64,000 nt of DNA, from the NCBI GenBank assembly GCA_964016885.1, contig OZ024748.1, forward strand, positions 44,640,001 to 44,704,000, read 5' to 3'. How positions within the stretch are numbered: position 1 is the stretch's first letter; every line of letters starts with the position of its first letter. The notes beneath the pieces were generated by a model that was given only the letters and a program-made list of their open reading frames with translations, made no database searches and was not told where the DNA came from. Source of the stretch: Eledone cirrhosa (lineage: Eukaryota). Positions 1-64,000 of this stretch are shown one piece after another. A program made the translations under genes and the position numbers.

Positions 1-20
1 ACGCACACTCACATATACAT

Positions 21-95
<75 letters not shown>

Positions 96-118
96 GCACG
101 CACACGCACACACACAAA

Positions 119-658
119 TATATATTCAGCGAGAATCGCATTTCGGCGGGTAGAAAAGGCGAAACGAAACGCAAAAATCAGAAATGATGCTAGCAAGCGC
201 TCCATAGTTAAAAAAACAGAGCTAAACAATATGTTAAGAGGCCATACAAAACTGAAATAGTGGTCAAGAAAGCATCAACCACCTAAGCCAAAAAGCAAAT
301 CAAGCTAAACAGGTCAAAACAAAATATTATAATATATATATTTATATAAAAAAGATAATTTCGCTCTACATGGCTGAATACAATAAATGTAATCTGAGTT
401 TTTCGAATATTAATAATAACATTCGATTCGTTTGAAATTATGCAAACAAGCCTCAATTTTATAGCCATGTCAGTAGAATGAACACTTGAGGGTGATACCC
501 AGAAACACTAGTGTCTGTAGTTCTGTTTGCATGACAACACAAGAGCAAGAATGAAGGGTTCATTCTATTGACATGGCTTTAAAATTGAGGCTTGTTTGCA
601 TAATTGCAAACGAATCGAATGTTATTAATAATATTCGAAAAACTCAGATTACATTTAT
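119..658. mobile_element. Fold-back element between microsatellites: ~105-bp imperfect inverted arms (383-487 / 554-658) plus unique left extension; PLE-like architecture
   Basis: ataaatgtaatctgag...gaacactt is the near reverse complement of aagggttc...acatttat; flanked by (CA)n and (TA)n. Confidence 0.55.
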
Positions 659-667
659 ATATATACA

Positions 668-723
<56 letters not shown>

Positions 724-788
724 TATATAGATACATGCATACATATATATATATACACACACACATGCACATATATATATACATGCAC

Positions 789-823
<35 letters not shown>

Positions 824-885
824 TACACATGCACATATATACACACACACATACATACACACATACATGTATATGTATATATATA

Positions 886-2315
886 CAAACTATAGAGGCA
901 TTAAATTAATCGACCAGGTCATGAAGGTCACGGAAAAAGTAATAGCGCAACTAATCAGAGAGAGAATTGATCTAGATGAAATGCAGTTCGGGTTTGTGTC
1001 AGGCAAAAGTACCACAGACGCTCTTTTCATTGTACGACAACTACAGGAGAAGTACCTAGCTAAAAGTAAACCCCTATACTTAGCTTTTGTCGACTTGGAG
1101 AAAGCCTTCGACAGAGTCCCCCGTTCCATTATCTGGTGGTCTCTTAGAAAACTAGGTGTTGATGAATGGCTTGTGAGAGCTATACAAGCCATGTATAAAG
1201 AAACAGTCAGTAAGGTTAGAATTAACAACGAATATAGTGAAGAGTTTAGCGTAAAAGTTGGTGTCCATCAGGGCTCTGTACTTAGCCCCCTACTATTTAT
1301 TATTGCTCTTCAGGCTATAACAGAGGAGTTCAAGACCGGCTGCCCATGGGAACTCCTATACGCAGATGATCTAACGCTCATAGCTGAATCAATGACCGAA
1401 CTAGAGAAGAAATTCCAAACGTGGAAGCACGGCCTAGAATCAAAAGGCCTTAAAATTAACCTGGCTAAGACTAAAGTTCTAGTTTGTAGGAAAGAAAATA
1501 AGGCGGCGGTCCCATCGGGGAAATGGCCATGCTCAGTGTGTAGGAAAGGCGTAGGTAGAAACTCCATTTTATGTCCCAAATGCAAAGTATGGGTGCATAA
1601 AAGATGTAGTGGGATCACAGGTAAGCTAACTAAGAACATAGATTTTACATGTGGCCGGTGCTCTGGTGCAATAAGTAGCAGCAAGTGCCCACAAAATACT
1701 AGCTCCTTCAACTGCGCAGAGGGTTCTATAGAAATAGTGGACAGCTTCCGTTATCTGGGTGACAAAATCAGCAGTGGGGGAGGGTGCTCTGAAAGTACAG
1801 TAGCTAGAGTCAGAACTGGATGGAAAAAGTTCAGAGAGCTTATACCACTATTAGCCGCTAGAGGGTTCTCCCTAAAAATGAAAGGCAGGTTATACGATGC
1901 CTGCATACGAACAGCAATGCTGCATGGCAGTGAGACCTGGGCATTGTGTGCAGAGGATATACGCAGACTAGAGAGGAACGAAGCTTGCATGCTCCGCTGG
2001 ATGTGCAATAGTAATATACGTGAACGGCAAAGCATAAACGAACTAAGGAAAAAATTAGAAATAAGAGGGATCAGATGTTGTTTACTCGAGAGAAGGCTAC
2101 GTTGGTACGGTCACGTGATGCGCATGAAAGACGACAGCTGTATAACAAAGTGCAGGGCAATAAAGATAGACGGTAGCCACGGAGTAGGCAGACCCAGAAA
2201 AACATGGGACGAGCTGATAAATTCCGACCTCACACGCTTACACCTCTCCAAGACAATGTCACTGGACCGAGACCTTTGGCGGTACTCAGTAATAGAGAAG
2301 ACCCGCCTTACCTAA
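886..2315 (+). CDS. 5'-truncated RTE-clade LINE reverse transcriptase (RT with internal PHD finger and C-terminal domain), uninterrupted frame
   Basis: Motifs NYRGIKL, QFGFVSGKSTTDA, LAFVDLEKAFDRVP, GVHQGSVLSPLLF, LLYADD, FRYLG, HGSETW, RLRWYGHVMR, GRPRKTW. The first ~50 aa of the track ORF (from 735) are microsatellite. Confidence 0.93.
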
Positions 2316-2818
2316 ATACAAAGTAAAAACCTACTACAGTCAGTAGGCATCTCTATCAAAACACACCCCCGTCCCACCACCTCCACCCCACCCACACCGC
2401 CCCTTTCAATGTAAAGTTATGTTGGTCCCACAACATCCAGGCCGAAACAAATGAGATCGTGTAGGTGTCACGACAAAAAACACACAGTCCACGCTGTAAA
2501 TGTGGCCGTGTAGGCAACACGGTAAAAACCTCCCAGCCCCCACACTGTAAATGTGGTTGGTGTTAGGAAGGGCATCCAGCTGTAGAAAACCCGCCAGACA
2601 GTCCACGCTGTAATGTGGCCGTGTAGGCAACACGGTAAAAACCTCCCAGCCCCACACTGTAAATGTGGTTGGTGTTAGGAAGGGCATCCAACTGTAGAAA
2701 ACCCGCCAGACAGTCCTATGCGAGCAAGACAACCACTCTTGCCTCAAGTGGGAAAACCCCCGTCCAAACCCATGCAAGCGTGGAACACGGACGCTAAACC
2801 TGATGATGATGATGATGA
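2316..2818 (+). mobile_element. 3' UTR of the RTE element with internal duplication and (GAT)n tail
   Basis: Follows the RT stop codon; contains gttaggaagggcatccagctgtagaaaa twice; ends cctgatgatgatgatgatga. Confidence 0.85.
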
Positions 2819-2896
2819 CACATACATACATACACACACACATATATATATATACACACACATACATACACACACACATATATATATACATGCACA

Positions 2897-2932
<36 letters not shown>

Positions 2933-3439
2933 CAAACACACAAATATAATATATATATATATACCTACACATACACACACTTATATAACCCATGCCAGCA
3001 TGGAAAAATGGAAGTTAAAACGGAGATGATGATATATATATATATATATATATATATTTACATATACACACAAACGTGTGTTTAACAATAACGATAGATG
3101 ATAACCTGATTATATAAGATATATATGTGTGTATATGTTTGTGTGTCTGTATATGTGTGTGTGTGTGTATGATTCTGTATGTGTGTATATGTGTCTGTAT
3201 ATATATATATATATATGTGTGTGTGCACGTGTGTATATCAAGTGAGAAATCTTGAATAAACAGCTGGACAATTAGAGTGAGAGGGGGGTGGGGATGAAGA
3301 GGAGGGGAGGAAGGTGGAGGAGGCCGGTGAGGAGAGAAGCTCTGTCAATAGCAGAATGGTTTAATGATTGTTTAAAGTGGTACTTAATACAGAGTCCAGG
3401 TTGGCATTGAGGAAGAAAGAATGGTCCCACACAGCTTAA

Positions 3440-3770
3440 CTATAGTCAACTATGGTCAACTATAGTCAACTACGGTCAACTACAGTCAACTACGGTCAAC
3501 TGGTCAACTATAGTCAACTGAGGTCAACTATAGTCAACTGAGGTCAACTACAGTCAACTACGGTCAACTGGTCAACTATAGTCAACTACAGTCAACTATG
3601 GTCAACTATAGTCAACTACGGTCAGCTACAGTCAACTATAGTCAACTATAGTCAACTATGGTCAACTATAGTCAACTATGGTCAACTACAGTCAACTATG
3701 GTCAACTGTGGTCAACTATAGTCAACTACAGTCAACTATAGTCAACTATAGTCAACTAAGGTCAACTATG
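3440..3770. repeat. 10-bp minisatellite (tagtcaacta variants)
   Basis: Direct reading. Confidence 0.95.
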
Positions 3771-3859
3771 GCATCATTTAAATACAACATTTAATGGACA
3801 TCACTCAAGCCACATCGTTTGACATTTAACATGTTCAACTCAAAATGTTAATGTCACCA

Positions 3860-4400
3860 GTTCTATTTCCAACGGTGTAGTGTTGTGTCCTTGAGCAAGA
3901 CACTTTATTTCACATTGCTCCAGTGACAACACTGGTGTAGTGTTGTGTCCTTGAGCAAGACACTTTATTTCACATTGCTCCAGTGACAACACTGGTGTAG
4001 TGTTGTGTCCTTGAGCAAGACACTTTATTTCACATTGCTCCAGTGACAACACTGGTGTAGTGTTGTGTCCTTGAGCAAGACACTTTATTTCACATTGCTC
4101 CAGTGACAACACTGGTGTAGTGTTGTGTCCTTGAGCAAGACACTTTATTTCACATTGCTCCAGTGACAACACTGGTGTAGTGTTGTGTCCTTGAGCAAGA
4201 CACTTTATTTCACATTGCTACAGTCCACTCAGCTAGCAAGAACGAGGGTCAGCCTTGTCACCTGCTGTGTCGCACTGAACTACATCAAGAGTATGTGTGT
4301 TTGTGGAATGCTCAGCCACTTGCATGTAAATTTCATGAGCAGGCTGTTCCGTTGATTGTACCAACTGGAATAGCTGTCGTAAACAATTGTGTACCTCCAC
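3860..4400 (+). mobile_element. SINE fragment whose CORE-like segment is amplified as a 60-bp tandem array (3877-4224, about 6 copies)
   Basis: The unit contains tgttgtgtccttgagcaagacactttatttcacattgctccag, shared with the SINEs at 12042 and 19011. Confidence 0.75.
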
Positions 4401-4480
4401 TACAATTACTATTTTCTTATCTTTTATTCTCGATTTTTACCAAATGTTATATCATAATTATTAATATTATTTCAATATTG

Positions 4481-4640
4481 TGGGATTAGCAGTGGAGGGT
4501 CGGACGCCATGCATTGCAGCATAGAGTTACGACCCTTTACGGTCTGAGTTCAAATCCCGCTGAGGTTAACTTTGCCTTTCATCCTTACGGGGTCTATAAA
4601 ATAAAGTACCAGTAATGCACTGGTATTGATTTAATCAGAA
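4481..4640 (+). mobile_element. tRNA-derived SINE, family A
   Basis: B-box-like gagttcaaatccc followed by ttaactttgcctttcatccttacggggtc...aaataaagtaccag; multiple copies in the window. Confidence 0.75.
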
Positions 4641-4705
4641 ACCAATATTATTTCATTAGTAGTACTTTATTATTAATTTAGTTAAATATTTGATTTACTC
4701 AAGCT

Positions 4706-5388
4706 ACACACACACACACACACTCACTCACACCCTTACACATGCACTCACTCACAGACACACACACATGCATTCTCACACAGACACACCCTCACTCAGA
4801 CACACACACAGTCACACACTCATACAGTCACACACACACACACACTTATACCCACTCACTCATACACCCACTTACACACACACACACACACTCACTCACA
4901 CCCTTACACATGCACTCACTCACAGACACACACACATGCATTCTCACACAGACACACCCTCACTCAGACACACACACAGTCACACACTCATAGTCACACA
5001 CACACACACACTTATACCCACTCACTCATACACCCACTTACACACACACACACACACTCACACACCCTTACACATGCACTCACTCACAGACACACACACA
5101 TGCATTCTCACACAGACACACCCTCACTCAGACACACACGCACAGTCACACACTCATACAGTCACACACACACACACACTTATACCCACTCACTCATACA
5201 CCCACTTACACACACACTCACTCACACCCTTACACATGCACTCACTCACAGACACACACACATGCATTTTCACACAGACACACCCTCACTCAGACACACA
5301 CACACAGTCACACACTCATACAGTAACACACACACACACACACTTATACCCACTCACTCATACACCCACTTACACACACACACACACA
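4706..5388. repeat. CA-rich compound minisatellite (about 4 higher-order units)
   Basis: Recurring cccttacacatgcactcactcacagac blocks. Confidence 0.9.
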
Positions 5389-5525
5389 GTTCCTATACAC
5401 CAATTCTCTCTACATTTTAGGTCACCTGTTATAAACTTCATTCTCTCTCTTTATTCTTCAATTTCAAGAAATACTTCACTTTCTCTTCATCAATTGTCGG
5501 AATATTCAATATTTTGGAATGTTTA

Positions 5526-5723
5526 TACGAAAGTTGGTTCAAAGGTTCATAGGCTGACTATGAAGGAGTGATGCTAGAGCTGTGAAATCTTACATGCATT
5601 AATTTCAACTCTTCTTATTAATAACTGCATTGTTTCTTTCCAGGGATTATGTTGAAAAGTAAACCTCATTTGGTCATTCCATGAGAGTATCTTGGTCAGC
5701 ATATGAAATTTTCAGTGGACTCT

Positions 5724-5726
<3 letters not shown>
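5526..5726 (+). mobile_element. Degenerate Tc1/mariner-like MITE (~200 bp)
   Basis: Terminal inverted similarity aggttcataggctgac / gtcagcatatgaaatt; begins after TA; related copies at 24776-25232. Confidence 0.55.
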
Positions 5727-5761
<35 letters not shown>

Positions 5762-5792
5762 CACGTAATGTATATATACATATATATATACA

Positions 5793-5829
<37 letters not shown>

Positions 5830-5830
<1 letters not shown>

Positions 5831-6452
5831 CCACGTGATACACATGAAAGACGACAGCTGTATAAAAAAGTGCAGGGCGATCAAAATTGATGGTAGTTAT
5901 GGAGTCGGTAGACCCAGAAAAACCTGGGATGATCTGATAAATTCCGATTTACATACTTGCACCTCTCTAAGACAATGTCACTGGACTGAGATCTTTGGCG
6001 CTACGCAGTAATACAGAAGACCTGCCTTGCCTATGTACAAAGCGAAACCTACAGTCAGTAGGCACCTCTTAACCAAATATACACCCCAATCCACTACCCC
6101 TACCCTATCCTCCCACTCCCACCAACACCACCATCTCTCTGTAAAGTTGGTACCACAACAACCAGTCCAAATAAATGAGATAATGAGATCGAGATCGTGT
6201 AGGTGTCACGAGAAAAAAAACACACAGTCCACGCTGTAATGTGGCCATGTAGGTAACACGGTAAGAAGTTCCCAGTTCCACACTGTAAATGTGGTTGGTG
6301 TTAGGAAGGGCATCCAGCCGTAGAAAACCTGCCAGATAGTCCTATATGAGCGAGTCACGGTCACCCGACCAGCCTTGCCTCAAGTGGGACAACTCCCGTC
6401 TAACCCATGCTAGCGTGGAAGATGGACGTTAAACGAAGATGATGATGATGAT
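5830..6452 (+). mobile_element. Diverged 3' end of the RTE family (RT C-terminus relic, 3' UTR and GAT tail)
   Basis: Aligns by eye to 2112-2818 with substitutions and indels. Confidence 0.85.
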
Positions 6453-6885
6453 ATAAGCAAAGAGATATTTAATTTGTTGGTTATTCAACAAATTTATTAA
6501 TAACAGATTCGAAAGCACTCTGCAGAATTTCTTCTGGAGTATAATATCAATGATATTAATAATTGGAAACTATCTTTATAAAACCATATTTATTTTATTA
6601 TATATATTTCAAGGGTACCAAAATGTTGGTACGCACTCATCAGATAAAATACAAAAGTTGTTTTATAAATAGTGACATATCCAAAATACAAGAACTTATC
6701 ATTTTAAGTTCAGTTTGGACTTAAAACGATAAGTTCTTGTTTTGAGGATATGTCAATATTTATAAAACAAACTTTTGTATTTTATCTGATGAGTGCGTAC
6801 CAAAATTTTGGTACCCTTGAAATATATATAATAAAATAAATATGGTTTTATAAAGATAGTTTCCATTTATTAATATCATTGATAT
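6453..6885 (-). mobile_element. Fold-back PLE-like element, family H1 (arms ~6544-6712 / 6716-6885, left extension) with hammerhead motifs
   Basis: Inverted arms visible; extension similar to those at 17105 and 18031. Confidence 0.7.
6778..6838 (+). ncRNA. Type I minimal hammerhead ribozyme motif (mirror copy on minus strand ~6591-6651)
   Basis: tattttat CTGATGA [gtaccaaaa/ttttggtac stem II] GAAA t-atat-a TA ataaaata; 8-bp stem I. Confidence 0.65.
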
Positions 6886-7078
6886 CATCATCATCATCAT
6901 CATCATCAACGTTTAACGTCCGTGTTCCACGCTTGCATGGGTTTGGACAGGGGTTTTCCCACTTGAGGCAAGAGTGGTTGTCTTGCTCGCATAGGACTGT
7001 CTGGCAGGTTTTCTACAGTTGGATGCCCTTCCTAACACCAACCACATTTACAGTGTGGAACTGGGAGGTTTTTACCGT
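6886..7078 (-). mobile_element. RTE 3'-tail fragment
   Basis: Reverse complement of ~2630-2818 with (CAT)n tail. Confidence 0.85.
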
Positions 7079-7534
7079 ATATATATATATTTGAAAAGGG
7101 AAGTAAGGTTCTATACAAAACAGTGGTTATAGAGAAAATATATATGTGTGTGTGTGTGGTGTGTGTGTAATTTAATTTATCCCACAGTCAATCCTGTTCC
7201 TGCAGATCTATCATCAAAGGCCTTCCAGATGTGACCATCTCACCCTTATCACGGATATCTTGAACTATGTTAGTGAATCTAATGAGTACTTTCCTCTTTT
7301 AAGATAACAGGGTATGATTTAACAGAGAGAGAGAGAGAGGGAGAGAGAGAGAGAGAGATTTGGCAGCTATTTCTAGCAATCTCAAGCTAGGTCCCTATAG
7401 AAGGGACCTCATTACACCACTAGATGTATTCCAAAGGGTGGGGATTAGGGTGGGGTAGGGGTGACATGTAGTGAGATAAAGAAATTGTTATAGGAAGGAC
7501 AATAGATAAGAGAATTTATTGACTAAAGATTAGG

Positions 7535-7609
<75 letters not shown>

Positions 7610-7786
7610 CACACATCTATGGATGGGTGTGTGTGTGTGTGTGGATGGCTGTGTGTGGCTGTGTGTGGATGGCTGTATGTATGTGTGACACAATATTTAT
7701 GCATTGATGCATGTGTATACACACGCACACACACACACACACACATACACACATAAACACACACACACACACACATATACACATAA

Positions 7787-7817
<31 letters not shown>

Positions 7818-7966
7818 TAAACACACACTACTACTGACAATTGTGTGTATGCTGCTGAAGACTGGATTCATATGGACTATTCAGGGTAAATAAAGTGACA
7901 CACATACACGTGTGTATGTGTGTGTGTATACATATACACACACACATACAGTGGTAGAAGGAAACA

Positions 7967-8021
<55 letters not shown>

Positions 8022-8154
8022 TATATATATATACAGACACACACATACATATTGGTAGAAGGAAACAAGCATATATATACACACACCCAGTGGTAGAATG
8101 AAACAACACACACACACATATATATATACATAAACACAGTGGTAGAAATGAAAC

Positions 8155-8186
<32 letters not shown>

Positions 8187-8235
8187 TATATATATATACA
8201 CACACACACACATATATATACAGACATACACACAC

Positions 8236-8268
<33 letters not shown>

Positions 8269-8369
8269 TACATATTTACAGACACACACATACATATTTA
8301 CACACACACACATATATATACACACACACACAGTGATAGAAATGAAACAACACACACACACACACACAC

Positions 8370-8416
<47 letters not shown>

Positions 8417-8558
8417 GAGAGAGGGGGGGAGCTAGAGAGGGAGAGAGATTGTGAAGAAGGAGAGATCAGGAATGAGAGAGAGAGAGAGAGGAAGAGAGTG
8501 AAAAGAGAGAGAGAGGAAGACAGTGAGAAGAGAGTCAGAAGAGAGAGAGAGAGGGAAG

Positions 8559-8620
<62 letters not shown>

Positions 8621-8702
8621 CATAAACAAAGCAGTTGACTTAATAATCATTGGGAAAATTTGAAATAAACTATTTATTATTATGGTCATTTGCGTTAGGA
8701 AG

Positions 8703-8743
<41 letters not shown>

Positions 8744-8746
<3 letters not shown>

Positions 8747-8936
8747 AGGGTGTTAAAGTTTGCTTGAAGCATTGTGAAATGTGTAAAAATACGTATTTAA
8801 GAAAGCCACAACAATGCAAAGGGAAATCTCGAGGTAGGAAGTGAAATATAGATAGGAAAAACAATGTTTTTCCTATCTATATTTCACTTCCTACCTCGAG
8901 ATTTCCCTTTGCATTGTTGTGGCTTTCTTAAATACG

Positions 8937-8944
<8 letters not shown>
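8744..8944. repeat. Perfect 80-bp-arm hairpin (8784-8863 / 8865-8944) with short left extension, in (TA)n
   Basis: Arms are exact reverse complements around A8864. Confidence 0.9.
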
Positions 8945-8986
<42 letters not shown>

Positions 8987-9009
8987 CCTTTTTGTTTTAT
9001 TACAAGAGT

Positions 9010-9345
9010 ATAATATAATAATAATAATGAAATTATTGTGTACAGTGCTCAGGTGCACTACAACTCATCAAAGGTGCATGTATAGTACATAGAATAATGT
9101 ACAAATGTCAGGAAAATAAACAGTGTATGAGTCATGATATAATAACAATAACAATAATGAAATATTGTGCACAGTGCCCAGGTGCACCACAACCCATCAA
9201 AAAGTGCATGTACAGTACATAGGGCAATGCACAAACATTAGTAAAATGAACAGTGCACACATGTGTGCATGTGTATGGAAGGGGCACATCAGGTGTAGTT
9301 TTGGCGTATTTCAGGAAGCATGAGTGTCTTAAAGGATGCAGTGTC
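9010..9345 (-). mobile_element. CR1-type LINE 3' UTR (two tandem 3' ends with TTA/TTG-rich tails)
   Basis: Directly downstream of the CR1 ORF; homologous to 21930-22140. Confidence 0.7.
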
Positions 9346-10347
9346 TCAGCAGCTAACAATTGACGCAGGCAGTTTGTTCCATGTTTCAGCAACTCTGAGC
9401 GTGAAAAAATGTCTGCGAAAGTCATGGGAGCTGTGCTGTTTTCTTATCTTGTAGGCATGTCCACGTGTGTTAGACACATGGAGATCAAAGAGGCGCTCAG
9501 GGTTGCAGTTGGCGAGATAGTTAAAAACTTTGTGGGTATTCACCAAGTCCACTGCCAGACGTCGGAGCTTCAATGAATCCATGCCCAGGGAAGCAAGGCG
9601 TTCAGAGTATGGTAGGTGTCTGATGGAGGGTATGCGCTTGGTTGCACGTCTCTGAACAGTTTCCAGGAGGTCAATGTTCCGAGCAAGATAGGGGTTCCAG
9701 ACTGATGATGCGAATTCCAAGTGTGGTCGCACCATAGCTGTATACAGTTTTAAATAGATGGCTGGAGAGCGGCTAACAAAGGTCTTGCTGAGTGATGCCA
9801 AGACACCCTCGGCCTTCTTGACAATCTTAGAGACATGCTTTGTCCAACGCAAATCGTTGCTGACAGTAATGCCCAGGTCACGTTCACAAGAGGACTTTTT
9901 GATGTCAGTGTTGTGGAGGGAGTATGTGGACGCTGGATTTTTCCTTCCAAAATGCATGGTGGTACACTTGTCCACAGCCAGCTTCAGTTGCCAGTCTGTG
10001 ATCCATTGCTGCATTGTGTCCAGGTCTGATTGTAGGAAAGAGTTGTAAATTTCAGGATCAGTCCTTTTGATTTCAAGGTACAGCTTGATGTCATCTGCAT
10101 ATTTTAGTACCGTGGCATTCTGTAAGTTGGCATCTATGTCATTAATATATGCCACAAACAAAAGAGGACCAAGAACAGATCCCTGTGGTACACCAGATGA
10201 CATCTCATATGGTGAAGAATGCTGTCCTAGAACCGTGACTACTTCCTTTCGGCTGAGAATGAAGGATTTCAGCCAGTCGAAAAGATCATCCCTCACACCC
10301 ATTGCAGAGAGTTTTGCCATAAGTCTTTTGTGTGGCACAGAATTAAA
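9346..10347 (-). CDS. 5'-truncated CR1-clade LINE reverse transcriptase fragment
   Basis: FNSVPHKRL, SGVPQGSVLGPLLFVAYIND, KYADDIK, ERDLGI, VRPHLEFASSVWNP, LETVQRRATK, YSERLASL, TRGH, FFTLRVAETWNKLP. Confidence 0.92.
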   Translation of the reverse strand, partial: FNSVPHKRLMAKLSAMGVRDDLFDWLKSFILSRKEVVTVLGQHSSPYEMSSGVPQGSVLGPLLFVAYINDIDANLQNATVLKYADDIKLYLEIKRTDPEIYNSFLQSDLDTMQQWITDWQLKLAVDKCTTMHFGRKNPASTYSLHNTDIKKSSCERDLGITVSNDLRWTKHVSKIVKKAEGVLASLSKTFVSRSPAIYLKLYTAMVRPHLEFASSVWNPYLARNIDLLETVQRRATKRIPSIRHLPYSERLASLGMDSLKLRRLAVDLVNTHKVFNYLANCNPERLFDLHVSNTRGHAYKIRKQHSSHDFRRHFFTLRVAETWNKLPASIVSC

Positions 10348-10394
10348 TATGAAGGAACCAATTGTTCCCAATAAATATTGAATACTAAATAGTA

Positions 10395-10432
<38 letters not shown>

Positions 10433-10435
<3 letters not shown>

Positions 10436-10673
10436 TTAATTATACTATTTATGGTTATGTAAATACAAAAACCTTATGCAGTTATATGTATTTTTTATAC
10501 AAACCCTAAATAGTGGTAGGCAGTAATGTATTACTACCTTATTACCAGTAAGTTAAGTAGCTCAATGTAAAAACATCAGATGATTTACAGAGCAGTTATA
10601 TGAAATATAAGAATCAAAGAACTGTTCAAAACATTATGTTTTGAACAGTTCTTTGATTCTTATATTTCATATA
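10433..10673 (-). mobile_element. Short fold-back element, family H2 (38-bp arms 10597-10634 / 10636-10673 plus ~165-bp extension)
   Basis: Extension and arm start nearly identical to 30311-30510. Confidence 0.85.
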
Positions 10674-10706
10674 TATATATATATATCAAGATTATACCAG
10701 TTTTAA

Positions 10707-11647
10707 CCCTTTAATGTTCAAACCGGCCAAAACCGGCCAGAATTCTCTACCTCTTTCTGTTGAAACTGGCCGTAACTGGCTGCTCAAACTGATGTTAAGG
10801 TATTGTTCTCAAAATAAATACTTTCAAAATCTCAGATTCGATATTATGTGAGATATTATGTGAGGTAAAGCCTTTACCATGAAAATATAATAGTATATAT
10901 AGAGTAATGTAAATGTTATGTGAGTTATTATGTGAGGTAAAACCTTTACCATGAAAATATGATAGTATATATAGAGTAATGTGAATGTTATGTGAGATAT
11001 TATGTGAGGTAAAACCTTTACCATGAAAATATGATAGTATATATAGAGTAATATAAATGTTATGTGAGATATTATGTGAGGTAAAGCCTTTTCTGTGACA
11101 ATACAATAGTATATATAGAGTAATGTAAATGTTATGTGAGATATTATGTGAGGTAAAGCCTTTACCATGAAAATACAATAGTATATATAGAGTAATGTGA
11201 ATGTTATGTGATATATTATGTAAGGTAAAGCCTTTACCATGAAAATATAATAGTATATATAGAGTAATGTAAATGTTATGTGAGATATTATGTAAGGTAA
11301 AGCCTTTACTGTGAAAATATGATAGTATATATAGAGTAATGTAAATGTTATGTGATATATTATGTGAGGTAAAACCTTTACCATGAAAATATGATAGTAT
11401 ATATATATAGAGTAATGTAAATGTTATGTGAGATATTATGTGAGGTAAAGCCTTTTCTGTGACAATACAATAGTATATATAGAGTAATGTAAATGTTATG
11501 TGAGGTATTATGTGAGGTAAAGCCTTTACCATGAAAATATGATAGTATATATAGAGTAATGTAAATGTTATGTGATATATTATGTGAGGTAAAACCTTTA
11601 CCATGAAAATACAATAGTATATATAGAGTAATGTGAATGCTAAAGGG
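10707..11647 (-). mobile_element. piggyBac-like MITE (TTAA on both sides, CCCTTTA... TIRs) with about 11 internal 72-bp tandem repeats; no LINE insertion
   Basis: ttaa|ccctttaatgtt ... aatgctaaaggg|ttaa; unit atgttatgtgagatattatgtgaggtaaagcctttaccatgaaaatataatagtatatatagagtaatgtaa. Confidence 0.85.
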
Positions 11648-11756
11648 TTAAAATATTAAGACCATTATTCATATATTAGAGTAAAATATAATAGAGTATT
11701 ATATATATATATATATATAATATATAAAATCAAAAGATGGTTAAAAGAGTTCCATG

Positions 11757-11827
11757 TATTTTATAATGCGCATTTCAAAAACAAATATCATCATGCGATG
11801 ACATTTGCGTTTTCGTCAGATAAAATA
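11757..11827 (-). ncRNA. Type I hammerhead ribozyme motif (family H3 element ~11724-11885)
   Basis: Minus strand: tattttat CTGACGA [gcaaatgtcatc/gatgatatttgt] GAAA t-gcgc-a TT ataaaata. Confidence 0.7.
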
Positions 11828-11884
11828 GGGAGACATGATATGAAGGTTAAAAAACACTTGTGAATAGTGGAGTTTTAAATCAAC

Positions 11885-11916
<32 letters not shown>

Positions 11917-11969
11917 GGAAGGTGTCATCATCATCATTAGATTGAGAGAGGTAGAAATACAGAGAAATG

Positions 11970-12004
<35 letters not shown>

Positions 12005-12041
12005 GTGCAATACTTATATATATATATATATATATATATAT

Positions 12042-12373
12042 GGCTTAGTGGTTAGAGCATTGGCCTTGCAATCGAAAGGTTGTGAGTTCAATTATCAGAC
12101 CGGGTGATGTGTTGTTTCCTTGAGCAAGACACTTTATTTCACATTGCTCCAGTTTACTCAGCTGTAGAAATGAAATGATAGGGACTGGGATCCCTATCAT
12201 TCTACTGCAAAGTGGTCGTGGAGGTGCCACGGCAAAAAAAAACACCCAGCACTCACTGTAAATGTGGTTGGTGTTAGGAAGGGCATCCAGCTGTAGAAAT
12301 CAAGCCAGAATTAGTTCCCGTCCCACCCTTAAAAGCATCGAAAAAGCGGACGTAAAATGAAATGAAATGATGA
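12042..12373 (+). mobile_element. tRNA-derived SINE family B with CORE-like body and RTE-derived 3' tail
   Basis: A-box tggcttagtgg, B-box gagttcaatt, ccttgagcaagacactt, then gttaggaagggcatccagctgtagaaa and a tga-repeat tail. Confidence 0.8.
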
Positions 12374-12405
12374 TATATAATTCTTATATCGGTATTATTT
12401 GGGCA

Positions 12406-12529
12406 TCCACTGATGAGTTTATAAGAGCCCGCTTGTGTATAAAACTATGGATTATATACAAGTTTCTACATAACCTGGAAATTATTTAGCCCAAATTGTA
12501 GAAATCTTATAACGAAACGTCCGTCTGGA
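12406..12529 (+). ncRNA. Type I hammerhead ribozyme with branched, extended stem II; predicted cleavage after C12525
   Basis: tcca CTGATGA gtttataaga...tcttataac GAAA c-gtcc-g TC tgga. Confidence 0.75.
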
Positions 12530-13164
12530 AGGAAAGAGATATTTATTTAATAATGTCTCATATATAATAATACAACCAGCTATCCACGAAATACTGATTA
12601 GTTAGCACCCCAAACACTAAATTGGGATAATACTTAGGTATATCCTAATGTTTGTTGAGTGAGATGGAGTTGGTTGGAGTATTGCTTAAGGCTTTCTCTG
12701 TTTATATATTGAATATATACTCTTGGTGGCCTGATATGATTTCCAGATATAAGGTATGACTCTTTATTATTATTATTTTTTATATGAAATACTGATTGAT
12801 CTTCCTTGTATCCCATGTCTGATTTAGCCTCAGAGAATGGCTGTGTGTATATGGGTGATCCATACATGTATTTATTATGTTTTAATATCTCTATGTGTGC
12901 ATTGATTGTGTATAAATATAGTTATTCTTTTAATATCCAATTGAGTTCTTATACACGTGGTTAATACCTAACCGGTTTAAATGACCAGCGTGTATGTTGT
13001 TTTATTTTAAGATGACCTCCCTTTACCCTTTTGGGGGCAGCATGTATTTTATCTTTGAGAGGACTGGTGGATTTTCTAATCTACCAGTCTCTTCTTAGCG
13101 CTGAGGGAGACCATCACTAATCTATTAATGTCGATATAATTCTTATATCAATATTATTTGGGCA

Positions 13165-13288
13165 TCCACTGACGAGTTTATAAGAGCCCGCTTGTGTATA
13201 AAACTATGGATTATATACAAGTTTCTACATAACCTGGAAATTATTTAGCCCAAATTGTAGAAATCTTATAACAAAACAGCCGTCTGGA
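13165..13288 (+). ncRNA. Second HHR copy with a core mutation (GAAA to AAAA), probably inactive
   Basis: tcca CTGACGA ... tcttataac AAAA c-agcc-g TC tgga. Confidence 0.55.
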
Positions 13289-25584: not shown

Positions 25585-27290
25585 CATCATCATCATCATT
25601 GTTTAACGTCAATCTTCCACGCTAGCATGGGTTAGACGGGTTTGTCCCATTTGAGGCAAGTTGGGTCGGGCGACTCGTATAAAACTGTTTCTGGCTAAAT
25701 TTCTATGGCTGGTTGCCCTTCCTAATGCCAACCACATTTACAGTGTGGACTGGATGCTTTTTGTCTTGACACCTACATGACCACTTTACAGTGTGGACTG
25801 GGTGCTTTTTGTCTTGACACCTACATGACCACTTTACAGTGTGGACTGAGTGCTTTTTGTTTTGACACCTACATGACCACTTTACAGTGTGGACTGGGTG
25901 CTTTTTGTCTTGACACCTAGATGACCACTTTATAGTGTGGACTGGGTGCTTTTTGTCTCGACACCTACATGACCACTTTACAGTGTGGACTGCTGGGTGC
26001 TTTTTGTCTTGACACCTACATGACCACTTTATAGTGTGGACTGGGTGCTTTTTGTCTTGACACCTACATTGCCACTTTACAGTGTGGACTGGGTGCTTTT
26101 TATCTTGACACCTACATGACCACTTTACAGTGTGGACTGGGTACTTTTTATCTTGACCCCTACATGACTACTTTACAGTGTGGACTGGGGGCTTTTTGTC
26201 TTGACACCTATATGACCCCTTTACAGTGTGGACTGGGTGCTTTTTGTCTTGACACCTACATGACCACTTTTACAGTGTGGACTGGGTGCTTTTTGTCTTG
26301 ACCCCTACATGACCACTTTACAGTGTGGACTGGGTGCTTTTTGTCTTGACACCTACATGACCACTTTATAGTGAGGACTGGGTGCTTTTTGTCTTGACAC
26401 CTACATTGCCACTTTACAGTGTGGACTGGGTGCTTTTTATCTTGACACCTACATGACCACTTTACAGTGTGGACTGGGTACTTTTTATCTTGACCCCTAC
26501 ATGACTACTTTACAGTGTGGACTGGGGGCTTTTTGTCTTGACACCTATATGACCCCTTTACAGTGTGGACTGGGTGCTTTTTGTCTTGACACCTATATGA
26601 CCACTTTACAGTGTGGACTGGGTGCTTCTTGTCTTGACACCCACATGACCACTTTACAGTGTGGACTGGGTGCTTTTTGTCTTGACACCTACATGACCAC
26701 TTTACAATGTGGACTGGATGCTTTTTATCTTGACACCTACATGACCACTTTACAGTGTGGACTGGGTACTTTTTGTCTTGACACCTACATGACCACTTTA
26801 CAGTGTGGACTGAGTGCTTTTTATCTTGACACCTACATTACCACTTTACAGTGTGGACTGGGTACTTTTTGTCTTGACACCTACATGACCACTTTACAAT
26901 GTGGACTGGGTACTTTTTGTCTTGACACCTACATGACCACTTTACAGTGTGGACTGAGTGCTTTTTATCTTGACACCTACATTACCACTTTACAGTGTGG
27001 ACTGGGTACTTTTTGTCTTGACACCTACATGACCACTTTACAATGTGGACTGGGTACTTTTTGTCTTGACACCTACATGACCACTTTACAGTGTGGACTG
27101 GGGGCTTTTTGTCTTGACACCTACATGACCACTTTACAGTGTGGACTAGGGGCTTTTTGTGATACCAACATAACTTTGCAGAGTAAGGATGGTGTGGACA
27201 GGAGAAGGAGGGTAGTATAAGGGGAGTTTATGGAAGGGGGGTATAGTGGATTAAGAGGTGCCTACTGGGTGTAAGTTTGAGTCTGTGCAC
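25585..27290 (-). mobile_element. RTE 3' UTR with a 48-bp segment amplified about 30 times (25736-27160)
   Basis: Unit ctacatgaccactttacagtgtggactgggtgctttttgtcttgacac; both flanks continue the RTE UTR. Confidence 0.8.
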
Positions 27291-27444
27291 AACAGAATGC
27301 AGGGAGAGGGAGACGAGAGAAAGAGAAAGGAGATGAGAGAGAGAAAGGAGATGAGAGAAAGAGAAAGGAGATGACAGAAAGAGAAAGAGAAAGGAGATGA
27401 GAGAGAGACAGAGAGAGACTGACTAATATAAGGAAAAACAGTAT

Positions 27445-28632
27445 AAGGTTGTACGTTAAGTCTTCCATAGTTCAGCTATCTTACCAGTAGTAGGTTGTAC
27501 GTTAAGTCTTCCATAGTTCAGCTATCTTAACAGTAGTAGGTTGTACGTTAAGTCTTCCATAGTTCAGCTATCTTACCAGTAGTAGGTTGTACGTTAAGTC
27601 TTCCATAGTTCAGCTATCTTAACAGTAGTAGGTTGTACGTTAAGTCTTCCATAGTTCAGCTATCTTACCAGTAGTAGGTTGTACGTTAAGTCTTCCATAG
27701 TTCAGCTATTTTAACAGTAGTAGGTTGTATGTTAAGTCTTCCATAGTTCAGCTATTTTAACAGTAGTAGGTTGTATGTTAAGTCTTCCATAGTTGAGCTA
27801 TCTTACCAGTAGTAGGTTGTATGTTAAGTCTTCCATAGTTCAGCTATCTTAACAGTAGTAGGTTGTATGTTAAGTCTTCCATAGTTGAGCTATCTTACCA
27901 GTAGTAGGTTGTATGTTAAGTCTTCCATAGTTCAGCTATCTTACCAGTAGTAGGTTGTATGTTAAGTCTTCCATAGTTCAGCTATCTTACCAGTAGTAGG
28001 TTGTACGTTAAGTTTTCCATAGTTCAGCTATCTTACCAGTAGTAGGTTGTATGTTAAGTCTTCCATAGTTCAGCTATCTTACCAGTAGTAGGTTGTATGT
28101 TAAGTCTTCCATAGTTCAGCTATCTTACCAGTAGTAGGTTGTATGTTAAGTCTTCCATAGTTCAGCTATCTTACCAGTAGTAGGTTGTATGTTAAGTCTT
28201 CCATAGTTCAGCTATCTTACCAGTAGTAGGTTGTATGTTAAGTCTTCCATAGTTCAGCTATCTTACCAGTAGTAGGTTGTACGTTAAGTCTTCCATAGTT
28301 GAGCTATCTTACCAGTAGTAGGTTGTATGTTAAGTCTTCCATAGTTCAGCTATCTTACCAGTAGTAGGTTGTACGTTAAGTCTTCCATAGTTGAGCTATC
28401 TTACCAGTAGTAGGTTGTATGTTAAGTCTTCCATAGTTGAGCTATCTTACCAGTAGTAGGTTGTATGTTAAGTCTTCCATAGTTGAGCTATCTTACCAGT
28501 AGTAGGTTGTACGTTAAGTCTTCCATAGTTCAGCTATCTTACCAGTAGTAGGTTGTATGTTAAGTCTTCCATAGTTCAGCTATCTTACCAGTAGTAGGTT
28601 GTATGTTAAGTCTTCCATAGTTCTGCTATCTT
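27445..28632. repeat. 46-bp minisatellite (about 26 copies)
   Basis: Unit taggttgtacgttaagtcttccatagttcagctatcttaccagtag. Confidence 0.95.
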
Positions 28633-28689
28633 GTGAAAACCTACATTTGTAAACAATATTATCAACTACAAAAAAAACACTGCTACCAC

Positions 28690-29000
28690 AAACAACAACA
28701 CCACCACCACCATTATCAACAGCAACACCACCACCACCACCACCATTATCAACACCACCACCACTACCACCATTATCAACACCACCATCACCATTATCAG
28801 CAACACCACCACCATTAACACCACCACCATTATCAACACCACCACCACCATTATCAGCAACACCACCACCATTAACACCACCACCATTATCAACACCACC
28901 ACCACCATTATCAGCAACACCACCACCATTAACACCACCACCATTATCAACACCACCACCACCATTATCAACAGTAACAACAACAACAACAACAGTAACA
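28690..29000. repeat. (CAC/CAA)-rich low-complexity repeat
   Basis: Direct reading. Confidence 0.9.
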
Positions 29001-29416
29001 TAACAAGAGCTATTGATGTGGTTTATTGAGGTGAAGGAAGTTAACCTTACATTGGAGGTTGGATATCTTAAATGTAGAGGTAGACACACTGACACACACA
29101 TACTGACTGACACACACACACTGGTAGAGACAGACACACACATACAGACACACACACACACACACACACACACACTGGTAGAGACACACACAGACAGACA
29201 TACTGACACACACACACACAGACAGACAAACTAAGTCAGATAAAAATTGAATTAGTATAAAAGTACTCCTGTATGTCATTGAAAGATTGGGGAAATGGTG
29301 TGTGTGTGTGTGTGAATGTGTGTGTGTGTGTGTGTGAATGTGTGACTGTGTTTAGGTGTGTGAGTGGTGTGAGTGAGTGTGTGTGAATGCTTATATGTGT
29401 GTGTGTCTATATAAAA

Positions 29417-29584
29417 GGCCAGCAAATTACCCAGTGCATTACTGGTGCTTTATTTTATCGACTCCATAAGGATAAAAGGCAAAGTTAACCTCGGCGGGAT
29501 TTGAACCCAGAATTTACAAGGGCCGTAACTCTATGCGTCAAAGCATGGTGTCCAACGCTCTACCGATACTGCCAATCCGCCGCC
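29417..29584 (-). mobile_element. tRNA-derived SINE family A
   Basis: Reverse complement of 32527-32690. Confidence 0.8.
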
Positions 29585-29681
29585 CTAGAGACAATAGTGA
29601 GAGGTATACAGATATATGTGCATACATACATATACATGTATATATAAACATATATTTTTCACAAGTATATATATATATATA

Positions 29682-30062
29682 TGTAAATGTGGTTGGTGTT
29701 AGGAAGGGCATCCAGCCGTAGAAAACCTGCCAGATAGTCCTATACAAGCGAGACATGGTCACCCGACCAATCTTGCCTCAAGTGGGACAATTCCCGTCTA
29801 AACCCATGCTAGCGTGGCAGATAGACGTTAAACGATGATGATGATGATAGAGAGAGAGGTGGTCATGTAGGTGTCATGACAAAAAAGCACCCAGTACTCA
29901 CTGTAAATGAGGTTGCTGTTAGGAAGGGCATCCAGCTGTAGAAACCCAGCCAAAATCAGTTCCGTATGAGCAAGACAAGGTCACCTGACCTAACATTGCC
30001 CACAACAGGACAACTCTTCTAACCCATGCTAGTGTGGAAGAATGGACGTAAAACGGTGATGA

Positions 30063-30064
<2 letters not shown>
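29682..30064 (+). mobile_element. Two RTE-tail fragments with (GAT)n ends
   Basis: gttaggaagggcatccagc...acccatgctag...gatgat. Confidence 0.75.
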
Positions 30065-30099
<35 letters not shown>

Positions 30100-30225
30100 T
30101 TGAAACATTTAACTAAATAAACCAGTCCAATAACAGGGTATATAAACCCACTGAACGGAAATGATACGAGGAAGGCTTCTATTTCAATTTTCAAACTTCA
30201 CTTGCCGCTTTCTAAACATAATTGC

Positions 30226-30310
<85 letters not shown>

Positions 30311-30313
<3 letters not shown>

Positions 30314-31836
30314 TTAGTTATACTATTTATGGTTATGTAAACACAAAGCCTTAAGCAGTTGTAAGTATTTTACACACACCCTAAATAGTGGTAGGCAGTA
30401 ATGTATTACTACCTTATTACCAGTAAGTTAAGTAGCTCAATGTAAAAACATCAGATGATTTACAGAGCAGTTATATGAAATATAAGAATCAAAGAACTGT
30501 TCAAAACATTATTGTGCTTACAGCTGTTTCCTCCAAACCGAGGTTTGGATTCTTCGGAGCAATTTATTAATGCATGGACAGTTATATGACCTCCTTTTCA
30601 GCCGAGAGACATACCAATACATATTCAAACATTGATACATATTCAAACATTGTGGGTCAACATTCATTACAGAATTTAGAGTGGCAGTACACACTTCGAG
30701 ATTACATTTATATTAATAGGTACAATCAAAAATCAAAGATATAGGTTAAAGTACAACATGAAGATAAGTGGTTATATAGTGCAAATGTTATATGTGTGGC
30801 ACGCATGTGCGTCTTGTTTATATAGTGTGGCAGAGAGATATGTGTGGTAGAGGCACTTAGGTAGGTAAATAAGAGTGTTAGGTTGGTAGATCTGGTGGCA
30901 AAGTCTTTATATGATTGATGTAGTCTGTGTGTGGAGAAATATTATAAGCATTAAAGATAGTGCAAGCATTAAAAGTGTTATAAGTATTGGAGATGCACAG
31001 CGCAGGGATGTCAAGTAATTCATGTACTTCGGCATTTTCATGGTCAAGGGAGTGTATATTTCGATTATATGCCTTTCACATAATCCACGACAATCCAGTT
31101 AGAGATCGTAGTCTGGTGTTCTTTAGTTCGATACAGGAGGTTGTTACGGTATTCAATGGCGTTTCTCGAAACGTAACAACCTCCTGTATCGAACTAAAGA
31201 ACACCAGACTACGATCTCTAACTGGATTGTCGTGGATTATGTGAAAGGCATATAATCGAAATATACACTCCCTTGACCATGAAAATGCCGAAGTACATGA
31301 ATTACTTGACATCCCTGCGCTGTGCATCTCCAATACTTATAACACTTTTAATGCTTGCACTATCTTTAATGCTTATAATATTTCTCCACACACAGACTAC
31401 ATCAATCATATAAAGACTTTGCCACCAGATCTACCAACCTAACACTCTTATTTACCTACCTAAGTGCCTCTACCACACATATCTCTCTGCCACACTATAT
31501 AAACAAGACGCACATGCGTGCCACACATATAACATTTGCACTATATAACCACTTATCTTCATGTTGTACTTTAACCTATATCTTTGATTTTTGATTGTAC
31601 CTATTAATATAAATGTAATCTCGAAGTGTGTACTGCCACTCTAAATTCTGTAATGAATGTTGACCCACAATGTTTGAATATGTATCAATGTTTGAATATG
31701 TATTGGTATGTCTCTCGGCTGAAAAGGAGGTCATATAACTGTCCATGCATTAATAAATTGCTCCGAAGAATCCAAACCTCGGTTTGGAGGAAACAGCTGT
31801 AAGCACAATAATGTTTTGAACAGTTCTTTGATTCTT

Positions 31837-31848
<12 letters not shown>
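30311..31848 (-). mobile_element. Long fold-back element, family H2: 677-bp inverted arms (30472-31148 / 31172-31848), 23-nt loop, ~160-bp extension, flanked by (TA)n
   Basis: Arms read as exact reverse complements where checked; variant HHR in each arm (31759-31805 +, 30515-30561 -). Confidence 0.85.
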
Positions 31849-31881
<33 letters not shown>

Positions 31882-31882
<1 letters not shown>

Positions 31883-32123
31883 GAAGGAGATGGATCATGA
31901 ACCAGAGATATATAACGATAAGGAGATATATAACGCACCAGAGAACTCAATACTTAGGGTAGTAGAGTGGGTAATAGGAGAAAGTATGACCCCCGACGGC
32001 AGAGCTCAAGCCGTTTCGACGGCTATTTCTAGACTAAAGTAAGAGTTTTTAAAAAAACTCTTACTTTAGTCCAGAAATACCCGTCGAAACGGCTTGAGCT
32101 CTGCCTTGGGGGTCATACTTTCT

Positions 32124-32128
<5 letters not shown>
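31882..32128. repeat. Fold-back element with ~77-bp arms (31974-32050 / 32052-32128) plus left extension, in (TA)n
   Basis: Near-perfect inverted arms. Confidence 0.8.
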
Positions 32129-32196
<68 letters not shown>

Positions 32197-32526
32197 AAAT
32201 ATGGAGAAAAATACTGCAGGTAGCGCATGGATAACATGTAATAAAATGAGTCCCTCATCAGTGATTTGCCGACGATCATAGATATTTCATTGCATTAAAA
32301 ATCATATACCTCACGTCGGTGCAATAATAACTAAAATAAGTTATTAGGACAATTAAAAGGCGTAAAGCGAGTGAGACAGGAGAACAACAAAGAGTATAGC
32401 TAACGATATATATATATATATATACATTTACATACATACATACATACAGTCATATGCACGTCACAACTGAATGAACTTAATGAAAATTTGACGCCTCGTC
32501 CATGCTTATTATTTAGGTGAATTAAG

Positions 32527-32712
32527 GGCGGTGGATTGGCAGTATCGCTAGAGGGTTGGACGCCATGCTTTCTAGCATAGTTACGTCCCTTTACAGTCTG
32601 AGTTCAAATCCCGCTGAGGTTAACTTTGCCTTTCATCCTTATGGGGTCGATAAAATAAATACCAGTAATGTACTGGGTAATTGCTGGCCTTGTGCCTAAA
32701 GTAGAAACAATT
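32527..32712 (+). mobile_element. tRNA-derived SINE family A, near full length
   Basis: ggcggtggattggcag 5' end, B-box gagttcaaatccc, conserved body. Confidence 0.8.
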
Positions 32713-32848
32713 ATTTATATATTATATCGTATATATATATATATGGAGAGAGAGACAGATATGTAAAATCCCATTAATTAGGGGTCTCTTTGGTCTCAGC
32801 ACTGCATACTGTGTGTGTGTGTGTGTGTGTGTACACATATATACATAT

Positions 32849-32899
<51 letters not shown>

Positions 32900-33480
32900 T
32901 ACATATATATATATATACACATACACATATATACATATATATATATATATACACACATATATACATATATATATACACGTAAACACATACACACATATAT
33001 ACATACACATACACACATACACACACACATATATATATATATACACATACACACATACACACATATATATATATATACACATACACACATACACACATAT
33101 ATATATATATATACACATACACACATACACACACATATATATATATATATATATACGCATACACACATACACACATATATATATATATATACACATACAC
33201 ACACATATATATATATATATATACACATACACACATATATACACATACACACACATATATACATATACACATATATATACACACACACATACATATATAT
33301 ATATAGCTGCATGAAAGCAAGATGAGTTAATATACGTGTGAGTTAGCGCAATCAACACTCAACGATACATGAAATGGGTTTACTGTCCCAGGGTGGCAAT
33401 TAATGATTCGATTTTTAAATGTTCGGTGAACAGAAGGAAGAAACGGCTTGGAGAGTTGAGAGATGGAATAACTGACAGGA

Positions 33481-34690
33481 ACACACACACACAAACACAC
33501 ACAACACATACACACACACATACAGAGATACATATACACAGAAACACACATACACACAGACACATAGAATCACACAAACCCACACACAGACACACACAGA
33601 AACACACAGAAACATACACACACACACATACAGAGATACATATACACAGAAACACACATACACACAGACACATAGAATCACACAAACCCACACACAGACA
33701 CACACAGAAACACACACACACACACATACAGAGATACATATACACAGAAACACACATACACACAGACACATAGAATCACACAAACCCACACACAGACACA
33801 CACAGAAACACACAGAAACATACACACACACACATACAGAGATACATATACACAGAAACACACATACACACAGACACATAGAATCACACAAACCCACACA
33901 CAGACACACACAGAAACACACAGAAACATACACACACACACATACAGAGATACATATACACAGAAACACACATACACACAGACACATAGAATCACACAAA
34001 CCCACACACAGACACACACAGAAACACACAGAAACATACACACACACACATACAGAGATACATATACACAGAAACACACATACACACAGACACATAGAAT
34101 CACACAAACCCACACACAGACACACACAGAAACACACAGAAACATACACACACACACATACAGAGATACATATACACAGAAACACACATACACACAGACA
34201 CATAGAATCACACAAACCCACACACAGACACACACAGAAACACACAGAAACATACACACACACACATACAGAGATACATATACACAGAAACACACATACA
34301 CACAGGCACACACACAGACACACAGAATCACACAAACACACACACACATACACACATACACACACATATACACACACAGACACACACAGAAACATACACA
34401 CACACATATAGAGATACATATACACAGAAACACACATACACACAGGCACACACACACAGAAACAGACACACAGAAACACACAAACATACACACACACATA
34501 CAGAGATACATATACACAGAAACACACATACACACAGGCACACACACACACACACAGAAACACACACACAGACACACACACACAGAAACACACACACACA
34601 CACAGAGAAACACATAAACATACACGCACACACACACAGAGAAACACACAAACATACACACACACATACAGAGATACACATACACACACA
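33481..34690. repeat. CA-rich higher-order minisatellite
   Basis: Recurring catagaatcacacaaaccc blocks. Confidence 0.9.
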
Positions 34691-34740
34691 TCATCCAACT
34701 ATAATTATGCATGTTTGGCTGCAGTAAAGCATTCCAGCTC

Positions 34741-36568
34741 CACCCGGCTACCACCACCACCACCAGCCCTACCCATTCACCACCACCACCACCAGCCCTA
34801 CCCGTTCATTACCCTCACCACCACCACCAGCCCTACCCGTTCATTACCCTCACCACCACCACCAGCCCTACCCGTTCATTACCCTCACCACTGCCACCAC
34901 CACCACCAGCTCCACCCGTTCATTACCCTCACCACTGCCACCACCACCACCCATTCATTACCCTCACCACTGCCACCTCCACCACCAGCTCCACCTATTC
35001 ATTACCCTCACCACTGCCACCTCCACCACCCATTCATTACCCTCACCACTGCCACCTCCACCACCAGCTCCACCTATTCATTACCCTCACCACTGCCACC
35101 TCCACCACCCATTCATTACCCTCACCACTGCCACCTCCACCACCAGCTCCACCTATTCATTACCCTCACCACTGCCACCTCCACCACCCATTCATTACCC
35201 TCACCACTGCCACCTCCACCACCCATTCATTACCCTCACCACTGCCACCACCACCACCAGCTCCACCTATTCATTACCCTCACCACTGCCACCTCCACCA
35301 CCAGCTCCACCCGTTCATTACCCTCACCACTGCCACCACCACCACCCATTCATTACCCTCACCACTGCCACCTCCACCACCAGCTCCACCTATTCATTAC
35401 CCTCACCACTGCCACCTCCACCACCCATTCATTACCCTCACCACTGCCACCTCCACCTATTCATTACCCTCACCACTGCCACCTCCACCACCCATTCATT
35501 ACCCTCACCACTGCCACCTCCACCACCAGCTCCACCTATTCATTACCCTCACCACTGCCACCACCACCACCCATTCATTACCCTCACCACTGCCACCTCC
35601 ACCACCAGCTCCACCTATTCATTACCCTCACCACTGCCACCTCCACCACCCATTCATTACCCTCACCACTGCCACCTCCACCACCAGCTCCACCACCACC
35701 ACCAGCCCCACCCATTCATTACCCTCACCACTGCCACCACCACCACCAGCCCCACCTATTCATTACCCTCACCACTTCCACCACCACCACCAGCCCCACC
35801 CATTCATTACCCTCACCACTGCCACCACCACCACCAGCCCCACCCGTTCACTACCCCCCCAGCCCCCACCCATCACAGCATACCAGTGTTATTGATTTGT
35901 ATGGTATGGACAATACAACAGCTACTTTCGGGTCCAGTCTCTCTCACACACTTCTAAATCACCACCACCACCACCACCACCACCACAGCAGTATCACCAT
36001 CACCACCACCACCACCACCACCACAGCCACAGCAGTATCACCATCACCACCATCACCACCACCACCACCACCACCACCACAGCAGTATCACCATCACCAC
36101 CACCACCACCACAGCCACAGCAGTATCACCATCACCACCATCACCACCACCACCACCACAGCAGTATCACCATCACCACCACCACCACCACAGCCACAGC
36201 AGTATCACCATCACCACCATCACCACCACCACCACCACCACAGCAGTATCACCATCACCACCACCACCACCACAGCCACAGCAGTATCACCATCACCACC
36301 ACCACCACCACCACCACCACCACCACCACAGCAGTATCACCATCACCACCACCACCACCACAGCCACAGCAGTATCACCATCACCACCATCACCACCACC
36401 ACCACCACAGCAGTATCACCATCACCATCACCACCACCACCACCACCACCACCACCACAACAGCAGTACCACCATCACCACCATCACCATCAATATCACC
36501 AGCACAACCAACAATAACAACAACATCACCACCACCAGCACCACCACAAACAACACCAACATTACCAC

Positions 36569-36606
<38 letters not shown>

Positions 36607-36735
36607 ATAATACCACCAGCCACAACATCACTACCAGCACTAGCATCACCGACATAAACATACAAGTACCATCAACAGCAACAACATCACTAAAACCATC
36701 AACACCAGCAACAACAGCAACATTACCACCACCTT
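34741..36735. repeat. CCA/CAC-rich minisatellites (cattcattaccctcaccactgccacc; cagcagtatcaccatcacc) and short (CAG)n
   Basis: Direct reading. Confidence 0.9.
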
Positions 36736-36879
36736 ATACTATATATATGATATGTATCAATATTTAATATCTCTACTGCCCCCACCACTCCCTTAGCCCC
36801 CAGTGCCCTCTAGACCTTCTCAACACGCCCCAGAGATCAGTAATACCCACTTTGAGGACTTCTGTGTTACTGCATATTG

Positions 36880-38093
36880 AGCATAGCTAGTCCCCTAAAA
36901 GTTACAGTCTTGCCCTATTTCATACTTATGAAAACTTTAGTTATTGCAAGGCTCCCTTTAGGGTTCTTTCATTCTAGATTTTGTTTCTATGTCTGGAACT
37001 TCCGTAATTCTTCTAGTTTCAGTTATGAGTGATGGATCATCAACAAATAGGAATTCCTAAGGACAATCCTAGTCTGGAATTCCTCTGTTATGGCCAGGAG
37101 GACTATTATAAACAGGAGGGGGATGGGAACAGAACATTGTAGGACTCCTACCCACATGTTAAATTTATCATTGTTAGCTCTCACCTTGCTCACTGCACCT
37201 CCCTACATATAGTTTATACATTATACACCCCCGTCCCACCACCCCCCACCCCATCCACACCGCCCCTTTCAATGTAAAGTTATGTTGGTGCCACAACATC
37301 CAGGCCGAAACAAATGAGATCGTGTAGGTGTCACGAAAAAAAAAACACACAGTCCACGCTGTAATGTGACCGTGTAGGCAACACGGTAAAAACGTCCCAG
37401 TCCCACACTGTAAATGTGGTTGGTGTTAGGAAGGGCATCCAGCTGTAGAAAACCTGCCAGACAGTCCACGCTGTAATGTGGCCGTGTAGGCAACACGGTA
37501 AAAACCTCCCAGCCCCACACTGTAAATGTGGTTGGTGTTAGGAAGGGCATCCAACTGTAGAAAACCCGCCAGACAGTCCTATGCGAGCAAGACAACCACT
37601 CTTGCCTCAAGTGGGAAAACTCCCGTCCAAACCCATGCAAGCATGGAACACGGACGTTAAACGATGATGATGATGATGATGATGATGATTCCTCACTAGC
37701 CACACATCTCTCCTTAGCTTCATAAAAACCTACCAGATTAGAGAACAGGAGATTTTGTCAAAGACATTTTCTAGGTTGGCAAATATTAATCATATGGGGT
37801 CATACTTAGCTAAATACTTCTTCCACAGTTGCCTCCCCAGGAAGATGGCATCGGTAGTATTTCTCTCTGGCATGAAGCCAAACTGCATCTGATCAAGGTT
37901 AACTCTGTCAATTTTGCTATCAATCTTTCAATAATCTTTACAACCCAGTCCAACAATGTCATATCCCTGTAATTGCCTCTCTCTAATGCATCTCCTTTAC
38001 CCTTGTAGCAGTTGACAACAATGTTACTATACCATTGGGTAAGACACCTTCCTGCACCATGTGAGTGACTAACCAGTGTCCTGTTCCACCAGA
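36880..38093 (-). pseudogene. Old degraded RTE RT relic, interrupted by a young RTE-tail insertion at ~37225-37689; continues at 45233-45392
   Basis: Minus strand gives YKGKGDALERGNYR..LLD, and further on segments resembling VGVHQGSVLSPLLFII/AITEEF/ADD and LAKTKV with frameshifts and stops. Confidence 0.8.
37225..37689 (+). mobile_element. Young RTE 3' UTR copy with (GAT)n tail
   Basis: Near-identical to 2362-2818. Confidence 0.85.
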
Positions 38094-39589
38094 TTAAGCC
38101 TTTAGCATTTAAACCAGCCACATCCGGCCAGAATTCTCACCTCTTTCTGTTCAAACCGGCCACTCATACTGATGTTAAGGTATCGTTCTCAAAATAAATA
38201 ACAAAATCTCATAGATCCGATATTATGTGAGATAAAGCCTTTAACATGAAAATATAATAGTAAATATAGAGTAATGTAAATGTTATGTGAGATATTATGT
38301 GAGGTAAAGCCTTTAACAAGAAAATATAATAGTAAATATAGAGTAATGTAAATGTTATGTGAGATATTATGTGAGGTAAAGCCTTTAACAAGAAAATATA
38401 ATAGTAAATATAGAGTAATGTAAATGTTATGTGAGATATTATGTGAGGTAAAGCCTTTAACAAGAAAATATAATAGTAAATATAGAGTAATGTAAATGTT
38501 ATGTGAGATATTATGTGAGGTAAAGCCTTTACCATGAAAATATAATAGTAAATATAGAGTAATGTAAATGTTATGTGAGATATTATGTGAGGTAAAGCCT
38601 TTAACAAGAAAATATAATAGTAAATATAGAGTAATGTAAATGTTATGTGAGATATTATGTGAGGTAAAGCCTTTACCATGAAAATATAATAGTAAATATA
38701 GAGTAATGTAAATGTTATGTGAGATATTATGTGAGGTAAAGCCTTTACCATGAAAATATAATAGTAAATATAGAGTAATGTAAATGTTATGTGAGATATT
38801 ATGTGAGGTAAAGCCTTTAACAAGAAAATATAATAGTAAATATAGAGTAATGTAAATGTTATGTGAGATATTATGTGAGGTAAAGCCTTTACCATGAAAA
38901 TATAATAGTATATATAGAGTAATGTAAATGTTATGTGAGATATTATGTGAGGTAAAGCCTTTACCATGAAAATATAATAGTATATATAGAGTAATGTAAA
39001 TGTTATGTGAGATATTATGTGAGGTAAAGCCTTTACCATGAAAATATAATAGTATATATAGAGTAATGTAAATGTTATGTGAGATATTATGTGAGGTAAA
39101 GCCTTTACTGTGAAAATATAATAGTATATATAGAGTAATGTAAATGTTATGTGAGATATTATGTGAGGTAAAGCCTTTACTGTGAAAATATAATAGTATA
39201 TATAGAGTAATGTAAATGTTATGTGAGATATTATGTGAGGTAAAGCCTTTACCATGAAAATATAATAGTATATATAGAGTAATGTAAATGTTATGTGAGA
39301 TATTATGTGAGGTAAAGCCTTTACCATGAAAATATAATAGTATATATAGAGTGGTTTCTTTATTTGCCACTAGGGCACAAAAGGTAGGGACAGATACAAG
39401 GGGGGAAGTTTACATATAATTAACGAGTACAAAAATATAACAATGAAATAACAACAACAAACGAAGTCCTCAATAGGGAGGGGGCATTAACATGGGTCGC
39501 ACACACCCCGGAAAAAATGTGCAACCCTTCTCCTCAGGAGCACAAAGAGTAGGTGCTTCCCTCGTCTCCTCTTTTTCCTCTTCTTTCAC

Positions 39590-42500
39590 CTACAGGCTGA
39601 TATAGAGAGAAGACCCATTCACTCTGGCCATTCTCCCTACTTTCACCCACCTTTCATAAAACTTGCTGGGGTAGAGCACCTCTCTCTCCATTCTGATCCT
39701 TCTTTTAAAATGGTATTTGAAAAAGGGGACCAGTTGTTGGCCGGAGAGAAAGGTGTCTGACCTCAGCCCTTTCAGCCTCGTCCACCATACAACTTCTTTA
39801 GCCATGGCTACCACACAGAGAAAAACCGCCTCTCCTTCGTTTTTGAAAGGGGGAGGCGGTTTGATCGTGACAATGGACTCGGTGGTCAACCGGATTGGTC
39901 CCACCCTCGACAGTAGTCGTTCCACATAGCCCCACAGGTCAGCAATGCCTGGGCAGTGTACGAATGCGTGCGCAACGGTTTCGTCATCATGCACGCATCT
40001 CGGACAGATCTTATTCAAAGGATCTCTACCCAGGCTCCCATGCCTGTGGAGCTTGTCTCGAACGGGTAGAGCCCCTCGGTAGCACTGCCAAGCCAGGGAC
40101 TTTTGGAAGTTGTCCATCGGTCCAGGGCCAAACGTCCTACCGAACAGACTGGCCAGTTCATCTTCCTCCATGCCTAGAGCTTCTCCGAGAGCATCGTCGC
40201 ACCTGCTGCGTACCAACCCTCTATAGAATGTCGACGTGGAGTCTCCACTGATTGCCGGGTCCGCTTTCCAGAGGGCCGTGAGCGCCTGGGCACATTCAAT
40301 GTGCCAGTCGCCCACTTTTCTCGGTCTTTGCTTGACCCAGGATTGCAGCTCGGTGAGCGAGACGAGTCTGGGAAAGGCTCGCCTCACAAACGGGGCCCAC
40401 ACCGGTTGACCGGTGAGGAATACCTGGAGGTGCCGTAGCCTTAATGCGTGTTTACGCATCTGTAGCCACGGCATCCCCAGCCCTCCTTTCGAAGGGTGTT
40501 GACAGCAGATGGATCTCCTCACCAAAGGGGTCCGCTTGTTCCAAAGAAATTGGAACAGCGCGCACTCCATTTTGGCGAGTCTTTTCACTGGGCAAGGCAC
40601 GACGGTCAAGCGGTAGTAGATGACGGATGCTATATAAGTATTCGCCACCTCCGCTCGACCTTTCAGGGATAGTTTGCACTGGGCCCACTTCTGGGTGAGT
40701 GCAAACACCCTGGCCGTTACCTCGTTCCAGTTTTTCTCCACCTGGAGGTCTGGTCCGAACCAGACCCCAAGCAGCTTCACCGGGCCCTCCGTCCAGCGTC
40801 CGACGACGTCGTTGGAGGGCATCGGTTTGCCTCTCCATGTTCCGAGTTGCAAACCGACGGACTTGTCCCGGTTCAGCTTGGCTCCTGTAAACCTTTCATA
40901 TTCCTCCAGTAAGGTGCCGATCTCACCGATTTGCGAGGTTTTCGACACCATTACTGTCACGTCATCGGCGTAGGCCGACGCCGCTTTCTGCAATCCCGGT
41001 TCCAAAGGGATGCCCTGCAACCGCTCCAACTTCCGCAGTAGTGGCTCAAGAGCCAGCACATACAGAAGGGAGGAGAGAGGGCATCCCTGTCGGATGGATC
41101 GCATGATTTGGAACGGCTCCGAGAGGTGGCCGTTCACCTTGACCCTTGAGCAGACGTTGCTGCTGTGCATCGCAGCAATCCAACCCCTGAAAACGGGTCC
41201 GAAGCCTGCCGCCGCGAGCACCGCATCCAGGTAACGATGGTCAACCCTATCGAAAGCTTTAGATTGATCCAAGTTGATCAGGGCCCCACCAAAGCCGGGT
41301 TCATTCCCTACCCTCTCTATGATGTATCGCATAAGGTGGAGATTGTCGTGAATGGACCTGGACGGGATTGCGCATGTCTGCGCTTCTCCCACCAGGTTTC
41401 CAACGACAAGCGCCAACCTCTTCGCTAACACCTTGGCCAAAATCTTTAACTCTGTATTTAGCAGAGTTATGGGCCTGAAGTTACTTATGTCATCCCCCTT
41501 GTTCTCATCCTTCCTCACCAGCGTAACTACGCCCTTGGTCACAGAACTGGGAATTCTCCCGTTCTGCTGCCAGTTGCAGTAGACCGCTTCGAGGATATCG
41601 GAGAACAAGTCCGGCATTGCTACATATAGCTCGTATGGTAGACCATCGAGACCCGGGGATTTGCGTTTGCCGCATTGGCTCAGCGCCGCCCCTATCTCAG
41701 CAGCTGAAATCGTCCTTTCGCAGGACTTCGCCTCCGCGTCCGAGAGGCGCGGCAGACCGTCGAGGTATGGATTGAAATCCATAGTCTCACCCGGCGCGCC
41801 GCCCCTCTCGAACAGTCGTGCAAAGTGCCGCTGAAAGGCCGCACACATCTGCCCAGGTTCAAGGATCACACGCCCATCCTGGTTCTTCAAAGACCGAATC
41901 GTGGACTTGTTCCCACTTTTTGCCTCTGTCACTCGGGCCCAGCTTACAGCTTTGGCTCCCTCATTACCCAGAGCACGTATTTTACTTCTGACAACGCAGC
42001 CTTCATGCTTCACCTCAAAGAACTGGTCTAAGGCCATTCTTGATGCCAGCACGCCGGCTACATTGCCACTCCTAATCGCCTCTTCTACTCTATCTACTAA
42101 TTCCCTTTCCGTCTTGTTCCTATCCCTTGCTAATTCCTGACTAAAACCTATCGATTCTATTCTAATTGCTCTCTTAAGAGAGCTCCACCACCTGTTGTTG
42201 ACAATTGCCCCTGTCAAACTCTGCTTAACTAACGTGCTAATCCGTTTACTGTAAGCTTTGCTTCTCGGTAAGGACAAGTTCAGCTTCCAGTAACCGGGTC
42301 CCTGTCTATGGGTTCTATCAAGGTTGGCTATGCAGGTCACTAACTTGTGATCCGAATAGTCAACCATGAACATTTTTGGACAGCTAAATGTGTCCCTATC
42401 GTTCTCTCTAACTAGGACCCTATCTAGGTACGACCTAGATGTTCCACTGCGATTGGTCCACGTCCATAGTGGTACAGTCGGAAAATCTAGTCGATATCTA

Positions 42501-43027
42501 TCGGCCAGGTCAAATCGGCCGATTAACCTTTTGAGGCTTTTACACCCCCCTCTATTGGCACATGCCCCTACATAGTCCCAACGTGCATCCAGGATACCAT
42601 TCCAGTCCCCCACTAAAAGCAAGGAGCGGGACGTTCCCAGAAAAGTTTCCAGACGTTGGAAGTATTCCGGCCGCGCTGCCCAAAAAGGGGCGTACACAGC
42701 TATTAGTCTAAGGGCTCCACTTTCACTACTGCCGACGTCTAAAACCACCAGTCGACCCTCCGGGTCCAGGTGCACCTTCTGTATGGCGAGGCCCAGGTGT
42801 TTTCGCAGCAGAACGACAACTCCACCCCCACCCCCCGGTTGACAGAGAGATGCGAAGATCTCAAAGTCGTCGAAGAGGGGCGCCAGTTGGTGCTCGCTGC
42901 TGATCCTGGACTCGCAAATAGCCATTACATCCATTCTATGCGACCTGAGATCGTTTAAAAGTTTGCCTTGTTTCCAAGACAGTCCCAGGCCACGTACATT
43001 CAGACACCCAACTCTTATATCAGCCAT
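39590..43027 (-). CDS. Tx1-type ORF2: APE endonuclease, reverse transcriptase and C-terminal CCHC zinc finger (1145 aa)
   Basis: GCLNVRGL, LVGDWN, SYLDRVL, SDHKLV, GYWKLN; KSPGLDGLPYE, FRPITLLN, LDQSKAFDRVDH, IRQGCPLS, AYADDV, LLGVWF; CPRC...HAFVHC. Confidence 0.95.
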   Translation of the reverse strand: MADIRVGCLNVRGLGLSWKQGKLLNDLRSHRMDVMAICESRISSEHQLAPLFDDFEIFASLCQPGGGGGVVVLLRKHLGLAIQKVHLDPEGRLVVLDVGSSESGALRLIAVYAPFWAARPEYFQRLETFLGTSRSLLLVGDWNGILDARWDYVGACANRGGCKSLKRLIGRFDLADRYRLDFPTVPLWTWTNRSGTSRSYLDRVLVRENDRDTFSCPKMFMVDYSDHKLVTCIANLDRTHRQGPGYWKLNLSLPRSKAYSKRISTLVKQSLTGAIVNNRWWSSLKRAIRIESIGFSQELARDRNKTERELVDRVEEAIRSGNVAGVLASRMALDQFFEVKHEGCVVRSKIRALGNEGAKAVSWARVTEAKSGNKSTIRSLKNQDGRVILEPGQMCAAFQRHFARLFERGGAPGETMDFNPYLDGLPRLSDAEAKSCERTISAAEIGAALSQCGKRKSPGLDGLPYELYVAMPDLFSDILEAVYCNWQQNGRIPSSVTKGVVTLVRKDENKGDDISNFRPITLLNTELKILAKVLAKRLALVVGNLVGEAQTCAIPSRSIHDNLHLMRYIIERVGNEPGFGGALINLDQSKAFDRVDHRYLDAVLAAAGFGPVFRGWIAAMHSSNVCSRVKVNGHLSEPFQIMRSIRQGCPLSSLLYVLALEPLLRKLERLQGIPLEPGLQKAASAYADDVTVMVSKTSQIGEIGTLLEEYERFTGAKLNRDKSVGLQLGTWRGKPMPSNDVVGRWTEGPVKLLGVWFGPDLQVEKNWNEVTARVFALTQKWAQCKLSLKGRAEVANTYIASVIYYRLTVVPCPVKRLAKMECALFQFLWNKRTPLVRRSICCQHPSKGGLGMPWLQMRKHALRLRHLQVFLTGQPVWAPFVRRAFPRLVSLTELQSWVKQRPRKVGDWHIECAQALTALWKADPAISGDSTSTFYRGLVRSRCDDALGEALGMEEDELASLFGRTFGPGPMDNFQKSLAWQCYRGALPVRDKLHRHGSLGRDPLNKICPRCVHDDETVAHAFVHCPGIADLWGYVERLLSRVGPIRLTTESIVTIKPPPPFKNEGEAVFLCVVAMAKEVVWWTRLKGLRSDTFLSGQQLVPFFKYHFKRRIRMEREVLYPSKFYERWVKVGRMARVNGSSLYISL

Positions 43028-43048
43028 GTTGGTTAAAAGAGGAAGGAC

Positions 43049-44791
43049 CTACCTGTTCGGCTCCTGAGGAGCAGGTTGCACAATATCCATGGGCGTATTG
43101 GAGGGGTTGTTTGGTGGGGTGTTGTTCTGTGGTGGAGTGGGGGTGTTTGGTGAGGTGTGGGTGGGGAAACGTTTCAAGAGGACGCGGTTATAGGGTCGAG
43201 TACATGTTTTCCCCACGTCCTCAGGAAAGTTCTCTCTTAGTTTTGCATAGGTGTCCATTGGGAGTCTTATCATTTTTAAATGCGGTTTGTTGGCCGCGCT
43301 TGCAAAGAATTGTCCTTCAGTTTCCACCAAAGGGTCTTTGTGTATTGTTTTTACTAGTTCTTTGTTATTTGTGTTAATGTATGTATACTGTTTTATTTGT
43401 GTTGTGTTTGTTTGTTGTTCTTGTGTGTGCTTACGTTTTGTTGTATGTGTTATGTTTTGGGGTGGGGCGGATTTTGTTTGTTCTGTTTGTTTTGTTTTTG
43501 TTGGTGGTTGTGTGTTTGTTTCGTTTATGTTCGAGTGGTGCTTTCTTTTTTTCCTTTTTACAGGTTGGAAGGGTTCCCCCTCTTCGTCACTAGGTGCCGT
43601 TTCCGCTGGGTCCTCGTCCGTGCTGTCGGGTAGTGGTGTATTTTGGGGTTTTGTTGTATTTGTGTGTGTTTTGGGAGTTGTTTTGGGTGGGGCCGTGTCT
43701 TGTGTTATTTTTCCCTGTTGTTTTTGTTGTTGTTGTGGTGGTGGTGGTGGAGGTGGTGGTGGTGGTGGTGGTGGCGGTGGTGGTGTGTGGGGTGTAGGCA
43801 AAAGAGCCTTTTTTTTTGTCAATTGAGGACAAGCAGCCCTTAGATGACCCCTGCTTGAACAGTAGTAACATATGGGCCTCCTACCCTCGGCTGAAATATA
43901 TATAAATGTTTCTCCATCGAGGGACACCCTCTGTGGTATTCTAGCGATTCGTTCTGGTCTCATTTGGACCAGAACCTCCACGCTCAAACCGCCGAAAACG
44001 TCTGTGGTGACTTCTCCTACTGAGAGGATTCCGTCCTCGTCTTCTAAAAATCCTGTTAGTACCCAGGAAATGCATGCATTTGGCCGGATTCCGGAGACCC
44101 TTATCTTCTGCGTTCTTTTCCCTAAATATGTGGGGAAAAATGTATATATCTTGGAAACAATTGGTGCCACAGAGTATTTCCTGGCCGTCAATTGATCCTT
44201 CATTAGGACCGTTATATTCCCATAGAGTGGCCCTTTTTGTATGAACGATATATCACTCCACACATTTTTTAGGACCAGCTCAATCTCTTTTTGGGATAAT
44301 TGAGTTGGTTTCCTTGTTATGTTGGAAATTGTTCTGAAAGATATCGTTCTTAGCGTCGTGTCTCTTTTGATTTCTTGTGGGGAGGTGATTGTGAAGTCTC
44401 CTCCTTCTTTGAAAGTTACATACTGTTTCGCTTCCTTCATCTTTTCTCTCAGAGTTGTAATGTCCAGTTGCTTGCAGGTTTGTGTTTTCCGGACCGCCTG
44501 TGCAAAGGAGGTACCAGTAGTGGGTTCACTTTGTTTGGTGTTATCGTTATTTTTTCCTTGGTTGGTGTTGTGACTATTGCTGTTATTGTCGTTGATGTTT
44601 TTGTCTGCGTTTATGTGACTTTCTGGGTTTTCACCCATTTCTACAAATTTTTCTTTTAATTCCGTGTTCCATGTTTCTTTTGCAGAAGTGAGGAGGGAAG
44701 ACTTAGAGCCTTGTGCTTCTAGCTTCTCTGTATCACCTTTCTTAGGGGGCGTGGCTTTCACGTTAGGATGAGATGTGAAAATTCCGTCCAT
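43049..44791 (-). CDS. Tx1-type ORF1 (gag-like nucleic-acid-binding protein, ~580 aa from the first ATG)
   Basis: Zinc knuckle CYYCSSRGHLRAAC (CX2CX4HX4C), poly-Pro/Gln linker, basic KRKKRK; positioned upstream of ORF2. The track start at 44884 is a non-ATG codon. Confidence 0.88.
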   Translation of the reverse strand: MDGIFTSHPNVKATPPKKGDTEKLEAQGSKSSLLTSAKETWNTELKEKFVEMGENPESHINADKNINDNNSNSHNTNQGKNNDNTKQSEPTTGTSFAQAVRKTQTCKQLDITTLREKMKEAKQYVTFKEGGDFTITSPQEIKRDTTLRTISFRTISNITRKPTQLSQKEIELVLKNVWSDISFIQKGPLYGNITVLMKDQLTARKYSVAPIVSKIYTFFPTYLGKRTQKIRVSGIRPNACISWVLTGFLEDEDGILSVGEVTTDVFGGLSVEVLVQMRPERIARIPQRVSLDGETFIYISAEGRRPICYYCSSRGHLRAACPQLTKKKALLPTPHTPPPPPPPPPPPPPPPPQQQQKQQGKITQDTAPPKTTPKTHTNTTKPQNTPLPDSTDEDPAETAPSDEEGEPFQPVKRKKRKHHSNINETNTQPPTKTKQTEQTKSAPPQNITHTTKRKHTQEQQTNTTQIKQYTYINTNNKELVKTIHKDPLVETEGQFFASAANKPHLKMIRLPMDTYAKLRENFPEDVGKTCTRPYNRVLLKRFPTHTSPNTPTPPQNNTPPNNPSNTPMDIVQPAPQEPNR

Positions 44792-45232
44792 TTCTATTAG
44801 TTTGCCGTAATAAATTTTTAACTGGAAAATTCGCCCCAAAAAGGGGCGAAAATAAATAAACTCAAAGTTTGACGACCAAGGCAAGGGGTTAACGTATATT
44901 ACAGTATAAAAAATTAATCAAAACTCACTTTTTGAGTAAGTAAATCCGACTCGGTAGCCGAGCTTGTTCACACACGTCAACACACGTCTCTCGTATACGA
45001 GATGTTATGTGAGATATTATGTGAGGTAAAGCCTTTACTGTGAAAATATAATAGTAAATATAGAGTAATGTAAATGTTATGTGAGATATTATGTGAGGTA
45101 AAGCCTTTACCATGAAAATATAATAGTATATATAGAGTAATGTAAATGGTATGTGAGATATTATGTAAGGTAAAGCCTTTACCATGAAAATATAATAGTA
45201 TATATAGAGTAATGTAAATGGTAAAGTGTTAA

Positions 45233-45392
45233 CCATCTCAGCAAACAATCCCTGAAGGACTGGCTGCTTTCCTTACCTTTTCTTAATCACATTATCTACC
45301 ATACTGCTGCCAACTTTGATGGCGGGCCTCTCTATTGGGTCTACATAGAATATCCCTGTATTCTCCCATACATTCTCATTTAGCAACCTTTG
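45233..45392 (-). pseudogene. Upstream part of the old RTE relic
   Basis: Minus strand reads RLLNENVWE...GKAASPSGIV/AEM, which precedes the 38093 segment in RTE proteins. Confidence 0.7.
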
Positions 45393-45450
45393 TAATATGT
45401 CTGTGTCCATATATTATTTATACATATATATGTGCAAAACACTATGTATG

Positions 45451-45491
<41 letters not shown>

Positions 45492-45497
<6 letters not shown>

Positions 45498-46062
45498 ATG
45501 AAAGACGATAGCTGTATAACAAAGTGCAGGGCAATAAAGATAGACGGTAGCCACGGAATAGGCAGACCCAGAAAAACATGGGACGAGCTGATAAATTCCG
45601 ACCTCACACGCTTACACCTCTCCAAGACAATGTCACTGGACCGAGACCTTTGGCGGTACTCAGTAATAGAGAAGACCCGCCTTACCTAAATACAAAGTAA
45701 AAACCTACTACAGTCAGTAGGCATCTCTAACAAAATACACCCCGTCCCACCACCACCACCCCATCCACACCGCCCCTTTCAATGTAAAGTTATGTTGGTC
45801 CCACAACATCCAGGCCGAAACAAATGAGATCGTGTAGGTGTCACGAAAAAAAAAACACACAGTCCACGCTGTAAATGTGGCCGTGTAGGCAACACGGTAA
45901 AAACCTCCCAGCCCCACACTGTAAATGTGGTTGGTGTTAGGAAGGGCATCCAGCTGTAGAAAACCCGCCAGACAGTCCTATGCGAGCAAGACAACCACTC
46001 TTGCCTCAAGTGGGAAAACCCCCGTCCAAACCCATGCAAGCGTGGAACACGGACGCTAAACC

Positions 46063-46092
<30 letters not shown>
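45492..46092 (+). mobile_element. 5'-truncated young RTE copy (last ~65 codons, 3' UTR and GAT tail)
   Basis: MRMKDDSCITKCRAIKIDGSHG(I/V)GRPRKTW...KTRLT, nearly identical to 2118-2818. Confidence 0.9.
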
Positions 46093-46093
<1 letters not shown>

Positions 46094-46107
46094 ATATATA
46101 TATATAC

Positions 46108-46547
46108 ATACTGTAAATGTGGTTGGAGTTAGGAAGGGCATCCAGCTGTAGAGACCAAGTCAGAAACAGTTCTGTATGAACAAGACAGTCACTGGATCTA
46201 ACTTGTCTCAAAATGGGACAACTCGTCTAACCCATGCTAGCAAGGAAAATGGATGTTAAATGGTGATGATGATGATGCAAAAAATATGCATACATACATA
46301 CATTATCATCACAGTTTTACGTCCATTCTTCCATGCTAGCATGGGTTAGAAAGGTTGTCCTGTTGTGGGCAGTGTCCGGTTCGCTGACCTTGTCTTGCTC
46401 ATATGGGAAGTGAATCTGGCTTGATTTCTACAGCTGGATGCCCTTCCTAACACCAACCTCATTTACAGTGAGTGCTGGGTGCTTTTATTTCGTGGCACCT
46501 ACATGACCACTTTACAGTGTGGGCTGGGTGCTATTTTGCCATGGCAC

Positions 46548-46609
<62 letters not shown>

Positions 46610-47185
46610 AAAAAATGGGGAGAAGAATACTGCAGGTTGCACATCGATAACATGTAATAAAATAAGTCCCTCATCAGTAATTTGCCGACGATCATAGATA
46701 TTTCATTGCATTAAAAATCATATACCTCACGTCGGTGCAATAATAACTAAATTAAGTTGTGCCATGGCAAAATAGCATATATATATATATATATATCATC
46801 ATCATCATCATCATCATCAGGTTTAGCGTCCGTGTTCCACGCTTGCATGGGTTTGGACGGGGGTTTTCCCACTTGAGGCAAGAGTGGTTGTCTTGCTCGC
46901 ATAGGACTGTCTGGCGGGTTTTCTACAGTTGGATGCCCTTCCTAACACCAACCACCTTTACAGTGTGGGGCTGGGAGGTTTTTACCGTGTTGCCTACACG
47001 GCCACATTACAGCGTGGACTGTCTGGCGGGTTTTCTACAGCTGGATGCCCTTCCTAACACCAACCACATTTACAGTGTGGGGCTGGGAGGTTTTTACTGT
47101 GTTGCCTACACGGCCACATTTACAGCGTGGACTGTGTGTTTTTTGTCGTGACACCTACACGATCTCATTTGTTTCGGCCTGGATG
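46108..47185. mobile_element. Cluster of RTE-tail fragments in both orientations (46108-46276 +, 46300-46545 -, 46797-47185 -)
   Basis: Shared tail motif and (GAT)/(CAT)n ends. Confidence 0.75.
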
Positions 47186-47252
<67 letters not shown>

Positions 47253-47467
47253 TAATTGAAGATATATATATATACAAATTAATTGAAGATATATATATAT
47301 ATACAAATTAATTGAATATATATATATGCACAACTATAAATATACATATGAGGATGTTCAAACAATACCAGTTTTGTTCAATGAAGGAATTAACAAAAAT
47401 CAATTTATCAGAGAATATCAAAGTAAATAGGTAAAGATTTATTTATCTTGTTTACTTTTCCCAAATA

Positions 47468-47502
<35 letters not shown>

Positions 47503-47588
47503 AATGCAAGTTTAGACAAGGATGATGATGATTAAAATATTTAATGAACAGGAACATTTTGCTATTATATATACACAAACACACAATA

Positions 47589-47619
<31 letters not shown>

Positions 47620-47857
47620 GTGGAGAGAGATTATATAGTACCAAAATAACTCATTTCATATAAAGCTACTTGGTTAATACACACACCTGACAAACACACA
47701 CACACACCTGACAAACACACACATACATCTGACAAGCACACACATACATCTGACAAACACACATACACACTGTCCGAGCAACAACAAATAAAAAAGATTA
47801 TATATATTTTAATCACTCCACATACCTTGTATTATGTAAGCTATATGTGTGTGTGTA

Positions 47858-47907
<50 letters not shown>

Positions 47908-48210
47908 TACACACCAATTTCTTCTATAAATACACACATTTAGATAACTACAAACATAAATATATATATATTAACAAACATACACATACATAGCACATAT
48001 ACATACACATACATGTATAATAAACATAGATTATGTATATACACATGTACACATATAGAACAGTTACGTAAATATATATATCCTGTGAAAACCATGCTAG
48101 CATGGAAAAATGGAAAATGGATGTTAAACAGTGATGATGATGATGATGATATACATAATTATACATGTATAATATACATGTATAATAAACATACATTATG
48201 TATATACAGC

Positions 48211-48470
48211 AATCCCGCCGAGGTTGACTTTGCCTTTCATCCTTGCGGGGTCGATAAAATAAAGTACCAGTAATGCACTGGATAATTGCTGGCCTTGTGC
48301 CAAAGGTAGAAACAATTATGTATATACAGCAAAGAGTTACGGCCCTTTATGATCTGAGTTCAAATCCCGCCAAGGTTAACTTTGCCTTTCATCCTTACGG
48401 GGTCGATAAAATAAAGTACCAGTAATGCACTGGGATAATTGCTGGCCTTGTGCCAAACGTAGAAACAATT
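48211..48470 (+). mobile_element. Two tandem partial SINE family A copies (a further partial copy at 51113-51220)
   Basis: aatcccgccgaggttgactttgcctttcatcctt...gtagaaacaatta. Confidence 0.75.
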
Positions 48471-48481
48471 ATGTATATACA

Positions 48482-48544
<63 letters not shown>

Positions 48545-48989
48545 CAGTGTTTACCAAAGCAAGCTCCACGAAAGAATTCTATGGTTCGGTGAGAGATAAG
48601 GTGTCTTAATAAAATTTGATAAAACCATATTATGTTTTTACTTTATATATACAGATTTTCTACTTATAACAATTTTCTGCTTTATTTTAATGTTTTGGTG
48701 GGGATTGCCTATAGAATATAGATATAGGTCTTTTAATTCTTGGCATGATTTCTCCCGAATGAAACAGTCCTAGTTCTGTAGAAGCCATTTCTATATTAAA
48801 TATTTATACTCTGCTATGTATTGAGTACCTTACTTACTGTGGTTACCCCCAATTGAACCAGACACACACACATATATATATATAAGTTTATCCCGGGTAA
48901 CCACAGTAAGTAAGATACTCAATACAAAGCAGAGTATAAATATTTAATATAGAAATGGCTTCTACAGGACTAGAACTGTTTCATTCAGG

Positions 48990-49038
48990 GCTTCCTGATG
49001 ATTTCTCCCGAATCAAACAGTTCTAGTCCTGTAGAAGC
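48990..49038 (+). ncRNA. Type I hammerhead motif (GAAA mutated to CAAA here; intact GAAA in the partial copies at 48744-48785 + and 48957-48987 -)
   Basis: gcttc CTGATGA tttctcccgaat [g/c]AAA cag-ttctagtc-ctg TA gaagc. Confidence 0.6.
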
Positions 49039-49596
49039 CTTTTCTATATTATATATATATTTATATATATATATATATATATACATACACACACATATAT
49101 ATATCTAACCCATGCTAGCATGGAAGATGGACGTTAAACGAAGATGATGATGATGATGATATATACACATACATACACACACAGATTTTTGGAAAATCAT
49201 ATAGGGGTTTTGTGACAAAATCAGTTAGAGAAGTTCTGTTATTGGACAGTGATTCCCAATGAGGGTTCCGAGGAAGCCTAGGAATCCCCCCCCCCCCCCA
49301 CCAAATATTTTGGAGGTTTAACAAGACAAGGTGTCTTAATATAATTTAAAAAAAAAATAAAATTTAATATATTTTGTTAATGTGAATAAATTTTTCTATG
49401 TAAAATAAATAATTTTTCATTTCATTCATTGTCTGATTTTAAAATTCAAGTAATTGGATATTGTTTGTAGAATATAGATGTAGGTTCCATGATTCTTGGA
49501 AAATCCCATAATGGTGGTATGGTGGTTCCCTGACAAAATTGGTATGGGAACTACTGTTGATATTATATACGAGGAAGACTTGTATATAATATTTAA

Positions 49597-49770
49597 CCCT
49601 TTAGCATTCACATTACTCTATATTTTCTATCATATTTTCATGGTGAAGACTTTATCTCACATAATATTGAATCTATGAGATTTTGATATTATTTATTTTG
49701 AGAACAATACCTTAACATCAGTATGAGTGGCCAGTTACAGCCGGATATGGCCGGTTTAAATGCTAAAGGG
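49597..49770 (+). mobile_element. Minimal 174-bp piggyBac-like MITE
   Basis: TTAA|CCCTTTAGCATT ... AATGCTAAAGGG|TTAA. Confidence 0.88.
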
Positions 49771-50054
49771 TTAACAGGAGTATAGAGAGTAGATATGAAG
49801 TACCATAGTATATTCTGAGTATATCTGATGAGACAGTTTAACAACCGTTGAGTAAAAGACAGAGTATCAAGGAGTACCACAACACAGAAGGAGTATAGTA
49901 AATACACATGAAGTACTCACATGTAGCAGTTACTGTTGACTAGCATTATTTGATACTCTGAGTACCGACCATACATGAAGTATTGTCAGCAGACATTAAA
50001 TACTCCATGTGTTGGTAGTTAATGACATAAGGAGTACCTATTAGAGGGTAAGGA

Positions 50055-64000: not shown

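Follow-up and report, generated by a model that had tools for sequence, protein, structure and literature searches.

A young Tx1-type LINE within a piggyBac-type MITE of Eledone cirrhosa and its probable preference for one site of the transposon

Targets of described Tx1 elements

The Xenopus LINE Tx1L inserts into the internal tandem repeat of Tx1D, and its insertion yields a target duplication. The Tx1 families that target 5S are presumably Mutsu. Many Tx1 families are target-specific, a family being counted as such when more than 20% of its copies are flanked by one repeat (PMC4494074). According to the same paper, Tx1D is a non-autonomous piggyBac transposon and U2 is the target of Keno; in crocodilians, the targets are Mariner-N4_AMi for Tx1-Mar families, Harbinger elements for Tx1-9_AMi and LTR elements for two families (PMC4494074). 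The endonuclease of Tx1L is described as sequence-specific (PMC1950540), and L1-Tx1 elements are reported to have expanded in coleoids (PMC8967140).

We analysed 64,000 nucleotides of the E. cirrhosa genome (assembly GCA_964016885.1, contig OZ024748.1, positions 44,640,001 to 44,704,000, forward strand), referred to below as the window. A first-pass annotation of the window had described an intact two-ORF LINE interrupting the 72-bp array of a TTAA-flanked MITE, and had proposed it as an independent mollusc counterpart of the Xenopus case. Tx1L duplicates its target, whereas the insertion studied here is accompanied by a loss of 7 bp, and the endonuclease loop has the length of the L1 loop. 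The likeness to Tx1L/Tx1D lies in an APE-type two-ORF LINE residing in a non-autonomous piggyBac transposon (PMC4494074). With Tx1-Mar and Tx1-9_AMi, as described there, the element would share the preference for a fixed position in an abundant non-autonomous DNA transposon. The crocodilian copies, however, are old (85–87% identity to consensus), in contrast to the near-identical copies found here; moreover, the insertion here lies in a piggyBac-type MITE, whose site is tandemly amplified, and the element has no U1/U2 head. The nested LINE is real, but its novelty had been overstated, since Tx1 elements targeting Mariner, Harbinger and LTR elements are already described in crocodilians (PMC4494074). 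Our literature search, with Repbase and most subscription papers outside it, turned up no mollusc in which a Tx1 element is reported to target a transposon.

Anatomy of the nested locus and its junctions

The locus consists of three nested layers: the RT frame of an older LINE, a TTAA-flanked MITE within it (38094–45232) and the intact LINE within the MITE (39353–45001). The older frame resumes on the far side of the MITE, which therefore occupies a single TTAA of the older LINE. The TIRs of the host MITE are of the CCC...GGG type and the TTAA is duplicated at 38094 and 45229, which identifies it as a piggyBac-type MITE. As can be seen from Table 1, the coordinates and anatomy first given for the LINE and its interrupted array hold, and the empty MITE with the same array is present. 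Of two MITEs first listed as unexpanded, at 23113 and 49597, the second was borne out, but the first proved to be a tandem dimer, whose second copy carries an array derived from the opposite MITE end to that of the 72-bp array. The 72-bp unit is amplified right subterminal sequence of the MITE, insertion site included, and the site occurs once per unexpanded MITE (3 of the 31 matches of its 13-mer in the window). The target is a MITE site, and the 72-bp array multiplies that site. (TA)n tracts are found everywhere in the 64-kb window, whose SINE-like repeats and microsatellite load are reminiscent of a cephalopod.

Table 1. Positions of the features of the nested locus and of related MITEs in the window
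Feature	Position	Strand	Basis or remark
Empty arrayed MITE, 11 units of 72 bp	10703..11651	+	TTAA/TIR and repeat analysis
Tandem MITE dimer, one TTAA in common	23109..24471	-	Second copy 23322-24471 with 44-bp array
Decayed RT frame of older LINE	37800..38093, continues 45233-45400	-	Split at one TTAA
TTAA and left TIR of host MITE	38094..38109	+	Consensus terminal C changed to G
Left array portion, 72-bp units, 15.8 copies	38219..39352	+	Insertion site in every unit
3′ junction	39341..39364	-	AATAAA at 39364-39359, 6 further bases, then repeat unit; no A-tail
L1/Tx1-type LINE, 5649 bp	39353..45001	-	Two ORFs and domain matches; 5′ end at 45001 read from this copy alone
3′UTR hairpin, 11-bp stem, -18.4 kcal/mol	39494..39527	-	Local depth peak of related sequences
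3′UTR block complementary to ORF1 stop region	39510..39570	-	Overlaps 5′ arm of the hairpin
ORF2, 1146 aa	39590..43030	-	APE endonuclease, RT with YADD, C-terminal zf-RVT
ORF1 end, UAG, 18-nt spacer, ORF2 AUG (seven codons after stop)	43030..43089	-	Predicted partner of 3′UTR block, 46 pairs
ORF1, 580 aa	43049..44791	-	Conserved core of about 220 aa, CCHC knuckle 308-321, low-complexity linkers
5′UTR, 210 nt, opens with 12-bp palindrome	44792..45001	-	Folding and Rfam
Right array portion, right TIR and TTAA	45002..45232 (array 45002-45220, 3.0 copies)	+	Resumes 7 bp past left break
Unexpanded MITE, perfect TIRs	49593..49774	-	TIR comparison

Neither ORF contains an internal stop, and the layout is that of the L1 group/Tx1 clade: an ORF2 with APE, RT and a C-terminal zinc knuckle, and an ORF1 with an RNA-binding core and CCHC. 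In ORF2 the Pfam matches to Exo_endo_phos, RVT_1 and zf-RVT are all above cut-off and the catalytic motifs are present, human L1 ORF2p being the closest solved structure (E 9e-54); the zf-CCHC match in ORF1 is below cut-off. Taken in full, the 3′UTR (237 nt) is predicted to be no more stable than its shuffles (z 0.46), and the 5′UTR to be more stable than its own (z -2.8). An Rfam search over 38000–45300 returned two chance-level matches only, and neither a ribozyme nor an snRNA (U1/U2) head.

At the insertion, the target lost 7 bp of the 72-bp unit, and comparison of both junctions revealed no TSD. A reading with a 65-bp TSD was rejected, as the two copies have three differences; the insertion is therefore read as a target truncation.

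We propose that this is a young, multi-copy LINE of the Tx1 clade which probably prefers one site in an abundant piggyBac-type MITE, immediately internal to the right TIR, inserting by a tail-less, target-primed mechanism and using the MITE as a harbour. The APE domain would nick the + strand after 39352. Cleavage of transcripts generally takes place 10–30 nt downstream of AAUAAA; since this signal is only 6 nt from the end of the element, the transcript would be cleaved within the downstream repeat and would carry some 12 or more bases of the target. They may anneal to the nicked strand, prime reverse transcription and fix the position, which would account for the missing A-tail. Cleavage of the second strand would then take away the 7 bp, and the MITE would serve as a safe harbour, not as a vehicle. 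Cotranscription with the target can reinforce targeted integration (PMC4494074); the SART1 paper, in the part available, adds no support for the priming mechanism.

Evidence for a preferred target site

As a target for chance insertion, the 72-bp arrays account for 3.7% of the window outside the LINE, and the MITE family for 6.8%. With a target of this size the window by itself cannot demonstrate targeting, and we agree with the earlier caution that a single insertion is insufficient for specificity. Part of the element was found in 14 of 18 sequencing runs (10 studies, 11 organism codes), and contigs of four of the 18 (X1, X3, X5 and X6) were aligned to positions 39323–40222 (900/5649 bases). 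Among the runs listed with the element, none was given as an RNA run. Many near-identical 3′ ends are present in X1, where the exact 3′UTR has a depth of 2487, compared with 39.7 in one of the seven listed diverged contigs and 9.9–22.8 in the other six. This suggests some 110–250 near-identical copies, a rough figure, as depth is not a copy number.

The junction is reached by two contigs among the 32 listed (of 32 + 4801), and both enter the unit at the same position. The X3 contig (record 9; depth 36.9, unbranched, no differences) extends 12 bp into the unit, and the X5 contig (record 17; depth 12.2, one difference), from another study and with another organism label, extends 22 bp. Both are under the bridging threshold of 31 letters on the flank side; so abundant a repeat scarcely lets contigs extend. 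In X3 the contig breaks off 18 nt beyond AATAAA, at what may be the cleavage site or a branch of the graph. Among the contigs listed for X6 (9 contigs), no piece was found at the junction. Measured against the 20% of copies used for Tx1 families, 2/2 listed junction-reaching contigs match the MITE, with the two possibly coming from one locus. Targeting of the MITE site by the LINE is likely; the target specificity of many Tx1 families (PMC4494074) and the 5S- and U2-flanked loci of the RT tree described below also speak for it. The site specificity first suggested thus gains from the recurrence of one junction, yet at flank lengths below the threshold.

In X5 and X6, the sister subfamily T39385A reaches no further than 39355 and was not seen entering the MITE; 229.2 × 28/30 + 12.2 gives 226.1, the bin depth observed. 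The second bin of X3 has an excess depth of 12.6, from more junction contigs or from MITE spill-over, and is left out of the argument. The last 23 bases of the element had no match in the assembled genome contigs searched, none of 73 pattern matches in viral contigs was related, and none of the metagenome loci kept (80/91) was close to the element.

It is rather unlikely that a non-specific LINE landed by chance in a very abundant repeat, and that this single locus, through expression, common descent or carry-over, is the source of both the X3 and the X5 contig. Besides the size of the target, such an origin is consistent with the extreme abundance of the 72-bp unit in X1 and X3 (first depth bin), with the endonuclease loop of L1 length, and with the sister subfamily, which was not observed entering the MITE. 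If X3 is RNA, its contig could stem from one expressed locus, and the X5 copy could be a close relative's version of this locus, or carry-over. If X3 is DNA, the per-copy depth is 0.15–0.33 and a single locus would assemble with a probability of about 0.01–0.05. Against a chance landing, the X3 contig is unbranched at its depth in a run whose contigs total only 88 Mb, foreign loose ends at 39353 are absent among the 20 listed (of 20 + 376), and the A-tail is missing despite a canonical AATAAA, which is unexpected under ordinary poly(A) priming.

We consider it quite improbable that the 12 bases past 39353 belong to the element itself, as a tail that it once picked up from the MITE, and that the family primes more widely at TA-rich sites, the MITE being one among several targets. 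Although the X3 contig stops exactly at the end of a TA run and such tracts occur throughout the window, the X5 contig contains 10 additional MITE-specific bases, and the 12-mer following the 3′ end is confined to MITE arrays (20/20 matches in the window). Joint mobilization of MITE and LINE by a piggyBac transposase, in a Tx1C-like composite, is very improbable: the 7.1-kb composite still has a TTAA and a discernible TIR on either side, but piggyBac transposition needs intact ends, the left TIR here has one mismatch (it lacks the terminal C) and the right TIR two, compared with the perfect MITE at 49593, and the insertion site adjoins the right TIR in the unexpanded MITE, so that the role of the MITE as a vehicle, suggested earlier, is unsupported at this locus, where no composite with intact TIRs was found.

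Relatives and a predicted pairing across the ORF1 stop codon

The closest ORF2 proteins are one at 70% identity and a group at 38–45%. An RT tree was built over 428 columns from 56 sequences (picked from 129); loci labelled by their flanks serve as anchors, and no named Tx1 or mammalian L1 reference is included. In this tree, the group of the window LINE is sister to L036, L038, L039, L045, P0053 and P0163–P0165 (SH-aLRT 100). The 3′ end of L045 adjoins the 3′ half of 5S rRNA (E 1.5e-5; score 33.9, below the Rfam gathering score of 38). In L004 and L008, the latter being the best metagenome match, an A-rich tail is followed by U2; these lie further out than the 5S group, with a joining support of 0.86 in one tree and weak nodes in the 56-sequence tree. 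The Tx1 placement first proposed fits these data, by virtue of the 5S-flanked sister group and the U2 loci further out, in a tree anchored by flanks instead of named references. Keno (U2) and the 5S families are thus represented by the nearest anchors, but ORF2 identity to the U2- and 5S-flanked relatives is 27–30%, L004 and L008 have A-rich tails, and the targets there are RNA genes. At the gathering score, Rfam gave three matches in 40/80 metagenome loci, and no tRNA was found in the 39/80 searched.

Relatives of ORF1 were found by phmmer, whereas a word-based search found none. The leads from the Atlas are CCHC and ZCCHC3-RBD clusters (0.90–0.92), and the layout of RNA-binding core and CCHC is also present in P0180 and P0185; ORF1 falls into a family whose members combine a CCHC knuckle with what is probably a double RNA-binding core. 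The hairpin loop of the endonuclease has 9 residues between anchors and aligns without gaps to that of human L1, a promiscuous element; P0005 and P0008 have 11 residues there. The extended loop of Tx1L, given as eleven residues in PMC1950540, where the counting convention may differ from ours, was not found in the element.

A single UAG (43051–43049), in the context UAG-G, separates ORF1 from ORF2, which continues in the frame of ORF1. The stop region and a block of the 3′UTR are predicted to form a duplex of -85.4 kcal/mol, the best of 535 windows (mean -34.7, s.d. 8.7), which spans 3.5 kb and covers the UAG and the last ORF1 codons. The same pair is the best of 9453 window pairs, and 0/500 shuffles reach it (minimum -65, compared with -86.7). 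In tombusviruses, type III readthrough involves UAG-G, a downstream polymerase and pairing with an element that lies 3.5 kb off, close to the 3′ end (PMC3542737). The analogy holds for the RNA feature only (UAG-G, an in-frame polymerase downstream and 3.5-kb pairing), and the partner described there is a stem-loop 3′ of the stop, whereas the duplex predicted here lies over the stop and the last ORF1 codons.

The duplex and the 5′ arm of the 3′UTR hairpin have bases in common, and the two folds are therefore mutually exclusive. The hairpin stretch is a local depth peak in X1, X3 and X5, which supports the hairpin over the long-range duplex. The commonest variant in the hairpin (39517) changes a U-G pair to C-G, and a variant at 39551 would break the pair with the A of the stop codon unless compensated. 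Several observations speak against a function of the pairing. Ranked by BLAST score, the inverted match is only 4th of 51 LINE-bearing sequences of at least 4 kb, and part of the complementary stretch is a self-complementary motif; an old inverted duplication would give the same appearance. Among 39 loci with a frame of at least 1000 aa, 17 were scored and 22 skipped, including all four sister-group loci. The 17 scored, distant relatives showed no long-range pairing (z +1.5 to -3.0, compared with -8.5 here), and a single in-frame stop between ORF1 and ORF2 was found in 0/17.

The AUG of ORF2 sits at a position conserved in relatives, and reinitiation, as in SART1 or L1 (PMC5972666), would be at least as likely as readthrough. 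A doubtful, though conceivable, model is that of an active, MITE-specific, tail-less Tx1 with a switch in its 3′UTR: pairing across the UAG would serve readthrough or reinitiation and hold the 3′ end near the nascent ORF2p, the alternative hairpin would be recognised by the RT, and read-through target bases would prime. We found no report of long-range pairing at a LINE ORF1 stop in a literature search that had most subscription papers outside it. If the model were true, the RNA switch would give LINEs a counterpart to the way in which tombusviruses couple translation to replication. If the pairing is functional, it would bear on two points still debated for LINEs, the translation of ORF2 and the means by which it finds the 3′ end of its own RNA.

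If the targeting holds, the element would be a further independent Tx1 LINE that parasitises a DNA transposon, at about 30% ORF2 identity to the U2- and 5S-flanked relatives found. Being young and intact, it would provide an APE-type site-specific integrase that is open to testing and combines a loop of L1 length with a target that is short and AT-rich.

Tandem arrays and other repeats of the window

Tandem expansion inside the MITE has happened more than once, since a second array amplifies a different unit, drawn from the opposite end of the same MITE family to the 72-bp unit. The window is also rich in unrelated minisatellites (periods 16, 46, 48, 60, 61, 80 and 108), and copies of a SINE-like repeat are present on either side of the MITE.

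Coordinates of repeats in the window and of RNA gene sequences adjoining Tx1-like elements in metagenome contigs
Feature	Sequence	Position
44-bp tandem unit, 22 copies	window	23322-24471
Degenerate (AT)n tract, 9 kb	window	53211-62401
SINE-like repeat with internal 112-bp duplication, at least three copies	window	2484-2716, 37349-37579, 46904-47135
U2	L008	5815-5977
U2	L004	4675-4885
U1	L022	9202-9356
5S	L045	5014-5108

Element sequences in sequencing runs

Two contigs of run X3 matched the element solely in a 3'UTR block (39503-39562), at a summed depth of about 3,060, 80 times the element's own 36.9. The hairpin of this block may be common to a SINE or to a far more abundant relative.

Runs X5 and X6, which carry two other organism codes, contained low-depth fragments that match the element (39323-40222) exactly or almost exactly. 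The MITE 30-mer was scarce in X5 and absent from X6. These pieces may reflect carry-over, recent horizontal transfer or a close species.

Relatives of the element

In three fish species, the locus tags of related proteins (P0036, P0177, P0124, P0128, P0148, P0129 and P0131) lie next to one another on single chromosomes, a hint that insertion there is clustered and site-specific. The metagenome elements adjoining U2, U1 and 5S sequences probably represent uncatalogued target-specific families.
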